A stretch of DNA of 32,000 nucleotides, from the NCBI GenBank assembly GCA_025340205.1, contig CP006868.1, positions 1,350,001-1,382,000 on the forward strand, read 5' to 3'. Numbering within the stretch: the first letter of the stretch is position 1; each line of letters starts with the position of its first letter. Below the pieces are notes generated by a model. That model saw only the letters and a list, made by a program, of their open reading frames with translations, had not been told where the DNA came from and ran no database searches. The translations under genes were made by a program, and so were the position numbers. Source of the DNA: Ignicoccus pacificus DSM 13166. GTDB taxonomy: Archaea; Thermoproteota; Thermoprotei_A; Sulfolobales; Ignicoccaceae. Below are positions 1 through 32,000 of this stretch, piece after piece.

Positions 1-68
1 AAGTATAGAAGTTTCGAGTGATCTTTTTCATTTTCATTTCCCTCTACCGTTCCTATATAGTTATTCAT
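1..68 (-). CDS. N-terminal fragment of an unidentified gene leaving the window
   Basis: ATG at 68..66 opens a frame (MNNYIGTVEGNENEKDHSKLLY) that is still open at position 1. A TTAATTAA TATA-like box at 91..98, about 25 nt upstream, fits a leaderless archaeal promoter. Only 22 codons are visible, so no family can be assigned. Confidence 0.25.
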   Translation of the reverse strand, partial: MNNYIGTVEGNENEKDHSKLLY

Positions 69-156
69 GAAAGACACGTTGGCACCGTTAATTAAGGATA
101 GACATGCTAAGCTCGGCAAAATGCTAGCTAAGGCTTTCCCTATAGTTTAATCTGTA

Positions 157-179
157 TTTTCACCACGATATAGTGAGAA
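157..179. promoter_or_regulatory. Imperfect inverted repeat TTTTCAC-N9-GTGAGAA upstream of the decayed ATPase gene; degenerate copy of the 5656..5681 palindrome
   Basis: Read directly: ttttcac (157..163) and gtgagaa (173..179), 4 nt before ATG 184. The half-site (TTCTCAC/GTGAGAA) and its position relative to the start codon match those in front of the intact paralogue at 5682. Confidence 0.45.
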
Positions 180-183
180 CGAT

Positions 184-990
184 ATGGAAGAGAGAGTGGG
201 TCTGACTGCGCGAAGGGGGAGTGGAAGCTGATCTGCAGGAGGAGAAAGGTAGGAAAGACGTTCATGTTAAAAGCACTTAAACATTGACTTCTTTGTAACG
301 ATAACTGAGGACCCTAGCGCCCTTGAATAATTGAACTGGATAAGGCAATGAACGAGGCTATTGAAAGGCTGAAGAAAGGGGAAGCTGTGGTCGTAGATGA
401 GTTCCAAAGGCTCTCTAGGAAATACTGGCAGCTCCTAGCCTCTCCCCACCCTGAGGGGGCCCTCTACTTGAGTGACTCCTCAATGAAGGTGATCAAGGAA
501 GCATTCGATAGAAGGAGTCCTCTCTTAGGGTTAGCGATGCCCTTAGAGGTACCCATAATTCGCTTCGCAGACGCTCTAGTAAGCTTGCAGGACTTGAAGG
601 ATCTGGAAGCTCTGGAGCGTCGATCTAAGGGATCCTTGGATAGTTCCTCACGTAAACCTTAACGGGAAGCCGGGGGAGATAGCCAAGAGGGGTCCCTTGC
701 TCCTCCAAGCCTCAGAGGGACTGATAGGAGAAGGAGCTGACAAAGCTCTACTCTTTCATATTGAGGTCTCTGAGCGTCATGTGGAGGGCAAAGGACATAG
801 GAGTGCTTGCGTTCGCTAAGGGCTCGTTAGCTCGATAACTTCTGTGACGAGTGCCTTGGAAACTCTCAGCAAGATGGAATTGGTTGCGAAGGAGAGGTAA
901 AGGGGTTGACTGGATGATAGATGATAAGGAACTATTGAAGGTGGCTCGAGAGGCTGTGAGGAAAACTCTGACAAATGCTGTAACGTAAAA
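184..990 (+). pseudogene. Decayed archaeal ATPase (Arch_ATPase/PF01637-like), paralogue of 5682..6995
   Basis: Walker A reads RRRKVGKTFMLKALKH in one frame (237..284) and runs into TGA at 285..287. The ORF 348..662 carries VVVDEFQ and RSPLLG, colinear with PIVIDEFQ and SSPLFG of the intact copy. Further colinear pieces (GPLLLQASEGL, LYSFILRSL, wHTH-like SVTSALETLSKMELVAKE) lie in other frames up to about 900. There are multiple stops and frameshifts, and the C-terminal DUF234-like part is missing. The right boundary is approximate. Confidence 0.7.
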
Positions 991-1178
991 CTCAAGCGGA
1001 GATCATGCTAAAGTTAAACTTCTCTTATAAGTTAATAATAATAATGAATTCGGCTAATGATAATGACAAAATATTATATCATGTAGTTGTTTGAATGAAT
1101 ATAATGGATAGTGGGCATCTCAAGAGGTAGAGTCGGCTTATCTTCACTCTATCAACCCCTCCTCCTTCTGAGATAACG

Positions 1179-2255
1179 GTGACCCCTTTGGTGAATTCCT
1201 TGAGAGGAGTCGCTTGCTACGATCAAGTGGGCTCAAAGGTTCCTTGCGCGTCCTTCGAGGCCTCGCTCGAGGAAGGGATAAACGTAATCCATTCCCCCAA
1301 CGGCTCTGGAAAGAGCACCTTCCTCACCTTGCTTCATCCCTTAGCTTACGCTTGGAGCGCTTTGGGAAGCTATGCAGAGCCCTTGCTAAGGCTCAGCTTC
1401 GTGAGCTACCTTTCCCTAAAATGGCCGCTACCGGCGGTAGGCTACGTGGAACTGGACGAGGGAAGGCTCCTCTGGTATAGGAAAGAATCCCTTGCCGAGT
1501 CCCTTTCCTCCACCTTCGGCTTTGAGGACTTGCTCGAACAAGCGAAGGGTTGTCAAGGAGCGCTGGAGCTGGAGGGAGGGGACTACAGCTTCAGCGGCCT
1601 CCCCAACACGGAGTTCCGATTCGCTTACTTGGGAATGGGAAGGGCTTGCGGAACGGCCTCCCACGAGAAGTTGGTCCTATCCTCCGACATAACGCTCACA
1701 GAGAAGTACTCCGCTTACCACTCACCTCATCTAGCCCTCGTCCTAAACCTCCTCAAGGCCACCTTCATAGAGCTCGTGAGGTACAAGGCATATACAGATG
1801 AAGCGTTAGAGGAATTGAAGGTCGTGATACCTAACTTGGTAGACGTGAGGTTAAGCGAGGGGATCTACAAGGTTGCCTTCGTGGTAAAGGAAGGAGGAGA
1901 GGAGGTGGAGCTGGAGCCTTGGAGCCTTGGAGACGGCCAAAGGTCCTTGCTCGCCCTAAAAGCCTTGAGGAGCATGTTCGGCGATAAGAGAGGCCTATTC
2001 GTATCCGATACCCCAGAGACGTTCCTCTATTCCGGAGAGGACGGAGATCAGTTGAAGGAAGCGGTAAAGACCATCGCTTCGTTCAGCGATTCGCATCAAG
2101 TGGTAGTTGCTACCTCGAAGCCCGAGGTCAGGGGAATGCTGGTAAACGAGTATCAAGCTGTTCCCTATAAGATAATCAAGGAGGGAAGTGAAGTCAGGGA
2201 AAGGGAGGGTGTTAAGATAGTAATATCAAAGAACAAACTAGTTACTATTCAGTAG
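1179..2255 (+). CDS. ABC/SMC-superfamily (AAA_21/RecF-like) ATPase with non-canonical catalytic residues
   Basis: 358-codon ORF with a GTG start. Walker A is SPNGSGKST (res 39-47). The signature-like block is SLGDGQRSLLAL (res 249-260). The Walker B-like block is GLFVSD-TPE (res 272-280). VVVATSKP stands where this family usually has THSP. There is no coiled-coil insert and no TM segment. Confidence 0.75.
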   Translation: MTPLVNSLRGVACYDQVGSKVPCASFEASLEEGINVIHSPNGSGKSTFLTLLHPLAYAWSALGSYAEPLLRLSFVSYLSLKWPLPAVGYVELDEGRLLWYRKESLAESLSSTFGFEDLLEQAKGCQGALELEGGDYSFSGLPNTEFRFAYLGMGRACGTASHEKLVLSSDITLTEKYSAYHSPHLALVLNLLKATFIELVRYKAYTDEALEELKVVIPNLVDVRLSEGIYKVAFVVKEGGEEVELEPWSLGDGQRSLLALKALRSMFGDKRGLFVSDTPETFLYSGEDGDQLKEAVKTIASFSDSHQVVVATSKPEVRGMLVNEYQAVPYKIIKEGSEVREREGVKIVISKNKLVTIQ

Positions 2256-2281
2256 AAGAGGGGGTAATAATACTTTTGTAG

Positions 2282-2288
2282 TTTAAAA
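2282..2288 (+). promoter_or_regulatory. TATA box (TTTAAAA) for the zinc-finger gene
   Basis: TTTAAAA lies about 40 nt upstream of GTG 2325, with GGTGGAG (2314..2320) as a possible Shine-Dalgarno in between. Confidence 0.4.
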
Positions 2289-2324
2289 GTTTTACTCCGT
2301 CTACTAACTAAGCGGTGGAGACGC

Positions 2325-2600
2325 GTGGACAAGCTAGTAGAGTACACGATAAGGTTAGCAACCGGTATGAGGCTAAGGGAGGAGCTCCTCTCCATAGCCG
2401 AGGACACCGCTAAGAGGAAGGCAGCTGAAAGGGTGGCGAAGCTTCTAGTTACTGAGAAGAGGGGTCTTAAGTACTGTTCCGTGTGCGCGAAGGGTCCGTT
2501 TACCAAGAGGGGACTGTACTTGCACTTCATGAGGGTTCACAAGGAGGACGTTAGATTACTGCTGGAAAAAGAGCTGGAGCAAGTGGTCGTCACCCACTAG
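2325..2600 (+). CDS. Small C2H2 zinc-finger protein (91 aa) with N-terminal helical region
   Basis: The motif is C51-x2-C54-x12-H67-x4-H72 (YCSVCAKGPFTKRGLYLHFMRVH), with the usual Phe/Leu core positions. It has a GTG start and its own TATA box. It lies 69 nt downstream of the ATPase gene. Confidence 0.65.
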   Translation: MDKLVEYTIRLATGMRLREELLSIAEDTAKRKAAERVAKLLVTEKRGLKYCSVCAKGPFTKRGLYLHFMRVHKEDVRLLLEKELEQVVVTH

Positions 2601-2880
2601 ACCCCACGTTTATGACTATGACCTTGCCCTCCTGTCCTTTCTCGGTTCCTTGAGGGATCACCACTTTTGTGGTGGCCTGCTGGGCGCTGAGCATTGTCTC
2701 GCACGTGCTCACCTTGGGGAAGACGTAGAGCCAAGCTAATGGGAAGAAGATCAGCATTAGGATAAAGGCCACTACCGCCGCCTCTCCCTTGTTCGGCACG
2801 CACTTGTCCGGCAGAGCGAAGATGGCCAGAGGGGGAAGCAAGAAGGCCAGTATCCACGCTACCAGTAACACCGCTCTCAC
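2590..2880 (-). CDS. Small two-TM membrane protein, Pmp3/YqaE (UPF0057)-like N-terminal half plus about 40-aa tail
   Basis: ILAFLLPPLAIF ... FILMLIFFPLAWLYVF resembles the LPPLAVF / ILTxLxxxPGxxxALYV pattern of Pmp3 proteolipids. It has a GTG start and an 11-nt tail-to-tail overlap with the zinc-finger gene. Confidence 0.5.
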   Translation of the reverse strand: MRAVLLVAWILAFLLPPLAIFALPDKCVPNKGEAAVVAFILMLIFFPLAWLYVFPKVSTCETMLSAQQATTKVVIPQGTEKGQEGKVIVINVGSSG

Positions 2881-2965
2881 CGAGGAGGGGCGAGGAACCT
2901 TACTTTTCTCTCCTCCCTTTACATGCTATGGAAAGCGATGAGGGGAGTGCGCCCCGTCTGAGGAG

Positions 2966-3469
2966 ATGATGAGTTGTTCGCATCCCGAGCACTTCATTAC
3001 TTCCCCTCGGACGAAGGTTCGGGGTAAAGAGATGTTAGCGGGGAAGATCTTGGCATGTAAAGCCTCCCCCGAGGAGGTGAAGGAGCTCTTCGCCAAGTAC
3101 TTGGGATTCGTGGATTACTTGGAGGGAGGGGGCGTTAAGGCGATTCAAGCCTTGGACGAGAACCAGCTAGCTGAGGTTAGGTGTACTGAGAAGGTCACTG
3201 AGATTTACCTAACCACGAGCGTTCCAGAAGGCTTATGGGAGGAGCTCTTCGGGGAGGGAGGAAAGGAGCTGAAGAGGTGCTTGGGCGAGAGGGGATACGT
3301 GAACGTCGCTAGAAGTCACGTCTCCCCCAAGCTCTTCGTAACAGCAGAGGGAACCAAGGGGAGGTTCGAGGCCTTAGTCACCCCAGAAGGAGTCAAGGCG
3401 AAGGGGACTTGTCCCTTCAAGGGAGTGACTCGGATAGCGATAGATGCTGGAATAAACGTCAAGGTCTAA
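2966..3469 (+). CDS. Hypothetical protein with no recognisable motif
   Basis: Long ORF with protein-like composition. A more plausible start is ATG 3032 (MLAGKILACK..., 145 aa), because the first 22 codons are S/P/R-rich. It converges on csx1 with a 4-nt overlap. Confidence 0.5.
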   Translation: MMSCSHPEHFITSPRTKVRGKEMLAGKILACKASPEEVKELFAKYLGFVDYLEGGGVKAIQALDENQLAEVRCTEKVTEIYLTTSVPEGLWEELFGEGGKELKRCLGERGYVNVARSHVSPKLFVTAEGTKGRFEALVTPEGVKAKGTCPFKGVTRIAIDAGINVKV

Positions 3470-4977
3470 TGTTTGAGAGCCTTCAGCAAGGGCTCTTCGA
3501 TCTTCTCCAACATAGGTATGTAGTAGCCTATCCTCTCCCCGTCCAAGGTTATTACGGTGGCGTTCATCTCCATTCCAGCATGAGCGATGAAGTTTCTGGC
3601 ATCGGCCTCTTCTGCCTCCTTAGCGTAGTGGTAGGCCCACCAGAGGACGCTGTCTTGAAGCTCCTTCTTAGCGTGCTTCAGCAATGAGTAGGGGATTGCC
3701 TTTTGCGTTAACTTCAGGAGCTCCTCGAGGCCTTCCCTCACTTTCTCCGCTTCCACCTTGTTCAGCTTCCTCCTCAAATCCTCTTCGATGCTCTCGCACC
3801 CGGAAGGATATCCCTTCGCTATCTCCGCTATCCTCTCCCTCAGGTTGTCCAAGTTTATCTTCTTCAACTCCTTTAAAGACTCTGTAAGCTTGCTATTCTC
3901 CTCATTCCACAACTTCTCATCTACTCCGCGCAAGTAACCCTCCAGCTCCTCCAAGCTTTCTCTATTAACCAAATACAAATTCCCTTCTATTTCTCCCCTT
4001 TCCTTAACGATATCTAAGAACGTTCTCATGGCAATTAAATTGATTATTCCCTTTTCATCAAATACCACGTCTTGCCTTACCCTCTCTCCCTCTACCTCAT
4101 AATGCTCTAGCGCGTTGCTCGCAACCATCAGAAGGTCCCCCACCGCTTCTTCGAATTTCTCCTTGTTTCTGATTACTTTATCCATAACATATGCCCAGTA
4201 GAGGGGACTCGGTACCTCTAGCTTTACCATCTCGTTCGCCAGTTCGCTCAAGGTGCCCCTGTTCTGCAAGTAGGCCTCACACTTACCCTTGTCTATATTA
4301 TTCAAATCCTTCACGAACTCGCTAAGTTCTTGAAGGTTCGGTTCTATTTCCTTCACTTGGAACACGTGGTACCTCAGCTCGACATCTCGCAGCTCCTCCC
4401 CGCTCCCCACTATGGGGTCGCTCGCTCCAATAGCATACTTTATCTTCTTCCTCATGTCTATCGAAATTAGCTTTAAGATGTAGTTATCCAGCGCTTCTCT
4501 TATAGTAACTGGATAGTAGTTGACTCCGTGAGTTATGTCGAGGAGTATCGTTTCTTCGTTCGCCTCTCTCAGCTTTTCGTAGAGCTTCAGTATTATTCCA
4601 GAATACACGTTGCTGAAGGGTACGTCGAATTCCTTTAACACCTCGTTGCTCTTATACACGCCCGTGCTCGGAACGACTACCTTGTCCGCCTCCTCGAATA
4701 TCTTCAAGAATTCCTCATCCTTACTCTTCACTATTTCCCTCATCTTATCCAGAGCGAGGTCGTTTACGTTTCCCTTCCCGTCCGCTATGGAGGCGGGAAC
4801 CACTACCAGCTTCCTCCAGCTTTCGAAGAGGGAAAGGGGCGTGTAGGAATAAGCTTCCACCTTTAAGTTCTCCAATATTTCCTTAACCTTCTTAGGATCC
4901 TTCTCACTTACCTCATCCCTCACGTACTTTACCTTTTTCCAGAACCTAGGGTTGCCCCAAGGGGATATTACCAGCAT
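3466..4977 (-). CDS. csx1: Csx1-family CRISPR-associated CARF/DxTHG/HEPN ribonuclease (stand-alone)
   Basis: The N-terminus MLVISPWGNPRFWKKVKY is the typical Csx1 start. The DxTHG motif is LLDITHGVNY (DITHG at 4525..4539). The C-terminal HEPN motif R-x4-H is ARNFIAHAG (3580..3597). I start the gene at ATG 4977. The 59-codon upstream extension of the ORF-track entry overlaps the divergent methyltransferase gene and looks non-coding. Confidence 0.85.
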   Translation of the reverse strand: MLVISPWGNPRFWKKVKYVRDEVSEKDPKKVKEILENLKVEAYSYTPLSLFESWRKLVVVPASIADGKGNVNDLALDKMREIVKSKDEEFLKIFEEADKVVVPSTGVYKSNEVLKEFDVPFSNVYSGIILKLYEKLREANEETILLDITHGVNYYPVTIREALDNYILKLISIDMRKKIKYAIGASDPIVGSGEELRDVELRYHVFQVKEIEPNLQELSEFVKDLNNIDKGKCEAYLQNRGTLSELANEMVKLEVPSPLYWAYVMDKVIRNKEKFEEAVGDLLMVASNALEHYEVEGERVRQDVVFDEKGIINLIAMRTFLDIVKERGEIEGNLYLVNRESLEELEGYLRGVDEKLWNEENSKLTESLKELKKINLDNLRERIAEIAKGYPSGCESIEEDLRRKLNKVEAEKVREGLEELLKLTQKAIPYSLLKHAKKELQDSVLWWAYHYAKEAEEADARNFIAHAGMEMNATVITLDGERIGYYIPMLEKIEEPLLKALKH

Positions 4978-5051
4978 CCCGGGATCTCTCCAAATAGCTA
5001 GGGGAGCTCCCAGACTAAATCTATGAGAGTAAGTGTAGAGGCGGTGAGCGG

Positions 5052-5633
5052 ATGCATTATTACAAAAAGGGAAAGGGAGGAAGGCCGAGGGACATATACG
5101 TAACGATAAGGGGCGTCGACCTAGTCCTCCAAGTGCCTCCGGGATTGTTCTCAAGTAAGGGATTAGATAAGGGTACGGAGCTCCTCTTGGAGTTCATGGA
5201 GGTTCCTGAGGAGGGTAAGGTTTTAGACGTGGGGTGCGGCTACGGAGTCGTAGGACTCTTCATGAAGAAATACAACCCAAAGCTAGAGGTTTACATGGTT
5301 GATGTAAATCCTCAAGCGGTTAAGATAAGCAAGCTGAACGCCCAAAGGAACTCCTTGGAGGTCAACGTGATCCAAGGAGATACCTACGAACCCTTGGATC
5401 GATTGGGGGTAAAGGACTTCACCACCATAGTCAGCAACCCTCCCCTAGCGGCTGGAAAGGAGACCGTGGAGAGGATCATTCGAGGCGCTCCGGAGAGGCT
5501 CAGGAAAGGGGGCTCCCTCCAAGTGGTTCTGGCTAAGGGAGGGGAATGGGGGGAAGCTCTCTTCAAAGAATTGTTCAAGGACGTTGAGAGGAAGAGGAAG
5601 AAGGGTTACACTCTGCTTAGAGGATGGATCTAG
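5052..5633 (+). CDS. Class I SAM-dependent methyltransferase, small-domain RsmC/MJ0882-like
   Basis: Motif I is VLDVGCGYGVVG and motif IV is IVSNPPL. The N-terminal FSSKGLDKGTELLL is typical of the PF05175 family. Size is 193 aa. Confidence 0.8.
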   Translation: MHYYKKGKGGRPRDIYVTIRGVDLVLQVPPGLFSSKGLDKGTELLLEFMEVPEEGKVLDVGCGYGVVGLFMKKYNPKLEVYMVDVNPQAVKISKLNAQRNSLEVNVIQGDTYEPLDRLGVKDFTTIVSNPPLAAGKETVERIIRGAPERLRKGGSLQVVLAKGGEWGEALFKELFKDVERKRKKGYTLLRGWI

Positions 5634-5655
5634 CATACCGAATTACTCATAATCC

Positions 5656-5681
5656 ATTTCTCACAACTAGTTGTGAGAAAT
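5656..5681. promoter_or_regulatory. Perfect 26-nt palindrome ATTTCTCACAACTAGTTGTGAGAAAT abutting the ATPase start codon (candidate operator)
   Basis: Checked base by base: the 13-nt left arm is the exact reverse complement of the 13-nt right arm. It ends 1 nt before ATG 5682. A weak TATA-like CATAAT lies at 5647..5652. No T-run follows, so it does not look like a terminator. Confidence 0.6.
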
Positions 5682-6995
5682 ATGTTAAGAGTTCCGTTCA
5701 TTGATAGGAAAAGGGAATTGAAAGCACTGGAAGGACTCAAGGGTCTGGGAATAGTTTACGGGAGGAGGAGGGTTGGGAAGACTAGGCTATTGCTAGAGTG
5801 GCTCAGGGGGAAGAAGGGAGTCTTCTGGGAGGCCTTCGTGGGCTCTTGGGAGGAGCTTTCCAAGTCCTTCGCCAAGACCGTCAAGAGGGAGTTAGAGATA
5901 AGCGTAGCCCACGACTTGCTAGAAGCCTTGGAGGAGCTCGAGGAGGTGGGAGTTCCAATAGTCATAGATGAGTTTCAGTACGTAGTCCAAGCCGATCCCT
6001 CTGTCACCAGCAAGCTCAAGCTGCTGATAGATAGAGGGATGGAGTACCCTTTAGTTTTGAGCGGCTCCGCTGTCTCCTTCATCGAAAGGGAGCTCCTAGG
6101 TCATTCAAGCCCCCTCTTCGGGAGAAGGTCTCTTCAGCTCAAGATTAAGCCATTACCCTTCTACTACGCGAAGGAATTTTGGGACATGGACTGGGAGGAA
6201 AGCCTCAAGGCGTACGCGATGATAGGCGGGACTCCCGCCTACCTAGCTCAGACTTACTCCTCGAGGTCATTGAAAGATCTAATTTCCAAGGCCTTCTCCT
6301 ACGGTTCCCCTCTACTAGAAGAAGGAGACTTGATATTTCACGAGGAGAGCTTCAGGAGGCCGGAGGTCTACAAGAGGATATTGAGGGCGCTAGCCACCGG
6401 CTACAAGAGCCCTAGCAAGCTAGCGAGCAAGTGCTCCTTGGACGCTAGATCCATCTATTACTACTTAGAGATGTTAGAGGAGCTTGACATAATTAGGTAC
6501 GTATTGCCCTTGGGAAGAAGAAAGGGAGGCATCGTTGAATTCGTAGATGAGTACTTCCGCTTCTACTACTCGACGTTAGTTGAGTTGAAGGGAGCGATAG
6601 AGGCTGGGATAAACGTAATTGATGATATTGAGAAAAGGGTGGAAGAGCTGATCTCGGAGACCTTCGAGAGGGTTACCGAACAGTCCCTTCCCTTGCTATA
6701 TCAGTTGGGACTGATCAAGACCAAGCCTCTCAAAGTGGGAAAGTGGTGGCATAAGGGAGAGGAGATAGACCTGGTCGTCCAGGATGACGTCTCGACGACC
6801 TTCATAGAGGTGAAGTGGTCGGAGCTGGATGAAGAGGATGAGAGGAGAATTCTGGAGGAGCTAAAGGAGAAGGCGAGGAAGAGCGGACTAATGAAGGACA
6901 GCAATTACTTCGTGATAGTATGCAAAAGGTGCAAGGGAGGTATAGAGCTTCTAAACGCTTTGAAGGTTGCAAAGGATAAGGGACTGGAGCTCTAG
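5682..6995 (+). CDS. Archaeal ATPase (Arch_ATPase/PF01637) with C-terminal DUF234-type wHTH and PD-(D/E)xK-like module
   Basis: Walker A is YGRRRVGKT and Walker B is PIVIDEFQ. The C-terminal block GEEIDLVV...TFIEVKWS resembles a restriction-endonuclease-like core. The ORF track starts at GTG 5673 inside the palindrome; ATG 5682 is preferred. Confidence 0.8.
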   Translation: MLRVPFIDRKRELKALEGLKGLGIVYGRRRVGKTRLLLEWLRGKKGVFWEAFVGSWEELSKSFAKTVKRELEISVAHDLLEALEELEEVGVPIVIDEFQYVVQADPSVTSKLKLLIDRGMEYPLVLSGSAVSFIERELLGHSSPLFGRRSLQLKIKPLPFYYAKEFWDMDWEESLKAYAMIGGTPAYLAQTYSSRSLKDLISKAFSYGSPLLEEGDLIFHEESFRRPEVYKRILRALATGYKSPSKLASKCSLDARSIYYYLEMLEELDIIRYVLPLGRRKGGIVEFVDEYFRFYYSTLVELKGAIEAGINVIDDIEKRVEELISETFERVTEQSLPLLYQLGLIKTKPLKVGKWWHKGEEIDLVVQDDVSTTFIEVKWSELDEEDERRILEELKEKARKSGLMKDSNYFVIVCKRCKGGIELLNALKVAKDKGLEL

Positions 6996-8632
6996 AAAGT
7001 TCCTCTCATGTTCTTCAGCAACTTGTCCACGGAGACCTCCGCTATTACCACTGGCTTTCCTATCTCGAGCTTTACCAATATCTCCGGCCTGACTTCCCCA
7101 GCTACTCCCACTTCCTCCCCGTTCAACTTGACCTTAGCCGTTCTCTCTTTAATGAAGACGGGGCTTTCGCCCTCCTCATACTTGAACTTCATGCCCAGCT
7201 CTCTGGCCAAACCGTTAAGGGCTGCGAGGGCGTCGGTCAGCGTGTAATCTCCCATTAGAAGGAGTCCCAGCCTCCTCTCCCTCTCCGAGTACTCCTCATT
7301 GATTACCACGTCTCCTATTTCAAACGCCTCGACGTTTCCGCTAACCTTCTTGTTCACCTTAGCTGTTAGAAGTAAGGACGGAATCAAGGAAGTCCTTACT
7401 GCAGAATAGCTCTGCATTCTGGGATTCTTTATCTTAACGTAGTTCTTAAAGCCGAGCTCATCGAGGAGCTCCGAGTCTATTAACGTGAAGTTGAACACTT
7501 CAGTAAACCCCATGGATACCATTATTCTTGCCAAGAAGTCGGTGAACTTGGTAATTGGCAATAAGGAGCCGGAGGAGGACGGAGGAGGTACCGTGGTCTC
7601 AACGTTTTGATAGCCGTAGGCTGCCAGTACGTCCTCGATCACGTCAACTGGTTCGTGAACGTCAACCCTGAAGGGAGGTGCCTTGACCATTAGTTCACCT
7701 TCCTTAACCTCTGCCTTTAGCAACATCCTCTTGAGCAACCTCGAAGCTTCTTGGAGGGTTATGGGTACAGAGGTCATCCTCTTTATATCATCTTCCTTCA
7801 CTGTTACCTCCGTTTCCGTTAACTGTGGGGTGCTCCAGAGGACCTCTCCGTTCCTCACCACCTTTACCTTCTCTATTATAGGATTCTCTGACCTCTCGGC
7901 TATGGAAGTGACCATGACATCCAATACCCTAGACATGAGGTAGGGTTCCGTTCCAGTTACGTCTACCAATACGTCCGTGGTATCCTCCGTCACCTTGTTG
8001 TACTCAGCATTAAGTACGGGGGCGAATGAAAGGAAGTTCTCTTCGTCTTGAAGTACAGGATATTCGCCTTTCCTAACTAAGTGACCATATGCCTTTCCTT
8101 TTTCCGTCTTCTCCAATATCTCATCGAAAGTCATCTCTTCGGAATAGCCTAGGGGTACCATCTTGCCCTCCTTTACCGCCCTGTACCTTATCACCTTTCC
8201 CTTTATGTGCTTCAAATCATAAAGTCCTATGGACACGAGCCTTCTATGCACTCCGTAACTTATGGCCAGCTTTTCTTGGAGCTGGAAGAGCTGCCTTATC
8301 GCCTCGTCGTCGAGCCTCAAGTTCCTCACTATAGCTAACATGGCGTAAGGCCTGTAGCTGGGAGCCTCGCTTATGTCGAGCACCCAGTCGCTTTCCCTCA
8401 CCTCGTACTTCGGGAAGTCCCTAGTGCCGAGCCACGCTCCTAGGGCCCTTCCTAGGCCCTCGGCGGAGAACAGGTCAGCCCTATCGTGGGAGGCCTCATA
8501 GGTCAAGTCTTCTCCTTCCCATCCCTCAACCTCTATCTTCAAGTTTGGCAAGATCTCCTCGAGCTTTTCCTTGTCAAGCTCGGCCTTCGCTATCCTCTCT
8601 AGGTCCCTCAAGTTAACGGTGATCACTGGCAC
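6992..8632 (-). CDS. pheT: Phenylalanine--tRNA ligase beta subunit
   Basis: Size of about 545-555 aa and an archaeal PheT-like N-terminus (M)PVITVNLRDLERI. The whole ORF is colinear with B3/4-B5-catalytic-like architecture. The likely start is GTG 8632, preceded by GGTGG. The ORF track extends to TTG 8659. Confidence 0.85.
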   Translation of the reverse strand: MPVITVNLRDLERIAKAELDKEKLEEILPNLKIEVEGWEGEDLTYEASHDRADLFSAEGLGRALGAWLGTRDFPKYEVRESDWVLDISEAPSYRPYAMLAIVRNLRLDDEAIRQLFQLQEKLAISYGVHRRLVSIGLYDLKHIKGKVIRYRAVKEGKMVPLGYSEEMTFDEILEKTEKGKAYGHLVRKGEYPVLQDEENFLSFAPVLNAEYNKVTEDTTDVLVDVTGTEPYLMSRVLDVMVTSIAERSENPIIEKVKVVRNGEVLWSTPQLTETEVTVKEDDIKRMTSVPITLQEASRLLKRMLLKAEVKEGELMVKAPPFRVDVHEPVDVIEDVLAAYGYQNVETTVPPPSSSGSLLPITKFTDFLARIMVSMGFTEVFNFTLIDSELLDELGFKNYVKIKNPRMQSYSAVRTSLIPSLLLTAKVNKKVSGNVEAFEIGDVVINEEYSERERRLGLLLMGDYTLTDALAALNGLARELGMKFKYEEGESPVFIKERTAKVKLNGEEVGVAGEVRPEILVKLEIGKPVVIAEVSVDKLLKNMRGTF

Positions 8633-8702
8633 TCTAGGCCCACCAGAACCCCTCTTCAAGGGATCGTTAAATGCGGTTCTAGGTACTTCCTCGATTAAGA
8701 CC

Positions 8703-9323
8703 TCACTTGTTCACGCCCTCTACCCCGCAAGAGTACTCGATGAGCACGGCGCTATCTGCGTGGACCATTTTGCCGTTTATTGCCTCCTCTATCTTTCTGA
8801 AGTCGTTTAGCGGCACGTACAATATGTTTATGTTTTCTGTTATCATGTAAGCTTTGTTTACCTTTGCTGTCACGTACACCAACGCCGGGATCTTTGAACA
8901 GCTATCCACGAGGTTTATCGATGGATACAAGAGCTCTATGTAGAGGTAGGGACCTCTGTCCTCACACTCCGTGCTTAGAGCTATCTTGCCAGAACATATG
9001 CTCTCCAAGGCCTCGTAGCTCACAAATCCTTGGATGAGCGCTCCTAAGGGTACTGGGAACTCCTTGGTCTCGTTACCTATCCTCTCGACTATTAAAACGT
9101 ACTTCCCCAACCTTCCCTCGTATTGAAGGTTCACCTCTCGCCTCGTCTTCAGCAAGCTCCCGGCAGCTACGAGCACGTCCTTCAATACCATAGCCGTGGT
9201 GTCGCCGGGTATCGGAACGTTGAATATGCCCTTAGGGGAGTAGTAGACGTATACCCCTAGGAGGCTGTAGCTGGTCACGTTGCAAACTATGCTATAACCC
9301 AAGATCATCCACGGTGCCAGCAA
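8703..9323 (-). CDS. Hypothetical protein with hydrophobic N-terminus
   Basis: 206-codon ORF immediately upstream of pheT on the same strand. An N-terminal hydrophobic stretch (WMILGYSIVCNV) is present. I recognise no family motif. The alternative start is ATG 9308. Confidence 0.5.
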   Translation of the reverse strand: MLAPWMILGYSIVCNVTSYSLLGVYVYYSPKGIFNVPIPGDTTAMVLKDVLVAAGSLLKTRREVNLQYEGRLGKYVLIVERIGNETKEFPVPLGALIQGFVSYEALESICSGKIALSTECEDRGPYLYIELLYPSINLVDSCSKIPALVYVTAKVNKAYMITENINILYVPLNDFRKIEEAINGKMVHADSAVLIEYSCGVEGVNK

Positions 9324-9387
9324 GCAGTATCCCTATCTTAAATATTGAGAAAGATGCATAAAAGTCTTTCTAATATAAGAGTAAAGG

Positions 9388-12300
9388 TTACTTCACGATC
9401 TTAACTATCAGCCTCGCCTTCTCCACCTTCCACTCCTTACCCTCTATCGGTTCCTCGCTGAGCTTCAGCTCCCTCGCCCTTACCTCCTTGAGTATGTACT
9501 CCTTGTTGACTTCAATTGCCTTCTTGAGTTCTTCGGAATCGGTGTAGAGCACCACTTCCTTGAGGACGTAGTCTAGAGGTAGGTCCTCTTCCTTCCTCAT
9601 TACTTGTATCCTCCTCACGATCTCCCTTGCTAGTCCAAGCGTCTTGGTCCTCTCGTCCACTCTTACCTTAACGAACACCCAGAAGTCGGGTGCCTCCAGT
9701 ACGTCGTAGTCTCCTTGAGGCTTCTCGTCACTGAAGGTTATCTCAGCTATGTTGGCGTATATTCCGAGGACCTTTGCGGCCTTCCTTATCGCGACCTCGC
9801 TGAGCACCGGCACCTCTACCTCCACCTCCTCTACCTTGTTGCCTACCTTCACCATCCTCTTCTCCCTCTTCTCACCGACCTTCTTCGGCACCACTATTGC
9901 CTCCGGCAGAGGCCACCTCCTCTTCACTCCCCTCTCCGTCCTCAAGGTCAGTATCCTCTCGCCCACTTCGAAGAACTCCTCAACGGCTTCAGCAAACTCC
10001 TTGTTGAACAAGTTGTTCGGCTCGGGCCAGAGGAGCATGTGGACGCTCTCCTCCTCCCTTCCTAGGGGTCTGGCGAACTTCTGGTAGAGGTACTCGGTTA
10101 TGAAGGGGACGAAGGGTGCGCCCATTATCAGCGCCGCCTCTAGTAACAAGTAGAGGGTGCTGTAGGCAGCTAGCTTGCTCGGGCTGTCCTCCTCCTCCCA
10201 CACCCTGGGCCTTATTACAGCTATGTACTTGTGGCTTATTGTCTCTACAACGAACTCTCCCCACGCTTGGGCCGCTTGATGAATAGCAGATCTCTCCAAA
10301 GCCTCGGCTATCCTCTTGGAGTACTCGTTTATCTTGCTCAGCGCCCAGCTGTCCTCGGGCTCCAAGTACTTCAGTCCTTCCTCTAGCTTACTCAAGTTCC
10401 AATCGTCCAACTCCATGTAGCTCTTTGCGAACCTCACGGAGCTCCACAGTACGTCCAGCGTCCTCTTGAACCTCCTTATGTCATCCGGGTCGAACCTCAG
10501 GGAGTCCCACGGAGCGCTTCTGGCGGCGAAGAAGTACCTCACCGGATCCGCTCCGTACTTGTTGAAGGCGTCCTTTGCCCAGACCACGTTACCCTTGCTC
10601 TTGCTCATCTTCTTCCCTTCCTTATCCAGAATGTGGCCTTGGGTCAACACTTGCTTGTAGGGAGCCCTCTTGTGCCAAGTGACGCCGGTGGCTAACAGGG
10701 TGTAGAACCATCCCCTCGTCTGATCCAAGGCCTCCGTTATCCAGTCGTAGGGATAGAAGAGGTTCCAGTAGTCGTCCTTTCCTATCTGATGAAGGGAGGC
10801 GGTGTGGGCGACTCCGGAGTCCAGCCAGACGTCCACCACGTAGGGTTCCCTTCTCATTTCAGCTCCGCACTTGGGGCACTTGATGACCACTTCATCGACC
10901 CAAGGTCTGTGGTGATCCACCACCTTCTCGGGGTTGAGGGCCTTCTCCTTCAGCTCCTTCAAGCTCCCAACGGCTAGTCTATGACCACACTTGGGGCAAG
11001 TCCATATCGGTAGAGGGGTGCCCCAGAACCTTTCTCTGCTTATGGTCCAGTCCTTGGCGTTCTGAAGCCAGTCGTTCATCCTATCGTAGGCCCATTTGGG
11101 ATACCAAGTGACCTTGTTGTTCTCATTAGTTAATTGATCCCTTAGGTCCTCCACCTTGATGAACCACTGGTCGTCAGCGTAGTACATGAGAGGGGTTCCG
11201 CACCTCCAGCAGTGGGGATACTCGTGCTCTATGGTTCCTACATGGACCGCTAATCCCTTCTCCTTGAGGTCCTTTATCACTTGCTTCTCCGCATCCTTGA
11301 ACCACATTCCCTTGTACTTGCCGGCCTCTTCTGTGAAGTGCCCATCCTTCCTTATGGGCCTGAACATCTTCACTCCCGCGCTCTTAGCGGCCTCGAAGTC
11401 CTCCGCTCCGTGAGCGGGAGCCATGTGGACGATTCCAGTACCTGAATCCATGCTTACGAATATCTCCTTGATTATCTCCTCCTTGCCGTTAACTATCTTC
11501 TTCATCCTTACTACAGCGCCTTCTATTACTGTGTGGTTGGGCTTCTGGTGCTCTTTATGGGCCGGAACCTCATCCAACAGGGGATGGACGTACTCCTTAC
11601 CTATTAGCTCGCTTCCCTTGAACTCCTCAATTACCTCGTACTCCTTTAGACCCACTTCCTTCGCGAAGGGCTCTAACCTCTTCTTCGCAAGTATCCACTT
11701 CTCTTCCTTTCCATCGAAGTTAACCTTTATCTTTACATATGTCTCCTCTGGATGGACGGCAGCTGCCTCGTTAGCTATTATGGTCCACGGGGTGGTGGTC
11801 CAAGCGATTAGGTAGGTTCCCTCCTCGTCCTTGAGGGGGAGCTTGAAGTAGAAGCTCGGATCCTTAACGGTCTTGTATCCTTGAGCGACCTCGTGAGAGG
11901 AGAGGGCGGTCTCACATCTGGGGCAGACGGCTACAACTCTAAAGCCCTTGTATATCCTTCCGTCCTCGAACATCTTCTTCAAGTAGGTCCAAGCTGCGTC
12001 CAAGTACCTAGGATGCCTGGTTTCGTAGGCGTTGTCGTAATCTAGCCAAAGGCCCAACCTCTCGCTGTCAGCTCTCCAATGGGAGATGTAGAAGTCGACC
12101 AGCTCTTGACACTCCTTGACGAACTTGTCCACTCCGTAAGCCAATATGTCCTTCTTGCTCTTGAAACCATGCTTCTTCTCAACCTCGAGCTCAACTGGGA
12201 GTCCCTGGGTGTCCCAACCGGCTTGGTCCCAAACCCAGTAGCCCCTCAGCCTCCAGAACCTCAAGATGACGTCCTTGTAGGTCCTTCCCCTCATGTGGCC

Positions 12301-12465
12301 CACGTGCATGAAGCCGTTGGCGGTGGGAGGGCCTTCCAGGAAGCGGAAGGGCTTGACCTTGCCCCTCTTAAGGCCCAGTTCCCTTACCTTTTGATATATA
12401 TTGTTCTCCTTCCAGAACTTCATTACCTCTTCTTCGACCTTCTTGGGATCGTACCTCGCTTCCAC
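9388..12465 (-). CDS. ileS: Isoleucine--tRNA ligase
   Basis: The class I HIGH motif is PPTANGFMHVGH and the KMSKS motif is KKMSKSKGN. Zinc-type CPRC / CWRCG / CPKCG clusters are present. Size is 1025 aa with a GTG start. Confidence 0.95.
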   Translation of the reverse strand: MEARYDPKKVEEEVMKFWKENNIYQKVRELGLKRGKVKPFRFLEGPPTANGFMHVGHMRGRTYKDVILRFWRLRGYWVWDQAGWDTQGLPVELEVEKKHGFKSKKDILAYGVDKFVKECQELVDFYISHWRADSERLGLWLDYDNAYETRHPRYLDAAWTYLKKMFEDGRIYKGFRVVAVCPRCETALSSHEVAQGYKTVKDPSFYFKLPLKDEEGTYLIAWTTTPWTIIANEAAAVHPEETYVKIKVNFDGKEEKWILAKKRLEPFAKEVGLKEYEVIEEFKGSELIGKEYVHPLLDEVPAHKEHQKPNHTVIEGAVVRMKKIVNGKEEIIKEIFVSMDSGTGIVHMAPAHGAEDFEAAKSAGVKMFRPIRKDGHFTEEAGKYKGMWFKDAEKQVIKDLKEKGLAVHVGTIEHEYPHCWRCGTPLMYYADDQWFIKVEDLRDQLTNENNKVTWYPKWAYDRMNDWLQNAKDWTISRERFWGTPLPIWTCPKCGHRLAVGSLKELKEKALNPEKVVDHHRPWVDEVVIKCPKCGAEMRREPYVVDVWLDSGVAHTASLHQIGKDDYWNLFYPYDWITEALDQTRGWFYTLLATGVTWHKRAPYKQVLTQGHILDKEGKKMSKSKGNVVWAKDAFNKYGADPVRYFFAARSAPWDSLRFDPDDIRRFKRTLDVLWSSVRFAKSYMELDDWNLSKLEEGLKYLEPEDSWALSKINEYSKRIAEALERSAIHQAAQAWGEFVVETISHKYIAVIRPRVWEEEDSPSKLAAYSTLYLLLEAALIMGAPFVPFITEYLYQKFARPLGREEESVHMLLWPEPNNLFNKEFAEAVEEFFEVGERILTLRTERGVKRRWPLPEAIVVPKKVGEKREKRMVKVGNKVEEVEVEVPVLSEVAIRKAAKVLGIYANIAEITFSDEKPQGDYDVLEAPDFWVFVKVRVDERTKTLGLAREIVRRIQVMRKEEDLPLDYVLKEVVLYTDSEELKKAIEVNKEYILKEVRARELKLSEEPIEGKEWKVEKARLIVKIVK

Positions 12466-12581
12466 TTCTAGGACCCCACAGAGACCACTAAGGTGGTTTT
12501 TTCTTCACTCGCTATGAGCGCTGAAGTACCAAGAACGAGGAGGATTAGGGATCCGTAATTTTAAAGTAAATCAAAAAGGAG

Positions 12582-13463
12582 TTAACGAGTTACGTTAAAC
12601 GCTTCAACAGTTCCGTCTTGAAGTCCCACTACCAATCCCTTGCCCCAAGTTATTGCCGTTACCGGCTCGTCGAAGTACTTGGAGTAGAGTATCTGGCCGT
12701 TAATGTCATAGATGTGTACGTAATTCTTAGCCATGTTGATGACAGCTATGTAGTTACAATCGGGAGAGAACTTGACGTCCCCCACGAATCCCGGTATGTT
12801 GAAGTCCCATAAGTACTTGGGATCCGTCGGATCGGTTAAGTTGAAGAGATAGACGTCCTTCTGGCCTCCGACCACGAGCAAGTTTCCGCAGACGTCGCTG
12901 GTGTACACGGGCTCTCCGAAGAACACCTCGCCAACCTTCTTGCCGTCGGTTAAGTTTAGTATCAGCAGCTCCTTTCCGGCAACGTCGGGTACGTAGGCGT
13001 AGTCCTTGTAGTAGGAGGGCTCTCCCGCTATCTTCCCTAGATCGAAGCTCCAGATCAGCTTACCCTTCATGTTGAAGAACGCACAGCTGGAGGAGCAGGC
13101 AAGTATGCCCTTTGGAGTTAGTATGACAGCTTCGTTGTACTTGAAGCTTATTGGTATCTTCGTTATCAGCTTTCCGTTCTCCGTGGTTAGGTAAATGTTG
13201 TTATCGCTGCTGACGAACGCGTATTTTCCGCAGCAGTACGAGACGTCGTTCATGGAGGCCAGAGCCTTTATCTGAGAGAGGTACGTGCCGTTACAGCTCA
13301 CCACGTAGCCGCTTCCATCGGAGGTTCCTATGGCGACGGTCTTGCCGGAACAAGCGAGGCCTTCTACCGTGCTTCCCGCATTGAACGTCCATACATGAAC
13401 CATATCCAGAGCTAATACCATGCTCGCTAAGAACAAAATGCTGAGAAAGGTTCTAGCTCTCAA
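12582..13463 (-). CDS. Secreted beta-propeller (WD40/PQQ-like) repeat protein
   Basis: The N-terminal signal-like segment is RTFLSILFLASMVLAL. Blade-like units repeat through the protein (GTSDGSGYVV, TENGKLI, VVGGQKDVYLFNL, GLQDGTVEAFNV). It has a TTG start. Confidence 0.6.
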   Translation of the reverse strand: MRARTFLSILFLASMVLALDMVHVWTFNAGSTVEGLACSGKTVAIGTSDGSGYVVSCNGTYLSQIKALASMNDVSYCCGKYAFVSSDNNIYLTTENGKLITKIPISFKYNEAVILTPKGILACSSSCAFFNMKGKLIWSFDLGKIAGEPSYYKDYAYVPDVAGKELLILNLTDGKKVGEVFFGEPVYTSDVCGNLLVVGGQKDVYLFNLTDPTDPKYLWDFNIPGFVGDVKFSPDCNYIAVINMAKNYVHIYDINGQILYSKYFDEPVTAITWGKGLVVGLQDGTVEAFNVTR

Positions 13464-13559
13464 GCGAACACCAATGTACTTTGTCGGTTACCGGGATAAT
13501 AGTTTAGGCATAGGAGCATATCCTTGACGAAGTACATCTATTTCAGTTACGCTGCAACA

Positions 13560-14399
13560 CTACTTTAGAGGCAAGTAGAGCTCCCTCATCTCCCTGAACT
13601 TCATCTTGAGCCAGCTATCCTCCACGGGCTTCTCTTGATATAGTTCCTTCCTCCTCGCCTCCAAGAGCTTCTCCTCGACTCCCAGCAGGTCGTTGTAGGC
13701 CTTGCTCACCTCCAGCCTCTCCCTCCAGTCCAAGGACCTAGCGGAATGGTGGTCCACCACAACCTCTCCCTTGAAGGAGTGGATGAACTCCTTCTCCCTT
13801 CCTATTTCAAAGCCCCTCAAGTAGAGGGGAGGGCCGTCTAAGAGGAGGACTTTAGCGTCTCTCTCCAAGAGCCAGTCATGCTCCTTCAGAGGTCCTCCTT
13901 GGACGTCGGAGGAGTATAGGATGTCGTTGATCTGAACCGCTAGGACGTAGCCCAGCTTCTCGTCCTTTCCGTGAGGCAGAGGAGGGGAGAAGGTTATCTT
14001 ATAGTCTCCTAGCTCAAATTCCCTTGAATCAGCAATTTCTACCTTAACGTTTAAGTCTTTTATTTCTTTCAAGAACTTATAGGCCCTTATCTTCTGGGAG
14101 ACGTTTATGTTCTTTTTATAATCCTTTATTAACAAAGTCTTTCCATCTAAGATAGAGTTGTCGTAAAGCCATCCTGGATTGTAATGGTCTCTGTGATAGT
14201 GAGTTATTACGACTACTTCGGCCCTCTCCAAGGCTTTTACTATTCTTTTCACCGCATCGACCAAGGCCTCCCACTCGACGGGGTGGGGAGGGAGGCCGTA
14301 CCTTCGGGGTGCTAAGGAAGCTGAGGGATCTATTACGATACTCCCTATCCTCACGCTCATGCTCCTTACTCCGAGGGTCTCCGAGGCTAGGGGCTCCAC
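13560..14399 (-). CDS. UPF0282-family metallo-beta-lactamase-fold protein
   Basis: The N-terminus is EPLASETLGVRSMSV...DPSASLAPRRYGLPPHP. The MBL motif is VVITHYHRDHYNPG. It has a GTG start overlapping the end of nfi by 13 nt. Confidence 0.7.
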   Translation of the reverse strand: MEPLASETLGVRSMSVRIGSIVIDPSASLAPRRYGLPPHPVEWEALVDAVKRIVKALERAEVVVITHYHRDHYNPGWLYDNSILDGKTLLIKDYKKNINVSQKIRAYKFLKEIKDLNVKVEIADSREFELGDYKITFSPPLPHGKDEKLGYVLAVQINDILYSSDVQGGPLKEHDWLLERDAKVLLLDGPPLYLRGFEIGREKEFIHSFKGEVVVDHHSARSLDWRERLEVSKAYNDLLGVEEKLLEARRKELYQEKPVEDSWLKMKFREMRELYLPLK

Positions 14400-15004
14400 T
14401 GCCTAATCAGCCTCCTCGAGAGGGAGTCGCTCAGCCTTATAGGCTCGGGAAGTCTGCTCTTCCACAAAGTCTTGACTATTTCCACCGCCGTCCTCAAGGA
14501 CACGCAATGGCCCACGCTCACGTAGATCCTCCTCTTCCCCCTTTCCAGTATCGCAGCTATAACCTTCCCATCCTTGAACAAGCACTTGCCGTACTCGCAG
14601 CTTCCCTCCTCTCCCACCAACCTTTTCTTGGCCACCCCTATGGTAGGTACCCCCGTCACCACCCCCACGTGAGATGCCACTCCCAGCCCTCTCGGATGAG
14701 CTATTCCGTGACCATCAACCAAGACTACCGAGGGCTTCTCCTCCTTCAACAGAGGTATGTACAAGGGGACTTCCCTGAAGGCCAAGAATCCGGGGACGTA
14801 GGGTATCGGGACCTTGGATATTGTATAGAGGAACTTAACCGGCTCGCCGTCCTTGAGGACGCTCAGCACGGCACACCCTATTCCCTTTTTATAGGAGACG
14901 TCAAGACCTCCTACGGTTTCGGCTTCCTCGAAGCAGTCCTCGGCCACGACCTTCTTGGCCAACTCCTCTTGAAGAGCCCTCGCCCTCCTCGCTCTGAACA
15001 ACAC
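14387..15004 (-). CDS. nfi: Endonuclease V
   Basis: GGLDVSY provides the catalytic Asp context. VDGHGIAHPRGLGVASHVGV is the classical EndoV block. Size is 205 aa. Confidence 0.85.
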   Translation of the reverse strand: MLFRARRARALQEELAKKVVAEDCFEEAETVGGLDVSYKKGIGCAVLSVLKDGEPVKFLYTISKVPIPYVPGFLAFREVPLYIPLLKEEKPSVVLVDGHGIAHPRGLGVASHVGVVTGVPTIGVAKKRLVGEEGSCEYGKCLFKDGKVIAAILERGKRRIYVSVGHCVSLRTAVEIVKTLWKSRLPEPIRLSDSLSRRLIRQWSP

Positions 15005-15086
15005 TCATCATGGTTTGATTGAGAAATGCTGAAATTTAAGGCTATTTCCAATAAATAGAATTTATTAGCTTGTTCTCAACAATAGA

Positions 15087-15581
15087 TTGGGAGTATATGT
15101 GAGGGATAAGGTACTGTACTCGTTGATAGGAGTGATAATCACGCTATTGTTCATCGTCCACACCTCAACTCCGGCGTATCCGAAGGTGTTCCAAGTTAAG
15201 GGCCCGGTAGCAGAGATAAGGGTCGAAAATGGAAATGTTATAACGGTTACCGGAAAGCCTACATTGAGCAACTTAACTTGTAAGGACTTCAAGGCAATAG
15301 TTATTAATAACACTTTAAGGTTGAGCTTAACCAATAGAACTATAGAGGTCAAAGTGAGCGCCTATTCCTTCGATGATAACTGCACAAGGGTGGCAATAGC
15401 TAAGGGTAGCGAAGTAGAGGTATTGAGTACTCTGAGCGACGAGGTAATCGAGAAAATTAAGGTGAAGGGTGTGATTACCGCCGTCAAGATATACAAGGAC
15501 TACGTAATAATTGGGACGGAGAAAGGAAAGGTGTACATTTACAAGCTCAAGAGGAGACCGGTAAGCTTTACGATCTCTTAA
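15087..15581 (+). CDS. Hypothetical membrane-anchored protein
   Basis: The N-terminal TM segment is LYSLIGVIITLLFIV, followed by a beta-rich domain with N-glycosylation sequons. The gene is noticeably AT-richer than its neighbours. The TTG start is uncertain. Its 3' end overlaps the hyuA-like gene convergently by 14 nt. Confidence 0.5.
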   Translation: MGVYVRDKVLYSLIGVIITLLFIVHTSTPAYPKVFQVKGPVAEIRVENGNVITVTGKPTLSNLTCKDFKAIVINNTLRLSLTNRTIEVKVSAYSFDDNCTRVAIAKGSEVEVLSTLSDEVIEKIKVKGVITAVKIYKDYVIIGTEKGKVYIYKLKRRPVSFTIS

Positions 15582-17568
15582 GATAAAGGGAGCCGTCCTC
15601 CAGGGCCTTTGCCCTCCACTTTGGAGGTATCAGTATTGTCGTGTCGTAGTCCACTACCAAGGCTGGCCCTTCTACCTCTCCCTCGTAGAACCTCTTGTAG
15701 ACCTTGCCCTTAACCCATCCCTCTCCTAGGACCCACATCTCAGTCTCCCCGACCTCCTCAGGTCTTACCCTCTTCGGAACCAAGTTGATCGGCTTTATCT
15801 TGTGTATAGCTGTAACCCTTATCGTCTCCACCACTATCTCGTCCTCCAGCGTGAAGCCGTATCTCCTCTCGTGAAGCTCCTCAAAGGCCCTAGCTACCTT
15901 CGAGGGGTCGTAGGGCCTCGGCACCTCCACCTCAAGGGTCCACCCTTGACCTTGGTACCTAACCTCCGCTGTTCTCTTTATCAAATCAACCTCTAAGCCG
16001 GCCTCCGAGAGCCTCTCCCTCGCTTCAGCCTCGAGCTCTAAGTATAGAGGCTCTAGGTCCTCCTTCACGTTCTTCACCGCAGTCTTTGAGAGTATATACT
16101 TTGCGTCAGTGTTGAGCATTCCTAAAGCCGTGAACACGCCCGCTCCGGGAGGGATCAAGACCTCCTTCATCCCAAGGTAGGAGGCCAGCTCCGGACCGTG
16201 AAGGGGCCCCATTCCTCCGTAGGCCACCATGACCATGTCCGCCGGATCCAGCCCCCTCTCCACGGTGACTATCCTTATCGCCCTAGCCATCTCCTCCGTT
16301 ATCCCCTCTATTACTGCCTTAGCGACGTCCATAGCGTTTGAATTTAGCTTGTAAGCCAGTTTAGCGTAAGCAATCATAGCCAAGTCCTTCCTGAGCTTCA
16401 AGCCGGAAGGAAGCTCCTCTGGAAGCCTTCCTAAAATCAAGTCGGCGTCCGTTACCGTGGGCTCCTCCCCTCCTAAGCCGTAGCAAGCTGGTCCGGGACT
16501 AGCTCCGGCTGAAATGGGCCCTACTCTCAGCACGCCTTCCTCGGCCCAGGCTATCGTTCCTCCTCCGGCTGAGACCTCAGCCAAGTCTACGAAGGGATAC
16601 CTTATCGGGTAGCCGGAGCCCTTTACAAGCCTTCCGGCGTGAACCTCCCCTCCCACCTCGTACTCATAGGTAAGCATGGGTTCTCCCTTCATCGCCACCG
16701 CGGCCTTAGCTGTGGTCCCTCCCATGTCGAAGGCCAGTATCTCCTCCACTCCCAACCTCTCGGAGTACTTCGCAGCGCCGACCGCTCCTCCGGCAGGACC
16801 GCTCTCCACCAATTGACCGGGCCTCCTTATCGCCTCCTCCACGCTTATGAGGCCTCCAGAGGAGGAGACGATGAAAAGGGGAGCCTCTATTCCTAACTCC
16901 CTAAGCTCGTTCTCAAGTCTCATGATATAGCTAGCTACTAAGGGCTTGAGGGCTGCGTTAATTATTGTGGTACTGAACCTCTCGTACTCCCTCCTCTCCA
17001 TTACTGACTCGTAGGAGGTCACGACTACAAAGCCTGCTTTCTCCAATATCTCCTTCACCTTCTTCTCATTGGAAGGATTAGCGTAGCTGTGGAGGAAGCA
17101 TACGGCTACTACTCCCTCGAGCTGGGGGATTAGATCGAGGATCTCCTTTTCGTTTACCCCTTTCAAGACCTCTCCGGTGTGAGTAGTTCTCTCCTCCACG
17201 CCGAAGCGCAGCTCCGGGGGAACCAAGGGCTTGGGCTTTCTCCCAACGAAGTCATAGAGCTTGGGCCTCTTCTGCCTCTGAATTTCAATTACGTCCTCGA
17301 AGCCCTTGGTAGTTATTAGGCTCACCTTAGCAGGCTTGAGCTTCTTCTGTCCCAAGAACGCATTTGTAGCTATGGTAGTAGCATGGATGACCAAACCTAT
17401 TTCTTTGGGATCTATCCCCTCCTCTAAGAACTTCTTGATAGCGTTGATCACTCCCCTTTCGGGAGCGTCTGGGACTGAGAGTACCTTCACCCTCCTGAAC
17501 TCTCCCGAGGTGTGGACGGCAAAGAGGTCAGTAAAGGTACCCCCTACGTCTACCGCTACCCTCCACAA
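15568..17568 (-). CDS. Hydantoinase/oxoprolinase family protein, A-subunit type (HyuA-like)
   Basis: The N-terminal VAVDVGGTFTDL and the later AFDMGGTTAK are ASKHA-fold phosphate-binding motifs typical of N-methylhydantoinase A / oxoprolinase. Size is 666 aa with a TTG start. No B subunit lies nearby. Confidence 0.85.
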   Translation of the reverse strand: MWRVAVDVGGTFTDLFAVHTSGEFRRVKVLSVPDAPERGVINAIKKFLEEGIDPKEIGLVIHATTIATNAFLGQKKLKPAKVSLITTKGFEDVIEIQRQKRPKLYDFVGRKPKPLVPPELRFGVEERTTHTGEVLKGVNEKEILDLIPQLEGVVAVCFLHSYANPSNEKKVKEILEKAGFVVVTSYESVMERREYERFSTTIINAALKPLVASYIMRLENELRELGIEAPLFIVSSSGGLISVEEAIRRPGQLVESGPAGGAVGAAKYSERLGVEEILAFDMGGTTAKAAVAMKGEPMLTYEYEVGGEVHAGRLVKGSGYPIRYPFVDLAEVSAGGGTIAWAEEGVLRVGPISAGASPGPACYGLGGEEPTVTDADLILGRLPEELPSGLKLRKDLAMIAYAKLAYKLNSNAMDVAKAVIEGITEEMARAIRIVTVERGLDPADMVMVAYGGMGPLHGPELASYLGMKEVLIPPGAGVFTALGMLNTDAKYILSKTAVKNVKEDLEPLYLELEAEARERLSEAGLEVDLIKRTAEVRYQGQGWTLEVEVPRPYDPSKVARAFEELHERRYGFTLEDEIVVETIRVTAIHKIKPINLVPKRVRPEEVGETEMWVLGEGWVKGKVYKRFYEGEVEGPALVVDYDTTILIPPKWRAKALEDGSLYLKRS

Positions 17569-17573
17569 AACTA

Positions 17574-18905
17574 CTACCTAGGAATGCTCTTAGAGAGGGC
17601 TTTTTCGGCTATACCGTTGTACTCGTAAATGATCTCAATCTCTCCCATGCTGTCCTTCAAGGAGAACACGTCCACCACCGCCCTCAGCAACTGGAGATCT
17701 CCTCTCTCAGCAGCTTCCTTCACCTTTAGTATAACATCCTTCAACGTCTTCTTAACTATCGCAGAGGCCATCTTCTCCAGTACGGGATGATACTCCTCGG
17801 GAACCTTCCTCTTCGCCCTGTTCACCTCCTGATCCTTAACTCTCTCCATCTTCTCCATGAGCTCCCTCATTATCTTATCGGCTAACATCCTCTGAGTGAG
17901 TCTCACGAACTTGTCTATCTCCTCCTCGATTATCTCCTCAGCGTGCTTCACCTTCTTCGCCCTCTCTTCTATTCCCTTGTTGGCAACCTCCGCCACCGCA
18001 ATGATATCCTTGTAGACTACTAGGGGGTGCTCGGCTACCTTGGGATCCACGCTGGGAGGCTCAGCTATATCTATGACTACAAGCTTCTTCTTCACGTCAT
18101 TGAAGTCCTCGTAGCTAAGTACCTTCGCTCCTCCGCCGACCGCTGAGATCACGGCGTCGACCTCATTCAAGTACTTCTTTATGTCCTCCAAGGGTATTGC
18201 CTTACCTCCAACCTCTTTTGCCAAACTCTCAGCTTTGCTTAAGGTTCTATTAGCTATTATCACGTAAGCTCCCTTCTTAGCGGAGTTCTTGGCTATTATC
18301 TGACCAGCCATTCCAGCTCCAATTACCAAGATCTTCTTTCCCCTCAGTCCTTCGAGGAGCTCCTCGGCGAGGGTCACGGAAGCTGAGGGTATTCCGGTGG
18401 TGCCCTTACTTATTTGAGTTACCGTTCTGACCCTCTTGCCCACCTTTATTGCTGCCTCGAAGAGGCTCCTCATGGGCTTGCTCACGTAACCGTTCTTTAC
18501 AGCATACTCGAGGGCGTCCCTAACTTGTCTCATTATGTCCTGCTCTCCCAAAACCATGGACTCGAGGCCGGAGGCAACTCTGAACAAGTGCCTTAAGGCA
18601 TCCACGTTCATCCTGACGTTGAACTTCTCATCGGGAATGGGGACTCCAGCCCTCGCCTCAATTATGCTCTTGAGGGATTCTATGGTAGCTTTCTTGTTAG
18701 TCGTAATAGCGTAAACCTCGAAGCGGTTACAAGTTTGGAGAACCACAACCTCCCTTATGGCAGGAACTCTCATTATAGCGGAGTAAGCGGCTTCGAGGGA
18801 AGGGAAGTTGGTCTTCTCAACCAACTCCTTCCCGGCCCTCTTGTAGTCGACACCGACCATAATTAGGTCATCAACGAACATGGGGGTCCGGTAGGAGGCC
18901 GGCAC
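17574..18905 (-). CDS. hemA: Glutamyl-tRNA reductase
   Basis: The catalytic-Cys motif is LQTCNRFEVY. The NADPH-binding motif is VIGAGMAGQ, followed by NRTLSKAE. Size is 443 aa. The start is either GTG 18905 or ATG 18881. The stop lies 5 nt from the hyuA-like start. Confidence 0.9.
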   Translation of the reverse strand: MPASYRTPMFVDDLIMVGVDYKRAGKELVEKTNFPSLEAAYSAIMRVPAIREVVVLQTCNRFEVYAITTNKKATIESLKSIIEARAGVPIPDEKFNVRMNVDALRHLFRVASGLESMVLGEQDIMRQVRDALEYAVKNGYVSKPMRSLFEAAIKVGKRVRTVTQISKGTTGIPSASVTLAEELLEGLRGKKILVIGAGMAGQIIAKNSAKKGAYVIIANRTLSKAESLAKEVGGKAIPLEDIKKYLNEVDAVISAVGGGAKVLSYEDFNDVKKKLVVIDIAEPPSVDPKVAEHPLVVYKDIIAVAEVANKGIEERAKKVKHAEEIIEEEIDKFVRLTQRMLADKIMRELMEKMERVKDQEVNRAKRKVPEEYHPVLEKMASAIVKKTLKDVILKVKEAAERGDLQLLRAVVDVFSLKDSMGEIEIIYEYNGIAEKALSKSIPR

Positions 18906-18991
18906 AGCTTAACCCTCCTTGCACTTTCATGAATCCTTCACAAGACCAAATTATATAGTTTTGAAACCCACTCCGAACCGGGGAGGTAGGC

Positions 18992-19102
18992 ATGGACTTC
19001 TGGCAGTGGCTCCAAGCTCACCCCTTGCTCTTCTGGCTACTCGTCCTGACCATACTGGCTCACGTGGTGCTGACCGCTGCTCTAGTCATGGGAATCACGT
19101 GA
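18992..19102 (+). CDS. Candidate 36-aa single-TM micro-protein (MDFWQWLQAHPLLFWLLVLTILAHVVLTAALVMGIT)
   Basis: It is not in the ORF track because it is under 60 aa. The ATG is preceded by GGAGGT (18982..18987). TTATATA lies at 18951..18957, about 38 nt upstream. The stop is followed immediately by a T5 run (19103..19107). The peptide is a clean hydrophobic helix. Confidence 0.35.
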   Translation: MDFWQWLQAHPLLFWLLVLTILAHVVLTAALVMGIT

Positions 19103-19149
19103 TTTTTGCGGGGATGAAGATCGAATCCCGGAGAGAGCGGTGATCGCCT

Positions 19150-20997
19150 CTACCGCTTCTCTGACTCCAAGCATTTTACCTTAACCCTAACGGCCTTGTA
19201 CATAGGAGTTCCAGCCGGGTCTCTCGGTTCGAAGGGAACCAAGGAGTTTATTCTGAGCCCTACGTGATTGAAGAACACTATTACCACTCCCTTCGGCACT
19301 CTAGTTGTAGTCACCGCATCTCCTTCTATGCACTCTCCGGTGAATTCGGAGCACAGCTTGGCTCTCTTACACCCCTCGAACTCCTCCAAGTTCAAGTAAA
19401 TAGCTTCCCTCATCTTCCTCCTCTCGGACTTAGGGTCCGCTCCCTTGGTCGTCCACAGGGCCGGGTCCCTAGCGGTGTAGAGCCAATGTCCCTCCACCTC
19501 GTGCTCTACCATTACCTCAATAGGAGATACCTCCACCCTCTTCCAAGAGGAGGGCTTGTCTAGGTACTGATCCTCCCCATAGTAGAGCCTCTCCACGTCT
19601 ATTTTCCTATAATAAGGTATAGCTGAGAACGCTTCTTCTGTCGTCTCCTTCACGTCTTCAACACTTAGGTTTAGATATTCAGCCAATATCTTGAAGAATT
19701 TAAAGGCCAGGTTTTCCCCATTGGTTATTGCATATACCATTCCATCTCCGCGGGTAACTGTTCCGAAGGTGCGGATGACCGGGGAAGAGGGAACTATAAG
19801 GTCAGCGAACAAGGAGGTCTCGGTGAACTTGGGAGTTACTTGGATTACCTTAGAGGAGTTGAGTTTCCTCGTTACCTCCATCGAGTTGGGAATGGAAGCT
19901 ACTACGTTCTGACAATGGATCAAGTAAGTAGAATAAGGGTACTCGAAGGCTTGGACAAGGTCGTGTCCCCTCTCCCTCGGGACGGGGAAGCCCCAGAGCT
20001 CCTCCAGCTCCTTGGGAGGTAAGGGAGGGAAGGGGTTGAGGCCCATGTCCCCAGCTCCCTGAACGTTCACCTTCCCTCTGAGCGTCATGACCTTTCCTCC
20101 CTTCATCATTATCGCTTGGATCAGCCTCAGTATCGCTTGGTAGCCGTAGCCCGATTGAGTAACTCCCATGCCGTGGACCAAGTAAGGCCTCTCGAGACTC
20201 TTCCAGAGCTCCTTTACTTCCTCGACCTCGATCCAAGCGTTCACCCAAGGCTCCGGCTCCTTTCCTACCTCAATCGAGTAAACGACCTCGGAGAAGGCGG
20301 CGAAGCCTGGGCCGGGAGGAATTATCAACGAATCCGTAGATTGTCTCATGGTGAAGCTCTCCCAAGCGTCAACTACCACTATCCTCTCCGCCCTGGCCCT
20401 AATCTCTTGCCAAAGGACGGGATAGGTAATGGCTACGTCGCTCCCTACTATGAGGGCCTCCTTTGGTCTCTCCCCGAGCTTAAAGTCAGTTAAGGGAACT
20501 CCGAAAACGGTTCGATAGACCTCAACGGAGGCGGCATGGCAGACTCTGCCACAATGATCGATATCATTAGTACCCAAATACCTAGCCAACTTCTGGAGGA
20601 TCCAAGCGCTCTCGTTTGTATCCTCAGCCGAGCCGACGAAGTAGGTCTTCTCCCTTATCCACTCTGAGGCCTTTTCAGCAGCCTCGTCCAAGCTTATCTC
20701 ATGGTATAAGTCCCCTTCTAGGAGAAGGGGTTTGGTCACGATATTTCTTTTATAATATTCAAAGGCACCCAATCCCTTAGGACAGAAGGGCCCCAAGGGC
20801 CTCCCGCTCAGATCGAACTTACACCCGACGCCGCAGAAAGGGCATGGAACGCTCAGTACCGCCCCCCGAGTCCTACTCCTTCCGGTTAAATTGATCCGTC
20901 CGTCTTCTGAACCTATGGTAATACCCGTGGCTCCTTCCTCCAAGGACTTATGACTAACAAGGTAATACCGTTCTTCGGTCCTAACGCACCCTAACAC
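19150..20997 (-). CDS. Molybdopterin (bis-MGD) oxidoreductase, formate dehydrogenase alpha / FwdB-like with C-terminal MGD-binding barrel
   Basis: The N-terminal Fe-S motif is CPFCGVGCKF. The Mo-ligand block is HCGRVCHAAS, of the Cys-His type found in FDH/Fwd enzymes where Sec or Cys is used. The C-terminus GVVIVFFNH...MYKAVRVKV resembles the molydopterin dinucleotide-binding domain. There is no ATG near the N-terminus, so the start (GTG 20997) is uncertain. Confidence 0.8.
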   Translation of the reverse strand: MLGCVRTEERYYLVSHKSLEEGATGITIGSEDGRINLTGRSRTRGAVLSVPCPFCGVGCKFDLSGRPLGPFCPKGLGAFEYYKRNIVTKPLLLEGDLYHEISLDEAAEKASEWIREKTYFVGSAEDTNESAWILQKLARYLGTNDIDHCGRVCHAASVEVYRTVFGVPLTDFKLGERPKEALIVGSDVAITYPVLWQEIRARAERIVVVDAWESFTMRQSTDSLIIPPGPGFAAFSEVVYSIEVGKEPEPWVNAWIEVEEVKELWKSLERPYLVHGMGVTQSGYGYQAILRLIQAIMMKGGKVMTLRGKVNVQGAGDMGLNPFPPLPPKELEELWGFPVPRERGHDLVQAFEYPYSTYLIHCQNVVASIPNSMEVTRKLNSSKVIQVTPKFTETSLFADLIVPSSPVIRTFGTVTRGDGMVYAITNGENLAFKFFKILAEYLNLSVEDVKETTEEAFSAIPYYRKIDVERLYYGEDQYLDKPSSWKRVEVSPIEVMVEHEVEGHWLYTARDPALWTTKGADPKSERRKMREAIYLNLEEFEGCKRAKLCSEFTGECIEGDAVTTTRVPKGVVIVFFNHVGLRINSLVPFEPRDPAGTPMYKAVRVKVKCLESEKR

Positions 20998-21099
20998 TAC
21001 GATGAGCGGAAAGGGTCACATCGATCTCAAGACATTCGGGAATTCAGCATAGTTATTTTTATCCCCCACCAAGAGTAACCATTTATTGGTGATAAGTAG

Positions 21100-22101
21100 A
21101 TGTTAGTAGTCCCCTTGAGCCCCACCTTGTGGACCCCGAAGAGGTTTAAGGAGGTAATAGCGGCTGCTCAAGGAAAGCTCAGCAACATAAAGGGCTTCCT
21201 GGAGTTCTACAGGGACATACTGGTAAAGGCCTCTCCCCCCGAGGCTGAGCCCGTAAGGCTCAGCGACATGATGGACGGAATCACCCACGTTGACAAGCTA
21301 GGAGGAAAGTACCCCAGCCTGAAGAACTTCGGAATGACCGACTTGCTCTACTACCTAAGGGTCCTCGAGGCCTTCAACGTGCTCGAGGTCGTGAGCATCG
21401 ACGAGGTACCCAACAGGCTAACGGAGATAGCCCTCAGGAGGACCCCCGTGAGCCAGTTCGTCTACGAGACCTTGAAGGACGAGCCCGCCGCTGCTCTCCT
21501 CTTCAGCTTCTACACCAACCTCATGCTCCCCACTCCCGCCAGGCACACCATGTTCGGAGTGACTCAGGTCGGAAGCTTGAGCGAGCTGGCCCTCCTCGAG
21601 AAGTTCAAGAAGGCCAACCCCTACAACCTGCTCCTAGCTAGGCAAGTGCTCAACAGAACCCCAGCCATCGAGGGAGTGGAGGGAAGGCCCTGGTACGAGC
21701 CAGTTAGCGACTTGAGCCTGATACTGACCTACTTAGGAGTCCTGCAGATGATCAAGATAAGGCCCAGTCCCGACAAGCTGGCCGGAATAAGGAACCTGAG
21801 CAAGATAAAGAAGCAGATAATACAGATGCTGGGCGACTTCGGAGACTTCGTGATCCCCAGAGGAACCCTGCTCTTGGAGTTCGAGCACCTCCTCTTCGGA
21901 AGGACCAAGGACGAGTACTGGGACTACGACTTCAGCAACCAGGTGGGCAACGCCAAGGACATAACTTGGTTCAAGAGCAAGCTGAGCTCCAGGGCCTACG
22001 GAGCGCTCGAGAAGCTTTACAACGCTCTGACCGAGAAGAAGGACGAGCTAACCGAGATAACCGACATCTACTTCAAGGAGCTCGGCTACCCGAAGCACTA
22101 A
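21100..22101 (+). CDS. Hypothetical soluble protein, 333 aa, with extreme codon optimisation
   Basis: Clean ATG ORF with a T/A-rich box (TTATTTTTAT, about 21053..21062) upstream. I recognise no motif, TM segment or signal peptide. Every Asp is GAC, every Asn is AAC, every Tyr is TAC and all but one Phe are TTC. Confidence 0.75.
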   Translation: MLVVPLSPTLWTPKRFKEVIAAAQGKLSNIKGFLEFYRDILVKASPPEAEPVRLSDMMDGITHVDKLGGKYPSLKNFGMTDLLYYLRVLEAFNVLEVVSIDEVPNRLTEIALRRTPVSQFVYETLKDEPAAALLFSFYTNLMLPTPARHTMFGVTQVGSLSELALLEKFKKANPYNLLLARQVLNRTPAIEGVEGRPWYEPVSDLSLILTYLGVLQMIKIRPSPDKLAGIRNLSKIKKQIIQMLGDFGDFVIPRGTLLLEFEHLLFGRTKDEYWDYDFSNQVGNAKDITWFKSKLSSRAYGALEKLYNALTEKKDELTEITDIYFKELGYPKH

Positions 22102-22136
22102 AACTCCCTTTTCTTCCCCAAGCTCCGGGCCTCAAG

Positions 22137-22943
22137 ATGAATTTGTTTACGATAATCGAGTGGAGCAAGCTCTTCTTAGCGCTAGGAGTCATGGCTTACG
22201 CCGCCTATCAGGATTACAAAACAAGAGAAATAGAGCCGAAGCTCTGGCTTTACGCCTCCGTAGTGGGAGCGGTTCTGACGGGGGCGGAGCTCTACCTCTT
22301 CCACCTCTACTATCCAAGAATATTCGCTTGGGCACTCATAGACATGCTGTTCTCTTTCATAGTATTCCCGTTCCTCTACTACATGTACAAGATAGCTATG
22401 CTGGGCGGGGCTGACATGTTAGCTTACCTCTTCTTGACGTTTACCTTGCCTTGGTATCCCCTCACCTTAGCAAAGGTCTGGGGGCTAAGGGCCATCTCTC
22501 CAATGCCATTCGTGGTCCTACTCTACTCCTCTATACTCGCCGTAATTGTGGGCTTGACTAGGTTAATAAGAAACTTAACCAACAAGGAGTTCTGGGAGTA
22601 CGTAAGGGAAAGGAACTTGAGCAAGGGCCAGATCCTTCACTACGCTTTGGGTGGAAGGGTGTTCAAGGCGAAGGATTACCTAAATACGAAGTTCTGGTAC
22701 TTGCTAGATAAGTTCGAGGAGGACGAGGAGGGATTGAAGAAAAGGCTGGAGAGGAGGGTAAACTTGGAAGAGGAGCCCGAGGATCATAGGAAGATGATAA
22801 GGGAGCTCATAGAGAGCGGGAAGATAGAGGAGCACGAGAAGGTAATGGCCAGCTACGGAACTCCCTTCTTGGTGTACATGTTCGGCGGATTGATACTAGC
22901 CTTGATCTTGGGAGACTTCTGGCTTAGGATTATATTTGGCTAA
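22137..22943 (+). CDS. A24-family prepilin/preflagellin peptidase (PibD/FlaK-like)
   Basis: It is polytopic. The first catalytic Asp context is AAYQDYKTREI and the second is MLGGADMLAY (GxGD-type). A cytoplasmic insert precedes the last TM, as in FlaK. I start the gene at ATG 22137. The ORF-track extension back to 21966 overlaps the preceding gene. Confidence 0.8.
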   Translation: MNLFTIIEWSKLFLALGVMAYAAYQDYKTREIEPKLWLYASVVGAVLTGAELYLFHLYYPRIFAWALIDMLFSFIVFPFLYYMYKIAMLGGADMLAYLFLTFTLPWYPLTLAKVWGLRAISPMPFVVLLYSSILAVIVGLTRLIRNLTNKEFWEYVRERNLSKGQILHYALGGRVFKAKDYLNTKFWYLLDKFEEDEEGLKKRLERRVNLEEEPEDHRKMIRELIESGKIEEHEKVMASYGTPFLVYMFGGLILALILGDFWLRIIFG

Positions 22944-23444
22944 GTACTCCCTTATCTTACTAACGGCCTTCAGGTCTTCCTCCTCCCCGTACTTCTCGGC
23001 CAGTTCTAAGTACCTCTTCGCCTCCAGCAAGTGCTCCTCCGAAAGGAATATCCTCGTGGCGTGTATCGCTGCTTCCAAGACGAAGAAGAAGGATCTAGAA
23101 GGAGGGGAAGAGGGTCTGGAGAAGGCTTTCTTGGGCTTACACCGCCCTTCCCAAGGCCCCTCTCCGCTGAGGCTAACCACTTCGCACTCTATAGCTAGAT
23201 ACCAGGAGGGCGGTCCGGGGCCTATAGGGGTCTCGATCAGATCCAAGTCCTTGGTAAGAGCAGACTCGACGTAATCTAAAGAAGAGGAAGAGGCGTAGAG
23301 CGTTAGCTTCCCGCTCTCCATCAGAGCCTTCGCAAACCTTCCCGGATAGAGCTTGAAGATCAAGAAGTTTCCTTTTGGAACCACACCCAAGGCTGAGGTC
23401 CTTCCCTCCGTTACGGCTATCATCTCGTTGTACGTTCGACGCAT
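22896..23444 (-). CDS. DUF447-like (FMN-binding split-barrel-like) protein, tentative
   Basis: The pattern NEMIAVTEG...LGVVPKGNFLIFKLYPG...LTLYAS and the C-terminal VLEAAIHATR resemble my recollection of the DUF447 N- and C-domains. ATG 23444 is preferred over TTG 23501, which would overlap the hypA start. The 3' end overlaps the peptidase gene by 48 nt. Confidence 0.4.
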   Translation of the reverse strand: MRRTYNEMIAVTEGRTSALGVVPKGNFLIFKLYPGRFAKALMESGKLTLYASSSSLDYVESALTKDLDLIETPIGPGPPSWYLAIECEVVSLSGEGPWEGRCKPKKAFSRPSSPPSRSFFFVLEAAIHATRIFLSEEHLLEAKRYLELAEKYGEEEDLKAVSKIREYLAKYNPKPEVSQDQG

Positions 23445-23488
23445 GAGATGAATAACCTCCTCCGTGGTCAGCTCAAGGGTACGAGCGC

Positions 23489-23896
23489 TTGCACGAGGCA
23501 AGCTACGCCCTTGCGATAATTGACAGCGTCCTTAATGAGCTGCGGAAGAGGGGTCTGGAAGGGGTAAAGGTAAAGAAGATATACTTGCAGATAGGAGAGT
23601 TATCGTTAATAGACAGTACTGCTTTGAAAAACGCCTTCGAGGCCTACTCCATGGGCTCCCCCTTAGAGGGGGCTGAGCTAGTAATAGAGATAGTTCCATC
23701 TAAGTTCAAGTGCAAGAAGTGCGGTCACGAGTGGGGCTTCAGGGAGGCCTTCCCTCAGCTGGAAGTGAACATCCCGGTCATTCACCTCTATCCCCATCTG
23801 GTAGCGGAGATGCTCAAGTGCCCCAAGTGCGGCAGTTCCGACATAGAAATTCTGCAGGGGGAGGAGTTCAGGATAACCAAGATAGAGTACGACTGA
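23489..23896 (+). CDS. hypA: Hydrogenase nickel-insertion protein HypA
   Basis: The N-terminus MHEASYALAIIDSV carries the MHE Ni-binding motif. The zinc site is CKKCGHEW ... CPKCGSSD. Size is 135 aa with a TTG start. Confidence 0.9.
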   Translation: MHEASYALAIIDSVLNELRKRGLEGVKVKKIYLQIGELSLIDSTALKNAFEAYSMGSPLEGAELVIEIVPSKFKCKKCGHEWGFREAFPQLEVNIPVIHLYPHLVAEMLKCPKCGSSDIEILQGEEFRITKIEYD

Positions 23897-23905
23897 GGTG
23901 GTAGC

Positions 23906-24592
23906 TTGAAGCTGAAGCTGGTCTTGGTAGAGCCGGAGGGAATGATAAACTTCGGATTCATCTTAAGGCTAAGTAAAAACTTCGAGGTGGATGAACTGGC
24001 AGTAGTGAGGCCCAAGTTCCAAGTGGATCACGAAGAAGTGCTTAGATTCGCCGCTCAAGGAAAGGATTACATAGAGAAGGTGAAGGTTTACGAGAGCTAT
24101 GAGGAGGCTCTGGAGGGAACCAAGGTCTGCACCTCGGCCAAGGTCTCCGGAACCGACACCGTCAGGGACTTCGTCCTCCCGTGGGAGCTGAAGGAGTACG
24201 TGGGGGAGCCGGAGGTCTTGAGCTTGGTCTTCGGAAGGGAAAGCGTTGGCTTGACCAGGGAAGAGTTGAGTAAGTGCGACCTCCTCCTTCACATCCCGGC
24301 ATCGAAGAACTATCCCGTTCTGAACTTGTCTCACGCCGTGGCAATTACGCTTTACGAGGTGTGGAAGCAGTACCGCTTGGAGAGGGGCAACTTGCCCCAG
24401 AAGCCCTCTGAGAAGGACTTGGAGGTGTTCATGAGGGTTGCTGGGGAACTAGCGGAGAGGTTCGTGGGGGATGAGGTGAAGAGAGAGAGGATACTGATAG
24501 GGGTAAAGAGGCTCATAAGCAAGGCGAGCAAGTCTGAGCTCAGAAGCTTGCTGTACTTGCTCAGCAGGTGCTCTAGCTTTCTGAAAGGCTAG
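23906..24592 (+). CDS. SpoU/TrmH-class RNA 2'-O-methyltransferase (TrmJ-like)
   Basis: SPOUT motifs are LVLVEPEGMINFGFILR, LVFGRESVGLTREEL, LLHIP and LNLSHAVAITLYE. It has a TTG start 9 nt after the hypA stop, preceded by GAGGTGG. Confidence 0.8.
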   Translation: MKLKLVLVEPEGMINFGFILRLSKNFEVDELAVVRPKFQVDHEEVLRFAAQGKDYIEKVKVYESYEEALEGTKVCTSAKVSGTDTVRDFVLPWELKEYVGEPEVLSLVFGRESVGLTREELSKCDLLLHIPASKNYPVLNLSHAVAITLYEVWKQYRLERGNLPQKPSEKDLEVFMRVAGELAERFVGDEVKRERILIGVKRLISKASKSELRSLLYLLSRCSSFLKG

Positions 24593-24846
24593 GCTTGTTG
24601 ATAGGCCTGTTCGTACTCTTTATCGAGCATATCTAGCATCTGCTTCCAGAGCTCATAGCTCTCCTTCCAAGTTTGCTCGTCTACCTTAGCTATGGCTGCT
24701 CCGGCGTGAACCATGACGTAGTCTCCGGGCTGGGCGTCGGGGACCAAGGAGATGTCCACCTCAGCCTTGTTCCCGAAGACGTCGACGATAGCAGTACCGT
24801 TCTCCTGATCCACCTCGACCACACGGGCAGGTATGCCTAGACACAT
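24589..24846 (-). CDS. hypC: Hydrogenase assembly chaperone HypC/HupF
   Basis: The N-terminal signature is MCLGIPARVVEV. Size is 85 aa. Confidence 0.9.
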   Translation of the reverse strand: MCLGIPARVVEVDQENGTAIVDVFGNKAEVDISLVPDAQPGDYVMVHAGAAIAKVDEQTWKESYELWKQMLDMLDKEYEQAYQQA

Positions 24847-24904
24847 GACTCGATACCTTTTGGAAGGTGAGGACAGAGGGGAATAAAAATATGGTTTGAG
24901 GGGC

Positions 24905-25402
24905 TTACTGCTCGGAGCTCCTCCTCTTCCTGAAGCCTATGAGGGCTCCGGCAGCGGCCGCTAGCAGAGCTGGGGCTGGGATTCCGGCTATGTAGAACTG
25001 GATGTAAGCGTCGACCTCTCCTCCGTTAGGCAAGCTGACGGTTATGTTCTGCATGTTGGTCTCTCCGGCTCTTAGGGTCATGGTGAAGGGCACGGTGGTG
25101 TTGGCAACGGTTAGGCCGTTGTTGGCGGTAACCGCTATGTTTCCATCAATGGTGAACTCTCCCACTAACGTAGGAGTGTAGGTTATGTCGATGGTGGTGC
25201 TTAAGGGAACGTTAGGTACCGTTACCTCGCTGGCGGTGCTGGTGGTGTAGCTGAGGCCGAAGGGGCCTTGGAGGGTCAAGTAGATAGTGTAGGTGTAGGT
25301 CATCACTACTCCGGAGGCTCCGGGGTTGAAGGTCAAGGCTATGTAGTTGTTGGCGAACAGCAGAGCCGGTACCAGCGCTATCAGAGCTAATGCCTTCTTC
25401 AT
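24905..25402 (-). CDS. Secreted Thr/Asn-rich beta-rich surface protein with C-terminal TM anchor or sorting-signal-like tail
   Basis: The signal peptide is MKKALALIALVPALLFA. Several N-x-T sequons are present. The C-terminus is AGIPAPALLAAAAGALIGF followed by RKRRSSEQ. Codon usage is strongly C-ending. Confidence 0.7.
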   Translation of the reverse strand: MKKALALIALVPALLFANNYIALTFNPGASGVVMTYTYTIYLTLQGPFGLSYTTSTASEVTVPNVPLSTTIDITYTPTLVGEFTIDGNIAVTANNGLTVANTTVPFTMTLRAGETNMQNITVSLPNGGEVDAYIQFYIAGIPAPALLAAAAGALIGFRKRRSSEQ

Positions 25403-25683
25403 GATCTATCCCTCCACATGTTACTTCTGGCTTGAGGTTCTAAAAGCTGGAAGCTTGGTTTGCTGGCCTCGAACAGTGCTATCGAAAAACCGCGCTGAGA
25501 GTTTCTTGAAACTAAGTAGAGGTAAGAAGAAATCCTAACACAGTAATTTAAAGAAAGCAAGAGTTGTGAAGGGGAGGTTTAGTATTTGTGTTTATAGAAG
25601 GAACACCTCGGCAATCAACGCCCTCTTCACCGATCAAGGGGGCAACTCTCATCATCGGCGGTAGGTAGGGGGAAGGGGAGGAA

Positions 25684-26544
25684 ATGAGGTTAGAGGTGCT
25701 GAGGGAGTTCGACCCTTGGAAGGGGGACCTATGCACTTGTCCCAAGAAGTACAGCCTCCAGCCCTATACCGGATGTTCGTTCATGTGCCTTTACTGCTAC
25801 GCCACCGCTTACATAGGGAGGAGGCCCTCTGAACCCAAGAAGAGGTTCCTGGAGAGGCTCGAGAGAGACTTGAGGAAGGCGGATAGGGAGAGGGTGGTAA
25901 ACCTCTCCACCTCCTCCGACCCTTATCCCATAATAGAAAAGAAGTACTTGCTCACCAGAAACGCCATAAGGCTCCTCTCGCTCCACGATTTCAAGATACT
26001 AATTACGACAAAGGGATCGTTAGTCGCTAGGGATAAGGATCTTCTGAGCAAGTCAAGGGCGGCAGTTATGATTACAATAACCACGCTGGACGCCTCCCTT
26101 GCTAGGGAAATAGAACCTGGAGCTCCCTCTCCTTTAGAGAGGCTTAAGGCATTGAAGGAGCTGAGCGAGGCTGGGGTTCCGGTAGGAATAAGGTTGGATC
26201 CTATAATACCGGGGGTTAACGATGACTCAAAGGAGCTCGAGGAGATCGTGTTTAGAGCCGCTGAGGCTGGAGCCAAACACGTGGTCACTTCTACCTACAA
26301 GGCGAAGCCGGATAACTTGAAGAGGATGACTGAAAAGTTCCCTCATTTAAAATCCTTGTACTCCAAAGGTGTTAAAGTTGGAAGGTACAAGTACTTACCC
26401 AAGGGGGTTCGAGAGAAGATGTTGAGGCCGGTAGTAAAGGCAGCCGAGGAGGTAGGAATGACGTGGGCCTTTTGCAGGGAAGGCTTTCCCTTCAAGGCAC
26501 CTTCTTGCGATGGTTCTCACCTAATTCCGAATAGAAAGCCTTGA
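25684..26544 (+). CDS. Radical SAM protein, SplB / 'DNA repair photolyase' (COG1533)-like
   Basis: The CxxxCxxC cluster is GCSFMCLYCYA near the N-terminus. It has a TIM-barrel-like alternating pattern. GGAGG lies upstream of the ATG. Size is 286 aa. Confidence 0.75.
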   Translation: MRLEVLREFDPWKGDLCTCPKKYSLQPYTGCSFMCLYCYATAYIGRRPSEPKKRFLERLERDLRKADRERVVNLSTSSDPYPIIEKKYLLTRNAIRLLSLHDFKILITTKGSLVARDKDLLSKSRAAVMITITTLDASLAREIEPGAPSPLERLKALKELSEAGVPVGIRLDPIIPGVNDDSKELEEIVFRAAEAGAKHVVTSTYKAKPDNLKRMTEKFPHLKSLYSKGVKVGRYKYLPKGVREKMLRPVVKAAEEVGMTWAFCREGFPFKAPSCDGSHLIPNRKP

Positions 26545-26547
26545 TCA

Positions 26548-26989
26548 TTACCTCTTCCCTTCGGGGAGTTCCATGCAGTCTTTCATCGTCTCAAGGCGAA
26601 ATCTATTATCGCTTTTGATCCTCAGCTCTTTATTCGCTCTCTTGTAATTATCCTTTAGATTATCTTTGCTATTTGCTTTGATTGAGCTTAAAGTGCTTGC
26701 AGCTTCACGCCTATGGGAACGTTCAATGTACCATTTCTTACCTTTCAATTGTCACATAATGACTAACCTTAAGCTTGCCCTTTGATGCTTCTGCCTTTAC
26801 GTTCATGGGAACAGTGAAGGATATGAGTAGTTTCTCCCAGAAGTGCGAAAAAGTAAGTTTGAGATTGATTGAATTGAAGGGAGAAAGCGATGTTAAGAGA
26901 GGATGGAACTGAAGGCTTGGAAGGGCAACAGAAGTCTCAATAGGGAATGGCAATGACCTTCTCCCAGCCCTAAAGAGCGGGGGTTCCAC
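26548..26989 (-). pseudogene. Possible decayed gene: two abutting short ORFs in different frames within an AT-rich gap
   Basis: ORFs 26738..26989 and 26548..26748 overlap by 11 nt in different frames, so together they read like one frameshifted gene (...GKLKVSHYVTIER / KGKKWYIERSHRRE...). The composition is AT-rich. I cannot assign a family. Confidence 0.25.
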
Positions 26990-27204
26990 TCAGAGCGGCA
27001 AAGTTTCAATTGAGAACCAAGAAGCAATTGCCCAAACACACTTACAATAGATAATAGAATCATAAAGATCTAAAGGGTATTTCAATATATAGAATATTCC
27101 TGAAAAGGTGATATTTCCGGATTACCACTAACCTTCCAGGGAAAGGAAGCTTGCTGCTGGTCTTGGGCCACCCCTCCTCCCAAGTGCTGAGGCTGTGGGA
27201 AATA

Positions 27205-28014
27205 ATGGACGTAAAGGCTATAATGCTCAACGCTTACATGCTGGCTAAATCAAAGAGAACTTACGAGAGGATAAGGAAAGTGGGCCTAAGGGAGTACTTC
27301 GGAATCCCGGAGGACGTTCAGATCTGGTTGGACTCCGGAGGCTATCAAGCAATGAGAAGGGGAGTAGCGCTCAAGCCGGAGCAAGTGATCAAGTGGTACA
27401 CGGAGCTCAAACCCGACTTCTGCATAGCCCTCGACAATCCCGTGCCTCCGAACGATCCAAAGCCCGAAGAGAAGGTCAAGAGGAACGTCAAGTGGGCCAA
27501 GGAAATGTACGGAAAGGTTCCGTGCACCCTCCTACCGGTATACCATCCCGTGAACGACGAGCTCTTTGAAGAGTACAGGAGCGGGTACTCGGAATTGGGA
27601 AGGTACGCAGCAGTAGGCGGCCTCATACCGAGGATACTCACCGTTAGAAATGCATCGAGAAAGGAGGGCTACAAGTTCTTGGTGAAGGTTAGGAAGGAGC
27701 ACAAGGGATGGCTCCACGCCTTAGGTTTAGGATCTGCTACGACTATTCCTATTCTCAAAGAGCTCGGCTACGACTCGACGGACACTCAAACTTGGAGGCA
27801 CAAGGCAGCCTATGGCAAGATAATGCTTCCGGGGAGGGGAGAGAGGCACATAACGGACAGGGAGGTTAGATTTGGAAGGAGAAAGATAAGCGAGGAGGAA
27901 GTGATAGAAGCAATGAGAATAGCGAAGAGGCTAGGCTTCAGCTGGGAGGAGCTGAAAAAAGACTTCGTGAAAAGGGCTATATTCAACGCCTACGTGCTTT
28001 CAAGCCTCACTTGA
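27205..28014 (+). CDS. Stand-alone tRNA-guanine-transglycosylase (TGT)-fold protein, DpdA-like, no zinc site
   Basis: The TGT hallmark WLDSGGYQ lies at 27331..27348. Further colinear blocks are FCIALDNP, AAVGGLIP and LHALGLGS...GYDSTDT. Only 2 Cys are present and no CxCxxC...H zinc motif. There is no PUA or C-terminal tRNA-binding domain. ATG 27205 is preferred over TTG 27151. Confidence 0.7.
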   Translation: MDVKAIMLNAYMLAKSKRTYERIRKVGLREYFGIPEDVQIWLDSGGYQAMRRGVALKPEQVIKWYTELKPDFCIALDNPVPPNDPKPEEKVKRNVKWAKEMYGKVPCTLLPVYHPVNDELFEEYRSGYSELGRYAAVGGLIPRILTVRNASRKEGYKFLVKVRKEHKGWLHALGLGSATTIPILKELGYDSTDTQTWRHKAAYGKIMLPGRGERHITDREVRFGRRKISEEEVIEAMRIAKRLGFSWEELKKDFVKRAIFNAYVLSSLT

Positions 28015-28510
28015 CGCAGTTAACCGCTCTTCCCCATATCCAGAAGAAGTTGCTGCTGGTTCCCTCCCTCATGACTTCTATGGTAGCTGTCACGTTGGAG
28101 GGAGTCTGAGGCGGATAGCAGTAGGGCGGTAGGACCACGTGCGCTATAACCCTCTTGCCATTGACAGTCTCATTAGTCAATATTATTACAATGTGGGTCA
28201 GGTTGTTTCTTCCAAATCTGGATATTAATGCTATTCCCTTTATCTCCTCTATTCCCCTAGCCATGGTGTAGTTCGCCTGTGGTACCTCTCCGTGGCACTC
28301 CAAGCAGACGGGACCTCTCATGGAGTTTGGAGTTGGATTTGCTCTCGGTCTCTGAGGCATTGGATGAGGCATGGTCATGGTTTGATTGTACGGGGGAGTC
28401 CACGTTTGCTGGGTCGCCCACGGAGGTCCTCCTCCCCTCCACGGCGGTCCCCAAGCGACTACTATTCCCATCAACACGGGAACTAGGGCCACTAGGAGTA
28501 TCTTCCTCAT
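28007..28510 (-). CDS. Secreted or membrane-anchored Pro-rich protein with a single CxxCH motif
   Basis: The signal/anchor is MRKILLVALVPVLMGIVVA. It is followed by a P/T/Q-rich linker, then VCLECHGE (CLECH at 28292..28306). Several N-x-T sequons are present. Confidence 0.6.
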   Translation of the reverse strand: MRKILLVALVPVLMGIVVAWGPPWRGGGPPWATQQTWTPPYNQTMTMPHPMPQRPRANPTPNSMRGPVCLECHGEVPQANYTMARGIEEIKGIALISRFGRNNLTHIVIILTNETVNGKRVIAHVVLPPYCYPPQTPSNVTATIEVMREGTSSNFFWIWGRAVNCVK

Positions 28511-28842
28511 CCCTCTTTCCCGGTTGGTTAGGAGGGGGTAGCTTTGTTAAAGCGGAACTCACAAATTGGGTAGTTGTAAATGATAACCTTGTTGGTATAC
28601 AATCGATGCAACCTCGCTATATTTTCGTTGCCTCTTCTGCCGCTATTTTGAAACAGCCATAATAATTGGTATTGATTTTTGGGAAATTTTTATTCGCCGT
28701 AGCGATTTCACAACAACTTTACAATATACAATATAAAGATAGTGGAGCTAGGTGTGAGTAATTTTCATGCATTCGCTGTGTTTCTCTAAGGTTCTTTGCG
28801 TGATTCTTTGTGTTTTAAGGTTCTGGGAGTGATCGTTCAAAC

Positions 28843-29340
28843 ATTTCTATTCATTACTGTGATTCCTCGCACTTGGCTACACACTTTTTGTTTTCGCTGT
28901 CGATTATCTTCTTTCCATTCACTCTTGTGACTCTTCTCGTTGCCCTATGAAGTGTCCAATCTGTAAGGTTGAAGCTTTCCATTCACTATTGTAACTCCTC
29001 AAGGAAAATTCCAAGAGCCCGTTCCCGGAATAATGTACCAAAACTTTCCATTCACTATTGTAACTCCTCCTTATTACATAATGAGGTGAAGCGTTATGGC
29101 CCACAAGAGCTTCTTTCCATTCACTATTGTAACTCTTCCCACTTCGTCTGGATACCGAAGTACAGAGGGAACGTTCTAGTCTTTCCATTCACTATTGTAA
29201 CTCTTCCCGTTGCCTTCAACTGGATGAGAAGCTCTTGGAGTCTTTCTTTCCATTCACTATTGTAACTCTTCTGAGGATGAGAAGAACGAAATTAGTGCGA
29301 GGGCGAAGGCGATACTTTCCATTCACTATTGTAACTCTTC
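28843..29340 (-). CRISPR. CRISPR array: 7 well-conserved 26-nt repeats plus 1 decayed repeat; spacers 38-43 nt
   Basis: The plus-strand consensus is CTTTCCATTCACTATTGTAACTCTTC. Repeats start at 28911 (2 mismatches), 28975 and 29044 (1 mismatch each), and 29113, 29181, 29246 and 29315 (all exact). A fossil repeat at 28843..28868 matches 19 of 26 positions and sits at the correct 68-nt spacing. On the minus strand the repeat ends ...GTGAATGGAAAG, like the ATTGAAAG 5'-handle end of crenarchaeal repeats. Mutated repeats lie at the left end, so I infer minus-strand transcription from a leader on the right. Confidence 0.95.
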
Positions 29341-29700
29341 CGTGACCCTCCTATTTAACTAGTTCTTCCATTAGCTAATAAGCCATTCCTTTCCCATTGC
29401 CTTGATTTGGTTACTTTATTAACTCTGAATACTTAAGCTTTCATGAGAACAGTTTTGCTCTACTTCCATCAATTAGAATTACCTAACTGAAACTAATAGT
29501 CAAACAAAAGAGTTCGTTATCATCGGTGTTCCCATGTATGTGACAATGGAAAGAATTGCTTAGCCTTTAAAATGAATTGAACTTTGAAGGTTCAAGAACG
29601 AATAGTGCTCAAGGTGAAGGGAAGAAAGAAGACCATAAACGTTCTGATATGTTCCCATGGAAAATAGGAAATGAAAAAGTAGGAAAGAGGTGATGGGGAT
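29341..29700 (-). promoter_or_regulatory. Probable CRISPR leader (AT-rich, non-coding)
   Basis: About 360 nt of AT-rich sequence with no ORF abuts the end of the array that carries perfect repeats. It contains TATA-like boxes, for example TTTAAAA at about 29566..29572. The extent is approximate. Confidence 0.4.
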
Positions 29701-29927
29701 CTATGGAAGCGGTTGTCTCAAGGTCTCCCTCTTTCCCTCCTTAGCTCTAAGGACTCTCCCGATCCTCCTGCATTCCAGCCAGTCCTCAACGAAGAAGAAG
29801 CACTCATCCTCCGTCACCTTCGATCCCCACTAATACGAGTGAAGAGGCAAAAGGGAGCGGCAGAGGGGAGCGCACCTTTTACCCTACTCTTAAACTTCCC
29901 CTCTCACCGAGGCCCGGTGAAAGCGGC

Positions 29928-30467
29928 ATGAAGCTAGTGTCAATCGTAGGCGACAGCCCCACCGGACCCCTCGAGGTCCTCGAGTACCTCTACAGGAAGG
30001 GAGAGGAGCCCACCAGACTAGTGATAGTATTCCCCAAGGACAAGGCAAAGATCGCCGAGATAGTCGAGCTAGCCATCTTAGTAGGAATCAAGGACGTGAT
30101 CCCGACCACTCTCCTCATCGATAGGGTAATACTGGAGAAGAGCGACGCCGATAACAAGGTGGAGCTTCAAGACATGAAGGATACCATAGATGCCAACGTG
30201 GACCCGGGCGACTTCGTGGACATAAGCGGAGCCCCCAAGCTACCCGCAGCCCTAGGAGCCGTCGTGGCCAGAGACAAGGAGGCTCACCTGGTCTATGTAC
30301 CTCAGGCCGAGGAAAAGGAGGAGGTAATGAAGGCATACGAGGAGCTGGGCAAGATGGATCTAAAGAAGGCCATTGCTGAGTTCAGGGCCTCCGGAAAGAT
30401 AGACGAGGAGCTAAGGAAGTTGCTGGAGAAAGTAGTACTCAAGAAGCCCAAGGTAATAATCCTTTAA
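29928..30467 (+). CDS. Minimal stand-alone CARF-domain protein (179 aa), Crn1-like ring-nuclease candidate
   Basis: The N-terminus is MKLVSIVGDSPTGPLEVLEYLYRKGE (beta1-GxSP loop-helix). The second ligand-binding loop is VDISGAPKLPAALGA, equivalent to DITGGRK/DxTHG. A short helical tail of about 50 aa follows, with no HEPN, nuclease or clear HTH effector domain. Confidence 0.65.
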   Translation: MKLVSIVGDSPTGPLEVLEYLYRKGEEPTRLVIVFPKDKAKIAEIVELAILVGIKDVIPTTLLIDRVILEKSDADNKVELQDMKDTIDANVDPGDFVDISGAPKLPAALGAVVARDKEAHLVYVPQAEEKEEVMKAYEELGKMDLKKAIAEFRASGKIDEELRKLLEKVVLKKPKVIIL

Positions 30468-30516
30468 GCTAGGAAAAGAGTTTTTCTTCCTACGTTCCTT
30501 CAGACCGGGAAGCTGG

Positions 30517-31788
30517 ATGAAGATTACAGTTCAGCCCTCCACCGCCAGGGGGTCCTTGGAGGCTCCTCCGAGCAAGAGCTGGGCCCAGAGGATGCTCTTC
30601 CTGTCCCTCCTCGCTGATGGGGAAAGCGAGATAGGGAGGCTGCCCAAGTCCGACGACGTCTTGGCGTCACTGGAAGCCGTCAAGGCGTTCGGAGCGGAAG
30701 TGACGAGGGAGAAGGATAAGGTAAAGATCAGCGGGGGAGAGGTAAAGGTACCTGAGAACGTAATAGACATGAGAGGATCCGGAACGGGAGCCAGGATAGC
30801 GATAGGAATAGGCACCTTGGTTCCGAAGGGCTTCGGGACTTGCATCACCGGGAACGAGAGCCTTAGGAGGAGGCCGATGGGGCCGGTGGTGGAGCTCTTC
30901 AATTCCTTGGGAGCGGAGGTGAGAAGTCTAAGGGGAGGGAAGCTTCCCGTCGTCTCCTTCGGAGGTCTCCCGGGAGGGGAGGCTGAGGTAGACGGGAGCG
31001 TCACGAGCCAGCACGTCACCTCCGCCCTGATAGCTGGAACCAAAAGCGAGAAGGGAGTTACTCTAAAGATAAAGAACCTGGTCTCCAGAGCTTACGTAGC
31101 ATTAACTGAGGAGGTCTTGGAGCTGTTCGGGGCTAAGGTAGAGTGTTCTGAGGACTACTCCCATTGCTCCGTGGAGCCTTCTGACCTCTCCCCCATATCC
31201 ATGGACGTCCCCGGAGATTACGCACTAGCTGCCTTTCCTATGGCATTAGCCGTAATAACGAAGGGAAGGGTCGTGATAGAGGGACTTCCCGCCCCGAGGC
31301 AAGGACCCGGGGATCACAGGATAATAGATTACTTGAAGGCCTTTGGAGCTCAGGTTACCTATATCAGCGGGAAGCTGGAGGTCACCATGAGCGGTAGGCC
31401 GAAGGCGGTCAAGCTTAACTTGAGAGACGAGCCGGACTTGGCCCTCCCCATAGCCGCCGTAGCCGCGATAGCTCAAGGAGAGACCGTCCTAAGGGGACTA
31501 TCCCACTTGGCATATAAGGAGTCAAACAGATTGGAGCAGATAGTGAGGGTGCTGGAGTGCTTCGGAGTTAGGGCTAGGGTCGATGCCGGCTCCATAAGGA
31601 TATGGGGAACCGTGGCCTTGAAGCCTTGCGCCATGAAATGCCCAGACGACCACAGAGTGGCGATGATGGCGTCTCTACTTGGAGCTTACGTGGGAGCGAG
31701 GATTGATAACGCCGAGTGCGTAGCGAAGAGCTGGCCCGAGTACTGGGACGTGCTCAAGAGGCTGGGGGTGAGACTCATTGAGTACTAA
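30517..31788 (+). CDS. aroA: 3-phosphoshikimate 1-carboxyvinyltransferase (EPSP synthase)
   Basis: The N-terminus is LEAPPSKSWAQRMLFLSLLADGES. The C-terminal motif is DDHRVAMMASLLG. Size is 423 aa. Confidence 0.9.
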   Translation: MKITVQPSTARGSLEAPPSKSWAQRMLFLSLLADGESEIGRLPKSDDVLASLEAVKAFGAEVTREKDKVKISGGEVKVPENVIDMRGSGTGARIAIGIGTLVPKGFGTCITGNESLRRRPMGPVVELFNSLGAEVRSLRGGKLPVVSFGGLPGGEAEVDGSVTSQHVTSALIAGTKSEKGVTLKIKNLVSRAYVALTEEVLELFGAKVECSEDYSHCSVEPSDLSPISMDVPGDYALAAFPMALAVITKGRVVIEGLPAPRQGPGDHRIIDYLKAFGAQVTYISGKLEVTMSGRPKAVKLNLRDEPDLALPIAAVAAIAQGETVLRGLSHLAYKESNRLEQIVRVLECFGVRARVDAGSIRIWGTVALKPCAMKCPDDHRVAMMASLLGAYVGARIDNAECVAKSWPEYWDVLKRLGVRLIEY

Positions 31789-32000
31789 GTGGGAGGTCAA
31801 GGAAGATAAGGACGGGATAAGGATTAGGGGTTCCGTGGACATATTGGTGGATCCCAAGAGGGTCCCTGAGGACGCTTACGATCTGGACTTCGTGGTGCTT
31901 ACCTCTAGGAGTGATGAGAAGGTCCTAGAGAAGGTGTTGGAGGCCAGCGAGGCCACTCTAATAACTCCTTCAGCTGTGAAGAGAACTATCAGGAAGAGGT
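31778..32000 (+). CDS. 5' part of an unidentified gene leaving the window (MSTKWEVKEDKDGIRIRGSVDILVDP...)
   Basis: The frame is open from TTG 31778, after TGA at 31769, to the window end. It overlaps the aroA stop by 11 nt. The composition is protein-like. IRIRGSVDILVDP is reminiscent of MBL-type hydrolase N-termini, but no HxHxDH motif is visible. Confidence 0.4.
   Translation, partial: MSTKWEVKEDKDGIRIRGSVDILVDPKRVPEDAYDLDFVVLTSRSDEKVLEKVLEASEATLITPSAVKRTIRKR

Follow-up and report, generated by a model that had tools for sequence, protein, structure and literature searches.

The stretch of Ignicoccus pacificus DSM 13166 DNA analysed here, called the window, is 32,000 nucleotides long. It carries an intact plus-strand open reading frame for a small TGT-fold transglycosylase, together with a CRISPR array and a SplB-like radical SAM gene (Table 1). 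The frame ends at 28014, and a gene-less gap of 600 nt precedes the gene. The first-pass annotation had described a frame of about 270 residues at 27205-28014. The frame is indeed intact, but its start had probably been placed too far downstream. The true start is probably TTG 27151, giving 287 aa, rather than ATG 27205, giving 269 aa, because the 18 N-terminal residues read from the TTG (MLLVLGHPSSQVLRLWEI) match the conserved N-terminus of the family (KLxLGTPxxxxRPW) and pair from residue 1 with the orthologue in a second genome of the same genus.

Table 1. Positions within the window of the features discussed in the text
Feature	Position	Strand	Remarks
SplB/PA0069-like radical SAM gene	25684-26544		
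Zinc-less TGT-fold (DpdA-like, arCOG00996-type) transglycosylase gene	27151-28014	+	Open reading frame, 287 aa; probable TTG start; Pfam TGT match
DSGGYQ	27331-27348	+	Asp corresponding to Asp95, the general acid/base in P. horikoshii ArcTGT, and to Asp95 in bacterial DpdA
ALDNPV	27427-27444	+	Asp at 27433-27435, the base-recognition Asp; equivalent to Asp130 of ArcTGT/DpdA
PVYHP	27535-27549	+	Invariant His at 27544-27546; Gln in tRNA TGTs (PVQGG / GIIQGG)
DSTDTQTWRHKAAYGKIMLPGRGERH	27772-27849	+	Nucleophile Asp at 27781-27783, equivalent to ArcTGT Asp249 and DpdA Asp256; followed by a basic hairpin
CRISPR array	28910-29348		7 repeats

A zinc-less TGT barrel

The protein belongs to the TGT superfamily by its profile score, its TIM-barrel fold and its catalytic Asp triad. 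The Pfam TGT profile (PF01702) matches at 43.7 bits, where the gathering threshold is 26.3, and positions 41-289 of its 357 are covered. The AF2 model has a pLDDT of 91, and its top PDB fold match is ArcTGT (1j2b/1iq8; Foldseek 8e-12, TMq 0.79-0.81), which is also the best solved structure by sequence profile (4e-11). Each of the 20 family members compared has the three aspartates of the triad, in DSGGYQ, LDNP and DSTD. The whole DSGGYQ block is likewise invariant in 20/20 and aligns with ArcTGT, E. coli TGT and the DpdA of phage Iggy, and the LD.P motif is invariant across the family and pairs with FLDIP of 1iq8. The His of PVYHP aligns with a His of 7ui4 and with PCFHF of Iggy DpdA, at a position where ArcTGT and bacterial TGT have Gln. 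Judged by these alignments, His for Gln is a signature of the DpdA type; in bacterial DpdA, His181 touches the base (Gedara 2023, PMC10164549).

The DSTDTQTWRHKAAYGKIMLPGRGERH block is almost invariant in the family, and its family-specific basic hairpin replaces the zinc subdomain. ArcTGT alignments end at this block, and Iggy DpdA can be aligned through it. The protein has only two cysteines (residues 91 and 125 in the 287-aa numbering), neither of them conserved in the family, so the CxCxxC...H zinc site is absent. No C1, C2 or PUA domain follows the barrel, and the chain ends about 60 residues beyond it. The first-pass picture of a TGT-fold protein with DSGGYQ but without a zinc site or C2/PUA domains is thereby confirmed.

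The 287-aa protein is net basic, with 50 Lys and Arg residues against 35 Asp and Glu. It keeps all 33 positions that are invariant in the family, the triad included, and its intact orthologues of equal short length are 66-81% identical to it. Pyrodictiaceae members run on for about 60-100 aa in a helical C-terminal tail, which this protein lacks.

Family, paralogy and partner genes

By its sequence, the protein is a member of the conserved crenarchaeal family arCOG00996 (a number taken from the S. islandicus orthologue table), which includes the STSV1/2 'DpdA' proteins. It scores 432 bits with the family HMM, against 94-463 for other members, 223 for STSV1/2 DpdA and 95-101 for the SIRV proteins. 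ArcTGTs reach 42-78 bits, with matches confined to the first two thirds, and Iggy DpdA reaches 42.5 bits over the C-terminal half. In a quick, midpoint-rooted tree with a long branch for Iggy DpdA, ArcTGT and E. coli TGT form one clade (support 99) and the zinc-less family another (support 96), which takes in SIRV, Iggy DpdA and the STSV proteins, the last nested inside Sulfolobaceae (97). Phylogenetic placement, a check proposed in the first pass, thus put the protein outside the tRNA-enzyme clade and with the viral DpdA proteins. Among viral fold matches, a TGT-like protein of a Sulfolobales rudivirus came first, and DpdA-type proteins of phages, nt-1 and phiST among them, came next.

Models of the characterised enzymes do not recognise the protein. 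The TgtA model TIGR00432 gives 42.9 bits where 350 are required, against 328.9 for the ArcTGT of the same genome and 560-602 for other ArcTGTs. Among the bacterial DpdA models, NF041059 gives 21.2 against 200 bits, PADLOC DpdA gives 18.4 bits, and PF23859 matches neither the protein nor anything else in the genome. Membership of the bacterial DpdA family was ruled out by these failed models, by the missing zinc site and by the lack of a DpdC (PF03883) match in the genome. The earlier DpdA-like label therefore holds for the clustering with STSV1/2, SIRV and Iggy DpdA and for the DpdA-type His, but not as assignment to the bacterial family. Identity with a split ArcS N-terminal domain was also rejected: the ArcS models NF040592 and NF053620 do not match the Ignicoccus protein at E <= 0.1, nor a Njordarchaeales member at E <= 0.01, whereas ArcTGTs do match NF040592 at 63-214 bits. 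Fusion proteins of 479-717 aa from a representative search were uninformative, with Pfam showing TGT only, as were cluster names.

The first-pass annotation had argued that a canonical arcTGT elsewhere in the genome would make this gene an additional copy. Such an ArcTGT is encoded 505 kb away, and the zinc-less gene is an extra paralogue, alongside rather than replacing the tRNA enzyme. The same annotation had suggested a search for preQ0 genes, and the genome encodes the full pathway (FolE, PTPS (QueD), a QueE-like protein and QueC) plus an ArcS2-type partner. This partner is a stand-alone DUF5591 protein of 267 aa with the motif PCSKVKPYRDS, encoded 534 kb from the TGT-like gene. It is closest to an operonic Njordarchaeales protein (141 bits) and then to STSV2_16 (91 bits). 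ArcS2 proteins were called by frame size and the PC-X3-KPY motif; PF17884 was dropped as an ArcS marker, since genuine ArcTGTs match it too, in their C-terminal part. A fusion of a radical SAM domain with DUF5591 (RaSEA-like) is encoded as well and is a candidate tRNA G+ synthase. Searches of the genome for homologues of the Sulfolobus large ATPase, 235-aa protein and NurA-like gene returned none.

Two unrelated enzymes that turn preQ0 into archaeosine accompany the family. One is the stand-alone DUF5591 protein (ArcS2), which is the partner in Sulfolobales, Desulfurococcales, Njordarchaeales and STSV; the other is QueF-like, the partner in Thermoproteaceae. Stand-alone DUF5591 is present in 19/19 genomes from five families that bear the TGT-like gene, and was not found in the four genomes of one family (f5) that are without it. 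Four loci and STSV2 have the two genes in one operon, and in six Thermoproteaceae genomes a QueF-like gene overlaps the TGT-like gene or lies directly 3' of it. The Ignicoccus genome has its ArcS2-type partner in unlinked form.

In Sulfolobus the pair stands at the head of a HerA-NurA operon. The neighbouring HerA proteins are matched by HerA/DndH models of the defence type, and a BrxP/DndC-like gene is present at one locus. Transposon sequencing of S. islandicus recorded 1 and 0 insertions in the pair M164_0019/0018, which was called essential, and 9-24 insertions in each of the HerA, ATPase and NurA genes that lie downstream; within that operon the essential call is limited to the pair (PMC6249222). 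This is a restriction-modification-like essentiality pattern. The operon was not equated with the BRC system (HerA, PglZ, DUF6079 and TGT; PMC12839542), because its 1020-aa Sulfolobaceae neighbour has only a sub-threshold BrxC/D match; the main text of that paper names no crenarchaeal BRC example. In Pyrodictiaceae the TGT-like gene lies amid ordinary genes (FolE, radical SAM, SpoU methylase). The SpoU methylase was discarded as a conserved neighbour, as it recurs within Pyrodictiaceae synteny only and is a different, TrmL-like protein there. Viral members adjoin thyX and a DNA methyltransferase, and in rudiviruses a permease-like gene is adjacent. Two Thermoproteales families have the gene in every genome sampled (20/20 and 11/11), and the zinc-less family is vertically inherited. 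Such near-universal inheritance looks more housekeeping-like than defence-like.

Proposed insertion of 7-deazaguanine and the probable substrate

To our knowledge, 7-deazaguanines in DNA occur in phages, a few archaeal viruses and bacterial Dpd islands, and we know of none in archaeal chromosomes. The most likely function of the Ignicoccus protein appears to be 7-deazaguanine insertion into DNA, a reading that we hold with moderate confidence, and Ignicoccus may thus mark its own DNA. In the proposed mechanism, the Asp of DSGGYQ would serve as general acid/base, the second Asp and the His would recognise the base, and the Asp of DSTD would be the nucleophile. Guanine would be removed from the nucleic acid via a covalent ribosyl-enzyme intermediate. 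Its place would be taken by preQ0 or a related 7-deazaguanine, supplied by the cell's own FolE/QueD/QueE/QueC. The unlinked stand-alone DUF5591 protein would then convert the nitrile to an archaeosine-type group, perhaps in physical partnership with the TGT-like protein. DNA would be the likeliest target by likeness to the viral and bacterial DpdA enzymes. STSV2 DNA carries dCDG, at a low level (0.04% of G) and with a chemistry that the authors had not anticipated, and phage nt-1 DpdA2 and ArcS give dG+ in DNA (PMC10516641). Indirect indications of DNA as the target are the dCDG of STSV2 and the insertion pattern at the S. islandicus pair. Several points weigh against DNA: the small extent and unforeseen nature of the STSV2 modification, the vertical inheritance of the family, the tRNA activity of the QueF-like partner, the ordinary gene neighbours in Pyrodictiaceae, the failure of the bacterial DpdA models together with the missing zinc site, and a genome that shows neither a nuclease partner nor DpdC as a sign of restriction-modification.

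An RNA target is possible but unlikely, and it is the alternative that survives best. The protein would be either a second tRNA/RNA-guanine transglycosylase acting off G15, or a base-holding subunit, in the manner of a split ArcS, that enables a PUA-less ArcS2 or QueF-like enzyme to act on preQ0-tRNA. The two partners that recur are both of archaeosine-synthase type, and for QueF-like this activity on tRNA is proven (PMC5485725). Thermoproteales, Pyrodictiaceae and the genus Ignicoccus carry the family almost universally and inherit it vertically, its Pyrodictiaceae neighbourhoods hold preQ0 genes, and the Nt and C1 domains of ArcS are sometimes separately encoded (PMC10516641). In the genomes of one family, QueF-like is lacking and the sole candidate G+ synthase is the stand-alone DUF5591. 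However, QueF-like makes G+ on tRNA without any TGT-like protein (PMC5485725), and in Ignicoccus the RaSEA-like fusion is already available as tRNA G+ synthase candidate. A mere base-holder would not need three invariant catalytic aspartates, and the Ignicoccus protein, unlike ArcTGTs, has no ArcS-model match. The RNA-binding PUA/C2 domains and the zinc subdomain are absent. The neighbourhoods also point away from RNA, with thyX and a DNA methyltransferase beside viral members, and with the Sulfolobus pair heading a HerA-NurA operon and showing its essentiality pattern.

Action on a free nucleoside or nucleotide, or salvage of a 7-deazaguanine base, with no polymer involved, is improbable. It would suit the minimal size of the protein and its lack of a nucleic-acid-binding accessory domain, and it finds some parallel in T. 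kodakarensis ArcS, which takes preQ0 nucleoside derivatives as minimal substrates (PMC11298593), and in the permease-like gene of the rudivirus locus. Yet every characterised TGT-fold enzyme has a polynucleotide substrate, the net basic protein has a strongly basic conserved hairpin in place of the zinc subdomain, and the association with the HerA/NurA DNA machine points away from a small substrate.

Much less likely still is a part in a bacterial-type Dpd or defence island tied to the adjacent CRISPR array, the Crn1-like CARF gene and the SplB-like radical SAM gene. The adjacency noticed in the first pass is real, but it carries no signal. In the second genome of the genus the flanks of the TGT-like gene are wholly different, with those neighbours scattered in the I. 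pacificus genome, and at the 24 other loci analysed neither this radical SAM gene nor any CRISPR element is again a neighbour. The link to the SplB-like and CRISPR/Crn1-like genes was therefore rejected. Beyond this proximity within the window, a defence role could draw on the weak PADLOC DpdA match (~18 bits), but the bacterial DpdA models failed and the genome search returned neither DpdC nor the Sulfolobus large ATPase, 235-aa protein and NurA-like homologues. A decaying or non-catalytic relic, which the short length relative to most family members, the missing tail and the upstream gap might suggest, is the least probable reading of all, given the intact frame, the 33 retained positions, the equally short and intact orthologues and the high-confidence fold prediction.

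We return to insertion into DNA as the preferred function. Since the genome holds no HerA-NurA or other nuclease partner, the Ignicoccus pair would mark DNA as an orphan, with no restriction attached, and would not form a defence island. A wider and more tentative proposal is that most Thermoprotei (all sampled Thermoproteales, Pyrodictiaceae and part of Sulfolobaceae), Ignicoccus included, might write an archaeosine-type 7-deazaguanine into chromosomal DNA by means of a zinc-less transglycosylase and a minimal amidinotransferase, either ArcS2 or QueF-like. The Ignicoccus mark would then be orphan, and epigenetic or thermoprotective rather than defensive, and the DpdA-ArcS2 pair of Sulfolobus viruses would have been acquired from this cellular module.

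The only studied members of the family are viral enzymes linked to DNA modification. If the cellular members act on DNA, many hyperthermophilic archaea would have an unrecognised positively charged genomic base, with a bearing on restriction, virus-host conflict, the stability of hot DNA and sequencing artefacts. If they act on RNA, they would supply a missing component of crenarchaeal archaeosine formation or a second site for that pathway. The absence of a nuclease partner makes the Ignicoccus copy a clean case.

Comparison with known systems

The DpdA of Salmonella Montevideo (PDB 7UI4) shares with the Ignicoccus protein a TIM-barrel TGT fold without tRNA-binding domains. The equivalents of Asp95, Asp130 and Asp256 are kept in both, with a His facing the base, and the N-terminal lid region of TGTs is unmatched in the Ignicoccus protein (Pfam match from 41), as in bacterial DpdA. 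The bacterial enzyme differs in keeping a CXCX2CX22H zinc site, which is conserved among bacterial DpdA proteins, and a large helical insertion (PMC10164549). It requires the DpdB ATPase, and DpdC, which is lacking in Ignicoccus, makes dADG. ArcTGT (TgtA; PDB 1IQ8/1J2B) has the same Asp triad and GG(L/V)(I/V)P pocket loop as the Ignicoccus protein, but also a zinc site and C1, C2 and PUA domains, and it has Gln where the Ignicoccus protein has His.

Vibrio phage nt-1 follows the same two-part logic, with a transglycosylase (DpdA2) and a C1-only archaeosine synthase (ArcS, DUF5591 only). In E. coli, the nt-1 pair was shown to form first dPreQ0 and then dG+ in plasmid DNA (PMC10516641). Its DpdA2 ranks third among the structural matches of the Ignicoccus protein, although it is a phage-borne, bacterial enzyme of a different, longer DpdA subfamily (464 aa).

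The closest systems are viral. The rudivirus (SIRV, SBRV1) genes annotated as 'queuine tRNA-ribosyltransferase' belong to the same family as the Ignicoccus gene, as do the DpdA genes of STSV1 and STSV2 (STSV1 ORF18 and STSV2_15), whose ArcS2 (STSV2_16) is a DUF5591-only partner like that of Ignicoccus. Compared with these viral genes, the Ignicoccus gene is chromosomal and conserved in the genus, with about 31% identity at the family level. Its DUF5591 partner is distant, whereas the STSV2 pair is operonic, and its product is extended at the N-terminus relative to the Sulfolobaceae and STSV forms. The STSV and Ignicoccus proteins nevertheless share a zinc-less barrel of about 290 aa with the motif series DSGGYQ / LD.P / PV.H / S.D(T/S) / WR.KA..G...PG.GER.

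The TGT-like gene of Ignicoccus

The TGT-like reading frame on the plus strand of the window is intact, and its stop codon ends at 28014. The first-pass annotation chose ATG 27205 as the start, which gives 269 aa. In the alignment, 18 additional codons upstream, from TTG 27151 (MLLVLGHPSSQVLRLWEI), match the conserved family N-terminus KLxLGTPxxxxRPW, and they also match a same-genus orthologue (66% identical) beginning at its residue 1. The gene therefore most likely spans 27151-28014, with a predicted product of 287 aa. A TATA-like ATATATAG lies ~60 nt upstream of the TTG start, at about 27087, and a purine-rich GGAAAGGAAG lies immediately 5' of it.

The Pfam TGT profile matches the protein with 43.7 bits (cut-off 26.3), covering profile positions 41-289 of 357. 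The AlphaFold model (pLDDT 91) finds ArcTGT (1j2b/1iq8) as its top PDB fold match, with TMq 0.79-0.81. There are two cysteines, neither conserved in the family, and no C1, C2 or PUA domains follow the barrel. The protein of Ignicoccus is short for the family: it reaches only to family-profile position 297 and has no C-terminal helical tail. Thus, the annotated TGT-fold enzyme with its active-site motif and without a zinc site or tRNA-binding domains is borne out, and only its start codon is corrected.

The neighbours in the window are an SplB/PA0069-like radical SAM gene, a secreted protein, a 7-repeat CRISPR array and a Crn1-like CARF protein. None of them recurs at the other TGT-like loci of a 25-locus set, and in another genome of the genus, all genes flanking the TGT-like gene map elsewhere in the window genome. 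Judged by gene order, these neighbours are not conserved partners, and the proposed link to the CRISPR array and the radical SAM gene is abandoned. The radical SAM and TGT-like genes are separated by some 600 nt (26545-27150) that contain no convincing gene, and tblastn found no orthologues there of the genes flanking the same-genus copy. A SpoU-family methyltransferase 2.5 kb upstream falls into a different cluster from the TrmL-like SpoU that adjoins the family in Pyrodictiaceae.

Family distribution and partner genes

A word-indexed search returned 71 relatives, which are crenarchaeal apart from one labelled Nitrososphaeria and one Njordarchaeales. An exhaustive profile search gave 126 cluster representatives at E < 1e-30, nearly all stand-alone proteins of 280-400 aa. 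The 33 invariant positions include D/S/G/G/Y/Q, the D of LD.P, the His of PV.H, the D of S.D(T/S) and a basic block, WR.KA..GK...P..GE. Among 301 Thermoproteota genomes, true members (>90 bits, frames of ~290-400 aa) are cleanly separated from ArcTGT cross-matches (50-78 bits, frames of 500-600 aa). All three genomes of the window's genus carry the gene, as do all genomes of four other families (5/5, 3/3, 20/20 and 11/11) and 7 of 11 genomes of a Sulfolobaceae-like family. No true member is listed for a large Nitrososphaeria-like group in this survey. Six metagenomic proteins (P0097, P0099, P0103, P0112, P0128 and P0160; stand-alone, 340-410 aa) carry DSGG(Y/F)L, the His and a WRLKA(A/G)(F/H)G block, and form a further clade, placed in the tree between the family and ArcTGT/TGT.

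When neighbouring genes were clustered over 25 TGT-like loci, the commonest one beyond within-family synteny was a DUF5591 protein of 180-280 aa. Three Sulfolobaceae-like loci and Njordarchaeales have it directly after the TGT-like gene or overlapping it; at four further loci, it is divergent or no more than 2.5 kb away. In the virus STSV2, the TGT-like STSV2_15 overlaps STSV2_16 (DUF5591, 8e-20), and the pair adjoins a thymidylate synthase and a DNA methyltransferase. A stand-alone DUF5591 protein occurs in 19/19 genomes with a TGT-like gene from five families, and was not found in the four genomes of the Sulfolobaceae-like family that lack that gene. Clear cases of a stand-alone DUF5591 without a TGT-like gene are limited to three of the sampled genomes. 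The reverse, a TGT-like gene and no stand-alone DUF5591, is seen in 31 Thermoproteales genomes. In Thermoproteaceae, a single QueF-like gene takes its place: five genomes of one genus carry it immediately 3' and co-directional (at locus L060, the two genes overlap by 32 nt), a sixth genome has it adjoining in convergent orientation, and for a second genus the distance is 3-10 kb in most genomes. The TGT-like enzyme is coupled to two non-homologous preQ0-to-archaeosine amidinotransferases, a strong argument for preQ0 as its substrate base and for an archaeosine-like end product.

The window genome is a single contig of 1.685 Mb (99.9% complete). As the first-pass annotation had suggested checking, it encodes a canonical ArcTGT and the preQ0 pathway genes, so that the window protein is an extra paralogue and preQ0 is available. 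Neither a QueF-like gene nor DpdC was found in the genome. Its stand-alone DUF5591 protein most resembles two others, the operonic one of Njordarchaeales (141 bits, 35% identity) and STSV2_16 (91 bits), and is far less like the genome's own radical SAM-DUF5591 fusion (48 bits) or ArcTGT C-terminal regions. The fusion is a candidate tRNA archaeosine synthase in a single chain; it is shared by all three genomes of the genus and by several further Thermoproteota (frames of 456-497 aa). PF17884 (DUF5591) also gives strong matches to the C-terminal region of genuine ArcTGTs from other Thermoproteota (TgtA 560-602 bits; L081-L086), which have PQ/PxxxKPF in place of PC-X3-KPY; a DUF5591 match alone therefore has no power to identify ArcS. 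The permease-like gene preceding the TGT-like gene of rudivirus SIRV9 could encode an importer of a 7-deazaguanine base.

Features located in the window, elsewhere in the genome and at comparison loci
Feature	Position	Strand	Remarks
DSGGYQ motif	window 27331-27348	+	coordinates checked
SpoU-family methyltransferase, 228 aa	window 23906-24592	+	PF00588 92.6 bits
Canonical ArcTGT, 523 aa	genome, about 872-874 kb		TgtA model 328.9 bits
QueC	genome, 849 kb
FolE	genome, 1012 kb
QueE-like radical SAM	genome, 1537 kb
PTPS/QueD	genome, 418 kb
RaSEA-like radical SAM-DUF5591 fusion, 485 aa	genome contig G000 C1, about 831812-833269 (= L011:1282-2739)	-	motif PCSYRKPY; TIGR01210 87.5 bits
Stand-alone DUF5591, 267 aa	genome, about 843 kb		motif PCSKVKPYRDS
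Sulfolobaceae operon	L064:7911-14839	+	TGT-like, DUF5591, HerA-like, 1020-aa ATPase (sub-threshold BrxC/D match), 235-aa protein; counterpart of S. islandicus M164_0019-0014
Sulfolobaceae operon	L067:2054-8783	-	same order, ATPase match and counterpart
Thermoproteaceae TGT-like (317 aa) and only QueF-like gene (110 aa)	L060:7667-8921	-	AVCPVS active-site Cys in QueF-like
SIRV9 permease-like gene, 396 aa	L069:2703-3893	+	AA_permease_2, sub-threshold
SIRV9 TGT-like gene	L069:3896-4798	+	directly 3' of the permease-like gene; same pair annotated in SIRV isolate V3

DNA or RNA as the target

We give action on DNA about an even chance. The DNA of STSV2 contains dCDG, and this virus encodes only a DpdA of this family and a DUF5591-only 'ArcS2'; DpdA2 and ArcS of phage nt-1 produce dG+ in plasmid DNA (Cui et al. 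2023, PMC10516641). A HerA-like ATPase adjoining the TGT-like locus in five loci from three lineages also favours DNA. These HerA neighbours match defence-type HerA/DndH models; one locus additionally carries NurA and a BrxP/DndC-like PAPS-reductase protein, and in two, the genes after HerA encode a 1020-aa ATPase and a 235-aa protein. In S. islandicus Tn-seq, M164_0019 (arCOG00996, 294 aa; 1 insertion) and the overlapping M164_0018 (arCOG00995, 188 aa; 0 insertions) were called essential, and the downstream co-directional genes for HerA, the large ATPase, the small protein and a NurA-like nuclease were non-essential, with 24, 17, 9 and 19 insertions (PMC6249222). Polarity cannot account for the essentiality of the pair, and an essential pair with dispensable downstream genes is what one would expect if a nuclease were matched by a protective modification. 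The window genome has no homologues of the Sulfolobus large ATPase, small protein or NurA-like gene; if the Ignicoccus pair marks DNA, it is an orphan.

Action on RNA seems rather unlikely. It would suit the QueF-like partner, a proven tRNA archaeosine synthase (PMC5485725), the universal presence and vertical inheritance of the family in several orders, and the placement of the Pyrodictiaceae gene among FolE, radical SAM and ordinary genes. All remaining readings, taken together, are improbable. Membership in a split ArcS is rejected, as the window protein has no match to ArcS models while ArcTGTs do match, and the invariant catalytic triad would be superfluous for a mere base-holder.

Relation to ArcTGT and DpdA

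Among solved structures, the family profile matches ArcTGT best (4e-11), followed by bacterial DpdA 7UI4 (2e-4) and bacterial TGT (0.02). Against predicted viral structures, the best match is a Sulfolobales rudivirus TGT-like protein, and then phage DpdA-type proteins, including those of nt-1 and phiST. In phage and virus genomes, tblastn detected STSV1/2/4 (31% identity, 3e-26), rudiviruses SIRV4-11 (about 25%) and a Pseudomonas phage Iggy-type DpdA (26%, 1e-4). STSV1/2 are family insiders because the family HMM scores them at 223 bits; SIRV proteins score 95-101. ArcTGTs score 42-76 bits with alignments ending at the nucleophile region, whereas Iggy DpdA (42.5 bits) aligns over the C-terminal half, including the block found in place of the zinc subdomain.

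A maximum-likelihood tree (56 rows, quick search, midpoint root, with Iggy as a long branch) separates ArcTGT plus E. coli TGT (support 99) from the TGT-like family (96). Within the family, the window's genus joins Pyrodictiaceae (95), two Thermoproteales families group together (99), and a third branch holds SIRV, with STSV nested among cellular Sulfolobaceae sequences (97). The tree mostly tracks taxonomy, which indicates that the gene was inherited vertically and captured by viruses. The family carries a His (PVYHP) where ArcTGT and bacterial TGT carry Gln (PVQGG/GIIQGG). Iggy DpdA and bacterial DpdA have His at the same position, and His181 of bacterial DpdA touches the base (PMC10164549). 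The DpdA-like designation thus holds for the separation from ArcTGT/TGT, the company of viral DpdA and the DpdA-type His. It fails for bacterial DpdA models: NF041059 gives 21 bits against 200, PF23859 does not match, and PADLOC DpdA gives 18 bits. The zinc site is kept in bacterial DpdA but absent from the window protein. The searchable literature already describes the viral DpdA/ArcS2 pair and the HerA/TGT 'BRC' system (PMC12839542); in it, we came across no account of this conserved family on crenarchaeal chromosomes or of its coupling to QueF-like.

Follow-up and report, generated by a model that had tools for sequence, protein, structure and literature searches.

IPA_08030 of Ignicoccus pacificus DSM 13166, annotated "hypothetical protein", is, on the evidence of sequence, profiles and predicted fold, homologous over its full length to the small stand-alone Crn1 proteins Sso2081 and Sis0455. 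It is a non-canonical member of Crn1 and forms, with five relatives, an isolated clade. Purifying selection on the gene is strong. Whether a type III CRISPR response leads to recovery or to dormancy or death is decided by ring nucleases. We tentatively propose, with a confidence that stays a little short of even, that IPA_08030 is a lineage-specific, strongly diverged small Crn1 homologue that would bind cyclic oligoadenylate (cOA) as a dimer and plausibly act as a ring nuclease.

Gene product and predicted architecture

The window, that is the whole stretch of 32,000 nucleotides that was analysed, encodes at 29928..30467 (plus strand, ATG start, from the ORF listing of the window) a product of 179 aa which is 100% identical to IPA_08030. 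The gene and its parts are the following.

29928..30467, plus strand: IPA_08030, Crn1-like stand-alone CARF gene (CARF core, helical lid, final beta-strand)
29949..29957, plus strand: motif I equivalent G8-D9-S10 (canonical G9-T10-S11), from alignments
30231..30239, plus strand: motif II equivalent A102-P103-K104 (canonical G104-R105-K106), from four concordant alignments
30318..30434, plus strand: three-helix insertion, residues 131-169, between beta5 and beta6 (DSSP of the AF2 model, Foldseek, alignment)

The AF2 model (pLDDT 89.7, pTM 0.86) consists of a Rossmann-like beta/alpha core, with a putative ligand site made of the beta1-alpha1 and beta4-alpha4 loops as in the CARF superfamily, followed by helices at residues 131-142, 145-155 and 160-169 and by a strand at 176-177. 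A sequence-only reading of the window had described a 179-aa CARF-only product with two loop signatures; both are present, VGDSPTGP at residues 7-14 and DISGAPK at residues 98-104 (codons checked), and no second domain was found beyond the CARF core, the lid and the last strand. The same reading had the protein end in a helical tail of about 50 aa. The helices are indeed there in the model, but since they are followed by the strand at 176-177 they constitute an insertion between beta5 and beta6 and not a free tail. This insertion is the counterpart of the helical insertion of Sso2081 and Sis0455, which closes as a lid over cyclic tetra-adenylate, without the lid Tyr133 and without the four disulfide cysteines. 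A CARF core, a helical lid between beta5 and beta6 and the absence of an effector domain together reproduce the Crn1 architecture. IPA_08030 is acidic, with a pI of 5.1 versus 6.6-8.3 for the proteins compared.

Relationship to Crn1 and to other CARF proteins

The proposed kinship with Sso2081 was borne out in concordant fashion by NCBIfam, PADLOC, PDB searches, hhalign and Foldseek. The sole meaningful family match of IPA_08030 is NCBIfam cas_Crn1 (NF040581; E 7.3e-13), at 48.6 bits, a score far under the curated equivalog cut-off of 125 bits. This model matches all six clade members (best E 1.9e-14), the bit score being known for IPA_08030 alone, and Pfam PF09623, which is present in most canonical Crn1 sequences, matches none of the six even at E<=10. 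The best PADLOC match is CARF_m13 (E 7e-17), the clade of Sso2081/Sis0455, with further matches to Csx1-CARF and CARF5. Among PDB sequences, phmmer and hmmsearch returned Sis0455 and Sso2081 only (E 1e-9 to 1e-16; with phmmer alone, E 1e-9 to 1e-12). Alignment by hhalign to 21 canonical Crn1s gave 99.25% and E 6e-20 over 172 of 179 columns, last strand included, and spans residues 1-179. Considering structure, Foldseek aligned the model to Sso2081 with a TMq of 0.83-0.84 over 181 columns, lid included, and to Sis0455 with 0.74, and the next matches (Cdn1, Csa3, Can2, Csm6, Cam1, Card1) all reach at most 0.55 on the CARF core alone. All 40 PDB matches at E<=1e-3 are CARF proteins, and placement in a non-CARF Rossmann family was observed neither by structure nor by profile.

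Sso2081 (7YGH, 7YHL, 8HTW) and Sis0455 (7Z55/7Z56) have about 178 aa, the same beta1-beta6 topology with a lid and, like IPA_08030, no effector domain, at 22-26% identity. Sso1393, which had been cited as a second example of the same architecture, is not one: together with Sis0811 it represents the long Crn1 type (CARF7 + HTH) of stand-alone cA4 ring nucleases. These resemble IPA_08030 in standing alone, in their central lysine and in the absence of the motif-II arginine; unlike it they have a C-terminal HTH, no lid insertion and a dependence on the motif-I serine. The closest non-Crn1 structural relatives are the CARF cores of Can2/Card1 (TMq 0.45-0.53), which, like the Ignicoccus clade, lack GTS and the motif-II arginine and keep the central lysine (PMC10018336) but, unlike IPA_08030, carry fused nuclease effector domains and no lid insertion. 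Csx15 is also a small stand-alone CARF-like protein, of doubtful ring-nuclease activity; it forms a separate clade, and a sequence or fold relationship to IPA_08030 is not detectable. Csa3 shares the CARF core, has a wHTH, binds cA4 and regulates CRISPR loci; it aligns with IPA_08030 over the core only (TMq 0.47), with an rmsd >18 A over the full alignment.

Ligand-site residues

The six clade members were compared with 24 canonical Crn1s (MAFFT; 23 sequences counted at motif I). That the second loop reads GAPK in place of the usual GGRK had been noticed from the sequence, and this is confirmed; the deviation is much wider, since motif I and the lid tyrosine are altered as well as motif II. 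IPA_08030 has neither Gly-Thr-Ser after beta1 nor Gly-Arg-Lys at the N-terminus of alpha4 nor the lid tyrosine, and it does have the acidic pair equivalent to Glu17 and Asp75.

Motif I (Gly-Thr-Ser) positions the 2'-OH and the scissile phosphate, and has been proposed as the discriminator between degrading and non-degrading CARFs (PMC10018336). Across the clade it becomes G(D/E/K)(S/Q/H): the Thr10 position reads D, E, D, D, K, D (canonical T in 21/23) and the Ser11 position S, S, Q, Q, H, Q, that is S in 2/6 and Q or H in 4/6 (canonical S in 22/23). Ser10 of IPA_08030, the residue picked out beforehand, is therefore not conserved within its own clade. In Sso2081, S11A strongly lowers cleavage; Sis0455 S11G cleaves at wild-type level.

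Within motif II, where G104, R105 and K106 are each found in 24/24 canonical sequences, G104 is replaced by A or S and R105 by an invariant P, and K106 persists as K or R, so that GGRK becomes (G/S)(A/S)P(K/R). The arginine is the chief cA4-binding determinant, R105A/G abolishing cA4 binding in both Sso2081 and Sis0455, and D75G has the same effect in these proteins. The lysine acts as transition-state stabiliser, Glu17 and Asp75 position the adenine and the arginine, and Tyr133 of the lid contacts the scissile or cleaved phosphate. Can2 and Card1, in which the motif-II arginine is missing, still bind cA4 (PMC10018336). Tyr133, a Y in 23/24 canonical Crn1s, aligns either to K130 (K, R, A, A, R, A in the clade; MAFFT) or to E129 (phmmer), with no Tyr either way, and an invariant Glu-Glu of the clade lid lies near the position of this phosphate-binding residue. 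Other replacements at invariant or near-invariant canonical positions are G13 to T and T37 to P, T or V, and the disulfide cysteines are gone.

Retained in the clade are G9, E17 (E16, invariant), D75 (D73; D/E in 6/6), K106 as K or R, I128 as V, Q130 as Q, and a basic residue in the last strand (K or R for R172 of Sso2081). Three stretches do not vary across the clade: TGPLEVLEYL, DPGDxxDxSxxPxxPA and YVPxxEE. Pocket-forming segments have 47% invariant positions versus 33% elsewhere (Fisher p = 0.09), a difference only suggestive of stronger conservation of the pocket than of the remainder of the protein. Since Thr10, Gly104, Arg105 and Tyr133 are replaced and Ser10 is variable, catalysis may be weak or differently organised.

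Selection and distribution

Against its 87%-identical homologue IPA_08030 has a dN/dS of 0.056, with synonymous sites saturated, and the other measurable pairs give 0.11-0.23. This value, and the full length of all five homologues, show that the ORF is no chance reading frame. The clade comprises six sequences from Ignicoccus-like archaea, not Sulfolobales, with all ORFs intact, and the homologue searches returned no member from I. hospitalis or I. islandicus. The genes next to the homologues other than the closest one are housekeeping genes, e.g. desulfoferrodoxin, CTP synthase, NAD biosynthesis and aroA, and no neighbouring gene is conserved across the homologue loci.

Two other candidate relationships were rejected. 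A viral origin or anti-CRISPR role was discarded, there being no relative in viral contigs and the best BFVD fold match (TMq 0.42) not being meaningful. P0009, retrieved as a homologue at E 5e-10, is a repeat protein of eukaryotic type; seven weak repeats add up to its score, and the match is spurious.

The neighbouring CRISPR array and the distant csx1

Besides IPA_08030, the window contains the following relevant features.

3466..4977, minus strand: csx1 (CARF9 CARF + HEPN, RNFIAH intact; Pfam, TIGR01897, PADLOC)
~28843..29340, minus strand: small orphan CRISPR array with 26-nt repeats, six of them good and two degenerate; its transcription runs away from the ORF
29341..29691, minus strand: AT-rich CRISPR leader, 31-36% GC (composition, blastn)
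29692..29927, no strand: GC-rich (52-56%) non-coding stretch of 236 nt from the leader to the ATG

The eight repeats of the array lie 64-69 nt apart, with the degenerate pair at the low-coordinate end. Read on the minus strand the repeat is GAAGAGTTACAATAGTGAATGGAAAG, which places the leader on the ORF side of the array. Over 285 nt, positions 29413-29691 of the leader share 71% identity with that of locus L004 (blastn). The distance from the gene to the leader, previously put at about 230 nt, is 236 nt, counted from the leader end at ~29691 to the ATG. One spacer core and the repeat have no exact match in viral contigs, and scans of the 32-kb window for Rfam families, tRNAs and tandem repeats returned nothing.

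The 87% homologue has a homologous leader and array within 2.6 kb, and a similar repeat on its MAG contig. Linkage to an array is common to IPA_08030 and this closest relative only; at the four other homologue loci, neither an array nor a cas gene occurs within the 2-10 kb examined. The adjacency of IPA_08030 to the CRISPR leader is best read as a local accident of synteny, outside the mechanism.

Two statements made earlier about the signalling context hold: csx1, 25 kb from IPA_08030, is the sole recognisable cOA-responsive effector in the window, and no cas10 is present within these 32 kb. Searches of the window found no other cas gene either. Small Crn1 proteins are expected in organisms with a cOA-producing type III (Cas10) system, and their genes commonly lie within the type III locus or close to it. 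The csx1 ORF spans 3466-5154 (minus strand), with homology beginning at M60 (position 4977). Its product matches Pfam Csx1_CARF/Csx1_HEPN and PADLOC Csx1/CARF9, and scores 121.9 bits against TIGR01897 (cut-off 110); it is the presumed beneficiary of cOA removal by IPA_08030.

Proposed function and alternative explanations

We suggest that IPA_08030 would act as a homodimer, as its relatives do, and would bind a cyclic oligoadenylate, most likely cA4, produced by a type III complex encoded elsewhere in the genome. Putative contacts are Glu16 (to the adenine), Asp73, Lys175 and, at the N-terminal end of helix alpha4, Lys104. The lid would then shut and the signal would be removed, which would hold in check the Csx1 RNase, whose gene lies 25 kb away. 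The most likely route of removal would be a slow in-line attack by the 2'-OH, independent of metal, that yields A2>P. The chemistry depends mainly on the geometry of the substrate, and Sis0455 tolerates loss of the motif-I serine. In favour of the proposal are the homology and fold, the retained ligand residues, the purifying selection, the intact csx1 in the window, and the tolerance of motif changes seen with Sis0455 S11G and with Can2/Card1. Counting against it are the replacements of R105, GTS and Tyr133, the sub-cut-off score and missing PF09623 match, the acidic pI with the Glu-Glu of the lid, the lack of cas10 in the window and the four array-less loci. A broader formulation, which we regard as possible but doubtful, is a Crn1 fold with a rewired active site, serving either as a non-degrading cOA buffer or sponge or as a ring nuclease that relies on another set of catalytic residues. 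The latter might combine the carboxylate at the Thr10 position, the Pro-Lys/Arg of motif II and the Glu-Glu of the lid; it could perhaps be assisted by metal, or its specificity could be for some cOA that is not cA4.

The closest alternative to a ring nuclease is sequestration instead of cleavage: fold and lid would be kept and activity lost, the protein serving as a host-encoded sponge or buffer, which would fix the level at which Csx1 is activated, or as a sensor relaying the signal to a partner. Such a non-catalytic binder, which we consider unlikely though it deserves consideration, accords with the lack of conservation, in the clade, of GTS and of the motif-II Arg/Gly, the published discriminators of degrading CARFs, a pattern like that of Can2/Card1, non-cleaving cA4 binders that have neither GTS nor the Arg (PMC10018336). 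It also accords with the change of Ser10 to Q or H in 4/6 members although the flanking loop is invariant, and has a precedent in Csx15, which showed no ring-nuclease activity in vitro. A sponge, however, requires stoichiometric amounts and very high affinity, yet R105 is absent; a partner is not indicated by any conserved neighbouring gene; and few particular side chains are required for ring-nuclease chemistry in CARFs, Sis0455 S11G being active. Alternatively, the pocket may have been remodelled for another small ligand, be it a different cyclic or linear nucleotide or a metabolite, outside type III CRISPR signalling. Five of about twelve ligand-contacting positions are changed, the protein is acidic, the Glu-Glu of the lid is invariant, the homologues sit amid housekeeping genes and the window lacks cas10, all of which would suit such an exaptation. 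We nevertheless judge it distinctly unlikely: Glu16, which reads the adenine, is kept, as are Asp73 and the central Lys/Arg104, an intact csx1 lies in the same window, the two closest members are beside or near a CRISPR array, and all characterised proteins of such a fold with a lid handle cA4. In addition, the patchy distribution, with no member returned from I. hospitalis or I. islandicus, is more in keeping with an accessory or defence role than with housekeeping.

Regulation of the adjacent array had been suggested as a further role, and a Csa3-like protein acting on the leader 236 nt upstream would agree with the divergent orientation of gene and leader and with the homologous leader and array found within 2.6 kb of the 87% homologue. 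The suggestion finds no support in the protein itself, which matches no HTH family in Pfam or NCBIfam and has no DNA-binding domain, its C-terminal helices being those of the Crn1 lid, followed by the sixth strand. The Csa3 match is limited to the CARF core, four homologues have no array in their available 2-10 kb, and the sequence separating leader and gene is not conserved, which makes this role very improbable. Finally, the loss of hallmark residues and of the disulfide cysteines, next to an orphan array, could recall a decaying Crn1 relic without present function. This is hardly credible given the intact homologue ORFs, the long invariant stretches and the confident fold prediction, and is effectively refuted by the purifying selection measured (dN/dS 0.056 with saturated synonymous sites).

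Bioinformatic surveys currently identify ring nucleases by a small number of "absolutely conserved" residues and set aside look-alikes in which these are missing. The Ignicoccus clade can be seen as a natural experiment in this respect, of modest scope (six sequences, one hyperthermophile lineage), in which the Crn1 scaffold and lid stay under strong selection with R105 turned into Pro and GTS broken. Cleavage of cA4 by IPA_08030 would mean that rules based on motifs draw the class of ring nucleases too tightly; binding alone would make the protein a cOA buffer of the cell, built on a ring-nuclease scaffold and the first host-encoded non-degrading one; and if it does neither, it would illustrate the exit of a CARF protein from CRISPR signalling. 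Should the active site be rewired, the published GTS/GRK motifs do not bound the capabilities of the Crn1 fold.

Sequence upstream of IPA_08030

The 236-nt stretch 29692..29927 has no counterpart in L004. No alignment was obtained between the region upstream of IPA_08030 and the one upstream of the 87% homologue; by blastn, the leader alone is shared. We infer that the promoter of IPA_08030 lies within this stretch of 236 nt. A GGTGA element resembling a Shine-Dalgarno sequence lies 8-12 nt ahead of the ATG.

Homology and fold of IPA_08030

The ORF at 29928-30467 (+), read from first start to stop, encodes the 179-aa IPA_08030 with 100% identity, labelled 'hypothetical protein' (I. pacificus DSM 13166) in the database. 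Codons checked on the DNA place VGDSPTGP at residues 7-14 and DISGAPK at residues 98-104, so that frame and motifs agree with the sequence-only reading.

IPA_08030 is homologous to the Sso2081-type Crn1 ring nucleases. No match was found in Pfam, and the sole meaningful NCBIfam match was cas_Crn1 (E 7.3e-13, residues 2-167 on model positions 1-170 of 178), which scored 48.6 bits where the curated cut-off is 125. The top PADLOC match was CARF_m13 (E 7e-17), the minor CARF clade to which Molina et al. 2022 (PMC9638899) assign Sis0455 and Sso2081, both small stand-alone ring nucleases. These two proteins were also the only phmmer matches in the PDB (6.9e-12 and 1.3e-9), and a profile of the clade formed by IPA_08030 and its five relatives gave 1.2e-16 and 9.7e-15. 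Aligned with 21 canonical Crn1s by hhalign, the clade matched with 99.25% probability (E 5.9e-20) over 172 columns, last beta-strand included.

The AF2 model, built from the six-sequence clade alignment (pLDDT 89.7, pTM 0.86), matched Sso2081 in the PDB with a Foldseek TMq of 0.83-0.84 over ~181 columns and Sis0455 with 0.74; the remaining matches (Cdn1, Csa3, Can2, Csm6, Cam1, Card1) reached at most 0.55 and covered the core only. Its topology is beta1-alpha1-beta2-alpha2-beta3-alpha3-beta4-alpha4-beta5, three helices (131-169) and a final strand. Since these helices precede the last strand, they correspond to the Crn1 lid inserted between beta5 and beta6, and not to the helical tail of ~50 aa initially described; this topology rules out both a tail and a DNA-binding domain. 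The likeness once drawn to both Sso2081 and Sso1393 holds for the former, by profiles and fold, but not for Sso1393, which is of the long CARF7+HTH type.

Ligand-site residues

The alignment set the six clade sequences against 24-25 canonical Crn1s, most of them from Sulfolobales.

Compared positions (Sis0455 numbering unless stated): canonical residue; canonical count; IPA_08030; clade
T10; 21/23; D9; D,E,D,D,K,D
S11; 22/23; S10; S,S,Q,Q,H,Q
G13; -; T; T invariant
T37; 24/24; -; P/T/V
G104; 24/24; -; A/S
R105; 24/24; P103; P invariant
Y133; 23/24; -; K/R/A
E17; -; E16; E invariant, retained
D75; -; -; D/E, retained
K106; -; K104; K/R, retained
I128 / Q130; -; -; V / Q, retained
Sso2081 R172; -; -; K/R, retained

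The departure of the second loop from GGRK, already remarked, is confirmed, and motif I and the lid tyrosine are changed too, with G9 of motif I kept. Crystallographic and mutational data on Sso2081 and Sis0455 make these substitutions weighty. R105A/G abolishes cA4 binding in both proteins, binding is largely lost in D75 mutants, cleavage requires K106, and S11A strongly reduces cleavage in Sso2081 whereas S11G in Sis0455 is wild-type-like; it has been proposed that the GTS of motif I sets cOA-degrading CARFs apart from non-degrading ones (PMC9638899, PMC10018336). By its substitutions, the clade thus fails a motif-level definition of Crn1 while keeping the scaffold. IPA_08030 also lacks the four cysteines whose pairing gives Sis0455 its two disulfides, and is acidic (pI 5.1, against 6.6-8.3). 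A Glu-Glu pair is invariant in the clade lid.

Distribution, selection and context of the homologues

Across 5.8 billion proteins, two word-indexed searches found six sequences at 54-87% identity: one comes from a named genome, two from MAGs and three from metagenomes. When 1.84 billion cluster representatives were scanned exhaustively with HMMER, the clade was represented by a single cluster, and canonical Crn1s followed at ≤60 bits. Protein searches returned no member from I. hospitalis or I. islandicus, and no viral relative was found in IMG/VR or BFVD. The clade therefore appears, from these searches, very small and isolated. A 1405-aa eukaryote-type tandem-repeat protein (P0009, E 5e-10 against the clade profile) was rejected as spurious, seven weak helical-region matches having been summed; E-values of the cluster-representative search consequently need a repeat check.

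Strong purifying selection acts on the gene, with a dN/dS of 0.056 against the 87% homologue (synonymous sites nearly saturated) and of 0.11-0.23 in other measurable pairs. The long invariant runs TGPLEVLEYL, DPGDxxDxSxxPxxPA and YVPxxEE lie within the three segments that form the ligand site in Crn1, and the difference in invariance between pocket-homologous and other positions (47% vs 33%, p = 0.09) is not significant.

Genomic context is not conserved. Neighbours are a Cas4-like gene and THUMP/ABC/GHMP genes at contig locus L001, NAD-biosynthesis genes, desulfoferrodoxin and Lhr helicase at L003, and CTP synthase and desulfoferrodoxin at L006/L008 and L007; no array lies within the 2-10 kb covered at these loci.

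The CRISPR array, csx1 and the remaining window genes

~28843-29340 (-): CRISPR array, eight 26-nt repeats, 64-69 nt spacing
to ~29691: leader, AT-rich (31-36% GC), GC climbing to 52-56% beyond
1179-2255 (+): AAA_23/ABC-type ATPase
3466-4977 (-): csx1, Csx1_CARF + Csx1_HEPN
5673-6995 (+): DUF234/ATPase_2 archaeal ATPase

No cas gene flanks the array on either side within the window, which makes it an orphan. Its minus-strand repeat (GAAGAGTTACAATAGTGAATGGAAAG) indicates transcription away from IPA_08030, with the leader on the ORF side; the two trailer-end (low-coordinate) repeats are degenerate (60% and reference-divergent). Neither the newest spacer core nor the repeat has an exact match in IMG/VR. 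Among the homologue loci, a related array (CTTTCTATTCACTCTTGTAACTCT) and a homologous leader occur only in the closest relative, the MAG contig L004 (window 29413-29691 vs 327-605, 71% identity over 285 nt); tblastx showed no preferred frame, so the leader is non-coding. Three genes (flavodoxin-like, UPF0020 methyltransferase, 82-aa ORF) separate leader and Crn1-like gene there, and leader adjacency is thus best read as shared ancestry, not conserved functional linkage.

The csx1 product exceeds the TIGR01897 cut-off and has intact RNFIAH (HEPN) and DITHG (CARF) motifs, which points indirectly to cOA signalling in I. pacificus. The mechanical ORF (3466-5154, -) starts at a TTG at 5154 and overlaps an MTS-family methyltransferase ORF (5052-5633, +); as Csx1 homology begins at Met60 (4977), this is likely the true start. 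Gene-family searches found no cas10, as had been noted, nor any other cas gene in the 32-kb window, and csx1 with its flanking ATPases may form a small defence islet that lacks cas10. The AAA_23/ABC-type ATPase has weak P-loop matches to LmuB, AriA and PtuA; the DUF234/ATPase_2 protein matches the PADLOC candidate-defence family PDC-S27 (E 4.6e-27). The other genes are housekeeping (tRNA synthetases, hemA, hydantoinase, hypA, SpoU methylase, radical-SAM protein, aroA). A literature search gave no account of Ignicoccus type III systems.

Proposed function

Considering the observed fold, retained residues, selection and presence of csx1, the best-supported reading is that IPA_08030 would form a diverged Crn1-type homodimer. 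Cyclic oligoadenylate, made by a putative Cas10 cyclase encoded in the genome, would be held in the beta1/beta4-loop pocket (E16, D73, K104, K175), the helical lid would then close over it, and the Csx1-activating signal would be removed. We tentatively suggest removal by cleavage: ring-nuclease activity is plausible because substrate-assisted in-line attack is governed largely by geometry and Sis0455 can dispense with the serine, but with R105, T10, G104 and Y133 gone, catalysis could realistically be weak, altered or absent.

A non-catalytic binder or buffer is unlikely, yet far from negligible in view of Can2 and Card1, which lack GTS and the arginine and still bind cA4 via a central lysine (PMC9638899, PMC10018336); an altered ligand, or departure from CRISPR signalling, seems somewhat more doubtful. 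Regulation of the array is very improbable, the lid helices being no DNA-binding domain and leader adjacency no conserved linkage, and a relic is hardly credible given a dN/dS this low. Profiles, fold and alignment support and refine the earlier view, in which a CARF-only protein of Crn1 type carries a deviant second loop. IPA_08030 is a Crn1 scaffold with rewired motifs and a predicted function, new and narrowly distributed though not categorically new, and bears on the recognition of ring nucleases from sequence.

Transcript surroundings

29692-29927: GC-rich stretch (52-56%), coding-like, between leader and ATG

The measured gap from leader to ATG is 236 nt, close to the ~230 nt first estimated. 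L004 lacks a counterpart of this stretch, which contains no convincing ORF and could be a deleted-gene remnant or an extended 5' region. At 8-12 nt 5' of the ATG lies a Shine-Dalgarno-like element, GGTGA. Directly downstream, aroA starts 50 nt on; the downstream neighbour in L004 is a different one. A T5 run (GAGTTTTTCTTCC, window 30468-30516), ~15 nt past the stop, resembles an archaeal oligo-T terminator and suggests that IPA_08030 is not co-transcribed with aroA.
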